Source: a virus
DNA length: 64,000 nt
Virus record (IMG/VR): IMGVR_UViG_2547132402_000007
Coordinates: 16,805 to 80,804 of that record
Strand: one strand, 5' to 3'
A program made the position numbers and the translations under genes. Positions 1-64,000 of this stretch are shown here, in pieces; positions within the stretch are counted from its first letter, which is position 1, and each line of letters starts with the position of its first letter. Below the pieces are notes generated by a model, which searched no databases, was not told the DNA's origin, and saw only the letters and a list, made by a program, of their open reading frames with translations.

Positions 1-105
1 AGTAACCAAGAAGCGTTGCAGCTGGAGGCTATCAATAAGTGGAATGGCGCTCTGCCTCAGCATATGACGAGTGGCACCACGGCTCCCTTCATCAAGGTGA
101 ATTAA
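1..105 (+). CDS. 3' end of a gene truncated by the window edge, probable SPFH/band-7 (prohibitin-like) phage protein
   Basis: Frame 1 is open to TAA at 103-105 and reads SNQEALQLEAINKWNGALPQHMTSGTTAPFIKVN. The KWNGxLPxxM...PFI tail is typical of phage SPFH proteins. Confidence 0.5.
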   Translation, partial: SNQEALQLEAINKWNGALPQHMTSGTTAPFIKVN

Positions 106-120
106 CGCTCCTCTTACGAC

Positions 121-146
121 AAAGGGCCATCAGCTGGTGGCCCTTT
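121..146. terminator. Bidirectional rho-independent terminator
   Basis: AAAGGGCCATCA-GC-TGGTGGCCCTTT hairpin between convergent genes. Confidence 0.7.
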
Positions 147-163
147 GTCTACTTAAAATCCTG

Positions 164-334
164 CTATTTCCCTTTAGAGGGGCCATTCCCCCTCCCCCCA
201 CCAGACGGACTCCCCGTTGTGCTCGGCCAGTTACCGCCGGGGCCAGGATGGCTAGATGGGCCTCGGCCACCAGATGAACCACGCGGTGCAGACCCCCCTG
301 AACCACTACGGGAACCAGAACTACCTTTGCTCAT
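164..334 (-). CDS. Small Gly/Ser/Pro-rich protein (56 aa)
   Basis: GGAGG sits 4 nt before the ATG at 334. Product MSKGSSGSRSGSGG...GPGGNWPSTTGSPSGGGRGNGPSKGK. The longer 164..454 start has no RBS. Confidence 0.5.
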   Translation of the reverse strand: MSKGSSGSRSGSGGSAPRGSSGGRGPSSHPGPGGNWPSTTGSPSGGGRGNGPSKGK

Positions 335-476
335 AGACCCTCCGCTATACAGGATGACACACATCCTCACAGTATAGCCGCTCCCAATATTGTCGTAGGG
401 TTGTAAGCAATCCATGATACGCCTCTCATCGCCTCTGGTCGGTTTTGACTGCATCGCTTTATTGTGCTTTTATCAC

Positions 477-492
477 ATGACAATTTTGTCAT
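477..492. promoter_or_regulatory. Palindromic operator ATGACA-N4-TGTCAT upstream of parF
   Basis: ATGACAATTTTGTCAT; copies of TGACA-N4-TGTCA also occur at 1129-1144, 1403-1440 and 59910-59931. Confidence 0.65.
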
Positions 493-508
493 TTGAGAGT
501 CCCTTAAA

Positions 509-1132
509 ATGAAAGTTTTGTCATTCCTTAACCCTAAAGGCGGGACAGGGAAAACTACCGCCGTGATTAACATCGCAACGTGCCTGGCTCGCTCCGGCAA
601 TCGGGTGGCTGTTGTCGATACCGACCCCCAGATGAGCCTGACAAACTGGAGCAAAGCGGGGAAGGCAAACTTTGAGGTATTCACCGCAGACTCTGAGAAG
701 GACGTGTACCTAGTCCGCAAAGAGCTGACGGATTATGACTATGTGATCATCGATGGCGCAGGCTCGCTATCTGTAATCACTTCCGCCGCAGTGATGGTCA
801 GCGACCTAGTGATCATCCCGGTATCACCATCCCCGCTCGACTTCAGCGCATCCGGCAGCGTAGTCAACGTATTGGAGGCCCAAGCATACAGTCGGCCTGT
901 CGCTGCCTCATTCCTGATCACTCGTAAAGTGAACAATGCAACCATGCTGGATCTGCTCAAAGCCAGCCTGGCTGATACCAATATCCCTTACTTCAAAACG
1001 GCCCTGGGCAACCGGCAAACCTACGTGAAAACGTTAGTGAATGGGGATACCGTATTCGACTCCAAGGACGGAGCAGCTAAAGGCGAGGTAGAGGTACTAT
1101 CGCTAGAAATTCTTGCCCTTTTGAACAAATGA
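509..1132 (+). CDS. parA: ParA-family partition ATPase, short type Ib (ParF-like)
   Basis: Deviant Walker A KGGTGKTT, DTDPQ, VIIDG Walker B; 207 aa with no N-terminal HTH. Confidence 0.95.
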   Translation: MKVLSFLNPKGGTGKTTAVINIATCLARSGNRVAVVDTDPQMSLTNWSKAGKANFEVFTADSEKDVYLVRKELTDYDYVIIDGAGSLSVITSAAVMVSDLVIIPVSPSPLDFSASGSVVNVLEAQAYSRPVAASFLITRKVNNATMLDLLKASLADTNIPYFKTALGNRQTYVKTLVNGDTVFDSKDGAAKGEVEVLSLEILALLNK

Positions 1133-1144
1133 CAAAATTGTCAT
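1129..1144. promoter_or_regulatory. Second TGACA-N4-TGTCA palindrome overlapping the parF stop codon
   Basis: ATGACAAAATTGTCAT, followed by TTTGAGT repeats (GAGT is the reverse complement of ACTC). Confidence 0.6.
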
Positions 1145-1186
1145 AACATCATTTGAGTGTTTGAGTAAAACAGCAGGAATCCAGAT

Positions 1187-1405
1187 ATGGCCTTAAACAA
1201 GATGACATTCGGCACTCACAGCCAGCTCGATGAAGTGTTGAAAAATACCAAGCAGGAAGCGAAAGAGAGGAAGGTAAAGCGCGTGCAGGTAGAGCTGGAC
1301 GAACAGCTCCATGCTGACTTCAAAGTGGCCTGCATCAAGAACAACACCAATTTCTCAGCCGTCGTAACCGGGCTGATTAAGCAGTGGATGAAAAAGCACG
1401 CCTGA
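1187..1405 (+). CDS. parG: ParG-like ribbon-helix-helix centromere-binding protein
   Basis: 72 aa directly after parF; C-terminal RVQVELDEQLHADFKVACIKNNTNFSAVVTGLIKQW fits the RHH pattern of ParG. Confidence 0.85.
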   Translation: MALNKMTFGTHSQLDEVLKNTKQEAKERKVKRVQVELDEQLHADFKVACIKNNTNFSAVVTGLIKQWMKKHA

Positions 1406-1440
1406 CAATTCACTCATTTTGTCATTTGACAATTAGTCAT
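1403..1440. repeat. Cluster of TGACAA/TTGTCA half-sites, candidate centromere
   Basis: TGACAATTCACTCATTTTGTCATTTGACAATTAGTCAT immediately after parG. Confidence 0.55.
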
Positions 1441-1443
1441 TCC

Positions 1444-1467
1444 GAAAGCCACCACTAGGTGGCTTTC
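1444..1467 (+). terminator. Rho-independent terminator of parFG
   Basis: GAAAGCCACC-ACTA-GGTGGCTTTC hairpin. Confidence 0.7.
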
Positions 1468-1593
1468 TTCGTCTCATCTAGACTCCATACCTATTGCCTT
1501 TCCACGATGGAGGATTCCATACTGTATGAGGTCACTACTAATAGACAAAGGCACTTCATGGAGTCCAGTAAGGCGACAGTATTCAGCGAGAAA

Positions 1594-2208
1594 ATGAAGC
1601 GATTTCTCATGAGTAAGGTGATGATTATCACCTATGGCATATTTTTTTTATTGGTTATCCCCGGCGTAGCTCTCTTTACCAACGGTGCGACCATAAACAT
1701 GGAAAACCTAGATAGGTTAGGCAGCTACTTATCAGGTATCGGCACTGTCGTGGCCGCCGTAGCTGCCGTATACGGGATTAATGGGTGGGTAAAGCAACTA
1801 ACACATGGGAAATACTTAGATATTATCTGGGAAGCAAAAATAAACCTACGCAAGGTTTATTTATCTAAAAATTCTTGGTATGGCTACGCAAAAATAGCAG
1901 CGACAAAATGCAACTCTAAGCTAGACAATGAGGCGAATGAATATTGGGACAAGCTGGATAGCGCTTGTAAAAGCCTATCCACTAGTTTCAGCTCCATAGA
2001 TCAAATAATAGTACGCGATGATTTCAAATGGCAAAATCAAGCCACTGATCTCCATAGACTTCTCAAGGATACAAATAACTTACTGAAAGAGCTCATAACA
2101 AGCGATGAATCTGAACAGAAACTCCATGAAAAAAACAAACTTTTCCATTGCTATTACAATTCTCTTCTAAATCAATTGGATGAGCTTGAAAAAAAACATT
2201 CAAAGTAG
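1594..2208 (+). CDS. AT-rich accessory membrane protein with two N-terminal TM helices and a helical C-terminus
   Basis: Long ORF with hydrophobic IITYGIFFLLVIPGVALF and YLSGIGTVVAAVAAVYGI segments. Start is uncertain (1459, 1594 or 1609). Confidence 0.7.
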   Translation: MKRFLMSKVMIITYGIFFLLVIPGVALFTNGATINMENLDRLGSYLSGIGTVVAAVAAVYGINGWVKQLTHGKYLDIIWEAKINLRKVYLSKNSWYGYAKIAATKCNSKLDNEANEYWDKLDSACKSLSTSFSSIDQIIVRDDFKWQNQATDLHRLLKDTNNLLKELITSDESEQKLHEKNKLFHCYYNSLLNQLDELEKKHSK

Positions 2209-2229
2209 AGCCACCCGAAGGTGGCCCTA
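2208..2229. terminator. Bidirectional terminator
   Basis: GAGCCACC-CGAA-GGTGGCCC hairpin between convergent ORFs. Confidence 0.65.
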
Positions 2230-2234
2230 CACCA

Positions 2235-2351
2235 CTATTTTTGGATGATGGTTGTATTGATGCTAATGCTATTGCCGCTAATGCTCCAACCTCCAGCTAA
2301 AACAGTACCAACCACTAGCGCCAACGCAAAAACTGCCTGAATTACTCGCAT
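2235..2351 (-). CDS. 38-aa hydrophobic peptide, candidate type I toxin
   Basis: Not in the ORF track. ATG at 2351 with GAGG SD; product MRVIQAVFALALVVGTVLAGGWSISGNSISINTTIIQK. The SD lies inside a hairpin (2353-2373). Confidence 0.65.
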   Translation of the reverse strand: MRVIQAVFALALVVGTVLAGGWSISGNSISINTTIIQK

Positions 2352-2675
2352 ACGCACACCTCATTAGGCTGCGGCATAGTGATTTGATACGCATGAATAT
2401 CAAATCAAAAACACAAAAGCTCTTTCCCATGCCTATTAACGATACGCACCCCTGGACATGCCATTCATTTCCACATGAATGGGGGTTCGGCCTAAAACAC
2501 ATGGTATATACTACATATCAGAACCTGTGGCGCAAAGTTAAATTCATTGATTTGATATAAAAAGCGTATCACTTTCACATCCGCATATAAGCAAACAGAT
2601 GCTTAATAATTAAATCGATTTAACTCTTATTAAGGCTTAACATTCTTAACGATTGAAGTCATGTAGAATTCTCGC

Positions 2676-2796
2676 TCCGAACGTGTTAAGTTGACTTAAC
2701 ACAAAAGCTCTTTCCCATTCTTATGAGAAAGACATTGGAGAGTAGCTTTCCACCTGCTCTCCAATAAAGAAGGCCACCAATCGGTGGCCTTCTTTG
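2676..2796 (+). ncRNA. Candidate structured sRNA (antitoxin), about 120 nt
   Basis: Hairpins at 2683-2702, 2718-2729 and 2733-2765, terminator at 2766-2796, TAGAAT -10 at 2664-2669. Positions 2698-2718 are identical to 2410-2430 and therefore antisense to the peptide mRNA leader. Confidence 0.6.
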
Positions 2797-2819
2797 CATC
2801 CGTCGCTGGTGGGCTACTA

Positions 2820-3296
2820 TCAGCGCCCTATCGCAGCGATATCAGCCTTCAGTCGGGGCGCCCACGTCAGCGCTACCCGAGCAGTTACCGGACTGATTAG
2901 CTTACGCTTCACAGCGTCATCCAGAACCGCTTTGCCGCCCGGCTTTGTTGTGAGGATCAGCAGAGGGGAAAACATCTCAAACACGCCATCTTTTTCTGCC
3001 TGGTGCAACGTGTACGGGTCAGCCATCATTTCGATGAACGTGTACTCATAGTTAACGCCATGCTTCTCACAGTGCTCCTTCTCCATCATCGCCAACTTCA
3101 ACATGCAATCAGCAGGATCACCATGGCAGGTGTCCAGAACCTTGTTCACCGTCTCCTGGTCCACACCATACGCGATCGTCTTCACCTTCTCCTGGTCGTT
3201 GAAGTTCAGTGGCGGTAAAACCCGTGCATTGGAGTACATTGAATAGGCCACCAGCAGGACAAACAGCACAGCTGCAATCTTCAGTAGCTTTTTCAT
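2820..3296 (-). CDS. Exported or membrane-anchored hypothetical protein
   Basis: N-terminal MKKLLKIAAVLFVLLVAYSMYS signal/anchor; ATGA overlap with the upstream gene. Confidence 0.7.
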   Translation of the reverse strand: MKKLLKIAAVLFVLLVAYSMYSNARVLPPLNFNDQEKVKTIAYGVDQETVNKVLDTCHGDPADCMLKLAMMEKEHCEKHGVNYEYTFIEMMADPYTLHQAEKDGVFEMFSPLLILTTKPGGKAVLDDAVKRKLISPVTARVALTWAPRLKADIAAIGR

Positions 3297-3634
3297 GCTG
3301 GCTCACCTGCAACCGGATGGAATTGTTCGCCGATCCATTCGCACTTATACGGGCGTGGGTAATCATCGTTGAAGTGAATGTGATTGAGGAGCTGACCATG
3401 ACCATCCTTCACTCGCATGAGACAGCGCTCATATAGATCCAGGACTGGCTCCATACGGAGATAGTCCATATCCCTAAATTTGCTGTAATCAGAAATCTTG
3501 AGGGTGATCGTGCCATCCAGAGATTGTGCCACCAGGCCAGAGATTGTGCCCAAAACAGCCCCTTCCAGATCGGCAGCCTTCAAGCCACGCACCTGTCTGG
3601 GTAAGTACAATGAATAATCGACGTTGTTGGTCAT
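3293..3634 (-). CDS. Hypothetical protein
   Basis: 113-aa ORF translationally coupled to 2820..3296. Confidence 0.65.
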   Translation of the reverse strand: MTNNVDYSLYLPRQVRGLKAADLEGAVLGTISGLVAQSLDGTITLKISDYSKFRDMDYLRMEPVLDLYERCLMRVKDGHGQLLNHIHFNDDYPRPYKCEWIGEQFHPVAGEPA

Positions 3635-3853
3635 TTATAAGCGCATCGCTAAGAAAATAGAACCCGCCTACCGTATTCGTGACAGGTTGTCACGACAAGA
3701 TAAATATCAATAAGTTGCATCAAATCTGACTCAGATCAACAAAAAAATACTAACGGAAAACGGATTTTGTTTAAATATGGTTTCACTACAGCGATAATCC
3801 CCTGCAATCGGCTGAGATAGAGCCATTTCATGACGACATGGAGCTAATGACTC

Positions 3854-4057
3854 ATGGCCCGTTTTACAGACAAACACCCAAAGATCACCACCCCGAACAT
3901 GTACCAGGCGATCACCCGTCTTGAGCAAGCAGGACTGACCTGTGCCGGTATAGCACTTCAGGACCGATCTGGCGCTGTCATCGCTGTCGTTAAGCCTACT
4001 GGCTCCATCGGCTGGTGCCACGAAAACAGTATGCAATTCGCCTGCGAGGGAGAGTAA
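3854..4057 (+). CDS. Hypothetical protein
   Basis: GGAG RBS; first gene of an operon with the PAAR gene. Confidence 0.6.
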   Translation: MARFTDKHPKITTPNMYQAITRLEQAGLTCAGIALQDRSGAVIAVVKPTGSIGWCHENSMQFACEGE

Positions 4058-4061
4058 CGCC

Positions 4062-4349
4062 ATGGCCTCTATCGCCACAGAAAACAGCGTCTGCTCAGGG
4101 CACGATGGCTTCCCTCCCCGCCCTGCGGTATCTGGCGTAAGTCAGTTCAAAGTCGCAGGAGTCCCCGTACTGGTGGATGGCAGCCCGTTTGCTATGCACG
4201 ACAAACCCAATAACCCGCCACATGGGGGCGTCGCCATTGGCTCTCGTACTCAATTCAAAGTGGCGGGGAAAAGTATCGCTCTGGTCGGCGATCCGGTGAG
4301 TTGTGGATCGGTAATCGCAACCGGGGACGGTAAATTCAACGTCAAGTAG
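4062..4349 (+). CDS. PAAR-domain spike tip protein (T4 gp5.4 / P1 UpfC-like)
   Basis: CSGHDGFPP, HDKPNNPPHGG and ALVGDPVSCGSVI motifs of Zn-binding PAAR proteins. Confidence 0.9.
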   Translation: MASIATENSVCSGHDGFPPRPAVSGVSQFKVAGVPVLVDGSPFAMHDKPNNPPHGGVAIGSRTQFKVAGKSIALVGDPVSCGSVIATGDGKFNVK

Positions 4350-4358
4350 GAGCATCTT

Positions 4359-4526
4359 TTGAACCACAATGCCCACCCATTCCGACTCTACGCCCCCACC
4401 AGTAAGAGCATTGACCCCATGAAAGCCATCCGCGATGCCCGCAGCGCACGCTTGCGAGGTCGCTCACCAGGCTCCGCCGCACCAGCGCCGGCCGCCACAC
4501 ATCAAAACCAACGGAGTAATGAATGA
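4359..4526 (+). CDS. Possible 55-aa basic peptide with TTG start
   Basis: GGAG RBS before TTG at 4359; frame open to TGA overlapping the next ATG (ATGA); fills the intergenic gap exactly. Confidence 0.35.
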   Translation: MNHNAHPFRLYAPTSKSIDPMKAIRDARSARLRGRSPGSAAPAPAATHQNQRSNE

Positions 4527-4891
4527 GCCTATTAGGAAAGCTATTCGGTGGATCTACCGCCACCGGCGTTATTGATTCCCTAGCCAATGCTGGCGATCGC
4601 CTGTTTACCAGCGATGAGGAACGGCTCCAGTGGCAAACTATGATGGAGAAAATTAAGACTCAGCCAATCGCTATGCGAGAAATGGTCAACGTGATCACCG
4701 CATCATCCACCAGTCCATTCGTAGCTGGCGGCCGCTCAGCCATCCAGTACGCTCTCGCTATCATCATCGGATACAACCTGTGTATCCGTGACATGCTGAT
4801 CTTGCTCCTCGATCGACATGGAGTATGCCAGCCGGCATTCGGGATGGAGCAGTTGCTCGGTATTCTGAAGATGTTCTTCGGTGGCATGTAA
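4523..4891 (+). CDS. Holin of the 3TM / GTA_holin_3TM (DUF3154) family
   Basis: DRLFTSDEER and SPFVAGGRSAIQY motifs followed by hydrophobic helices. Confidence 0.75.
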   Translation: MSLLGKLFGGSTATGVIDSLANAGDRLFTSDEERLQWQTMMEKIKTQPIAMREMVNVITASSTSPFVAGGRSAIQYALAIIIGYNLCIRDMLILLLDRHGVCQPAFGMEQLLGILKMFFGGM

Positions 4892-5670
4892 TGCTGGAAA
4901 AACCAGAACACCAGGCGGCGTATGCCGCCTTAAAAGCCGCAGGTGGGCTTGCAACGCCACGGGCGACACATACAGCGAGTAATGTGAGAAAAGCGGCTAG
5001 CGGCCTGCTAGCGACGTTTTCCAGCCTGGTTTGTAGCGATGTGAAATACCCGACCAATAAAATCGGTGACGAGATCGCTTATCTACGCACCGTGCCCGAT
5101 ATGCTTTCCGGCTTCGCGCCAGCCTGCGCTGGCCTACTTGATGTGATCACCGAAACGACGTCGCCTGATCACATGATCACGTTGAAGTTAGGATGGGAGA
5201 TTCACTGCAAGGCTGATCACCTACCGGCCGACACAATAATGCCAGCTATCACAGCTGTCACGGACGACAGCCGCACAGCGGCAGCGCTAGCAGCATTAGA
5301 GTCCATACACACGGACGCTATCAACGGAACGATGAAGCAGATTAACGCCGCACTGAGTATGACCATATCGTCTGGACAGACCAACGCCTCCGCGCCACAG
5401 CTTGTGCCTACACTGCCGGATCACCTCATCTTAGCGCTGCGATCGGAAGTCGCTACGCTGAAACCGCTGATTAGCGCCGCTGCTGCCACCAGGCAGCCAA
5501 TTGACGACCTGCGCGCTGCCGGCCACACCTCACTATCCACCAGCAAGATTGCTTTTCAGAATGCGATTAACGTTACTATCTTGGCGAATGTCAGTGCTGG
5601 CGGCGCCATGCGCGAAGCCGCCCTGGCTGTTATGCCTGAAAACGTCAGAAGTGCTATAATCCCCGATTAA
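4891..5670 (+). CDS. Probable baseplate-associated protein resembling P1 UpfB
   Basis: ATG overlaps the holin TAA (TAATG). HQAAYAALKAAGGLATP and LKLGWEIHCKAD resemble my recollection of P1 UpfB; adjacent to the PAAR gene as in P1. Confidence 0.6.
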   Translation: MLEKPEHQAAYAALKAAGGLATPRATHTASNVRKAASGLLATFSSLVCSDVKYPTNKIGDEIAYLRTVPDMLSGFAPACAGLLDVITETTSPDHMITLKLGWEIHCKADHLPADTIMPAITAVTDDSRTAAALAALESIHTDAINGTMKQINAALSMTISSGQTNASAPQLVPTLPDHLILALRSEVATLKPLISAAAATRQPIDDLRAAGHTSLSTSKIAFQNAINVTILANVSAGGAMREAALAVMPENVRSAIIPD

Positions 5671-5853
5671 AAATAAATTTATTTTGCAATCATTATAAAG
5701 CGACTCCAATAAGTATGAGGGTCGCTTTTACGCAATCAAATCCTTTTCCACATATTGCAAAATGCCTTCTTACAACGTAAGAATATTAACCGACTCGATT
5801 GAATCATGGTTCACACCATGATGTTTGTTAACAACAAAGGAAAGTTGGTTACT

Positions 5854-6273
5854 ATGATAAAGAAAATAATTATCACATTAGTTTCATTTGGCGTAACTGG
5901 CTGTGCAGGAATGAAAGTACCTGATTACTCTGAAGTCAAGTCCAGCCCTCACTACGAAGAATGTCGAAAATTTGCCGCAGAGGTTTATAAAAACAATGGC
6001 TATAGCAAACTAGCCAACACAGTAATACTTAATATGGATGATGGAAAGGCTCAAGCCATTGTGTCAGGTTGCGTAGTGACAATGAGTAAGCCGAGCATAG
6101 ATGAAGCCAAAATCGATCTAAATCAAAAATCCATTTCCTATGGGATGCTCAGTGGAGCCTGTTACAACACATCATGTAAAATAGATGTAAAACAACAACT
6201 AAAAGCCTACACACTGGGAAGTTACTATGCATCAACAAAAAAATTCCCAGATCAAATGAAGGCTGAATTTTAA
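5854..6273 (+). CDS. Lipoprotein
   Basis: MIKKIIITLVSFGVTG-C lipobox with AAGGA RBS. Confidence 0.8.
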   Translation: MIKKIIITLVSFGVTGCAGMKVPDYSEVKSSPHYEECRKFAAEVYKNNGYSKLANTVILNMDDGKAQAIVSGCVVTMSKPSIDEAKIDLNQKSISYGMLSGACYNTSCKIDVKQQLKAYTLGSYYASTKKFPDQMKAEF

Positions 6274-6279
6274 GGAAGG

Positions 6280-6582
6280 ATGATGACGCGTACTTTTAAG
6301 CTAATTTCATTAACAATTTTATCATTACTACTTTATGGGTGTGCATTTCCAGATAAGGATGGTGACTTTGGCGCATATGTGCACAATTGTCAGCAATACG
6401 CATATGGGAAATCTTATCCTTTCAAAAATAGAGACTTTGCATATAACATCTGCAAAAACGCTGCGAAACTATGGGGTGATGAAGTTCCAGCTTATGTAAT
6501 AAGACAAATCCAACTTCATCCAGATATTCCAGCCGATGAGATCAAGTATGCAGCGATGGCTGGATCATTAGGGAATAACTAG
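6280..6582 (+). CDS. Lipoprotein
   Basis: MTRTFKLISLTILSLLLYG-C lipobox with AAGGA RBS. Confidence 0.8.
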   Translation: MMTRTFKLISLTILSLLLYGCAFPDKDGDFGAYVHNCQQYAYGKSYPFKNRDFAYNICKNAAKLWGDEVPAYVIRQIQLHPDIPADEIKYAAMAGSLGNN

Positions 6583-6597
6583 CTGTCTATCTGAACC

Positions 6598-6628
6598 ATG
6601 CTCTCACCTTTGATGGTGAGAGCATTTT
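6598..6628 (+). terminator. Rho-independent terminator
   Basis: ATGCTCTCACC-TTTGAT-GGTGAGAGCAT followed by Ts. Confidence 0.8.
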
Positions 6629-6865
6629 ACAAATGAAGCATTAATGTGACGAACCATAGGCCAGTGCCTAACTCCTGATCAGTAAAGGTCTAATGATTTA
6701 GTTTTAATCAATCCAGTGACGGGATCCCATCGTGTGAGACATGAATAAAACCCAACTTAATTCATTGAAAGTTAGATTCTTACCACAAAATACTAACGCA
6801 GAATACCTTGATCCTGTGGACCTATTCGGGGTAGGATCAGGCCGTTTTCGGTTTTTCCGAAAGCA

Positions 6866-6975
6866 GAAAAAGAAAAACCCCCAAGATAAGAGAGTAACTT
6901 TGGCGAGGAACTCTTAATCACTGGGGGCTAGTATCAGCATCGCGTAACCGCGAGGGCTTCGCGTTGCTTAAAACT
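6866..6975 (-). ncRNA. Inc/CopA-like antisense RNA for replication control
   Basis: Target hairpin CCCCC(6878)...CT-TTGGCG-AG...GGGGG(6927) with the AACTTTGGCG loop seen in IncFII CopT and IncI Inc targets. Minus-strand promoter TTGATA(7010-7005)-17-TATGAT(6987-6982); the antisense ends in hairpin plus U-run. Confidence 0.8.
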
Positions 6976-6992
6976 GTAGAGATCATAACGTC

Positions 6993-7046
6993 ATGCGTAT
7001 CAAATATCAACATCCAGCCGCGCCAATAAGCGACGGCGGTCGGTGA
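6993..7046 (+). CDS. 17-aa leader peptide (RepY/Tap analogue)
   Basis: MRIKYQHPAAPISDGGR; its TGA overlaps the GTG start of the next gene (GTGA) and it contains CGCCAATAAGCGAC. Confidence 0.7.
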   Translation: MRIKYQHPAAPISDGGR

Positions 7047-7633
7047 CACTAAAGCACAGCAACCAACTACAAGCCTGCTGCCGGTTCCTTCCCTGTATCG
7101 ACTCAGTGCGCAACACAGCTGAAACTCTGGCCTCATATGCCAAGAAGACACATATCGGCTGGGTATGCTTTCCTAAAATCGCCACTCTGGCTAACCTGGC
7201 GGGCGTATCTCTGCGCACAGCGAAGTACCATCTGCAAAAGCTGGTGAAATTAGGCGTTATCACGATCAGCCACCGGCATTATATCTGCAAAAAAACCGGG
7301 CGCCGCCGACAGGCCGCCAGCCTATACACCTTCTGTACCGGTCGGATCATGCAGTTCGCCCACCAGCTGAAAACGCGGAGCAAAGCTAAGCAGGTCAAGG
7401 GGCCCAATAACATTGCACTCTCAAATTGCCCACCAAGATCAGTTTCTTTCAGAAACAAACAGAACACAGGCTCTTTTTGTTCGAAAAATAAAAACCAAAC
7501 AGCGTTCCAGCATGATCGATACGCTGAGGCCAACCGAATTGCCGAGGAAAATTACCGAGAACGACAAGCTATTCAGTGCGACGCCTCTAAGCATCTGCAA
7601 AAAATCCGGGATCTGTTCAAAATCAGGGCTTAG
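7043..7633 (+). CDS. Winged-helix replication initiator-like protein (RepL / HTH_36-like)
   Basis: CFPKIATLANLAGVSLRTAKYHLQKLVKLGVI wHTH, RRQAASLYTF motif, basic linker and internal A/T-rich tract; preceded by the inc-type control region. Confidence 0.7.
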   Translation: MTLKHSNQLQACCRFLPCIDSVRNTAETLASYAKKTHIGWVCFPKIATLANLAGVSLRTAKYHLQKLVKLGVITISHRHYICKKTGRRRQAASLYTFCTGRIMQFAHQLKTRSKAKQVKGPNNIALSNCPPRSVSFRNKQNTGSFCSKNKNQTAFQHDRYAEANRIAEENYRERQAIQCDASKHLQKIRDLFKIRA

Positions 7634-7644
7634 CAGTAGATGAT

Positions 7645-7667
7645 GTGTACGGAAAAAATCCGTACAC
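7645..7667. promoter_or_regulatory. Operator palindrome of the GNAT TA operon
   Basis: GTGTACGGA-AAAAA-TCCGTACAC. Confidence 0.65.
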
Positions 7668-7732
7668 TTGAGGTGGTGGGTTGTTTTATGTACAATGAGT
7701 ACAGGTAAGTTTTATCTTGTGGGAGAAGTACC

Positions 7733-8002
7733 ATGGCTACAGCACGCTTAGACCTGCGATTAGACCCAGAAATCAAAGCGAAAGCAGAGAAAGCATCGGC
7801 TCTGCTCGGATTGAAAACTCTAACGGAATATATCGTTCACATTGTTGATAATGACGCAAAGAGAGTAATTGCTGCGCATGAAAGCATTGCTCTACCAAAC
7901 GACATTTTTGACCAATTTATGAATGCTTGTGAGCAGGCAAAAGAGCCGAATTCGGCCCTGAAATCAGCCCTATCATTTACCCGTGAAAAGGGCATTAAAT
8001 GA
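7733..8002 (+). CDS. DUF1778 (TacA/AtaR-type) RHH antitoxin
   Basis: RLDLRLDPEIKAKAEKASAL...LTEYIV...IALPNDIFDQFMNAC...PNSALKSA pattern. Confidence 0.9.
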   Translation: MATARLDLRLDPEIKAKAEKASALLGLKTLTEYIVHIVDNDAKRVIAAHESIALPNDIFDQFMNACEQAKEPNSALKSALSFTREKGIK

Positions 8003-8532
8003 ATAATGGGGCAGAGTTTAAGGAGCTGAGTAAGGCTGAGCATGACAGAGAGTCTTTCGACTGCGGTGAAACAGAGCTAAATGATTTTATTAAAAATTTC
8101 GCGTTAAAACACATGCGGGTGGGCATCAGTAAGACAATGGTTTTACCGGCTACTGATACCCTGCCCAATAACAAACATCCCATCTGTGCTTTCTATACCG
8201 TAGCCCCAAGCTCAATTACCCGAGACTCACTCCCGGTAGATCTAGGGAAGAAACTCCCCCACTACCCTGTCCCCGTTTTCCTGCTTGCCCAGCTATCTGT
8301 TCACATTGAAAATCAGGGTGATGGCTTGGGAAAAATAACGCTAATCAAAGCATTAGAGTATCTATGGAATATTCACCACTTCTTACACGCTTATGCTGTA
8401 GTAGTGGATTGCTTAAATGATAAGGCAGAGAGGTTCTATCGTAAGTATGGGTTCGAGACGCTATGCACCAATGAAGGTCGCGTAAGGCTATTTTTACCCA
8501 TGAAGACAGTTGCTAGACTATTCTCCGAATAA
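7999..8532 (+). CDS. GNAT-family acetyltransferase toxin (TacT/AtaT-type)
   Basis: HDRESFDCGETELNDF, PVPVFLLAQLSV, QGDGLGK, VVVDCLNDKAERFYRKYGF; ATGA overlap with the antitoxin. Confidence 0.92.
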   Translation: MNNGAEFKELSKAEHDRESFDCGETELNDFIKNFALKHMRVGISKTMVLPATDTLPNNKHPICAFYTVAPSSITRDSLPVDLGKKLPHYPVPVFLLAQLSVHIENQGDGLGKITLIKALEYLWNIHHFLHAYAVVVDCLNDKAERFYRKYGFETLCTNEGRVRLFLPMKTVARLFSE

Positions 8533-8629
8533 AATAACTACGCCCCGCCTGGCATGGAGCAACTGGATAAAAATGCCTAAGCCATTGGGGGCGAATTAGA
8601 TTTTTAAAATCACCAATGCAAACGAGACA

Positions 8630-9382
8630 TCAGTTAAACGTACAGTTACTACCTGACGGAGCTCCAATAATCATGACCATTTTTTCACAAGTAACCGTCG
8701 TTTTTTGTCCTTTTCTCAGCTCAGACGCTTTCATCTTTTCTGATTCGTTCATGTAAAGACGCACAGGCAAGAGGCGATTACCGCTCTGGAGTTGGACAAC
8801 CACATTATTCGCAAAGTCTTTATTGATATCCTGAACCACACCAGTAATCTCGACGCTGCGCCCTCCGATCTTATCGTCGGCAGCAACCTCATTAGCATTA
8901 TACAGCTCAGCTAAAGATTTTGCCGTTGTGCGGTAAACATTATCACTAGATATACTAGCTTTAGGTGTGGGAACAACCGGTTTCGTTTCAGCCGTCATTT
9001 GATTAACAAGCTCTTTTACAAATCCTGTATCCATCATGAATTTAGCCGCATCATGACAGGAATCGATCTCAGTTTTATCCTCTGTGAAAAATCTATGTTC
9101 TTTCTTTAACTTATTGCCAAACATTGCGCCTAGCGTGGCTGTATTATAGATAATGTCATAAGTATCAGTATTTTTCTTCATTCCATCTGCTGCTCTACCT
9201 ATAATTTCGTCCTTAGAACCTCCTTTTAGTGTTTGCTCGCAACTGCTAGTAGCAAGCATTTCAACATAGTTTGATAAATAGCTACGATATGGCTGTATAT
9301 TACTTGGTGCTGATCCAGCAGCGATAGACATAAAAGAGCAAAATGTAAGCGATATGATTATAGGCTTTATCATTTTTATCAT
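8630..9382 (-). CDS. Exported protein with a C-terminal tRNA_anti-like OB fold
   Basis: Signal peptide MIKPIIISLTFCSFMSIAAG; TAKSLAELYNANEVAADDKIGGRSVEITGVVQDI pattern typical of PF12869-like proteins. Confidence 0.7.
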   Translation of the reverse strand: MIKMIKPIIISLTFCSFMSIAAGSAPSNIQPYRSYLSNYVEMLATSSCEQTLKGGSKDEIIGRAADGMKKNTDTYDIIYNTATLGAMFGNKLKKEHRFFTEDKTEIDSCHDAAKFMMDTGFVKELVNQMTAETKPVVPTPKASISSDNVYRTTAKSLAELYNANEVAADDKIGGRSVEITGVVQDINKDFANNVVVQLQSGNRLLPVRLYMNESEKMKASELRKGQKTTVTCEKMVMIIGAPSGSNCTFN

Positions 9383-9514
9383 GACTTCACGATTCCTAAG
9401 TGGTTGTATAATTATATTTGATACAATTTTAATTGTATTACTTTTATATTTACAATTCAATTAGTTGCTTGCGGATACCGGGTGTTCTTCATCAAATTTA
9501 TTTGCTTAGTAAAG

Positions 9515-10045
9515 CAGATTTAGGATAAGCATTCTCATTGTAAGTTGCTGCTGTCAGGTCATACACACGCTTTCTGGCATTCCTATCTTGGTCATTTTCT
9601 TCATCGCACGCACAATGACCAAAGCCTCTACATCCTCTACATCCTCTACATCATAGTCCTGTAGCGTTCAGTGAATCACCGAACAGTTGTTTGACTCTGT
9701 ACATCACTGTTTCCATTATTATCATACCAGATGAGCGACTTCACCCCGAGTGGGTGTTTTAAAACTGACATTAACCGGCTTTCTTTGCCCTCTTGCTGAC
9801 ACTGGTGTAATCCAAACTGCGCTGAGGTCACATCCCGTGATATGGGCTTTGCTGACTCATACCAGGCTTGAATCGCCTCATCATCCAGCTAGAACGTGAC
9901 GAAGCCACAATCGACTATGATTTTTTTGTAGTGGCGCGAGCTGGCGAGCCTGAGCATCTGCTTTATCATGGGACTCCCAGTATCATCAAATGATGCGTGA
10001 TCTGGTCCTTCAACGCAGCAACAGTTCGATTTATTCAACAAAGCC
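9515..10045 (-). mobile_element. Degenerate IS903-like (IS5 family) remnant
   Basis: GATTTATTCAACAAAGCC at 10028-10045 is the reverse complement of the IS903 IR; decayed transposase 3' sequence; no intact ORF; outer IR lost. Confidence 0.8.
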
Positions 10046-10234
10046 TGCTCTAGGATGAGAGTGGAGGATATTTGGCGGAGATAGCAGGATGCCTGATTGA
10101 AATTTATTCATATGAAAATTAATGATTTTTATTTATAGTATTTTATAAATACCCCCAATTGCGCCACATTAAGTATGCAAAAGAGGGTATAAAACATCAT
10201 AAGTTATTCACCAAATTTAATTACTACTCATAGT

Positions 10235-11743
10235 CTAGAATTGAAATTTTCCTTTAACATTTTGCACTACTTTTGACTCATATTCTGAGTAACTATCAAG
10301 ATATTGCGTATCCACATGGTAAGATTCTTCAATACTGTAAGTAATTGGTTTACCTTGGGCATCTTTTCTTTTTCTATGATATCCAAAGAATTTAGCATAT
10401 CTTTTGGGCGCAACTCCCTCGAAATTCTCAAACAAGACTTTATCAGGTGCAGGGCTTTGATCAGTTTGGCAAATAGTATCGTCATGCAATTGCAATGCAA
10501 GACTTTTTTCATATGGCTCGATGTAAACTACGCGTTTTAAGCCAGCCGCGACTATATGACGAGCGCAAACATGGCAAGGGTAGGTTGTACAATATAAAGT
10601 ATTACCAGTTGTGCCCATGTTTGTGTTTCTAGCTAATGAAACTATAGCATCCATCTCAGCATGTACTGCACGAGAATATTCTATTAGATATTTTGCTTTG
10701 GTTTTTTTCATTATTGATTCTGCAATTTCTTCTGGGCTAGGCACATCAAAACTTTGTAAAATTGCTGTTATTTCTTTTTTTAAAAGAGCTTTATGCTTGT
10801 CATTATGGCATCCATTTTTATTAAAACATCTTCTATCTTTTTTGCTTTCTGTTGTGTAAAGCCCACCGCCGTATTGTGGAACATCATTTCTACCAGTAGA
10901 AATGATATTACCAGAAACATCCATTATTGATGCTCCTACCTGGCGAGAAAGGCAAGCAGACCCTAAAGAAGCTGAGTATGCAGCATACATACCTGACTCA
11001 TCTTTTGATGGAGTAATATTACTAGACCCATGAATAAGGTCTATAAATCTAAGGACTGACTTTTTCATAACCTCCGTATCAAGATTTTTTATAAAAAAAT
11101 CAGCCAGTTGTAATGTTTCTTCAACTTGCTGACCAAATTTATTGGATGATTTTCTGTCTCGCTCAATTATTTTTTGTATATCGTCTTCTTTGATGCCTTC
11201 ATCCCGCAAGTTTTGTATACGCTCAGCTACAGTGCGTAACAACCCGACTAAATAAAAGTTATTCTTATAAACCTGATTCAAAAGTTCAACTTCTGCTGGG
11301 TGCTTTATTTGATCAATTATGTAAGCAGTCTTTTTAGTATTTTTAGTGATCTCTGGCTTATTATTTCCATAAATACTCTCTCTTAATACTTGAATTTTTA
11401 ATATTGCCAACTCAGCACAAATAAAGCTCTTATGGTTTTTTCTTAAATCATCCCCAAGATCTTGTAATCTATTGTATCTGTTATAGCTGTTAAGAGTTTC
11501 TATATTAGCCTTGGTAACTTCTGAAATAAGATCACTTACTCTGACATGTTCTACATGGTAACCATGTTGTTTTAAGCAATGTATAGTTTGTTCTTTGAGG
11601 GTTTTAATACCCGAACCTATAGCACCACACAAGCCAATTATTAGCTCTTGAGAACGTCTACCTTTAATGTCGCTAATGCTATCTGATTTATCATGAGCTT
11701 CCCATTGATGCACTGGGATAATATTCTCAGCTGACTCCGCCAT
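10235..11743 (-). CDS. avcD: Anti-phage dCTP deaminase (P-loop kinase plus deaminase), AvcD-like
   Basis: N-terminal GLCGAIGSG P-loop; ACLSRQVGA, AVHAEMDA and TTYPCHVCARHI zinc deaminase motifs. Confidence 0.9.
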   Translation of the reverse strand: MAESAENIIPVHQWEAHDKSDSISDIKGRRSQELIIGLCGAIGSGIKTLKEQTIHCLKQHGYHVEHVRVSDLISEVTKANIETLNSYNRYNRLQDLGDDLRKNHKSFICAELAILKIQVLRESIYGNNKPEITKNTKKTAYIIDQIKHPAEVELLNQVYKNNFYLVGLLRTVAERIQNLRDEGIKEDDIQKIIERDRKSSNKFGQQVEETLQLADFFIKNLDTEVMKKSVLRFIDLIHGSSNITPSKDESGMYAAYSASLGSACLSRQVGASIMDVSGNIISTGRNDVPQYGGGLYTTESKKDRRCFNKNGCHNDKHKALLKKEITAILQSFDVPSPEEIAESIMKKTKAKYLIEYSRAVHAEMDAIVSLARNTNMGTTGNTLYCTTYPCHVCARHIVAAGLKRVVYIEPYEKSLALQLHDDTICQTDQSPAPDKVLFENFEGVAPKRYAKFFGYHRKRKDAQGKPITYSIEESYHVDTQYLDSYSEYESKVVQNVKGKFQF

Positions 11744-12050
11744 ATAATTTCTCCAGAAACTTTAATTAATGTCTTTATCTGGTGTTTTAAACAAATAATA
11801 TAAACCGCCCTAATATGCGGTTGTTTTTTATAATTATATATTACCAATTAATTTTAGACGATGCTGACAAAACCTTTTTTAAGGCTTTATTCATTTCTAA
11901 TGATTTTTTTCGATCTAAAAAACTCTCTACCTTATTAAAAGACGCAGAAGGTTTTGTAGACTCAATATGCTCTACTAATTTTTCTTCTTTTTCAGCAGTC
12001 TTCAATAAGTAAATCATAGTTTTTTCCTTAACATTGCCTCAAGCAAAGGC
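11744..12050 (-). ncRNA. Long leader, candidate AvcI-like antitoxin RNA
   Basis: About 300 nt between a strong promoter and the avcD ATG; arrangement matches the avcI-avcD loci described in Vibrio. No sequence match could be tested. Confidence 0.5.
11841..12017 (-). CDS. 58-aa small ORF inside the avcD leader
   Basis: AAGGA RBS; MIYLLKTAEKEEKLVEHIESTKPSASFNKVESFLDRKKSLEMNKALKKVLSASSKINW; absent from the ORF track. Confidence 0.5.
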   Translation of the reverse strand: MIYLLKTAEKEEKLVEHIESTKPSASFNKVESFLDRKKSLEMNKALKKVLSASSKINW

Positions 12051-12056
12051 CGCACG

Positions 12057-12084
12057 ATTATACTTACACCACATTTTTTTTCAA
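12057..12084 (-). promoter_or_regulatory. Sigma70 promoter for the avcI-avcD unit
   Basis: TTGAAA(12084-12079)-16 nt-TATAAT(12062-12057). Confidence 0.7.
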
Positions 12085-12224
12085 TCTACTATCTAAATCT
12101 TTACTCTAAAGATTACTTTTAAGCAAGGTGATGATGATAAGTTTTCAAAATCTCTATATTTAGTTGCATAAGCAACATCTAAATACCACATGTAGTATTT
12201 CGTGAGCAACTTCGAACAGCTCCA

Positions 12225-12534
12225 TTGAATAAATCGAACTGTTTCTGAGTTGAAGGACCAGATCACGCATCATTTGATGGTACTGGGAGTCTCATGGTAA
12301 AGCAGCCTGTTTAGGCTCGCCAGTTCGCGCAACTACATGTACAGAGTCAAACAACTGTTCGGTGATTCACTGAACGCTACAGGACTATGATGTAGAGGAT
12401 GTAGAGGCTTTGGTCATTGTGCGTGCGATGAAGAAAATGACCAAGATAGGAATGCCAGAAAGCGTGTGTATGACCTGACAGCAGCAACCTGCAATGAGAA
12501 TGCTTATTCTAAATCTGATTTATTCAACAAAGCC
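12225..12534 (+). mobile_element. Internally deleted IS903-like remnant (MITE-sized)
   Basis: Partial left IR TTGAATAAATC, intact right IR at 12517-12534; near-identical in inverted orientation to parts of 9515-10045. Confidence 0.8.
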
Positions 12535-12786
12535 ATATCAAAACAAAAAACATATTCCAATTCATATGGATAGCGTACAAACAAAGGGAAATATTCCACC
12601 TTTTCGCTCCGCCCAGCAATGAAAGCGGCCAGACATAACACTATGTTCGACGTAGTGATAAAAAGTGAGGGACGCCTTCACCTTTCCCTTAGAAAATTTT
12701 CTATTTTCTCTTAGCAATCATGATGGTTTGCTCTATCATAGTAGACGGTAAAAGTAAGGCTGCGCGCTAACCATAGGTTTAGCGCC

Positions 12787-14490
12787 GTGTCTGATACTAA
12801 AAAATTTAACAGTCGATTACTCGACATTGCTACCCGTGCGGCTGAAGTTCGTCAGTTCGCCGTGTCCCCTCAATTCCAGTCCAACCAGTTTATCCAGGAT
12901 CCGAGCGCTCGCAGCAATGCGATCGTAGCGGCGATGGATAACATCCCGATGTTTGAGTCCGTTGATCCCGCGATGAAGCGTGCCATTGGTACGGCGTGGG
13001 GCTCTGCCCTGGCTGAGCACGTCAACATTACGGGCCAGATGCCACGGGATGAAGTTTTGGCCTCCAGCCACAAAGCTCTGCAAAATCTTCTGGGGATGGG
13101 CGCCGGCCAGATCGCTTCTGCCACTCATTCGATGATGCTGGAGTCCGTGAGTAAAGGCTCCCTGTCTACCTCTGAAGGTGTGATTAACCGTGCCGTTATG
13201 GCCGCAATGATCCTGCCGGTTCAACTAGCCTCTGCCACCTCCGACGCATGTACTTTCATCCCATGCGAACACGACCTGACGGAGATCTTCGAGCTGGAGA
13301 ATACTGCCGGTTCAACCTTCGGGGACTACAAGGCTGGTGAGAAGCTGAACGTCAGTAGCATGGGCCAGTACTCCCAGATGCGTCAGTTCCATCTGTTCCC
13401 GAAAGCGCAGCAACCGGACGGGACGAAGACTACCTTCAAGTTCAGCACCAAAGACGACTGTCCGGCTGGCGTTCTGATGCCGATGCGCCCGAAACGCACG
13501 ACTCTGTACGTGAATCGCAAGCGTATTGGTGTCGCGAACGTAGACGGTAAGCTGTACGGCCAATACGTCCATAACAGCACCGCATACACCCTGGCGGGCA
13601 CCGTCAACCATGCAGCCGGTGAGCTTACCGTAACCTCCTCGAATGCGCTGCCAGATGGACTGGAGCTAAGCCTGGATTTCGATTGCGATATCGAGAAAGC
13701 ACCAAGCTTGATCCCGACCATTACCCATACTCTGCGCAGTTGGGAAATGTTCCCGTCTGAATCCATTATCGCCACTGAGCACACGATTCAGGCCCTGATG
13801 GCCCTACAGCGTGAATTTGGCATGGATCTCGGCGCACTGGGTATGAACGCGGCACGTTCTCTGATGGCTGACGAGAAGGATAAAACCCGCCTGAAGCGTA
13901 TGCTGCAAGCGACTACTCGCCTGACTACTTTCGACATTGCTACGCCGACCTCCCAGACCTTCAACGACTACATGCAGTTGCTGAAGACCAAGATTAACGG
14001 CATGAGCCAGGACATGATGGGCCGCACCCTGACAACCGGTATCACCGGTATGTTTGTAGGTGGTGACTTTGCCAACATCATCAAGGGCCTCAAAGGGGAT
14101 CTGTTTACCCCGGCACCGAACTACCGCCACCAGCCGCGTATCCACTACATCGGCACCCTGTTTGGCATGTACAAAGTTTTCGAAGTGCCAAACGAAACCT
14201 GCACCAATCTGGATCCGAAGTACAACTTCCACCCGATGGAAGCGCTGTGCTACGGCCGTGGTGAGGGCGTTGGTCAAGCTGGTTTCGTTGCAGGCGATGC
14301 AATCCCGGCGATCCCGTTCAATCATCCGACCAACCCTGGATTGGTGAACCGCTCCACTCTGTGGGAGTTGGGTATTAACGAGATCCACCCGCGTAATGGT
14401 GAAGACTACTTTGCTCGCCTGCGCCTCACCCTGGCGAAGGGTGGCGAGTCCATTGATGTAACTACCGGTCTGCTGGCCGGCTCTATCTAA
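12787..14490 (+). CDS. Major capsid protein (P1 gp23-like)
   Basis: AMILPVQLASATSDACTFIP, QREFGMDLG, HYIGTLFG, AGDAIPAIPFNHPT and IHPRNGEDYF match P1 gp23 as recalled. Confidence 0.93.
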   Translation: MSDTKKFNSRLLDIATRAAEVRQFAVSPQFQSNQFIQDPSARSNAIVAAMDNIPMFESVDPAMKRAIGTAWGSALAEHVNITGQMPRDEVLASSHKALQNLLGMGAGQIASATHSMMLESVSKGSLSTSEGVINRAVMAAMILPVQLASATSDACTFIPCEHDLTEIFELENTAGSTFGDYKAGEKLNVSSMGQYSQMRQFHLFPKAQQPDGTKTTFKFSTKDDCPAGVLMPMRPKRTTLYVNRKRIGVANVDGKLYGQYVHNSTAYTLAGTVNHAAGELTVTSSNALPDGLELSLDFDCDIEKAPSLIPTITHTLRSWEMFPSESIIATEHTIQALMALQREFGMDLGALGMNAARSLMADEKDKTRLKRMLQATTRLTTFDIATPTSQTFNDYMQLLKTKINGMSQDMMGRTLTTGITGMFVGGDFANIIKGLKGDLFTPAPNYRHQPRIHYIGTLFGMYKVFEVPNETCTNLDPKYNFHPMEALCYGRGEGVGQAGFVAGDAIPAIPFNHPTNPGLVNRSTLWELGINEIHPRNGEDYFARLRLTLAKGGESIDVTTGLLAGSI

Positions 14491-14498
14491 CCCTGTTC

Positions 14499-14521
14499 AG
14501 CCCCGCTGAGCGGGGCTTTTA
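14499..14521 (+). terminator. Terminator after the capsid gene
   Basis: AGCCCCGC-TGA-GCGGGGCT followed by TTT. Confidence 0.8.
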
Positions 14522-14536
14522 TGGAGAAAATTTAAC

Positions 14537-14749
14537 GTGGCTAACAACGTCAAAATCACCAATAAATCGCCGTTCGAGTGCGATATCGCGGGTATCAAAA
14601 TCGCCTCCGGCGTCACTGAAGTTGAAGTGCGCGATCCGGTTTTTTTTGCGAAGTACGTCAATGGGCTGAAATTGGAGGGGCTGGTGGCTGAAGCCCTTCC
14701 TGTGACTGACGCAAAAGAAGTGAAAAACACTGGCAAGAAAGGTGAGTAA
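14537..14749 (+). CDS. Small hypothetical virion-operon protein
   Basis: GGAG RBS, GTG start, TAATG coupling to the sheath gene. Confidence 0.7.
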   Translation: MANNVKITNKSPFECDIAGIKIASGVTEVEVRDPVFFAKYVNGLKLEGLVAEALPVTDAKEVKNTGKKGE

Positions 14750-16404
14750 TGGATATCCCTACTTCAGTATCTAACGTCTCCGACGTTTCGATTGGCGCCA
14801 TCGATGCCAGTGCGACTTTAGCCGTAGGCAGCGGGGGTGGATCCTCTGTTTTTGCTGGCGTCGTCGTCTCCGCTAAAGGCGCCCCGTTTGAGTTGCTGTC
14901 GATCCATAAGAACAACTATCAAAACATCTTAGGCAAGCCGCTGCACCCGTCTAAAGGCGCCAGCTATGAGCCTATGCGGCATGTTTCTGAAGCTGTAACC
15001 GGCGGCTACGGCTATGTTGTGCGCGTTGTCCCTTCCGAAGCCCGCTTTCCCTATCTGGTCATCACCAAGGGCAAGGGTAAAGGCGCTGAGGTCAAGGCTG
15101 GTGATTCTTCTAGCGGTAAGCCAGCGGCAATCACCGAGAAAGATAAAGCCGCCGCCCTGGTTGCTGCTGCACAAGATACAGTGACTACTGGCAATGCTCC
15201 GTATGGTACGCCGTTGAATCCTCCCGCCGGCGCCGATCTGGTTATCTACATCGCCGACGGTGATCCATCGCTGACTCGCTCGCTCTCGATGTCTCCAGCT
15301 GACTCTACGCGCTACGGCGCTGGCATGTACCACTTGGTCCTGACTGAGGTAGACGAACTGGGTTTTGAAAGCGAGCTGGAAAACCTGCTCGTATCCATGA
15401 ACCCGGAAGCGCTGAATGACATGAATCAGCCAGCGTATATCGTGACTGCGTTGGAAAACGGCTCTCATCATATGCGTGCCATCGTTGGCGCCAATGCGCT
15501 CGGCTTGACTGGTTTCACTAAGACGGCTTTTGCTGATGGCACTAACGGCGACATGAATAAGATCTCCGTAGAGCAATACACCAAGGCGATCTCTGTTCTG
15601 CGTAACGCCATGGTGCGCTACACCGCTGTGCTGGGCTTGGGCTGTTACGACACTACCATCATTCCAAAACTGAGTGACCTGTGCTCTGACCGCCGCATCG
15701 ATGGTTTTTTCGATATTCCCCCTACCCTGAACTACGCCGGTGCGCGTAAGTGGATTACGGATCTGAATCTGGATAACCACCGCATGTGTGCTTATCACTT
15801 CCCGTTCTGCGCTAAAGACCCCTTCAGTGGCTCTAGCCAACTCTGGGGTTTATCGGGTACGGCTTTCGTAGCTAAAGCATTAGGTGTGGCGAAGGTGGCC
15901 GACGTAGGCGGCTGGCATTACTCTCCAGCTGGCGAGGAGCGCGGGATCATCAATCGCCGTGAAATTCGGCCTATGCCTGGATTGGATGAACCGGACTACA
16001 CGGAAATGTATCGCTTACGGATCAACAAAGTGGCCTTTGGCGTCGGTGGGAAGATGGTGATCGATGATGCCATTACCTGCCGTAGCCGCGAAGACTATCT
16101 GCGATTCCAGCATGTATCCTCCGTTATGGACGCGATTAACCGCGAGTTCTATGGCATCGCCCGTGCGCTGAAGCACCAGCCTGACGGCCTGACCCTGGAC
16201 GGGTTAACTGGAGGAATGGAGCGCCTACTGAACAACTTCATCACCTCCGGCGCCCTGGTTAAACCTCGCAACTCTGAAGACGGCGATAAGCCCTATGTGC
16301 TTACCGTCACCCAAAAGGCTATCGACCTGTGGGAAGTCCATTGGTCGTGTTGCATTACCGGTACTGCTCGCCGTATCCATGGCAAGCCAGCCCTGATTCG
16401 ATAA
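14749..16404 (+). CDS. Contractile tail sheath protein (P1 gp22-like)
   Basis: 551 aa; WHYSPAGEERGII, VIDDAITC...LRFQHVSSVMDAI and C-terminal GTARRIHGKPALIR. Confidence 0.88.
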   Translation: MDIPTSVSNVSDVSIGAIDASATLAVGSGGGSSVFAGVVVSAKGAPFELLSIHKNNYQNILGKPLHPSKGASYEPMRHVSEAVTGGYGYVVRVVPSEARFPYLVITKGKGKGAEVKAGDSSSGKPAAITEKDKAAALVAAAQDTVTTGNAPYGTPLNPPAGADLVIYIADGDPSLTRSLSMSPADSTRYGAGMYHLVLTEVDELGFESELENLLVSMNPEALNDMNQPAYIVTALENGSHHMRAIVGANALGLTGFTKTAFADGTNGDMNKISVEQYTKAISVLRNAMVRYTAVLGLGCYDTTIIPKLSDLCSDRRIDGFFDIPPTLNYAGARKWITDLNLDNHRMCAYHFPFCAKDPFSGSSQLWGLSGTAFVAKALGVAKVADVGGWHYSPAGEERGIINRREIRPMPGLDEPDYTEMYRLRINKVAFGVGGKMVIDDAITCRSREDYLRFQHVSSVMDAINREFYGIARALKHQPDGLTLDGLTGGMERLLNNFITSGALVKPRNSEDGDKPYVLTVTQKAIDLWEVHWSCCITGTARRIHGKPALIR

Positions 16405-16415
16405 GGAAATAGCCA

Positions 16416-17096
16416 ATGAACGCATTTGAAAACCTCAAATTCATGCAGAGCGGGCTATTTGGCCAGGGCATGATGTTGGAGTCTGCACGCAGCCAAAATA
16501 CAGCCACACAACCACCGGCAAATAATACACCGGATGAGCATAAGCTCATGCTGGAGTCCGTCTCCCGTATGGCTGATGAGTCGGAACGTTCATCGGCGGC
16601 AGCGGCCGTGCTGGAGTGGGCAACCTCCGGTGAAGCGACGTTCTTTGCCTTCGATGATATGGCGATGGGCCTGGCTGACATTCTTGATGACGCCGAGCCA
16701 AGCGATGAGCAAGTCGAGGAGTACAACTCCTATCTAAATCTGATGGCCCAGGCCGCCATTATGTTCGGCGCTAAAAAGGCTGACGTAATGACTATGATCG
16801 ATGATGAAGACGATACTGCGGCCGAAGCCGTAATGGATGCTCTTGGGAGCCTGAGTGACGACGATACCGACGAGGCGATCACAGCATTCACCCTGAAAAC
16901 CGATCTGCTGCTGGAGGCGAAGATTAAGGTAGTCCGTGACGGTAAAGTCACGCTGATCCCGAAAAAGGTCCGCAAGACGCATCTGTCCGGCGCGCAACGA
17001 GCGGCCCTGAAAAAGGCTCGCACTAAAGCCCACACCTCAGCGGCAAAAATGGCACGTCGTAAATCCATGCGATTGCGCCATAAAGCCGGGCTGTAA
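16416..17096 (+). CDS. Prohead core / scaffold-like protein (P1 gp21-like)
   Basis: Acidic middle region and very basic tail KVVRDGKVTLIPKKVRK...AQRAALKKARTKAH...RKSMRLR, like P1 gp21 and T4 gp68. Confidence 0.75.
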   Translation: MNAFENLKFMQSGLFGQGMMLESARSQNTATQPPANNTPDEHKLMLESVSRMADESERSSAAAAVLEWATSGEATFFAFDDMAMGLADILDDAEPSDEQVEEYNSYLNLMAQAAIMFGAKKADVMTMIDDEDDTAAEAVMDALGSLSDDDTDEAITAFTLKTDLLLEAKIKVVRDGKVTLIPKKVRKTHLSGAQRAALKKARTKAHTSAAKMARRKSMRLRHKAGL

Positions 17097-17105
17097 GGAG
17101 GACTG

Positions 17106-17690
17106 ATGCGAGTAGGAGCCTTTCCGTCTGATGGTATTTCCGGGTATCTGAAATGCCACATAACGAGCCCAGCACACGATATGACTGTCGTTGGGTACAT
17201 CGCAGAGGGCTCCACTGGGCAACTGACCAACAATTGGAACTCCCCCTTCGAGGGGGATTCCGTTGGCTCAATGGCCGGCGTAAGCACTGTAGCGAATATT
17301 GGGCAATCAAAGACGGGCTATACGTCTGTCTCCAAGCTAAACAGTGAGATGATCTGGGAGGGGACCCAGGCCCCCTCATTCCAGATTTCATTGTATTTTC
17401 AGGCGATCAGGGATGCCAAACTTGAAGTACAGGACCCAATAATGTGCCTGATGCAAATGGCTTCCCCGATGCTCAATGATGTTATGCCTATGGGGCGAAT
17501 TCCCTCTCCGTGCGTCTTGGATATCGGCCGACGCTTCAAAGTCGAAAACCTGATTATCCAAGACATATCCTATGAGCTGGATGCGCCTCGCACTCGGGAT
17601 GGTTACTTCACGCATAACACAGTCTCTCTGCAATGCAGCGCTAAGCAGATGCTGAACGCAAACGAAGTATCTAACTTGTTCGTCCCTTAA
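17106..17690 (+). CDS. pmgG: Tail tube initiator / baseplate protein PmgG-like
   Basis: NWNSPFEG, MIWEGTQAPSF, LDIGRRF and YELDAPRTRDGYF match recalled P1 PmgG. Confidence 0.8.
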   Translation: MRVGAFPSDGISGYLKCHITSPAHDMTVVGYIAEGSTGQLTNNWNSPFEGDSVGSMAGVSTVANIGQSKTGYTSVSKLNSEMIWEGTQAPSFQISLYFQAIRDAKLEVQDPIMCLMQMASPMLNDVMPMGRIPSPCVLDIGRRFKVENLIIQDISYELDAPRTRDGYFTHNTVSLQCSAKQMLNANEVSNLFVP

Positions 17691-17691
17691 C

Positions 17692-17703
17692 TCGCTGCGC
17701 GGC
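17692..17703 (+). promoter_or_regulatory. TCGCTGCGCGGC pre-RBS motif, copy 1 of 5
   Basis: Exact copies at 17692, 19513, 34756, 37876 and 50571, each ending 13-17 nt before an ATG. Confidence 0.75.
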
Positions 17704-17718
17704 TTGTGAGGACATTAT

Positions 17719-27544: not shown

Positions 27545-30500
27545 ATGGCAAATCAGATTCAAGTTAGTACCGGGTCTGTAGACCTAGAGGCATTAGACAT
27601 TATCGCGGACATGCAGTTTTTCGAGCCGCTAACCTCAGCCGCGCTGAACAGAAAATTCTTCGGCATCATGCCAGAGGGGATTTACCGTGGCTTTAACGCC
27701 GTCCCATCCGGTGGCCTAACTGTCACCGTTGCTGACGATCCGGTAAACGTAGCAGTAGTGAACGTCGATGGCATGATGTTGAACGTGCGTACTCTGCGCC
27801 CGATTAAGCTGACTATCCCCGTCGGCCGTGAAGTTTTCGCTATCATTGAGGCCACCTACGCGGTAGGGCGTAAGACAACCCAGGTTGATGCCACGTCCAG
27901 CATCAAAGCAGCCGATCTCCGCATCGTTAACCAAAGCGAGCTACGCAGTAATCACGTTATTGTATTCACGGCTAACCTTCCGGTAGGTACAACTGAAATT
28001 CAGCCAGAGCACATCCTGACGCAAAAGCGTCAAATCGCCAGTATCCGCGATGATGTGATCGATGAGTTGAGAAAAGAAATTGAGAAAATTACTGGCAAAT
28101 TAGGCTCAAAAGACCCACTTAGTCAGTATGCACTGAAGGACTCCCCGAGGCTGTCAGGGATCCCAACGACCCCCACCCCTGAAGAAAAGGGGCACGACGA
28201 TCAAATAGCTAACGCCGGCTATGTTCGTGGGGTTATGAAAGCTCACTCTAACAACGCGGATCCACATCCTCAATATGCCAAAAGAGAGGATGTAAAAAAC
28301 TCCGAGAGCAAGATCACCCAGACCCTTGAGGCGCATAAAAAAGAAGCTAACCCGCATCCACAATATGCAACGAAAGAATCGCCAGTCCTGAGTGGAAAAC
28401 CAACAGCACCGACCCCTCCGCAAACAGCGCATGAAACAGAGATTGCTACCGCGGCCTTCGTCTTGGCGCGTATCGCAAGCGTAATCGGCTCCGCCCCTGG
28501 AGTGATGGATACACTGCAAGAGATATCAGCATCGCTGAACAACAACCCGCAGTTTGCTAATGAAATCATAAAAATGGTTTCAGGCAAGTTAAGTATCGAT
28601 TCGAATGGTGCGGATATAAAGGATAAAGCTGCCTTTATTAAAAACCTAGGGCTAACTACCGCTGTAGCTAATGCCATGGGCTCTCTGCTAAGAACTGGCG
28701 GTCATTTAAGCGGTTCTGTTTATTTTGACAATGACTCAATATTTGGCTGGGCTCGTAATACTGACAGTGCCACTATTGGTTTCAAAAATGATGGCGATGG
28801 TGACACCGATTCATACATGTGGTTTGAAACCGGCGATAACGGGAATGAGCGGTTTAAGTGGTTTCATAGGTTATCAGGAGCCAAAAATAACAACGAGCTA
28901 ATGTCTCTTGATATGACTGGATTATCAGTCCTAGGCCATCCTGTTTTTCATGAGGGCAAGTATCCGCTTCGTATCGAGTCAAGAGGTTCTCAAGCCCCAC
29001 TTAAAGGCGCTGAGTGTAGCAAGCAGACCGGCTTATCTATGCATGAAGCGTACAATAACGGATACCCAACGACCTATGGGAATGTCATTTCTGTAAAAGG
29101 TCTTGGATGTTGTGGCGAAGGTGAACTTCTCCTTGGTTGGCCGGGTGTCGATGGGAGTCATGCACCAGCATATATACGCTCAAAGCGCGATGTTTTGAGT
29201 GCTCCATGGTCTGAGTGGGCGCAACTTTTCTCTACGGCCTTCCCCCCGACAGCACAACAAGTTGGAGCTTGTCGAGCGTATACTGCATCACTTGATTTTG
29301 GTGGCTCTGAAGGTGATTGGACTACAAAGGAGTTTATTACCTTCTTAGAAAGTAAGGGGGCATTCAGCAGTCCATATTGGGTGGCTCGGGGTAGCTGGTC
29401 TTACGCCTCTAATAAAATCATCATCGATACAGAATGTGGTGATATTCCTCTCGCCGGATCCGTTGTCGAAGTTATCGGAGGGAAGGGTCATGCGACAATT
29501 CGTATCACAACTCCATCGACAGCATGTAAGAAAGGATTCACCAACGCTCAATTTACCTATATTGATAATGGCCCATCATACCGTCCAGGATGGCGCAGAG
29601 ACTATAATACAGCTCAGTCAATGCCAGCCTTCCCACGAACCAGTTGTGGTGAGGTGAATGGTAATGATGGTGTAGCATGGGATGCGCCATCGGGGCTATA
29701 CCTTGCTCGCCGAACTGGTGATTCTGGTTTAGTTGCCCACTTTAATCTTGGTGTGTGGGGTAGCTGTCCTAGCTTACAAATTTTAGCCAACTACAGGAAT
29801 GGCGGAATTTATTATCGGACCTCTCGCGATAAAAATGGTTTTGAAGAAAGTTGGGACCAAATTTTTACCCATAAACACCCGCCATCAGCTAAGGATATCG
29901 GCGCGCCGTATGTATACAGTGAGTCCGCTGAAATTAATATCAAAGGGCGCACGGCTCTCACGACTGCACAATTTGTTAGCTGGTTAGAAAGTGTTGGTGC
30001 TTTTAACGCGCAATATTGGATCTGCCGAGGTAGTTCCAACCGAAGCAAAGTTGCTGAAATTATCGACTGCCCGACTGGTGGCGTTCCACTAACTGGCTCG
30101 TTAATTGAAGTTATTGGCACAAAAAACGCCTGCACCATCCGAATCACAGAAGGGTTAGCATCTAGTGCTGTCGCCCCGCTGGCAACGCAACATGTTTACA
30201 CCATAGATAATGGGAAATCTGGCTGGTGGAAAGGTTTCAGCGATAGTCATTTGCCAGATCGTTTAGATACGACGTCTCAGAACACTGCGCTATCTGGTAG
30301 CCAACTACTAAATAAACGCGGCATGTCGCTATTTGGCGCACTTAAAGGCCAATATCCATGCTCTGGTACGGTGGCCCATATTGAGGATCAATCTAACTCA
30401 GAGGTGCTGGTTGGCGAAGATGGGCAAATGTATGTCCGAGGTAAAGCAGCTAGTGGTAACTGGGCAAATTGGGGCCGTGTTTTTACATCATCTCACCCGC

Positions 30501-30814
30501 AAAACTCCAACCGCACCATCCTTTTCAAGGGGGATAAACCTAATGGGAATATTACCCTAACAGATTCTCCAAACAATTATGATGAAATTATCATCGTATC
30601 TACAGACGATAACTCATACCATGTGGCAATTGATACGAAGCCAATGTGGCTTATGCGTGAAATCGTAAATAGCAAGATGTCATATAGTATAAGCATCCGT
30701 TCTATGGAGGGCTCTCACTGGTCTATTCGCTCAGAAACCTTTCTTACCAAAAATTGGGTCGTTGAGGATGAAAGCGCCAGGATTAAGATGGTTGTCGGCA
30801 TTAAATACTCATAA
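27545..30814 (+). CDS. Tail fibre protein (P1 gpS-like N-terminus, mosaic repeats)
   Basis: ADMQFFEPLTSAALNRKF...GIYRGF N-terminus; HPQYA and SPxLSGxPTAPT repeats; MHEAYNNGYPTTYGNV; two FITFLESxGAF-YW modules. Confidence 0.92.
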   Translation: MANQIQVSTGSVDLEALDIIADMQFFEPLTSAALNRKFFGIMPEGIYRGFNAVPSGGLTVTVADDPVNVAVVNVDGMMLNVRTLRPIKLTIPVGREVFAIIEATYAVGRKTTQVDATSSIKAADLRIVNQSELRSNHVIVFTANLPVGTTEIQPEHILTQKRQIASIRDDVIDELRKEIEKITGKLGSKDPLSQYALKDSPRLSGIPTTPTPEEKGHDDQIANAGYVRGVMKAHSNNADPHPQYAKREDVKNSESKITQTLEAHKKEANPHPQYATKESPVLSGKPTAPTPPQTAHETEIATAAFVLARIASVIGSAPGVMDTLQEISASLNNNPQFANEIIKMVSGKLSIDSNGADIKDKAAFIKNLGLTTAVANAMGSLLRTGGHLSGSVYFDNDSIFGWARNTDSATIGFKNDGDGDTDSYMWFETGDNGNERFKWFHRLSGAKNNNELMSLDMTGLSVLGHPVFHEGKYPLRIESRGSQAPLKGAECSKQTGLSMHEAYNNGYPTTYGNVISVKGLGCCGEGELLLGWPGVDGSHAPAYIRSKRDVLSAPWSEWAQLFSTAFPPTAQQVGACRAYTASLDFGGSEGDWTTKEFITFLESKGAFSSPYWVARGSWSYASNKIIIDTECGDIPLAGSVVEVIGGKGHATIRITTPSTACKKGFTNAQFTYIDNGPSYRPGWRRDYNTAQSMPAFPRTSCGEVNGNDGVAWDAPSGLYLARRTGDSGLVAHFNLGVWGSCPSLQILANYRNGGIYYRTSRDKNGFEESWDQIFTHKHPPSAKDIGAPYVYSESAEINIKGRTALTTAQFVSWLESVGAFNAQYWICRGSSNRSKVAEIIDCPTGGVPLTGSLIEVIGTKNACTIRITEGLASSAVAPLATQHVYTIDNGKSGWWKGFSDSHLPDRLDTTSQNTALSGSQLLNKRGMSLFGALKGQYPCSGTVAHIEDQSNSEVLVGEDGQMYVRGKAASGNWANWGRVFTSSHPQNSNRTILFKGDKPNGNITLTDSPNNYDEIIIVSTDDNSYHVAIDTKPMWLMREIVNSKMSYSISIRSMEGSHWSIRSETFLTKNWVVEDESARIKMVVGIKYS

Positions 30815-30902
30815 CGCGCAACAAATTCGCAGGGAGAGGTTCTCTATCTCCTTGCGAATATACTAACGAAATTTGTTTTTTGCTTTAATAAAAGGGGGCG
30901 CT

Positions 30903-31217
30903 GTGCCAGAGCTGTTTACAGAAGTGCCGCAGATCGTAACGGCGGTACTCCTATCCGTCGTTAGTGGCGCGGGTAACTTCTTCCAGGGAATCAGGGAGGG
31001 GCGAAACAAGCACGGCCTGAGTGATTTTGCTGCCGAGACGATCAAGGCGACTACCGCAGGGTTATCAGGGCTGTATCTGGGGACGTGGAAAGGGTGGCCG
31101 GAAGCGGCGGTCTTCTTAGTTGTATTGCTCGCGGCCAACAACAGCAATGAAGTGCTGTCGTTCGGCCGCGAGCAGGTATTAGAACGTGTGAAATTATTGT
31201 TTAAGGGGAAATCATGA
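30903..31217 (+). CDS. lydA: Holin LydA-like
   Basis: AVLLSVVSGAGNF..GIREGR, ATTAG, GW, AANNSNEVLS match recalled P1 LydA; GTG start after AGGGGG. Confidence 0.78.
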   Translation: MPELFTEVPQIVTAVLLSVVSGAGNFFQGIREGRNKHGLSDFAAETIKATTAGLSGLYLGTWKGWPEAAVFLVVLLAANNSNEVLSFGREQVLERVKLLFKGKS

Positions 31218-31636
31218 TCTTTGAAGGCATTGCCTTAATCGGGCTGTGTGTGGCTGAGCGCTTTATGCTGAAACGTGGCGGAGTAACCATCAATAATCTG
31301 TCACTGGATGGCAGCACGGCGGACGGAGAATACTATCGGTTTGCTATGGGTTACACAGCCAAAAAGAAGCTACGCCATTCTGTGCTGCAATACGAGCTAC
31401 GAGACGCCAAGCGCCCAACGACGGTTATCGCAGGTAAGACACGTACTCTCGACTTTGCCTATGAAGGGCACAACGATGAGTTTTTGCTGATCCGTAAATC
31501 CCTGGTTAAGGAATCAGGGACCTGGCTACTGAACGTCCGCATTTCCACTGGTGGCTCACGTTGGAACCCGTTCTATAAGCTATTCCCCATCGAAGCAAGT
31601 TCTACCCAGCCATTCAGGCTTGAGGCGGGAGAATAA
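31214..31636 (+). CDS. lydB: Antiholin LydB-like
   Basis: N-terminal TM then AERFMLKR, YELRDAKRPTTVIAG, NPFYKLFP. Confidence 0.78.
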   Translation: MIFEGIALIGLCVAERFMLKRGGVTINNLSLDGSTADGEYYRFAMGYTAKKKLRHSVLQYELRDAKRPTTVIAGKTRTLDFAYEGHNDEFLLIRKSLVKESGTWLLNVRISTGGSRWNPFYKLFPIEASSTQPFRLEAGE

Positions 31637-31638
31637 CA

Positions 31639-32259
31639 ATGGATGAACGTTACTCAAAAAATGGTCAGAGTTATGCGCTCCTCGATTTTGAGCACATCAA
31701 CGAGAGGGGCCTTAAAAAGCTCACTGACGCCTTTACGCGATTTGGTTGCCCAGTTGCTGGAGTCGATGCTGAAAACCGCGCACGACGCAAAGACGGCCTG
31801 CCTATCAAGACATTCAAGATCCACTTTGAAGACCAGCAACAAATCGAGGTGTCCGTAGGCCAAAAAGGCGACATCATTCAGACCAAGATCAACAACAAGA
31901 TCATCCCTATCGCGCAGACAGAAAAGCTGGCCGACTACGCCAAAGACGTAGCGACCAAAATGAAGGCCGGCGCCAGCGCATTTGCACAAAGCCTAGCGAA
32001 GAAAACGCAAGCGACAGTAAACCAAGCCACGCGTAGCCCAGCAGCTAAGCCATTACTCGCCCAGGCGCGCGAGGCACAAAACTACCTGGCAGAGATCACC
32101 GCCAACAACGATATGTTACGCAGCAAAGTCTCCGAGCTGGAGACGAGTAACGCAACGTTGACCGGTGAGCTACAGCGTCAGCGAGCTCGCTTGGCTGCCG
32201 AGCGTGAAACCACCAAACAACTGACAACAGAGCTGGCGGCTCTAGAGGAGCACGTATGA
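31639..32259 (+). CDS. hdf: Hdf, homologue of the DarA fragment
   Basis: LDFEHINERGLKKL, DGLPIKT, GDIIQTKINNKIIP and coiled-coil tail. Confidence 0.82.
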   Translation: MDERYSKNGQSYALLDFEHINERGLKKLTDAFTRFGCPVAGVDAENRARRKDGLPIKTFKIHFEDQQQIEVSVGQKGDIIQTKINNKIIPIAQTEKLADYAKDVATKMKAGASAFAQSLAKKTQATVNQATRSPAAKPLLAQAREAQNYLAEITANNDMLRSKVSELETSNATLTGELQRQRARLAAERETTKQLTTELAALEEHV

Positions 32260-34403
32260 TGCTAAAACCCCACAATGCCGTATCGATCCGCCCTGTATTT
32301 GATATTGCCGCTAAGGTGCCGACTGATGCCATGGTGGCACCGCTGTATGAAGAAGAGGGCCGGCACTTAATGCTGGAGTCAGTTACGCTGACTGATATAG
32401 AGCTGACGTTCTTTGACCACCTGAATTACGATGAACAGGCCGCAATGATGTTGGAGGCAATCACAACCTCCAAGGTCCGTTTAAATCGGACAATGAGTGC
32501 ATTTTGCCGAACCCTAAATACCCAGTTGGAAGGGAGTGAGCTCACCGCTGGCGAGCCAGAGGTTGGCCGAGCTCGTAAATCCGCAGGTATTGCCATAATG
32601 CCGGCAGTGATCCCGCTTTCGGACGGACAAACTATCACTCTATTTTTCCACTCTCCGACTAACGATCCATCCAAAATCGCTGGCGACGATACCCTCGTAG
32701 CGTTCCGCTTCCTACTAAACAAACGCGATATTACTCACGTTGTCAGCCCAGACGGTGGCCGAGACGTATCGCTGAAGCAAGTTTGCCTATCCCTGGCTAA
32801 CTTAGCCGAACGTAACGCCGGGAAGTTCAAAGCCTCCCAGGAGCGAACCCAGAAGCTGAAGAACGAGCTGGCACAATACCAAGCCCAGGCAGATCAGTTG
32901 CAGGCTGACTCTGCCCAGCTCATCGAGCAAGGAGACAAATTGGGGGTAGCAGTTGCATCGAATCAAGATGAAGTATCCAAAGTGACTCGCCTTGTGGATA
33001 AGCAAGTAGCCATCAATGACGATCTTCGCACCCAGATCGAGCGCGCGCGGGCGGAAAAGACTGCCGCAGAAAAGGCCAAGGCAGAGAAAGCCGCTGCTCA
33101 TATCCAAACAGACGATAAAACACCAGCCAGTGGCGCATTGCTGAAGCAATTAAACAGGAGTCTATACGCCGACATTTCTCACAGCCTTGACGTTATTTAC
33201 AAGATCGATACTGGCGAGGAGAAAGGCTATGAACGCAGTCTCTTTGTCAGCTCGATCGCCAATAAACTCAAAACCCAAAAGAAAAACGGCAACCAGGATG
33301 TTGTGAATTCAGCCTTAGCGCTGATCTGCGAGAAGCAGGAGGCCAACCGTGCAGCTGGTTGGGATAAGCCACTGATTACCGATAGGCACTCAATTTGGAA
33401 GTTAGGCACCGGCGGCTCCACCAGCGCTGTCACACCACCGGCTGAGGATGATCATGGCGTGCATGATGAGGCTCGCTATTACTATGGTCTGAAGGCTCGC
33501 GCAGCGGGTAATGGCGCTACGCCGGTAGAGGGGTATGTAGACACGTTGGATGAGTCAGAATTTGGCAACGTGAAACCTAATGTGCAAATCCCAACTAACG
33601 CGGCGCGTCACGGAATTGCTGTATATAACCGCCCACTGACCCCACAGGAGGTTAGTCAGTATGAGCTGGTGGATCTTAACAACCTGGCAGAGCAGCCCTC
33701 CGCCACTCCAGTCTCGGGGACCGGCGAGCCCGCACCAACAGCACAGGACGAAGAAAAACAGAACATGCAGGCAGTTATCGAATCAGCCTTAAAAACAGCG
33801 CTACGCAGTCTCCTGACCGCCATGAGTGACGACAAACTGTCAGATAACTATTGGCGTGATCCTGATGCTAAAGGCACCTTGGCAGGGAAGCGTACGATCA
33901 GCACATCCGCAGGCGATCTTACTATCGATATGCCGAGTATTGGCTTCCTGTATAACCAAGGATTCAAACCACCGAAGCCTACATTCAAGACATCCGGTCT
34001 GAAAGTAATCCCAGAAATCGGCCAGGATGGCCATTTCACTGGCGATTACATTTTAGAGGCGCCAAACAGAGACGTTCTCCTGAAAACCTCCTCCTGGAGT
34101 GATATGAAAACAGAGATTGAAAAGCACCTATCCCCAGAGGATCCGGCCAGCACGGAGCCCGAGAAACCACAAGCCGTAGATCCGCAAAAGAAAGCGATTG
34201 CCGATGCAATTGCCACACTGGAACGTATCCGCGATACACCGGCAGGAGAGGGTGATCTGGACACGATGACTGATGACTTGGAGTCTGCTGCAACGTTACT
34301 GGTTGAGGCGGGACAGGCGTCAGAGTATGACGCACTAATCAATGCCGCCTCAAATACTGTCGTTGAGCTACTCACTAAGGGTGTGGAGGCCCTGAGCGCA
34401 TGA
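32256..34403 (+). CDS. darA: Defence-against-restriction protein DarA
   Basis: PAVIPLSDGQTITLFFHSP, FRFLLNKRDITH, LANLAERNAGKF; YYGLKAR...RHGIAVYNRPLT DarA_C-like module. Confidence 0.92.
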   Translation: MMLKPHNAVSIRPVFDIAAKVPTDAMVAPLYEEEGRHLMLESVTLTDIELTFFDHLNYDEQAAMMLEAITTSKVRLNRTMSAFCRTLNTQLEGSELTAGEPEVGRARKSAGIAIMPAVIPLSDGQTITLFFHSPTNDPSKIAGDDTLVAFRFLLNKRDITHVVSPDGGRDVSLKQVCLSLANLAERNAGKFKASQERTQKLKNELAQYQAQADQLQADSAQLIEQGDKLGVAVASNQDEVSKVTRLVDKQVAINDDLRTQIERARAEKTAAEKAKAEKAAAHIQTDDKTPASGALLKQLNRSLYADISHSLDVIYKIDTGEEKGYERSLFVSSIANKLKTQKKNGNQDVVNSALALICEKQEANRAAGWDKPLITDRHSIWKLGTGGSTSAVTPPAEDDHGVHDEARYYYGLKARAAGNGATPVEGYVDTLDESEFGNVKPNVQIPTNAARHGIAVYNRPLTPQEVSQYELVDLNNLAEQPSATPVSGTGEPAPTAQDEEKQNMQAVIESALKTALRSLLTAMSDDKLSDNYWRDPDAKGTLAGKRTISTSAGDLTIDMPSIGFLYNQGFKPPKPTFKTSGLKVIPEIGQDGHFTGDYILEAPNRDVLLKTSSWSDMKTEIEKHLSPEDPASTEPEKPQAVDPQKKAIADAIATLERIRDTPAGEGDLDTMTDDLESAATLLVEAGQASEYDALINAASNTVVELLTKGVEALSA

Positions 34404-34744
34404 ACCCGATTGAACGTATCAAGCTCCTCCGATCGGCTAAGGATATGCTAGGCAACCTACAAACCGGTGATATGACGCCAGTCGAAAAAATTAAGGTAAT
34501 CCGCAAACTCAATGAGGTCCTGAAACGCCTGAATGCGGGAGAAGTTGATACCAAGACGCCCACCGAGGCTACCGACGACCTGCCTGAGCTGGTGCGGCAG
34601 CTAAGGGATGGCGAGTTAATTCCGGCACCGGCTGAAACGCTGGCCGAAGCAGTGATCGCCGCGAAGGATTATTTACCATTATCCGACTGTATCACTCAGG
34701 TCCAGGCATGGTTAAATAAGAACGCAGATCTGCTCCGGGCATAA
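34400..34744 (+). CDS. ddrA: DdrA-like protein
   Basis: Two short N-terminal helical repeats, LPELVRQL and QVQAWLNKN; position between darA and ddrB. Confidence 0.7.
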   Translation: MNPIERIKLLRSAKDMLGNLQTGDMTPVEKIKVIRKLNEVLKRLNAGEVDTKTPTEATDDLPELVRQLRDGELIPAPAETLAEAVIAAKDYLPLSDCITQVQAWLNKNADLLRA

Positions 34745-34784
34745 TCCCCCCTGAATCGCTGCGCGGCGGTTTACAAAGGGTGCC

Positions 34785-37508
34785 ATGAATCAACTGAATG
34801 AGGCTGTTTTAGCGGCCAACAGCCACGAACAACTCGCCGATATACTGTCCAAGCTCCCACTGAACGCCAGCGGGAATCCGCCAACAGGCCGAACGTCGTT
34901 TGTTGTCACAGCCAGAGGTGATGAGGTAGAGACGGCCTTTGCCGTAGTTGAAGCCTCCAATCTGACCCCATCCAACGATACTGATGGGCGTATCAACCCC
35001 AACTATCCCCAAGAGCTACAACCCCGAGATCGCACCCGCAAAGCCAGCAAAGTACAAGTAGCAACCATGGCGAATGCCCTGCGTCCTGCACAGTTAACGG
35101 ATAGTGGGCTATCCAGCCATGGCGCCCCTATCGTTGGCGACGATCTTGTTGTGGAGTCGGGGAACGGTCGGACAATGGCTATCACGAAAGCCTATGCCGA
35201 AGGTAAAGCCGCCGACTACAAAGCCTACCTGATTAAGAACGCCGGTCGATTTGGCCTGTCCTCAGCAACTATTGATGCCATGACCGCCCCGGTGTTAGTC
35301 AGGATCCGCAAAAGCCAAGTTGATCGAGTAGCCTTTGCCAAGGACTCTAACCTAAGTGATATGACGGAAATGGCGCCGGCGGAAAAAGCCTGGGTCGATG
35401 CTGAGAATATCGACCAAAACATGATGAGCGTATTTTCCCCTGGTGTAGGTGGCAACTTACTGGCTAAAAGCAATACACAATTCATGCAAGCATTCATGCG
35501 CTCGCTGGGTAACTCTGCTGCGGCTGGAATGTTAACGGCTGACGGCCGGCCAACAAAGCAACTAGTGGATCGAATGCAAAACGCCATCTTCGCCAAAGCC
35601 TACAAAAACGACAAGCTGGTGAAGATGATGGCGGAGGAGCCAGATCCAGACATTCGAAATGTGCTCACGGCGTTGAACGCGGCAGCTCCTGAGTTTGTGG
35701 ATATGCAGTACCTGTCTGGAGAGATCCACAAACAGACCTCTGATGCTGTCGTTGATGCGGTAGACTCGCTGGATAAAGAGGCGCTATCGGCGATTGTGGA
35801 AGCTACAGAGCTTGTCAGATCCGCTAAGGATAGCGGCCAATCAGTTGCCGAGTATATCCGCCAGCTGGGGCTATTTGGGAACGTATCAGAGCACGCTGAG
35901 CAGTTGGCACTGTTTATCGCAACCAACCAACGCTCAGCAAAACGCATGGGTGAGGCTTTCACTCTACTGGCAAAGGAGATCAACGCCGAACTACAGCATG
36001 GTGCCGCTGCTGCTGGCGATATGTTTGGCGGCGGTCAGGTATCATTAAGTGACATTATCCAACGTGTTGAAATGCAGTTGGATCTCGATATATCCGGTCA
36101 AACGGCGATGTTTGAGGCGAAAGGAAGCACCGCAGGCCAGGATGTAACCCAACTCATGGGTCGTCTAATATCTGCTGCAAGCAGCCATGATGAGCTGTCC
36201 TCTATAGTCAAAATGGCCTTACTGTCACAGGCTGATCTTCTGTATGCCTGGCAGTCCAACGGTTTCTCATACAACGTTCCTATCGCTCGTCTGCTTGTTA
36301 CTAGCTACACCACAACGTTGCAGGTTGCTATGCAATCTGGAGACGTGAATGCGGTTAAGCAAATGCAGAAAGATATCGCTGATCTGGGGGGAATTCTTTC
36401 GACCTCAGCGGCCAAGATGATTATGGGCTCTGCGGTATCTAAAGTTGCTGGTTATCGCTGCACAGGAAACCAACTGAATGACGTCCTAAAAACGCTCCAG
36501 ATCCCCGGCATGATGAGTGAATGTGGTCAGCTGTATTTACGCTTGCAAGATGAATCGATATCCATGGAGGAACGTTTCATGACAGCAGCTAAGCTGGGGC
36601 GCATCGTGATGGAGCTCCCTCGGGAGCGCAGTGGTGCTGTTACGGCCGGCGGCACCCTGGCGTTGCACATCATATCGAAAGCCCATGGAGTCACCGATTT
36701 ACAAGCGATGGTTCAGGCATACCACGGGCAAAATATCGATCTCCCTAGTATTGATATGAGTACCGGTAGCCAAGTTATGAGTGATTGCCTATCCAAAGGA
36801 CACGACGTATGCAACCAGGTGCGCTTTAACGCTAATCCAGAAAATGTGCGGGGGTTACTACTACTTCACCCTAAAGAAGCCGCAAGGGAACAAGCAGCGA
36901 TGGTATCTGCGGCAGGCTTTACCAAGAAGGATTCGGCACTACTGAATGACGAACTGACAAAGATTTTCCAGATCACAGGCAGTAAGCCAAGTTTGCTGGT
37001 GGAAGTTTCAAACCAAAAAGGTACTGGCGCCCGCGCATTCGCTTGTCGGCATTCGGGACAAGTAAAAATATCTGCAAGTGTGCTGAGGGAGCAACCAGAT
37101 GTTTTATGGCATGAGGTCGGCCATCATATCGAGTATGCCTATCCAAAAATTAAGGCTGCCGCTATTGCGTTTCTGAAACATCGTGGTGCAAATTGCCCAA
37201 TTAAGCCATTAAAGACACTCTATCCAAACGCTAAATATCGTACCGAGGAGATCGCTGTCGAGGATGGCTTCGAAAGCCACTACACGTCTAAGGTTTATAC
37301 AAAAAGAACAGAGCAGGCCTTATCTGATGGTTTAAATGATACTCATATTGAGTCCACAGAGATTATCTCAAATGGCCTTCAGTATTTAGGGCAGGAAATG
37401 TTTTTCCCGCATAAACGAGGGTTCGGTGCAGACGTTGAGTTTCGTAATTTCATCGTTGGCATTTTCCAATCATTAGGAAAGGGTGAGTATGAAAATCTTG
37501 GCTTTTAG
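34785..37508 (+). CDS. ddrB: DdrB (ParB-like N-terminal domain, C-terminal HExxH zincin-like domain)
   Basis: YPQELQPRDRTR, LTDSGLSSHGAP, VESGNGRTM, DGRPTKQLVDR and EEPDPDIRNVL match recalled P1 DdrB; WHEVGHHIE at 37107-37133. Confidence 0.92.
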   Translation: MNQLNEAVLAANSHEQLADILSKLPLNASGNPPTGRTSFVVTARGDEVETAFAVVEASNLTPSNDTDGRINPNYPQELQPRDRTRKASKVQVATMANALRPAQLTDSGLSSHGAPIVGDDLVVESGNGRTMAITKAYAEGKAADYKAYLIKNAGRFGLSSATIDAMTAPVLVRIRKSQVDRVAFAKDSNLSDMTEMAPAEKAWVDAENIDQNMMSVFSPGVGGNLLAKSNTQFMQAFMRSLGNSAAAGMLTADGRPTKQLVDRMQNAIFAKAYKNDKLVKMMAEEPDPDIRNVLTALNAAAPEFVDMQYLSGEIHKQTSDAVVDAVDSLDKEALSAIVEATELVRSAKDSGQSVAEYIRQLGLFGNVSEHAEQLALFIATNQRSAKRMGEAFTLLAKEINAELQHGAAAAGDMFGGGQVSLSDIIQRVEMQLDLDISGQTAMFEAKGSTAGQDVTQLMGRLISAASSHDELSSIVKMALLSQADLLYAWQSNGFSYNVPIARLLVTSYTTTLQVAMQSGDVNAVKQMQKDIADLGGILSTSAAKMIMGSAVSKVAGYRCTGNQLNDVLKTLQIPGMMSECGQLYLRLQDESISMEERFMTAAKLGRIVMELPRERSGAVTAGGTLALHIISKAHGVTDLQAMVQAYHGQNIDLPSIDMSTGSQVMSDCLSKGHDVCNQVRFNANPENVRGLLLLHPKEAAREQAAMVSAAGFTKKDSALLNDELTKIFQITGSKPSLLVEVSNQKGTGARAFACRHSGQVKISASVLREQPDVLWHEVGHHIEYAYPKIKAAAIAFLKHRGANCPIKPLKTLYPNAKYRTEEIAVEDGFESHYTSKVYTKRTEQALSDGLNDTHIESTEIISNGLQYLGQEMFFPHKRGFGADVEFRNFIVGIFQSLGKGEYENLGF

Positions 37509-37854
37509 GGATGGGATTGCGGCCATTGCGGACCTAATCCCTTATGTTATAGAAGAAAATAACTCTGGAGATGAAGTTGAGCGAGTAGTTGACGACCATA
37601 ATGAGAATGGTGAGTTATTTTCTGTGTTTGCACCGGCACACCTGATGTTTCCAAATGGCGAGTTTACCCTTGTAGGATTACAGGATGAGCTCGACTCTAA
37701 AATCATCGTAATCACAGAGCCATATAGTCCTAGCTTAACGTTATGCCCGTTCGCGACAATCCAGACGCTAGAAGCGTTGGGGTTTGATATCACATGGCCT
37801 ATTGAATGGCTAGAAGAGATTGACGCTCCAATACCTCTTGGCGCTATTTTCTAA
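37483..37854 (+). CDS. Hypothetical protein at the position of P1 hxr
   Basis: Overlaps the ddrB end; acidic 123 aa; only positional and weak C-terminal resemblance to Hxr. Confidence 0.55.
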   Translation: MSMKILAFRDGIAAIADLIPYVIEENNSGDEVERVVDDHNENGELFSVFAPAHLMFPNGEFTLVGLQDELDSKIIVITEPYSPSLTLCPFATIQTLEALGFDITWPIEWLEEIDAPIPLGAIF

Positions 37855-37903
37855 CCCTATGACAGGGACTCCTTCTCGCTGCGCGGCGTTGGAGGATATT
37901 ACA

Positions 37904-38422
37904 ATGACTCTTTTTGATGTGGTTTTTGAACGTGTAGTTGGGCATGAAGGTGGTTATCAAACAGATCCTCGTGATAGAGGGAATTGGACTGGTGGAGCAG
38001 TAAATAAGGGACAGCTTAAAGGGACTAAATTTGGCCTAGCTGCAATGACATATCCTGATTTAGATATCAAAAATCTAACACCTGAGCAGGCTAAGGCAAT
38101 TTACCAACGCGATTGGTGGAGCAAGTTTGGTATGGAACGTTTCCCGCAAGCATTGGCTTACCAGATGTTTGATGCCGCTGTGAATCATGGGATCGGACGT
38201 GCTAACCAGTTCCTACAGCGAGCTGTGTCTGTGAATGATGATGGTAAGGTAGGGCCTGCTACATTGTCGGCATTGAACAGTGCAGATCTGAATGACGTGC
38301 TGATGTTGTTTTTAGCAGAACGGCTTCAGTATTTCACAGAGGTGAAAACTTGGAAGGATTATTGTACTGGATGGACTCGAAGAGTTGTCCAGAACTTACG
38401 ATATGCCACACAGGATAATTAA
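37904..38422 (+). CDS. Endolysin, glycoside hydrolase family 108 with PG-binding domain
   Basis: HEGGY..DPRDRGNWTGG, GTKFGLAA, FDAAVNHG, LQRAV, DDGKVGPATL, GWTRRV. Confidence 0.93.
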   Translation: MTLFDVVFERVVGHEGGYQTDPRDRGNWTGGAVNKGQLKGTKFGLAAMTYPDLDIKNLTPEQAKAIYQRDWWSKFGMERFPQALAYQMFDAAVNHGIGRANQFLQRAVSVNDDGKVGPATLSALNSADLNDVLMLFLAERLQYFTEVKTWKDYCTGWTRRVVQNLRYATQDN

Positions 38423-38427
38423 TCGTA

Positions 38428-38456
38428 ATTGGGGGAGGTAATAATGCCTCCCCAGA
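38428..38456. terminator. Bidirectional terminator
   Basis: TGGGGGAGGTAATAATGCCTCCCCA hairpin between convergent genes. Confidence 0.7.
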
Positions 38457-38462
38457 TTGCCA

Positions 38463-38888
38463 TTAAAGACATTCGAATTCTTGAGGTAAATATTTTTTCA
38501 TTATTGTATTAAGATAATAATATCTTATTTCTGGTGCGCTAGAGTTTTCTTTTAGAGTCAAGACTCTTTTATACATAGAATCTATTATCAACTCAAATGT
38601 ATATTGAAGTGCTCCGTTCTCTCTTATAAGAGCCACTTCATTTATTTCTTTTAAATATACGAACCCTAATCTTTCTTTAGTTAATTTATCTGGGTTATAT
38701 ATTATTTCTATACATTTTGTTTTAAGCAATCTAGCATTATTAGATATTGTCTCTGTGAGAATGTCCATATTATCAACAATGGATGCTATGTATGGGTAGC
38801 TTTCCACTGAGTTTTTTTCATGGCTCCTCATATAATCATAAATCACTAAAAATTTATCAGCGTAGTTTGAATTTTTATTGTTTTCCAT
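38463..38888 (-). CDS. AT-rich hypothetical protein
   Basis: 141-aa ORF, very low GC, co-oriented with 38905..39426. Confidence 0.7.
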   Translation of the reverse strand: MENNKNSNYADKFLVIYDYMRSHEKNSVESYPYIASIVDNMDILTETISNNARLLKTKCIEIIYNPDKLTKERLGFVYLKEINEVALIRENGALQYTFELIIDSMYKRVLTLKENSSAPEIRYYYLNTIMKKYLPQEFECL

Positions 38889-38904
38889 TATCGTCGCCTA
38901 ATAA

Positions 38905-39426
38905 TTAAAGATCGTTCTCATCGAGAGTTAAACCCAAAAGATAGGATTCTGCTTGCATTTTTAAGTTAAAATACTCGCCATCATATAATGTACTATCGCT
39001 AAATAAAACATCAATATCATGATGTATATCATTGAGTTTTTCTATTGTTAAGCTCGGATTGTCTTGATCATGAATGTCATTTAGTTTATCTATTTTTTTG
39101 TAGATTGGTGTTATTAATGGGTGAAATGCAGCTCCTGTTATTTTTATTACTTCGCATATGTAATGAAGGTGTTTGTATGGATTAAAGCTGTTTACCTGTA
39201 AATTTGAAAGACATTCATCAATGGTAATGTTTACCTCCATCATTACTTGATGATGCTTATGTAAAGTATAAGAGGTGTTTAATTTTGTAAGAATGAGTAG
39301 CTCTTTTGCCATCATTTTTTGTGATTTAATTGCCTCCTGTAGTGCCTCATCTTTTTCTTGGAGCTTTATTTGAAGTCTAATTATTTGATCTTTTAGTTGT
39401 ATCGCTTTGCCGCTTGATATGAACAT
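38905..39426 (-). CDS. AT-rich hypothetical protein with N-terminal coiled coil
   Basis: AGGTGG RBS; internal repeat IDKLNDIH / IEKLNDIH. Confidence 0.7.
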   Translation of the reverse strand: MFISSGKAIQLKDQIIRLQIKLQEKDEALQEAIKSQKMMAKELLILTKLNTSYTLHKHHQVMMEVNITIDECLSNLQVNSFNPYKHLHYICEVIKITGAAFHPLITPIYKKIDKLNDIHDQDNPSLTIEKLNDIHHDIDVLFSDSTLYDGEYFNLKMQAESYLLGLTLDENDL

Positions 39427-39545
39427 TATACCACCTGAAATTATTGGCTTATTACTTTCTGTAATTTATTGAACTGGCAGATATTAGCATAACGACTGTC
39501 ATATGACCTGTTATTGAGGCTGAACATGGAAGTGCATGGTAGCTC

Positions 39546-39781
39546 TTATCCACATATCCACTGGCTAGATCCCAATAGTTAACCAAAGAGATCCTAAGTG
39601 AACCAATGAGATCCCCGATCGCCGCAGCCCTTTGATAGCAAGGCTTACAGAGGATTTGGGTGTGTCGTAGTGGGAGAAAGGTGTGTCGTAACGGGAAAAA
39701 GGTGTGTCGTAACGGGTAAATGGTGTGTAGTATTGGGAAAAATGGTGTGTCGTAGTGGGAAGCGCTTTGTTTTTATCCACG
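39546..39781. other. P1-type plasmid origin (oriR)
   Basis: DnaA boxes TTATCCACA at 39546-39554 and TTATCCACG at 39773-39781; clustered GATC; five iterons GGTGTGTCGTA(A/G)(C/T)GGGA at 39659, 39680, 39701, 39722 and 39744 (21-22 bp spacing). Confidence 0.9.
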
Positions 39782-39816
39782 CATGATGTTAATGGATTAG
39801 ACTCGACGGTAACTAT

Positions 39817-40695
39817 ATGACAGAAAGGGTTTTTTTTGGCGATATTCTCGATGATGATTCGGATGGTAAAAGTAATAAGCTAACAGTTACCAACAGGGCT
39901 ACGGTGCAACCAGTCGCCTTGATGCGATTGAACGTCTTTGTTCCATCCAGCCGAGCCGCCAAGGGGCCGCAATCCAGTATCGATGCCACAGCTGAGCTGA
40001 TGGGGCTCGATTTTTCTCGTCGAGAAGGGTATGACGATATCCGTATCACTGGCGAGCGCCTTAACATGTCGATCGACTTTAAGGTTTGGGTCGGTGTAAT
40101 CCAGGCGTTTAGTAAGTACGGCCTCAAATCAAACATAATTCGATTACCGTTCACAGAATTTGCGGCGATGTGTCGGTTCGAGTCTAAACGCTTCGATAAG
40201 CGTCTGAGAGCCAGTATTTCGACCTCGTTAACGAAACTGCGTGGGAAGACCATTACCTTCTCTAAAACAGGACCACAGGGCATACAGAAGGTGTCTGCGA
40301 CGGGCTTGCTGAAGACGGGGACGTTTGATTTTGAGAATGACCTGGTTGAGCTGGAGGCGGATCATCGCCTTTGGGAGTTGTACCAGGCTGATTATCGTGT
40401 GCTGCTGCGACATAAGCCGATCAATGAGTTGGCCCGTAAGGAGATTGCCCAGGCTATCTACACGTACATTGAGAGCTTGCCAAATAACCCTGCGCCTATC
40501 TCCTTTGCTCGAATCAAGGAACGGCTTGTACTGCTTTCGCCTGTGAAGGAGCAGAATAGGATGATTAAGCAGGCGTTGGCACAGCTGAGTGAGATCGGGT
40601 ATTTGCAGTATTCGCTAAGTAAGAAAGGCACTGAGCATTATGTGCTGGTGCATTCCCGGACGCCGACACTTGGCGTTACTGCAGCTGGATCTTAA
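39817..40695 (+). CDS. repA: Plasmid replication initiator RepA (P1 / RepFIB-like)
   Basis: TVQPVALMRLNVFVP, IRITGERLNMSIDFKVWVGVI, LYQADYRVLL and AQAIYTYIESLP; flanked by iterons. Confidence 0.95.
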   Translation: MTERVFFGDILDDDSDGKSNKLTVTNRATVQPVALMRLNVFVPSSRAAKGPQSSIDATAELMGLDFSRREGYDDIRITGERLNMSIDFKVWVGVIQAFSKYGLKSNIIRLPFTEFAAMCRFESKRFDKRLRASISTSLTKLRGKTITFSKTGPQGIQKVSATGLLKTGTFDFENDLVELEADHRLWELYQADYRVLLRHKPINELARKEIAQAIYTYIESLPNNPAPISFARIKERLVLLSPVKEQNRMIKQALAQLSEIGYLQYSLSKKGTEHYVLVHSRTPTLGVTAAGS

Positions 40696-40704
40696 TCGCT
40701 GGTG

Positions 40705-41210
40705 GGTGTGTCGTAGTGGGATTCTTCCCGTTTTGACACACCTTTTGCCTGCCGGTATGTGTTAATAGCCCGCCAGGACACACCTACGTCTATTTTTTAA
40801 ACTCTCTTTTCCCGTTACGACACACTATGCAGCGTGACGCTACCTACTCAAGGTGGGGTTTGGTATGAATCTTCCCTCTTCAACACACCTTTTGGCTGGT
40901 CAGTAGTGTGCAATGGGGCCCTTTTCCCCGTTACGACACACCCGATAGAGAGATATCTTCCTTTGTTGGGCTGTTTTTTAGACTGTTTCCCGTTATGACA
41001 CACTTTAAGCGCTCGTCTCTATTGCAGGGGGATAGGTCCCCGTTTCGACACACCCAAACTCAACAGCTCCGTAGCTAGCGGGCTTCTTTCCCGTTACGAC
41101 ACACCTTATCTTGGGGGGGCGGCTAGTTTTCGCCGGTATCTATTAGGGGGAATACTTCCCGTTACGACACACCTTGTTTGTAATGTGCAGAGTTCCCGCT
41201 ACGACACACC
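40705..41210. repeat. incA-like copy-control iteron array (about 11 copies, mostly reversed)
   Basis: Repeated TTCCCGTTACGACACACC variants downstream of repA, same consensus as the origin iterons. Confidence 0.9.
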
Positions 41211-41410
41211 TTCATGACTACGGCCGTAAATTCTCTCACCTTTGGCGCGGTAATTGTCTGGGGGGTGGGGAGGTTGCCGTAAATCTTCTCACGTTTGAGC
41301 CCGGTGACTACAGGGCTCAATTTGGCTGCCGTAAATCCTCTCACGTAAGTGACTAATGAGCGGATGAGTTAATGAGGGGGGGGGAGGGCGGCTTTATTTA
41401 TGGTCGCCAC

Positions 41411-41445
41411 TTTTGAGTAAATGACAATATGACAATATGACAATG
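41411..41445. repeat. TGACAAT direct repeats with a GAGT box, candidate remote partition site
   Basis: TTTTGAGTAAATGACAATATGACAATATGACAATG uses the same half-sites as the parFG operators. Confidence 0.45.
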
Positions 41446-41453
41446 CTGTTTTT

Positions 41454-41894
41454 TTAGCTATTTGTTTTATAGTGACTTTTTATCATTATGAGACGTTCCA
41501 TTTCTTCGTCGATGTAATTGAATTCATAGTGATCATAGTCATTCGCCGGCAGCATGTGACGCGTGGATGTCTGTAGCCCCTGATTTATCCGGTCATCGTG
41601 ATATGTCAGCGCCGCTGCAATAGTGAGCACATCTTCATCGTATGAGTAAACTGCGACGATATCAGTATCGATTTTTGTGCCGTAACTATTTTCACCCTGG
41701 CTGATCGCCAGAGTTTTTAGTGCTGGCCAGAACGGCCCATAGCTACGGTACATACTCGGATCTGCGCTAATCACGCTGCTTAGTCCTGTGAGAAATTGGG
41801 ATACGATTTGTTCGTCCTGCATACCTGGGCAGTTTTCTTCGATCAACTCACGGAGTTCGGCGGCGCTAGGCATAATTGTCTCATTCAGTGTCAT
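41454..41894 (-). CDS. ulx: Ulx antirestriction accessory protein
   Basis: MYRSYGPFWPALK...YSYDEDVLTIAAALTY matches recalled P1 Ulx; directly downstream of darB. Confidence 0.82.
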   Translation of the reverse strand: MTLNETIMPSAAELRELIEENCPGMQDEQIVSQFLTGLSSVISADPSMYRSYGPFWPALKTLAISQGENSYGTKIDTDIVAVYSYDEDVLTIAAALTYHDDRINQGLQTSTRHMLPANDYDHYEFNYIDEEMERLIMIKSHYKTNS

Positions 41895-41928
41895 GTCGTT
41901 AAGCGGCGGATCCCCGCCGCTCTCCCTG

Positions 41929-44900
41929 TTATTTGGTTGATAAGTGTGTCAGTACGTCGCTAATGTCGTGCTTTGCTGGAATGAGCCACCAGCCGCCTTC
42001 GAACTCAAGAGCCTCTGCATAGGCGCGTTTGGGCTTATACCACACGGCGCCGTAACGAGCTTTAATCCCATCATCGCCTTCCTTGTTGTTGTAGAGGATG
42101 CCATTTAAGCCGTTAGGGTCGTGTAGTCCCCAGGCTTCTCCCGGCTCGAAGGTGAAGCGGCGAGTGCGTACTGGTTTTGAGTTGAGTTTACATTGTAAAT
42201 TGAGGCTGGCAGCCAAACTCAGCACGTCATCGCTGGTGGCCCGCTCTTTAGGCTCGGGTTGCTCAAGCAATGCGCTTGCGCTTACTGTGTCTGCCTTTTT
42301 CTCCTGCTCTTTTTCTTCATCCACACACATCCTGTCCAGCGCTGCTGCTGCAATGTTTTTAAGAGCCTGATATGAGGCCATGTCGGACAGGGTTATCTCA
42401 TCTTTGCTCAGGTAGCCCAAGGTTACTAAATCGGCCAAAACCTGGGGGTAGTGGATGATGTTGTCACGGATCGATGCTCCATTACTGTGAGTATCGAGGA
42501 TTCGTATAGTCTCTCGGTACGACGGAGGGATAGAGTCCAGGTTATGTAGGCTGTGGCGCCGCATTTTGATTTGAGCGTCGGTGTTATCTAGTAAGGTGCG
42601 AAAATCGTCCATTCGCTCTTGGCTATCGTTCTTGGCCGACTCCTGGCCTTCTTGGGCGATGAGATCCGCAACGCCTTTCACTGCGAGGGTTGCTGCCTCC
42701 TTGAAAGCCTCCGGGTTACTGACGTTTTTCGGTAGGAAACTATCTTCGATACACCATAGCTGATCGGTTGTAATGGATGCTTCGCCATTCAGGTATAGGG
42801 TGCCTGCGTACCCCTGTTCCAGCATAGAGCTAATGGCTAACCTTCTTGCATGGGCAGCCTGCTCTTTTGCAAATTGTTCGATATCCTCATCGTTGCCCGG
42901 CGCGAGGTATTCCTTTGCAACTCGCTCCCAATCGGGGCCGAAAATATAGGCCATTTGCTCCGGGTTCACGGTGTTCCCGTATTGATCGAATGCCAGCTTT
43001 GCTGCTGTGCTCCGTAAGCCGCTTTCGCCTTCTTCAGGCAGGTACAAAGAGCGAAGTTCTTCAGGTGTGGTGATGCGGTTCACAACAGCCAAGTTACCCT
43101 CGGCATTGAAGACTAGGCTGGATACCATATTGATCGTTAGCCTACCTTCCTGCATGAGGCGCGCGGCCTTCTCTGCACCAACTCGCAGCACAATCGCCGT
43201 TGGCGACTGCGGTTTTTCCAGGTCGCGTAATAGAGCTGCATCATCTTCAGTGTACGAGGCTGGCGTGAAGCGGCGTGAGAAGTCATAGGCGGGGATAATG
43301 AATCTGCTGCCGGCGCTGATGGTGTAGACCCCATTGGGACGATGGACCGCTTCGACAGTGATCGTGTTTTCATCCTGATCAAAGGATAGGGCTTTGACAA
43401 CCAGAAGGCGGTTCCCCATGATTTTGCCTTTGTCATCAGTCCAGAATTTTTCATCATAAAACGCACCAATGCGTACTGGCTCGCCGTCCACAAGGATGTA
43501 TTGCTCCGGGTGTAGAAGGAGATCGCTATCGGCGTTAATCAGCCCTTTTTCGATGGCTGACTTAATGACTGGCGCCAGGCGTTTAATCTCTGAGTCGGCA
43601 CTTTTGGCGCGGTTGACTTTGCGTGTTGCACTGAGAAGACGACGGCGGTGCGTATTGGCTCCTTTCTCAAATAAGGCAAGCACTTCTGCCGATTCTTTGA
43701 GTTGGCGGTTGTTATAGTTTATATCCCATGCCAGCTCTTTACGCTTTTCTGGGTTGGCTTCAACAGTAGCTTTGAGCATGGCTTTTTTAGCGAGAAGCTC
43801 GTCATACATCGCTTGTTTCTGTGCCAGCTTTTTCTCTGCGAGGTTTAAATTTTCTTGGCATGTTTGCTCATTTTCGGTGAGTGACTCTATACCTTCATTG
43901 GCAGCGGCAGTGGCTTTTAGGTAGCGCTGTAGAGATATCTTGGCGCTGGACTTAGCGGCCTCCATCATTTTTCTCGCGATCTCTTGGCGGGCCTCCTCCA
44001 TCTTCTCCCGGCGTTCAGTGTCATTTTCGGCCAGCAACAGACCAACATCTTGAGCGCTGTCAGCGTCAGCATTGCGCATTTTGGTTTCGTCGGACGTAAA
44101 TAGCTCATTGATCCAGGCGGCTTTGCGTTTGAGCGTTTCCAGGCGGAATTCATCGAATGATCCCTTCCCACAGTAGTAATACACGTCTACTTTTTCCTGG
44201 CTGGCGCCGACGCGCGCCCCGCGCCCGTTACGCTGAGCAATACTGGCTGGCGTCCATGGTAAGGTGAGGTGGTGAATCGCCGTTGTTCCCTGATGTAGGT
44301 TAATGCCCACCTCGGCCTTTTTGTTACAGATAACGATCCGAGTGCGTCCTTCGTTATAGTCAGCGGCAATAGCCTCCAGGCCGCTCAGGCTCCCTTCGCC
44401 CATTTCAGCATTGTAGGCATCGAGGGCAGTTTCATACGCTGCTATATCTTCCGCAGGTGCGTTTTTGCCTGGGGCCTTGGGCTTCTTCAGCCGAGAGGCT
44501 GGCTTTCCCCGCTCCGCGACGCTGGTGGCGTTAATGATCCCGATCTCTTTGGCATCGATGCTTAGGTACTGGGCAATTAGGCGGGTGAGCTTTCCGTGTT
44601 GGCTTTTCTCATCGGAAAAGATGATCTGTTTACCTCCGGCGTCATAGTGCTTTTTGAGGTTCGCCAGCATTGCTGCGTACTTTGGCACCATGGGGTGAGT
44701 GACGTCGTGTAGCTGAAATTTCTTCAGGCGCTTGGTTACTTCAGCCTCGAATGACTCTGGGACTACCAGCTCAATGGCCTTATCGCTGGTGGTAATAGCG
44801 ATGTTTGCCGTAGTGTTGACTGTTTCGATCTCGCCAGCACTATTCTCTTGCTCGATGCGTATCGTTTTCGGCAAGTCATCGGCCAGTGCTCTCACTGCGT

Positions 44901-47900
44901 CGGCATCATTCAGTGGGAACCGGAAAGTCATGCGGTGATAGTACAAATCGAGATCGGAGCACACGCGATCCATATCGCGAATAATGCTAAATATCTCGTC
45001 TTTCTCAATCTCGTTACCGTCGATATCGAGAGGTGGCTCCATTCCCATGAGCTGCGCGGCCTGACGCTCTAAGGGGGTCATCGTGGCCCATTTGGCCCGC
45101 TGGCGCAGGTTGGTATAAATATCCTCCTGCTCATCGGACATAGGGGCTTCAACGTTGGATTCCTCCAAGTTTGGGATCTTGACTACTTTCCCTACGTCAT
45201 CGGCGCTTTTCAGGTTTACCCAGCGATGGAATATACCCCGTAGGCCGTCGAGGTTTTTGAAGCCCACCAGGCCATCCTGCGATACAGCGTCGCCGGCTAG
45301 TGTCTGCCTGATCACGCTCTCCACCTCGCCAAATACACGAATGAAGTCATCAGGGGTGTATACGCCGATGCTTTGCCATTCCTCTTGTGTCATGACGTGG
45401 CTAAGCATGTTGTAGGCATCAACGGGGGAGTTTACTGCGGGCGTGGCTGTTAACATTACGGTCCCGCGCCCGCTGAATTTCTTCATTAGGTACTGGTTTT
45501 TTAGCGCCATATCGCGCGCAGACTTAGCCACGTTCGCAGAGGGCAGGTATGCCAGTCCGGCCGATTCCCGGCCCAAGGAGAAGCTGTTACGATAGTTATG
45601 GCCTTCATCCACGATCACTGAGTCAAAACCCATATCCTCAAAGTACGGATACTCCTGGTTCTTGTCGGTGCCTGTATCGCTTGCTTTGGCCTTGAGGTTT
45701 GCGCGTTGCGCCGCTGCACGGTGACCGTCTGCGGTTAGGCTAACCTTTCCGGCTTCGGCAAAGTCATACATGACTTGAGAGGTGTGGTCGGAAATGGTTT
45801 CTTCGCGTAACGGCAGCTTTGCGTACTGTTCTTTTGTCATGATGACTGTTCGCCAGTTTGAATGCGGCACGGAGTGCATTCTGGCGGTGATGGTTTTAGC
45901 ATCAGACAATGTGACGTTATCGCGCATTACTGGAGTCCCAGTCAGCTTGTTGATCCGCTGCTGGCCATTCTCATCGAGGACAGGGATTCGCTGGATTGAG
46001 CCATCGTCATTCGCCACAACATCAAGGCCGATAAACAGCATATGACGGAAGGCATCAGCGTTATAGAATTCGCGAGTTTCGTGATACCAGTTTTCTAAGA
46101 CAGCCTTCGGTACAACGATACAGGTCCGCTTGCTGCGGCCTTGCTCATAGTTATAAGCCATCAGCGCCAGCGCAGTAGTCGTCTTACCCAAGCCAGTACC
46201 GAATGCCAAGATTCCGCGCCCATCTTCGGAGAGCCGGCGGATAGCTGAGTTCTGGTAACTAAACGGTAGCCGTTCTCCTGACGCACTTTTCAGTTGAAGA
46301 TCTGCGTCTGAGTGTTCGAACGGGATGTAGAAGTTGAAGGACTCGTTGTACTCGCTGACAACGTTCTCAAAGTCATCATGTTGCCGGATGAACTGGTCGA
46401 ATCGGGCTTCCATTTCCCTGATACGGGCGGAGTATGCGGCCGCATTAACGCCGCGAGGTTTCCGGCCGTTAAGCCAGTGCTCCAGCTGGCGCTCAAAGTT
46501 TTCACCGCTGCGATCGATCTCTTTGTAAACTTGGCAGCCTTCGTTTTTATCAAAGATACTACTGCGAGTGTAGCCAACGAATATGCCGTCTTTGCCCTGG
46601 TAGTCCTCAGAGGTAAGGATGCCGTTTTCGACTTTCTCAGACTTGATGTAGCGAAGTTTGTCGTATCCTTCAGACTGGAGAAATTCAGCGATAATAGAGC
46701 GGTCCATCCAGCGGGCGCCCATGCTGAAGGTGATATCCTCCGGCTTGGTTTTCTTGCGCTTTCGCTCGATAGCCTGTAGCTGTAGTTGTAGGTTTTGCTT
46801 TATCGCGTCCGCCGGCGCGGCTTGTAGTGCTTCCATTATGGAGGCTGTTACACCCTGGATGTTCCCGCTGGTGGCCCGCTCAAACTTGGTGAGCTGCCCA
46901 CCCGGCGTAATGGCTATACCATCCTGGTTCGCGAGGAAGCATAGTGCTGCCATATCGTCTGAAGGGAGTTTCCCCGTGTATAGCTCCCGGAAGTCAGCGA
47001 GTGATACTTCCCCAGAGATCGCATTGCCATACAGGTGATGTAAGACGGCGTTGATATCTTCTGTATCGAGCTGTACGCCATTCATAACATCAAGGCTGTT
47101 ACTTAGCAGGTCGGATAGTTCTCCGGTGCTGCTGGTGGCGTTGACGAAGCTCAACCACTGACCCGCGCCTGGTCCATTCAACGATCGCAATAGCCTGTCG
47201 TTTTTGGTGATGCCATACCTGTCATTTTCTTTGGCAACTAGGCGGCGGATATCTTCACGGATAGCCTGAACGTGCTCATGACCATTGCCGAGTAACGCGA
47301 TGGAATCGGAGAGGTTATTAATCGACTGGCCGAGCATATGTCCCCTGAAAACGCGCTCTTGGGCAGCTGGCTTTTGCTGCTTGGCAAACTCCATAGCGCG
47401 CCGGGTTGTATCGTCGATCATGTGGGGGAAGTCGGCGGCGATATTTTTGATCTGGGCCAATGGTAGGGTGAGCGTGCCGGCGGTGCTCTTTAGCAGAGTT
47501 TGGAGTGCCGATGCGTCAGTTGCTCCATAACGGCTTGCATCGAGGGGCTTAGTCATATCCAGAGCTTCAGGATCCCAACTGCCCAGTGTTAATTTATGCC
47601 AGCGGCCGTTGATAACACGACGCTCACCTTCTGCGTAAATGTGCGGCGCGGTTTCTGGTGTGAACTCCAGCAGATCCCAGTTAATACGGGAGTCGAAGCG
47701 GTGCGCTAGGCTCTTTTTGACCTGCTCATTCGTTATGCCATTACTTTTAACGGCCAGTCGGCGGAATTTCCCGGCACCGGTGACTTCCTCCGATCCGTGG
47801 ATAAAGCGTTTCCCATCTTTTTCAAACCAGCGCCCACTGATGAAGGTATCCCACAGAATGTTGGCTTCGGCCAGCTCATTCGATGAGGCGTTAGCAATAC

Positions 47901-48795
47901 GATCGACCGCCTCTGCTGGGTGTTTTTTCAATACCCACACGTCGGTGGCTGTTTCTGTGCCTGCGTTTTCGAAAGTGGTTGATGGCATCCTGTGTGCCCC
48001 CAGAAATTCCGCTTTTCGAGAGAGCGCCGCTCGGAATTTCTTGTGTGAGCTGCCGGACGTCATGCCATACGGGACAATAACGCAGATCAGCCCATTAGGC
48101 TTGGTCTTGTCGATCATGCGTTGGACGAAGTAGCGGCCAATATTGCTTTCGTCTTTGTACTCAGGATCCAGGTAGGCAGTCGGGCGGCCTTCGCCAAATG
48201 GCACGTTCCCAATCGAGAAGTCAAAGGTCCCATCTGGCGTGTTGGCTGCGGTTCGTTCGAAGGCGCCGCTGGCGACTTTATCCTCCGGGTGTAACAGCTG
48301 GTTTATTTTGGCGGATAGTGGATTGAGTTCGGCCGCCGTCATGATGGCACTGGCCGGTTTCGTTTCATTAAAAATGCCTGTGCCAGCGGACGGTTCTAGA
48401 CCGTTCCCTACGTCCGCTCCGTAAACACTGAGCAGATCCCACATCCCTTGAGCAACATGTTCCGGGGTATAGTATTCGAATTGCTTACCGGTCCCATCGG
48501 TGCCCAAATCACCCTTGAGGCCCCCTTCACCGGTATAGCCGGCCAGCACGCGCTTTTGCTCGTCAGTCAGTACCGAATGCTCATCCAGCATATTCAGGAG
48601 CGCGATCGCTGCGGTGTTTGCTGCAATGCGAGCTTTAGAGATACTCACGCCAGGCTTTTTCTGTACCCCATACTCGATCCGCTGGCGGATGGTTGTGACG
48701 GCTCGGATCCTGCGGGCTAGGTTTACATGGCTGGTGGCTTCTTCCACCAGCGCGCAGGCTTTCTTCACGCGGTTAGGGCTGTTTAAGTTCCCCAC
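41929..48795 (-). CDS. darB: DarB: DNA methyltransferase plus SNF2-type helicase virion antirestriction protein
   Basis: LAGYTGEGG, EYYTP, GLEPSAGTG, IGNVPF (MTase); AFGTGLGKT, IVDEGHNY, LTATP, VGINL, QRNGRGAR (SF2 helicase); 2288 aa. Confidence 0.95.
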   Translation of the reverse strand: MGNLNSPNRVKKACALVEEATSHVNLARRIRAVTTIRQRIEYGVQKKPGVSISKARIAANTAAIALLNMLDEHSVLTDEQKRVLAGYTGEGGLKGDLGTDGTGKQFEYYTPEHVAQGMWDLLSVYGADVGNGLEPSAGTGIFNETKPASAIMTAAELNPLSAKINQLLHPEDKVASGAFERTAANTPDGTFDFSIGNVPFGEGRPTAYLDPEYKDESNIGRYFVQRMIDKTKPNGLICVIVPYGMTSGSSHKKFRAALSRKAEFLGAHRMPSTTFENAGTETATDVWVLKKHPAEAVDRIANASSNELAEANILWDTFISGRWFEKDGKRFIHGSEEVTGAGKFRRLAVKSNGITNEQVKKSLAHRFDSRINWDLLEFTPETAPHIYAEGERRVINGRWHKLTLGSWDPEALDMTKPLDASRYGATDASALQTLLKSTAGTLTLPLAQIKNIAADFPHMIDDTTRRAMEFAKQQKPAAQERVFRGHMLGQSINNLSDSIALLGNGHEHVQAIREDIRRLVAKENDRYGITKNDRLLRSLNGPGAGQWLSFVNATSSTGELSDLLSNSLDVMNGVQLDTEDINAVLHHLYGNAISGEVSLADFRELYTGKLPSDDMAALCFLANQDGIAITPGGQLTKFERATSGNIQGVTASIMEALQAAPADAIKQNLQLQLQAIERKRKKTKPEDITFSMGARWMDRSIIAEFLQSEGYDKLRYIKSEKVENGILTSEDYQGKDGIFVGYTRSSIFDKNEGCQVYKEIDRSGENFERQLEHWLNGRKPRGVNAAAYSARIREMEARFDQFIRQHDDFENVVSEYNESFNFYIPFEHSDADLQLKSASGERLPFSYQNSAIRRLSEDGRGILAFGTGLGKTTTALALMAYNYEQGRSKRTCIVVPKAVLENWYHETREFYNADAFRHMLFIGLDVVANDDGSIQRIPVLDENGQQRINKLTGTPVMRDNVTLSDAKTITARMHSVPHSNWRTVIMTKEQYAKLPLREETISDHTSQVMYDFAEAGKVSLTADGHRAAAQRANLKAKASDTGTDKNQEYPYFEDMGFDSVIVDEGHNYRNSFSLGRESAGLAYLPSANVAKSARDMALKNQYLMKKFSGRGTVMLTATPAVNSPVDAYNMLSHVMTQEEWQSIGVYTPDDFIRVFGEVESVIRQTLAGDAVSQDGLVGFKNLDGLRGIFHRWVNLKSADDVGKVVKIPNLEESNVEAPMSDEQEDIYTNLRQRAKWATMTPLERQAAQLMGMEPPLDIDGNEIEKDEIFSIIRDMDRVCSDLDLYYHRMTFRFPLNDADAVRALADDLPKTIRIEQENSAGEIETVNTTANIAITTSDKAIELVVPESFEAEVTKRLKKFQLHDVTHPMVPKYAAMLANLKKHYDAGGKQIIFSDEKSQHGKLTRLIAQYLSIDAKEIGIINATSVAERGKPASRLKKPKAPGKNAPAEDIAAYETALDAYNAEMGEGSLSGLEAIAADYNEGRTRIVICNKKAEVGINLHQGTTAIHHLTLPWTPASIAQRNGRGARVGASQEKVDVYYYCGKGSFDEFRLETLKRKAAWINELFTSDETKMRNADADSAQDVGLLLAENDTERREKMEEARQEIARKMMEAAKSSAKISLQRYLKATAAANEGIESLTENEQTCQENLNLAEKKLAQKQAMYDELLAKKAMLKATVEANPEKRKELAWDINYNNRQLKESAEVLALFEKGANTHRRRLLSATRKVNRAKSADSEIKRLAPVIKSAIEKGLINADSDLLLHPEQYILVDGEPVRIGAFYDEKFWTDDKGKIMGNRLLVVKALSFDQDENTITVEAVHRPNGVYTISAGSRFIIPAYDFSRRFTPASYTEDDAALLRDLEKPQSPTAIVLRVGAEKAARLMQEGRLTINMVSSLVFNAEGNLAVVNRITTPEELRSLYLPEEGESGLRSTAAKLAFDQYGNTVNPEQMAYIFGPDWERVAKEYLAPGNDEDIEQFAKEQAAHARRLAISSMLEQGYAGTLYLNGEASITTDQLWCIEDSFLPKNVSNPEAFKEAATLAVKGVADLIAQEGQESAKNDSQERMDDFRTLLDNTDAQIKMRRHSLHNLDSIPPSYRETIRILDTHSNGASIRDNIIHYPQVLADLVTLGYLSKDEITLSDMASYQALKNIAAAALDRMCVDEEKEQEKKADTVSASALLEQPEPKERATSDDVLSLAASLNLQCKLNSKPVRTRRFTFEPGEAWGLHDPNGLNGILYNNKEGDDGIKARYGAVWYKPKRAYAEALEFEGGWWLIPAKHDISDVLTHLSTK

Positions 48796-48902
48796 GATAA
48801 CCCCTTAATTTGTTGTTTATTGCTTGAAAGGTTTATTCTTTCGCCGCGCGCGGTGTAATTATCCTAACGAAATGCGGAAATTACAAAGGGGGACTGGTTT
48901 CC

Positions 48903-50555
48903 ATGCCAGCCAAAGACAAGATATCTGCGTTTGTACGCATTTTTACTGGGTATAACCCAGCCGATCAGGATGACTATTCAACTGGTTATCAGGTAGGTGG
49001 TGGGTCAGCCGTAGGTTACACGCCAACAGCGGCGGCGATAGGCTCTAGGAGTGGAGAGTCTCTGGATGGATTGGGAACCGTCACGGGAGAGTTTGTCGCA
49101 GAGCCTGAATTACCGCTGGACCGTTTTTCTCGCTATGTCGAGTATGAACGTATGGCGAGGGATCCTACCCTGGCAGAAGGTTTGTCGATTCACTTAACAC
49201 ACGCGTTATCTGTGAATAAACGGACTGGGCTGAGCTTTGAAATCGTGCCAGCGGGCGATGATCTAGCTGTGGCAAAAGAGCTCATGGATGATATTGGCTT
49301 CAAGCTGAATAAGTTGATGGTCGGATGGGCTCGAACTATGTGTGTTTACGGCGTCTCATATATTCGCCCACACATTGCTGATGGAGCGGGGATTACCCAT
49401 TTTGAGAGTAATTACTACACGCTCCCGAGGTTTGTCCGTGAGTATGAGCGCGCAGGCGCACTGGCTGGGTTTACTTGTGAACATTTTATTGAACCTGGTG
49501 GTATCCGGTTCCGGCTGAGCCAACCTTGGGACCTCATCCCATTGAAAATTCCATATTGGGCGCCTGACTCTATGCAGATGCCGATCCAACAGGGTAGCGA
49601 GCCATTCAGTCTGCTGACTGATCCGAAGGAGCGGGTGCCACAAGAAACGCAGAACTACGGCACCAGCCTATTTGAGAATACGTTTGGTCCATACAGTGAG
49701 TTCAAACAGGCCATGCGCAGCCTGAAAGGTGCTAGGCAGATTAGCGGCAACATCGAGCGTCTGATTGGGTTGAATACCGACTCGTTGGATCCTGTCCGTG
49801 CTGCGTCGTATGTGAATACGATCGCTGCCACATTAAAGCGTTCGGCTGAAAGCTCCATGAAGGCGCTACAGCGGCGGGGGATTCTGCCGACAGTATTCAA
49901 TCGGCTGCTTCCCATCATGGGTGGCGGTAAAGGGGGGATGACCGTAGACACGCAGGTCTACAATGCCGATATCCAGCACATCGAAGACGTTATGATGCAC
50001 ATGCGTCGAATGGCATCGAGCATTGGCCTGGACATATCTATGCTGGGATGGTCTGACATGCTGGCTGGTGGCTTAGGTGAGGGCGGTTTTTTTCGGACTA
50101 GCCTGCAAGCGGCGATGCGTGCCCAGTGGATCAGGATGGCGGTTCAGACGTTTATCGAGCGAGCTATCGAGATTCACATGGCTGTGAAGCATGGGAAGGT
50201 TTTCACTGACGCTTATCGACCATACAAGGTGGTGTTTAATAGCCTCAACAACGCAATTCAGGAGGAGGAGAATGTGGAGCGTGCCAGCCGGGCAGAGTAT
50301 TCGAGTATGGTCGTTACGATCCTCGATACCATTCAAAATGGCAGCCTGGCTCACTCGGAGACGTTTAAGCGCCTCATTCTGGGTAATGTATTGGACGTTG
50401 ATGAGAAGCAAATTGATAGCGTGATCAAGGAGCTGGCCTCGGCAGTGACAGAGCAGGGTGAGGATGCTGCTATGTTTGAATCTCTGATGCGGAATCAGAT
50501 CAGCCGAGATGAGCTGGAGCAAATTATTCGAGATACTTTGTTGCCGGCGCGGTAA
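48903..50555 (+). CDS. prt: Portal protein Prt
   Basis: LPLDRFSRY..YERMARDPT, YGVSYIRP, NYYTLPRFVREYER, GLGEGGFFRTS; divergent from darB as in P1. Confidence 0.9.
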   Translation: MPAKDKISAFVRIFTGYNPADQDDYSTGYQVGGGSAVGYTPTAAAIGSRSGESLDGLGTVTGEFVAEPELPLDRFSRYVEYERMARDPTLAEGLSIHLTHALSVNKRTGLSFEIVPAGDDLAVAKELMDDIGFKLNKLMVGWARTMCVYGVSYIRPHIADGAGITHFESNYYTLPRFVREYERAGALAGFTCEHFIEPGGIRFRLSQPWDLIPLKIPYWAPDSMQMPIQQGSEPFSLLTDPKERVPQETQNYGTSLFENTFGPYSEFKQAMRSLKGARQISGNIERLIGLNTDSLDPVRAASYVNTIAATLKRSAESSMKALQRRGILPTVFNRLLPIMGGGKGGMTVDTQVYNADIQHIEDVMMHMRRMASSIGLDISMLGWSDMLAGGLGEGGFFRTSLQAAMRAQWIRMAVQTFIERAIEIHMAVKHGKVFTDAYRPYKVVFNSLNNAIQEEENVERASRAEYSSMVVTILDTIQNGSLAHSETFKRLILGNVLDVDEKQIDSVIKELASAVTEQGEDAAMFESLMRNQISRDELEQIIRDTLLPAR

Positions 50556-50595
50556 TATCCGCACGCCTTCTCGCTGCGCGGCGGTGGAGGTCTAT

Positions 50596-51624
50596 ATGCT
50601 TAAATCGGATAGTTTTTCCCTGCTGAAGAATGCTCGTAAGTATGGGGCTAATGAGCGGCGTTATGCCATCGATAAGGTGGGCAAGCTCTTTCAGTCCCCG
50701 AGTGTCAAAGAGTCCCTGCGCCTGCGTGAGCTATACGGCTATTACGGACACGGCCTCCGTGAAATGATCGGCTCTCTCGATGTGCCTGAAGTTGCCGTTA
50801 TTAAGGTGAACGGTAATTCTATTGTCACCAATACAGTCCCTTCCAACGTGTGTGTCGCTCTGGATATCGATGAAGATACCGGAGTGATTACGCATACCGA
50901 GGAGGTCCTGGACACCGATCCCGGTAAAATCGTGCAATCGATGTTGAAGGGGGAGGTCGGTGGCTGGAGCTGGGCTACGTCTGGGAAGGATGGCTACTTC
51001 TCCATTCCAACGTGTATTAAGGGCTTCGACTATGTTGTTCAGCCGAACTATATCAGCCTGCTGCACCCAGCCAGCGAAGGGATGATGAATGAGTCTGCTA
51101 GTGGAGCTGGTGGCCGTTACAGTGAGCAGGGCGTTATGTTCCTGGAGTCAATGCGTTCCGCTGGTTACGGTCAGGAGGCTGTGGATGCCATTGTTGAGGA
51201 TATGCGGAACCGCGCAGTGGATTTGGATCTGATCGCTCATTTCCGTGAGCAGACCATGATCTTGGAGTCTGTTCGTGAACTGGAGGCTCTGGAGTTTGCG
51301 AAGGACCGCGCCGATCTGGAGAAGGAGCTCGATGAGCTGAGGGCACTGAATGAGCGCCGCACCGCTATGTTTTTGGATTCTGTCGAACGCTTGCCGGTAT
51401 TTATGAGTCAGGAGCAACGCCAGGCTTTGAGTCGGATGGCAAGTGATAGCGATTTTGCCGTCGTTCGCACGTTATTTGAGTCCGTGCGCAAACTGCCCAA
51501 TGGCCAAGTCCCAAATATTGGCCAACCGGAGCGATCACCGATAATTCGACCAACGGTAAGCAACCAGGATGAGCAGGGTATGAATCTGACCTTTAGCGCC
51601 CCCCAGGTCCCCAAATTCCAGTAA
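50596..51624 (+). CDS. pro: Prohead protease Pro
   Basis: GGAGG RBS; YGYYGHG, PSNVC, GGWSWA and GFDYVVQPNY. Confidence 0.88.
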   Translation: MLKSDSFSLLKNARKYGANERRYAIDKVGKLFQSPSVKESLRLRELYGYYGHGLREMIGSLDVPEVAVIKVNGNSIVTNTVPSNVCVALDIDEDTGVITHTEEVLDTDPGKIVQSMLKGEVGGWSWATSGKDGYFSIPTCIKGFDYVVQPNYISLLHPASEGMMNESASGAGGRYSEQGVMFLESMRSAGYGQEAVDAIVEDMRNRAVDLDLIAHFREQTMILESVRELEALEFAKDRADLEKELDELRALNERRTAMFLDSVERLPVFMSQEQRQALSRMASDSDFAVVRTLFESVRKLPNGQVPNIGQPERSPIIRPTVSNQDEQGMNLTFSAPQVPKFQ

Positions 51625-51641
51625 GGCTGGAACTATCAATC

Positions 51642-51667
51642 TACCCCGCTTTGTGCGGGGTTTTTTG
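51642..51667 (+). terminator. Terminator
   Basis: ACCCCGC-TTTGT-GCGGGGT plus T-run. Confidence 0.8.
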
Positions 51668-51670
51668 TTT

Positions 51671-51731
51671 CAATACCCACGGTGGGTATTGCGGTGTTGG
51701 CGGTGGGTATAACTGTGGTTATAATACCCAC
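51671..51731. promoter_or_regulatory. Operator array upstream of hicB
   Basis: CAATACCCAC-G-GTGGGTATTG (51671-51691) plus GTGGGTAT (51703-51710) and ATACCCAC (51724-51731). Confidence 0.65.
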
Positions 51732-51756
51732 GTAACGTTAAAAAAGAGAGGTATAC

Positions 51757-52164
51757 ATGAGATATCCAATCTATCTGCATCAAGCTGAGGATGGTTCATT
51801 TTCAGGGTTTGTACCTGATGTTGTGGGCTGTTATTTCGCTGGCGATACGATTGATGACGCAATTGCTGATGCGCAAAATGCGTTAAACACTTATTTTGAA
51901 TACACCACAGAAGCAGGTGAATATCCTCAACAAGCAAAAACTGTTGCCGACCACATGAACGACGAGGATTGTACTGGTGGTTCATGGGCTTATGTCGATA
52001 TCGATTTAACCAAGTATGACGGCAAAGCTGTCAAAATAAACATCACTCTCCCGCAGTTCTTATTGGCCCGCGTGGACGAGTATGTAAGCTCACATCGTGA
52101 ATATGTCAGCCGTAGTGGCTTTTTGGCTGAATTAGCTCGACGTGAGTTATCTAAGCACGCGTAG
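51757..52164 (+). CDS. hicB: HicB-family antitoxin with C-terminal RHH, no adjacent hicA
   Basis: YPIYLH..EDGSFSGFVPDVVGCYFAGDTIDDAIADA...KINITLPQFLL.RVD..V...SRSGFLAELA. Confidence 0.85.
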   Translation: MRYPIYLHQAEDGSFSGFVPDVVGCYFAGDTIDDAIADAQNALNTYFEYTTEAGEYPQQAKTVADHMNDEDCTGGSWAYVDIDLTKYDGKAVKINITLPQFLLARVDEYVSSHREYVSRSGFLAELARRELSKHA

Positions 52165-52184
52165 TACTATGTACTAATATCTCT

Positions 52185-52415
52185 CTAGTTAACGTTATTA
52201 AAACCCCGCTTAGTGCGGGGTTTTTTATTGCGGCGGAGCTGGTGGCGGGCACTTATCCCGGTGCCGGGTAGGGAGCTGGAGAGCCAAATACCTCGCCGCC
52301 CGATATTCACCTTCACGAATGGCAAGCCGATAGTGATCGACGCACCTGTCTTTGCCAGGTTGAGCCATAGGAATGGGAGTAGCTTGATCCTGCGTTGGAA
52401 TCGAATATGAGCCAT
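52185..52415 (-). CDS. DUF4236-family small basic protein
   Basis: IRFQRRIKLLPFLWLNLAKTGASITIG...VNIGRRG...SLPGTGIS. Confidence 0.8.
   Translation of the reverse strand: MAHIRFQRRIKLLPFLWLNLAKTGASITIGLPFVKVNIGRRGIWLSSSLPGTGISARHQLRRNKKPRTKRGFNNVN
52199..52226 (+). terminator. Terminator after hicB, inside the 3' end of the DUF4236 gene
   Basis: AAAACCCCGC-TTAGT-GCGGGGTTTTTT. Confidence 0.65.
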
Positions 52416-52427
52416 TACATGCCTGCC

Positions 52428-53366
52428 CTATGCTGTCACGCCACTACGGCGATATTGGCGAGGGGACTTTGTTGCCTGTTTCACGCAACGTGAGTTTGGC
52501 CTAGCCTGGCGCCGGCGAGCTCCTTCCCCAATGTAGAACGTCCAGCCGGTGATCCGCTTACCTGATTTTTCTGGCTCGTATGTGACAGTAGTCCCAAGGG
52601 AGTCGGAGACAACTGTCAGGGATGGAATGATGATGCGGGTATTGATCGCTGATGCCGTGTAGCTGGCAGGTACTTCCATGATCCGGCGAAACTCATCAAG
52701 GGTGCAAGTAAAGCGGCCAGTGCTGCGCCAGCTGTTCAGAACTTCAAACAGTCTGTAGGTGTAAACACATCGTATGGCGCACGCCTGCTTGAGCTTGTAC
52801 TGGGAAAAGTCACGGCGCAGGTGTTGCAGGAATGGGAAAACTTTAGGAGAGAAGGCCAGTTCCACGTAGCCTTTTTTCTTGTGATAGCTCGCAATATACA
52901 CCCAGCGATTACGACTACTGAGGCCAGTCGATGGAGAGAATGTCGTGAACTCACGATCGAATAGCCGATCGCACGCAGCCTTTAGGTCACGGTATGCGTG
53001 GGTAGGGTATAGGTCAAACAGTTCGGCGTATTCCATAGCGTGCAGGCGCAATACATGGTGGCCGCTCAAGTGGTCGGTAAGGGCGCTTCCATTCATGCCA
53101 TTCAGCATCGAGGCGCAGCAAACAATTACCCGCTTCTCATTCAAGCTAAGCCCATGTGCAGCGCGTACAAGGCTATTGTGCATCGTAACGATGTACTCAG
53201 CCATTTCTGCCCCGTGGGTGTCGTTGGCCGCGTCCAGCGCTTTTGGGATTTCCTCATTCGACAGCAAGCCACTATCGATGACTTGTTGCAGCATGTTGTC
53301 AGGCGTTGATTTGACCAGTGGAATGGTGACATCACCAAATTTCAGGATGGCGGTTGAAGGTTGCAT
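52428..53366 (-). CDS. Second replication initiator, Rep_3 (RepB/RepE-like)
   Basis: HNSLVRAAHGLSLNEKR, YRDLKAACDRL, RWVYIASY..KKGYVELAFS, FSQYKL, YTYRLFEVL. Confidence 0.88.
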   Translation of the reverse strand: MQPSTAILKFGDVTIPLVKSTPDNMLQQVIDSGLLSNEEIPKALDAANDTHGAEMAEYIVTMHNSLVRAAHGLSLNEKRVIVCCASMLNGMNGSALTDHLSGHHVLRLHAMEYAELFDLYPTHAYRDLKAACDRLFDREFTTFSPSTGLSSRNRWVYIASYHKKKGYVELAFSPKVFPFLQHLRRDFSQYKLKQACAIRCVYTYRLFEVLNSWRSTGRFTCTLDEFRRIMEVPASYTASAINTRIIIPSLTVVSDSLGTTVTYEPEKSGKRITGWTFYIGEGARRRQARPNSRCVKQATKSPRQYRRSGVTA

Positions 53367-53427
53367 TGCTACTTGTTTTGGGGGCGATTAGTACGATTTA
53401 AGGGATGGTAACAGACTCTACAGATAT

Positions 53428-53552
53428 GACCAGTTGCTTGTGTCCACAGGTCCTGTGGATAAGGTTGTGTGTAACCTGTGATACTGACAACCAATTTGTT
53501 TTTTTCAACAACCAAGTTGTGTTTTTTACCCTGATTTTTACGACCAAGTTGT
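53428..53552. other. Putative origin of the Rep_3 replicon
   Basis: DnaA box TGTGGATAA at 53454-53462 plus a degenerate box; AC(A/G)ACCAA(G/T)TTGT repeats at 53487, 53508 and 53540; AT-rich tract follows. Confidence 0.7.
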
Positions 53553-53928
53553 ATTTTTTGTGCTTGCTGAAATTGGCATGCAAGCCGCACCAGCCCTGCG
53601 ATTTAACATTTTTTTAAAAACCAGCAAGAAAGAAGATCTAAGAAACAAGGAAAGAAATTATTTTTTAGCAAAATTTCTTTAGTTTTTCTCTTTGTGTTAT
53701 TCGGATAATCATTCCGTTAGTATGTTGCAATAGCGCCGCTACCGCTTCCTGTAGCCTTTTCTCATGTATGGAAAGGTCATGACGCATGAGGTGATGGAAA
53801 ATCGCTTAGAAACGCTTACAGGCGGTTTAGCGATGTGTGGATATCTTTATTGATTTTTTATCGCCCTAGTCCATCCATTACCCACTTTTTCAGTGGGCTA
53901 GGGCGTACTTACAAAGGAGCAATTGGCA

Positions 53929-54420
53929 ATGGCACAGAAAGGCGTGAATAAAGTGATCCTGCTCGGGAACCTGGGGAACGATCCAGAGGTTCGCTACAGC
54001 CAGAACGGCACAGCAGTGGCAACTCTCACACTGGCGACGTCAGAGAGTTGGCGTGACAAGCAGAGCGGTGAGAGGAAAGAGCGCACCGAGTGGCACCGTG
54101 TTGCGCTGTACGGCAAGTTGGCGGAGATTGCCGGCGAGTATCTGCGGAAAGGCTCTCAGGTGTATATCGAGGGGCAGCTACGCACACGCAAGTGGAAAGA
54201 CCAAAGCGGCCAGGAGCGTTACACGACGGAAGTGGTTGTTGATATGGCTGGCACAATGCAGATGCTGAATAGCGCTCGCCAAGGAAGTGCGCCGGCAGCT
54301 GGTGGACAGGGACAAGGTAACTGGGGGGGCCAGCGTCAGGGGCACGCTACTCAGTCAGGAGGAGCGCAGGGGCAGCAGGGTGAGCCACCGGTTGATTTCG
54401 ATGACGATCTGCCGTTCTAA
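53929..54420 (+). CDS. ssb: Single-stranded DNA-binding protein
   Basis: [43 protein letters not shown] and DFDDDLPF tail. Confidence 0.97.
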
Positions 54421-54528
54421 ATTTATCGTTTTAAATACTCAAATTCTAACAAACATCCAAATAATTCAAGACATGACGCGCGGTCACGTTTATCATTCCC
54501 TGTATGAGAATGAAATGCGTGGCACAGA

Positions 54529-55698
54529 ATGGATAGATTCGTAGTAGATATACCCTGGGGACATAACGCCCTGGGGAACTTTGTGGATGCGGAAGAATTA
54601 CCGATCGTCTTGCTTCAGCAGCACATAATCACCTATTTGCAGTCGGAAATAGCCTCACAAACTGTCTGGTATCGGGCTACTAGGGAAGCAAATGTAAACC
54701 TTCGTAGTGAGGTTGATGTGTTGCGCGCAGCTGAGGCCAGATTTAAGGCTGAAGCCACGCCAAAAGCTCATCAAGTTGATCGCCTCCTGGCCGATAACAG
54801 TCAGCTTGAAACCGAGAATGCGCGCTTGAAAGCCGATAATCAGGCTCTATCTCTCACATCTGCACAATCTGACGTGCTTATTGCCAATCTGGCAGAGCAA
54901 AACATCGAGATCGACTTACTCAAAGGGGAAAATGCAGAGTTAAAGGCTCGCCTTAATGAGTCTAAAACCCTCATTGACTCGATGAGCGACACGATGGGCA
55001 TGATGGAAGATGCCATGCTCCGCACCAAGGCTCTTGCTCAACAAGACGCCCTACGCCTCAAGCAAGTTGATGGCGCCCTACTTACAATGACCAGAGATTT
55101 AAAACAGGAGAAGGAGACGAGTGCGGTACTTAGTACAGCAATCCGGGCTATGTCTCATGAACCGGTATTGAAAGTCGAGGGCAAGGGGCAGCTCCATTTG
55201 CTGGATGTGAACGACGTTGGTATCTATGCAGACTTAAAGTCTATGCTCGGGACGAATGGGAGCCTATGGATCTGGGTTGATATCGACGGCTACGGTCATC
55301 CCGTTGGCCTGAATGAGCAGGGTGATCTTGTCACCGGCACAAAGTCAGCAACCTACTTCTCCCGCCGGATCGGTAAAGCCGCTCGTGTTGAACTGATTGA
55401 TACGTTGCTCCGCTTTGATAAGTCGTATTTCGATACCGTGCTGGCGTTGGTGATGGAATGCTATGCTGAGCTTTGCATCAATGGCACACGGCTGAAGGAG
55501 GATATTGTAGCGCTGGTGAAAGGTCTGGAGCTACTGCCGGAGCGGGAGGTTAAGTATCGGCAATTGGCCGCGTTACAGTCCAAGCTGAGCGAGCTGAAAA
55601 AGCAGCGTAACACAGCGGTGACTCGGTTTCGTGCGCGGTTGGTATCAGGTGTTAAGCCCACCAGCCAGAAAAAGACAAACAAGAGAAAGCGGAAGTAA
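54529..55698 (+). CDS. Hypothetical coiled-coil protein
   Basis: 389 aa with long heptad region and basic C-terminus. Confidence 0.75.
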   Translation: MDRFVVDIPWGHNALGNFVDAEELPIVLLQQHIITYLQSEIASQTVWYRATREANVNLRSEVDVLRAAEARFKAEATPKAHQVDRLLADNSQLETENARLKADNQALSLTSAQSDVLIANLAEQNIEIDLLKGENAELKARLNESKTLIDSMSDTMGMMEDAMLRTKALAQQDALRLKQVDGALLTMTRDLKQEKETSAVLSTAIRAMSHEPVLKVEGKGQLHLLDVNDVGIYADLKSMLGTNGSLWIWVDIDGYGHPVGLNEQGDLVTGTKSATYFSRRIGKAARVELIDTLLRFDKSYFDTVLALVMECYAELCINGTRLKEDIVALVKGLELLPEREVKYRQLAALQSKLSELKKQRNTAVTRFRARLVSGVKPTSQKKTNKRKRK

Positions 55699-55702
55699 CA
55701 GA

Positions 55703-64000: not shown

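What the first reader, a model, noticed from the sequence alone, without database searches (positions are those of the whole stretch)
2208..2796. Candidate new type I toxin-antitoxin system: 38-aa membrane peptide plus divergent sRNA with 21-nt complementarity
Seen: unannotated minus-strand peptide 2235..2351 with one TM helix; its GAGG SD is locked in a stem (2353-2373); a leader of about 150 nt with further hairpins (2383-2404, 2461-2482) follows a TTTGCG-17-TAGTAT promoter near 2508-2536. The 21-mer AACACAAAAGCTCTTTCCCAT occurs at 2410-2430 and 2698-2718, so a plus-strand RNA from about 2676 to the terminator at 2796 would pair perfectly with the leader 59-79 nt upstream of the peptide ATG. 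Sixteen of the 21 nt lie largely between hairpins of that RNA. The target also covers the ATG of an overlapping 50-codon reading frame (2278..2430). Established: tisB/IstR-1, shoB/OhsC and zorO/OrzO have this divergent layout with about 20-nt pairing; hok/sok uses an overlapping leader frame. I do not recognise the peptide as any known toxin.
Basis: partly seen in the sequence, partly recalled or inferred. Interest (0 to 1): 0.85.

Follow-up and report, generated by a model that had tools for sequence, protein, structure and literature searches.

The report
Diverged TimP/TimR toxin-antitoxin on phage-plasmid
The small membrane-peptide gene and the facing small RNA are real and look like an RNA-controlled toxin-antitoxin pair, but they are a very diverged, unannotated relative of the known enterobacterial TimP/TimR system on a P1-like phage-plasmid, not a new kind of system.

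Summary
The 21-mer occurs exactly twice, at 2410-2430 and 2698-2718, with none expected by chance, and it is the longest exact direct repeat in the window. The 38-codon minus-strand frame is under purifying selection: 9 synonymous and 2 conservative changes over five haplotypes. Its leader keeps its helices through G-U/G-C changes. A structured plus-strand RNA ending at the 2766-2796 terminator would pair with the leader.

The "new system" reading does not hold. Earlier notes of this scan reported timP/TimR copies on other E. coli phage-plasmids, on other DNA, and that led me to test it here. The peptide shares the GGWSISxNSI core with plasmid-borne TimP proteins:
- BLASTP gives 47% identity over 32 residues.
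- A shuffle test gives p about 5e-5.
- hhalign gives 94% probability.

The mRNA length (296 nt), the position of the target site, the start region and the terminator all line up with ryfA/timP mRNAs. A 100-nt RNA starting at about 2698 has TimR's layout.

The locus is nevertheless too diverged for Rfam ryfA or NCBIfam toxic_TimP to detect. There are no RNA or toxicity data, and the promoters score no better than chance.

Verdict: a new, diverged member of a known type I toxin-antitoxin family.

The parts
2208..2227 (-). 3' hairpin with a UUCG loop that ends the peptide mRNA. It is also the left boundary of the cassette.
   Evidence: Predicted pairs are 2227-2220 with 2215-2208. The hairpin is nearly invariant across haplotypes: only the two stem-end bases 2208-2209 vary. 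Homology to L006 breaks just beyond it. It aligns with the terminators of ryfA mRNAs.
2235..2351 (-). timP-like gene: a 38-aa peptide with a hydrophobic N-terminal half and a polar Ser/Asn/Ile-rich C-terminal half.
   Evidence: ORF listed. Substitutions are 9 synonymous and 2 conservative (L10V, T16A) over five haplotypes; the other frames fail this test. The peptide is related to plasmid TimP proteins.
2352..2503 (-). Structured 5' leader of about 150 nt. The Shine-Dalgarno GAGG (2362-2359) is held in hairpin 2372-2354, and the AUG is paired with 2448-2442.
   Evidence: RNAalifold and pair counts: six one-sided G-U/G-C/A-U changes keep their pairs and one breaks a pair. Leader length and register match ryfA.
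2410..2430 (-). Target site for the small RNA in the leader, 59-79 nt upstream of the ATG. Its UUUUGU (2418-2413) sits in an open hairpin loop.
   Evidence: The site is at the same position as the TimR sites of K-12 (65-83 nt upstream) and pGDT4 (56-83 nt upstream). It is invariant in all haplotypes.
2508..2536 (-). Putative promoter of the peptide mRNA (TTTGCG-17-TAGTAT), with a 5' end near 2501-2503.
   Evidence: The match is weak, 6.9 bits, and not above chance. However, 2507-2532 is invariant, and the implied 296-nt mRNA equals the length of ryfA.
2585..2623 (.). Invariant 39-nt block in the otherwise variable divergent-promoter region. It contains the palindrome at 2610-2623. Its role is unknown; it may be a regulator site.
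   Evidence: the intergenic region has 12.8% variable sites, this block none. The palindrome is unique in the window.
2684..2692 (+). Candidate extended -10 element (TGtTAAGTT) for the small RNA.
   Evidence: It is the best plus-strand candidate, 9.5 bits, which is between the median and the 90th percentile of chance. It would place the 5' end at about 2698, as in TimR, where pairing starts at the 5' end (PMC7667032).
2698..2797 (+). TimR-like antisense RNA of about 100 nt. It has a pairing region at 2698-2718, hairpins at 2709-2732 and 2734-2765, and a terminator at 2766-2796. The 5' end could instead lie near 2676, which would add hairpin 2683-2702.
   Evidence: Fold of -47.7 kcal/mol, z = -9.1, with the same tail, two hairpins and terminator layout as four TimR RNAs. 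Changes among haplotypes fall in loops or are wobble-compatible on the + strand (2695, 2732); one breaks an outer pair. Net duplex gain is -15 to -19 kcal/mol.

Best explanation
The stretch 2208-2797 is a self-contained cassette holding a very diverged member of the timP/TimR type I toxin-antitoxin family. It sits on a P1-like phage-plasmid, next to the ParF/ParG partition genes.

**Proposed mechanism**
1. The minus strand gives an mRNA of about 296 nt. Its roughly 150-nt leader folds so that the Shine-Dalgarno sequence and the AUG are paired, which keeps translation of the 38-aa inner-membrane peptide low.
2. The plus strand gives an RNA of about 100 nt. Its 5' region is perfectly complementary over 21 nt to leader positions 59-79 nt upstream of the ATG.
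3. Pairing would start between the RNA's open A-rich 5' stretch and the open U-rich loop of the target hairpin.
4. Pairing blocks translation, and probably also makes an RNase III substrate, as for TimR/timP and OrzO/zorO.
5. If the RNA is lost or falls in amount, the peptide is made and damages the cytoplasmic membrane.

**Shown and inferred**
- Shown here: the repeat, the coding frame, conservation of the leader structure, peptide similarity to plasmid TimP proteins, and locus geometry identical to timP/TimR.
- Inferred: both transcripts and their ends, toxicity, repression by the RNA, and any role in plasmid addiction or phage defence.
For: - **The repeat is not chance.**. Both copies are invariant across five haplotypes, whereas 9% of non-coding sites vary; P of no variable site in the 42 positions is 0.014.
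- **The peptide frame is under selection.** 9 synonymous and 2 non-synonymous changes. The antisense frame shows 3:6 and loses its stop; the overlapping frame shows 1:7.
- **The leader helices are kept.** Six wobble-type changes are compatible only with the minus strand.
- **Peptide homology to TimP.**
  - Against Yersinia pGDT4 TimP (annotated as TimP in RefSeq; 47.2 bits on NF040796): BLASTP 47% identity over 32 aa, E = 1e-6, shuffle p about 5e-5.
  - Against the Serratia plasmid copy: 10 of 12 identical in GGWSISxNSIS.
  - hhalign: 93.9% probability, E = 1.6e-7.
- **Geometry.** mRNA of 296 nt against 298-304 nt. Target site, SD/ATG, ORF and terminator are in register with four ryfA loci. 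The distance from target to ATG is conserved, a feature named as family-wide in PMC7667032.
- **RNA layout.** A 100-nt RNA from 2698 has the TimR layout. K-12 timR is 100 nt and pairs from its 5' end.
- **Energetics.** Duplex -33 to -38 kcal/mol; net gain -15 to -19 kcal/mol.
- **Context.** The cassette has low GC and lies beside the partition genes. No phd/doc module is present in the record.
Against: - Rfam ryfA (RF00126) gives no match, even at E <= 10 with lax filters. Three plasmid copies score 135-235 bits.
- NCBIfam toxic_TimP gives no match.
- There is no detectable similarity to K-12 TimP itself (shuffle p = 0.13).
- Peptide similarity rests mainly on a 12-16 residue core in 38-aa proteins.
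- No promoter scores above chance.
- The hairpin array folds equally well on the minus strand. There, hairpin 2732-2709 plus a U-run looks like a terminator.
- No RNA-seq run holds the locus.
- All haplotypes are 94-99% alike, so there is no compensatory change within the pairing region.
- Toxicity of this peptide is untested.
Confidence: 0.7

Rival explanations
1. An independent, new family of type I toxin-antitoxin with the tisB/istR-1-type layout. On this reading the likeness to TimP is convergent: short hydrophobic peptides with a Ser/Asn-rich tail. This is what the first reader proposed.
For: The curated models ryfA and toxic_TimP do not detect it. There is no similarity to chromosomal TimP. 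Leader and sRNA sequences are unlike ryfA/TimR (one search shows little nucleotide identity outside the ORF core and the terminator). Only about five near-identical instances are found among billions of sequences.
Against: The shared GGWSISxNSI core has shuffle p about 5e-5 and hhalign probability 94%. mRNA length, ORF length, target position and sRNA length and layout are the same. Graded similarity runs through the plasmid copies to chromosomal TimP.
Confidence: 0.12
2. An sRNA-regulated small membrane or secreted peptide that is not a toxin, for example a phage moron used for exclusion, signalling or lysis timing. The RNA would tune its level rather than act as an antitoxin.
For: Native-level TimP in Salmonella lacking timR does not slow growth; only overexpression is toxic (PMC7667032). 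Residues 19-21 (A-G-G) could serve as a signal-peptidase site, from reading the sequence. A holin-like gene and other phage genes lie nearby.
Against: The closest relatives belong to a family with demonstrated membrane toxicity and sRNA rescue. The double lock on the start region and the perfect 21-nt antisense match are typical of toxin control (PMC4147584). The hydrophobic stretch of about 19 residues is long for a cleaved signal peptide.
Confidence: 0.12
3. There is no antisense RNA. On this reading the hairpins at 2683-2796 are stacked transcription terminators and insulators between the 158-aa gene and the peptide gene. The 21-mer is then a DNA-level duplication or a protein operator.
For: The minus strand folds as well as the plus strand. 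Hairpin 2732-2709 is a perfect 10-bp stem followed by a U-run on the minus strand. The terminator 2766-2796 has a better U-tail on the minus strand (sequence). No plus-strand promoter scores above chance.
Against: Exact 21-nt identity kept in all haplotypes is more than an operator needs. The repeat sits exactly where TimR sites sit in relatives, and each relative has its own matching pair with a different sequence. Two stem changes (2695, 2732) are wobble-compatible on the plus strand only. No other copy of the 21-mer or of the palindromes exists in the record.
Confidence: 0.06

Closest known systems
timP/TimR (ryfA mRNA with STnc2070/RyfB sRNA) of Salmonella, E. coli and Shigella, and its plasmid and phage-plasmid copies (PMC7667032)
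   Same: - Peptide of 38-41 aa with a hydrophobic signal-like N-terminal half.
- ORF starting about 145-150 nt into an mRNA of about 300 nt.
- sRNA of about 100 nt, transcribed divergently upstream, ending in an intrinsic terminator.
- The sRNA's 5' region is complementary (16-28 nt) to the 5'UTR at a conserved distance, about 56-83 nt before the ATG.
- The peptide core GGWSISxNSI is shared with the Yersinia and Serratia plasmid copies.

   Different: - Not detected by Rfam ryfA or NCBIfam toxic_TimP, and no similarity to chromosomal TimP.
- No Cys residues in the N-terminal half, and the N-terminus is three residues shorter.
- Leader and sRNA sequences are unrelated.
- The sRNA 5' end lies about 197 nt from the mRNA start, against about 60 nt in pGDT4 and about 400 nt in K-12.
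- The carrier is a P1-like phage-plasmid.
tisB/istR-1, shoB/ohsC, zorO/orzO and dinQ/agrB of E. coli (PMC4147584, PMC3919570)
   Same: A divergent, non-overlapping antitoxin RNA pairs over 18-21 nt with a long structured 5'UTR, away from the ribosome-binding site. A perfect duplex of this kind is expected to be an RNase III substrate.
   Different: There is no sequence relation of peptide or RNAs, and no Rfam hit to IstR, OhsC or OrzO. A standby site or a 5' processing step has not been shown here.
hok/sok with the mok leader frame
   Same: A small membrane peptide with antisense control, placed in a plasmid-maintenance context.
   Different: The RNA does not overlap the toxin gene. There is no match to the Hok family. 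The overlapping 50-codon frame shows 1 synonymous against 7 non-synonymous changes, has a poor Shine-Dalgarno sequence, and its AUG lies in a conserved helix.

Membership tests
timP/TimR (ryfA) type I toxin-antitoxin | Peptide of about 38-41 aa with a hydrophobic, Sec-signal-like N-terminal half and a polar C-terminal half | tested here: met
   38 aa; residues 3-21 have a mean hydropathy of 2.18 and the rest is polar. TimP is described this way in PMC7667032.
timP/TimR (ryfA) type I toxin-antitoxin | Peptide matches the curated TimP model (NCBIfam NF040796, cut-off 45 bits) | tested here: not met
   No hit at E <= 10 for the window peptide or for P0001. K-12 TimP scores 86.8 bits, pGDT4 47.2, the Serratia copy 41.5 and the E. 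coli phage-plasmid copy 23.
timP/TimR (ryfA) type I toxin-antitoxin | Peptide sequence is related to recognised TimP proteins | tested here: met
   Against pGDT4 TimP: 47% identity over 32 aa, E = 1e-6, shuffle p about 5e-5. hhalign: 93.9% probability. Not significant against K-12 TimP.
timP/TimR (ryfA) type I toxin-antitoxin | mRNA matches Rfam ryfA (RF00126, gathering score 80 bits) | tested here: not met
   No match at E <= 10 even when only 651 nt are searched. The plasmid copies L015-L017 score 135-235 bits.
timP/TimR (ryfA) type I toxin-antitoxin | ORF lies at about +145 to +261 of an mRNA of about 300 nt | tested here: inconclusive
   With the predicted start at 2501-2503 the ORF lies at about +151 to +267 of a 296-nt mRNA and aligns in register with ryfA. 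The 5' end is predicted only, and the promoter is not above chance.
timP/TimR (ryfA) type I toxin-antitoxin | A sequence complementary to the 5'UTR lies upstream on the opposite strand, followed by an intrinsic terminator, with the interaction site at a conserved distance from the ORF | tested here: met
   The 21-nt perfect complement at 2698-2718 is followed by the terminator at 2766-2796. The target lies 59-79 nt before the ATG, against 65-83 nt in K-12 and 56-83 nt in pGDT4.
timP/TimR (ryfA) type I toxin-antitoxin | The peptide is toxic to the membrane when overexpressed, and the sRNA relieves this through base pairing | not testable with these tools
   There are no expression or phenotype data, and no RNA runs hold the locus.
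hok/sok (with mok) | Hok-family peptide, cis-overlapping Sok RNA, and a translated overlapping leader frame | tested here: not met
   No Pfam Hok hit. The RNA does not overlap the gene. The leader frame shows 1 synonymous against 7 non-synonymous changes.

The most novel reading that the evidence does not exclude
This would be a separate deep branch of the TimP family in which the leader and the antitoxin RNA have been rewritten beyond recognition while the geometry stayed fixed. It would serve as the post-segregational killing (addiction) or anti-phage module of a P1-like phage-plasmid lineage that lacks phd/doc. That would give TimP/TimR a clear biological role, which the chromosomal copies have not revealed.
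Probability: 0.3. Interest if true: 0.5.

Novelty: new member of a known kind. Interest (0 to 1): 0.3.

Why it matters
- **Reach of the family.** TimP/TimR-type modules extend well beyond what the curated RNA and protein models detect. They ride on phage-plasmids beside partition genes, where a role in plasmid retention or phage defence can be tested directly.
- **Annotation gap.** The peptide gene is not called in the one NCBI record that carries it, so such modules are being missed systematically.
- **A natural example of partner co-evolution.** Comparing this copy with ryfA-type copies shows a type I pair changing both partners' sequences completely, while keeping mRNA length, target position and sRNA architecture.

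Tried and rejected
**Searches for relatives that found nothing**
- DNA and tblastn searches of the plasmid, phage and E. coli collections.
- Collection scans with the 21-mer and with back-translated peptide patterns. These gave nothing, or only an unrelated tail-protein hit.
- Neighbour proteins gave no useful distant loci.

**Searches that found only near-identical copies**
- The exhaustive protein search found one 95% identical copy.
- The 158-aa neighbour led to two more near-identical haplotypes.

**No assignment from family or feature searches**
- Pfam, PHROGs, NCBIfam and the ESM Atlas gave no family for the peptide.

**No expression data**
- There are no RNA-seq holders, so expression could not be examined.

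**Ideas rejected**
- The antisense 39-codon frame: 3 synonymous, 6 non-synonymous changes, and its stop is lost in L006.
- The mok-like 50-codon frame.
- A longer leader starting near 2580 and using the 12-nt inverted repeat 2547-2558/2397-2408. The fold is not significant, and the 5' partner region is the most variable part of the locus.
- An operator shared with other promoters. The palindromes and repeats are unique to this locus.

**Dead end**
- The host could not be named: the accession is not held, and a literature search on it returned only noise.

Full report
**Setting**

The window is part of a 92-kb viral record. Its baseplate protein is about 41% identical to P1 BplA. Earlier first-reader notes on the same genome describe P1-type replication and structural genes.

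The finding lies between two genes. On one side is a ParA/ParG-type partition pair (509-1405) plus a 249-aa gene of unknown function. On the other is a 158-aa gene of unknown function. The stretch 2208-2800 has 41.5% GC, against 49% for the window as a whole.

**Checking the observation**

The repeat is real and not chance.
- The 21-mer is exact at 2410-2430 and 2698-2718, with none expected by chance.
- No further copy lies within three mismatches anywhere in the record.
- It extends to 27 nt with two mismatches.
- It is the longest exact direct repeat in the window.

The other features are also present.
- The 38-codon minus-strand frame exists and has one strongly hydrophobic segment.
The GAGG lies in hairpin 2372-2354, and the AUG is paired with 2448-2442.
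- The plus-strand stretch 2676-2800 folds far better than shuffles, z = -9.6.

Four points need correcting.
- The minus strand of that stretch folds as well.
- Only 6 nt of the 21-mer are unpaired in a 2676-start RNA, not sixteen.
- Neither proposed promoter beats chance.
- The overlapping 50-codon frame is not conserved as a coding frame.

**Relatives and selection**

The module is rare.
- The plasmid, phage and E. coli collections hold nothing similar.
- Scans for the 21-mer and for a back-translated peptide pattern were negative.
- An exhaustive protein search found one 95% identical peptide, on a syntenic Logan contig, L006.
- The 158-aa neighbour led to two more records: L012, and L013 = CP100816.1. 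In CP100816.1 the peptide gene is not annotated.
- Laying contigs of three runs gave a further haplotype, X1.

Across these copies, which are 94-99% identical, the peptide frame is the one under selection.
- The peptide frame has 9 synonymous and 2 conservative changes.
- The antisense frame has 3 synonymous and 6 non-synonymous changes and loses its stop.
- The overlapping frame has 1 synonymous and 7 non-synonymous changes.

The non-coding parts also look constrained.
- Six of the seven stem changes in the leader keep the pair through G-U, G-C or A-U states. These states are standard pairs only on the minus strand.
- In the sRNA region, changes fall in loops or closing pairs. Two are wobble-compatible on the plus strand only, and one breaks an outer pair.
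- Both copies of the 21-mer are invariant although 9% of non-coding sites vary (P = 0.014).

Because the copies are so similar, there is no compensatory double change in the pairing region.

**The turn: a TimP/TimR relative**

Earlier notes of this scan on other genomes reported unannotated timP/TimR copies on E. coli phage-plasmids. I tested that lead.

The defining paper, PMC7667032, describes the following:
- a 38-aa inner-membrane toxin, with its ORF at +145 to +261 of the ryfA mRNA;
- a divergent sRNA, TimR, whose 5' region pairs over 18 nt with the 5'UTR;
- conservation across enterobacteria of an upstream opposite-strand complement followed by a terminator;
- conservation of the site's distance from the ORF.

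I fetched the K-12 locus, which has timR of 100 nt, ryfA of 304 nt and timP. tblastn with K-12 TimP against the plasmid collection found diverged copies:
- Yersinia pGDT4, annotated as TimP;
- Serratia plasmids;
- a 46-kb E. coli phage-plasmid.

All three match Rfam ryfA at 135-235 bits. Each has its own leader/upstream repeat, with a different sequence in each.

The window's peptide compares with these as follows.
- It aligns to the pGDT4 protein at 47% identity over 32 residues, E = 1e-6.
- It shares 10 of 12 residues with the Serratia copy in the GGWSISxNSIS core.
- Shuffle tests give p about 5e-5 and 5e-5 to 2.5e-4 for these two. For the E. coli phage-plasmid copy p is 1e-3 to 4e-3. For K-12 TimP the result is not significant.
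- Profile-profile comparison gives 93.9% probability.

A DNA alignment of the predicted 296-nt mRNA with four ryfA mRNAs (298-304 nt) puts the target site, the SD/ATG, the ORF and the terminator in register. The target lies 59-79 nt before the ATG here. It lies 65-83 nt before it in K-12 and 56-83 nt in pGDT4.

An RNA running from 2698 to 2797 is 100 nt long. It has an open 5' tail, two hairpins and a terminator, like four TimR RNAs. A TGtTAAGTT element at 2684-2692 is the best plus-strand promoter candidate, though still within the chance range. On that reading the palindrome 2683-2702 would be promoter DNA rather than RNA.

**What does not fit membership**

- Rfam ryfA finds nothing here, even at E <= 10 on 651 nt.
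- NCBIfam toxic_TimP finds nothing.
- Chromosomal TimP is not detectably similar.

The locus is therefore best described as a deep, so far unmodelled branch of the family. It is linked through the plasmid copies and through identical geometry. Convergence is not excluded, but it seems unlikely given the shared core motif and the register of all the parts.

**Mechanism**

By analogy with TimR/timP (inhibition of translation, shown in vitro) and with the divergent E. coli systems (PMC4147584; PMC3919570), the RNA would pair with the leader.
- The duplex energy is -33 to -38 kcal/mol, and the net gain is -15 to -19 kcal/mol.
- Pairing would begin between the RNA's open A-rich stretch and the open UUUUGU loop.
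- The 5' end of the target (AUGG) is part of a conserved helix, 2433-2427 with 2379-2373. Pairing would therefore also remodel the multi-branch fold that holds the start region.

Which effect dominates is not known. It could be a translation block, RNase III cleavage or refolding.

The position beside parFG, the low GC and the sharp cassette boundaries at the two terminators fit a mobile maintenance or defence moron. So does the absence of phd/doc in the 80%-complete record. All of this is circumstantial.

**Verdict**

This is a new, strongly diverged member of the known timP/TimR type I toxin-antitoxin family. The scan has met the family on other phage-plasmids before; here it sits on a P1-like element. 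Expression and toxicity remain to be shown.

Noticed in passing
window 2779-2782: The terminator loop reads AATC in the window and GATT, its reverse complement, in L006, L012 and L013, while the perfect 13-bp stem is unchanged. This looks like an inversion of the hairpin rather than two independent point changes.
   Followed up: no
window 2686-2799 (-): A 37-codon minus-strand frame runs through the sRNA and terminator hairpins. It shows 4 synonymous against 1 non-synonymous change versus L006. It has a poor Shine-Dalgarno sequence and runs through the terminator stems, so this is probably chance, but it was not excluded.
   Followed up: partly
window 2397-2408 and 2547-2558; also 2380-2389: A 12-nt perfect inverted repeat (TTGATTTGATAT) links the leader hairpin to a site just upstream of the predicted peptide promoter. 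It is found only at this locus. It might be a regulator site. A longer leader using it is not supported.
   Followed up: partly
window 2585-2623: A 39-nt block is invariant in all haplotypes within the most variable part of the locus. It contains the perfect palindrome at 2610-2623, which is unique in the window. Its function is unknown.
   Followed up: no
window 2208 and 2799: Homology breaks lie exactly at the two terminators. L006 has an 11-nt insertion and a different neighbour gene left of 2208. Run X3 joins the 158-aa gene to unrelated DNA at 2799. The module behaves as an insertable cassette.
   Followed up: partly
L013 (CP100816.1, 88 kb) 4949-5065: The 38-aa gene is not called in the NCBI record that carries an identical module, although it is called on the Logan contigs.
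   Followed up: no
L014 (E. coli K-12) 3683-3777: Between timR and ryfA, K-12 carries a second, degenerate timR-like copy. It has an 84% identical terminator part and a 74% identical pairing part, together with a duplicated promoter region.
   Followed up: no
L017 (E. coli 46-kb plasmid CP055628.1) 807-1006 and 1354-1651: This phage-plasmid carries a ryfA-type timP (135 bits) directly beside C4 and IsrK antisense RNAs and a ParA gene. This matches what earlier notes of the scan reported.
   Followed up: partly
window 116-247 (-): A weak sub-threshold Rfam match to sraL (23.8 bits, E = 0.046) lies upstream of the ParA-like gene.
   Followed up: no
window 4062-4891: A PAAR-motif protein (phrog_281) and a holin-like protein (phrog_3427) lie about 2 kb from the module.
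   Followed up: no
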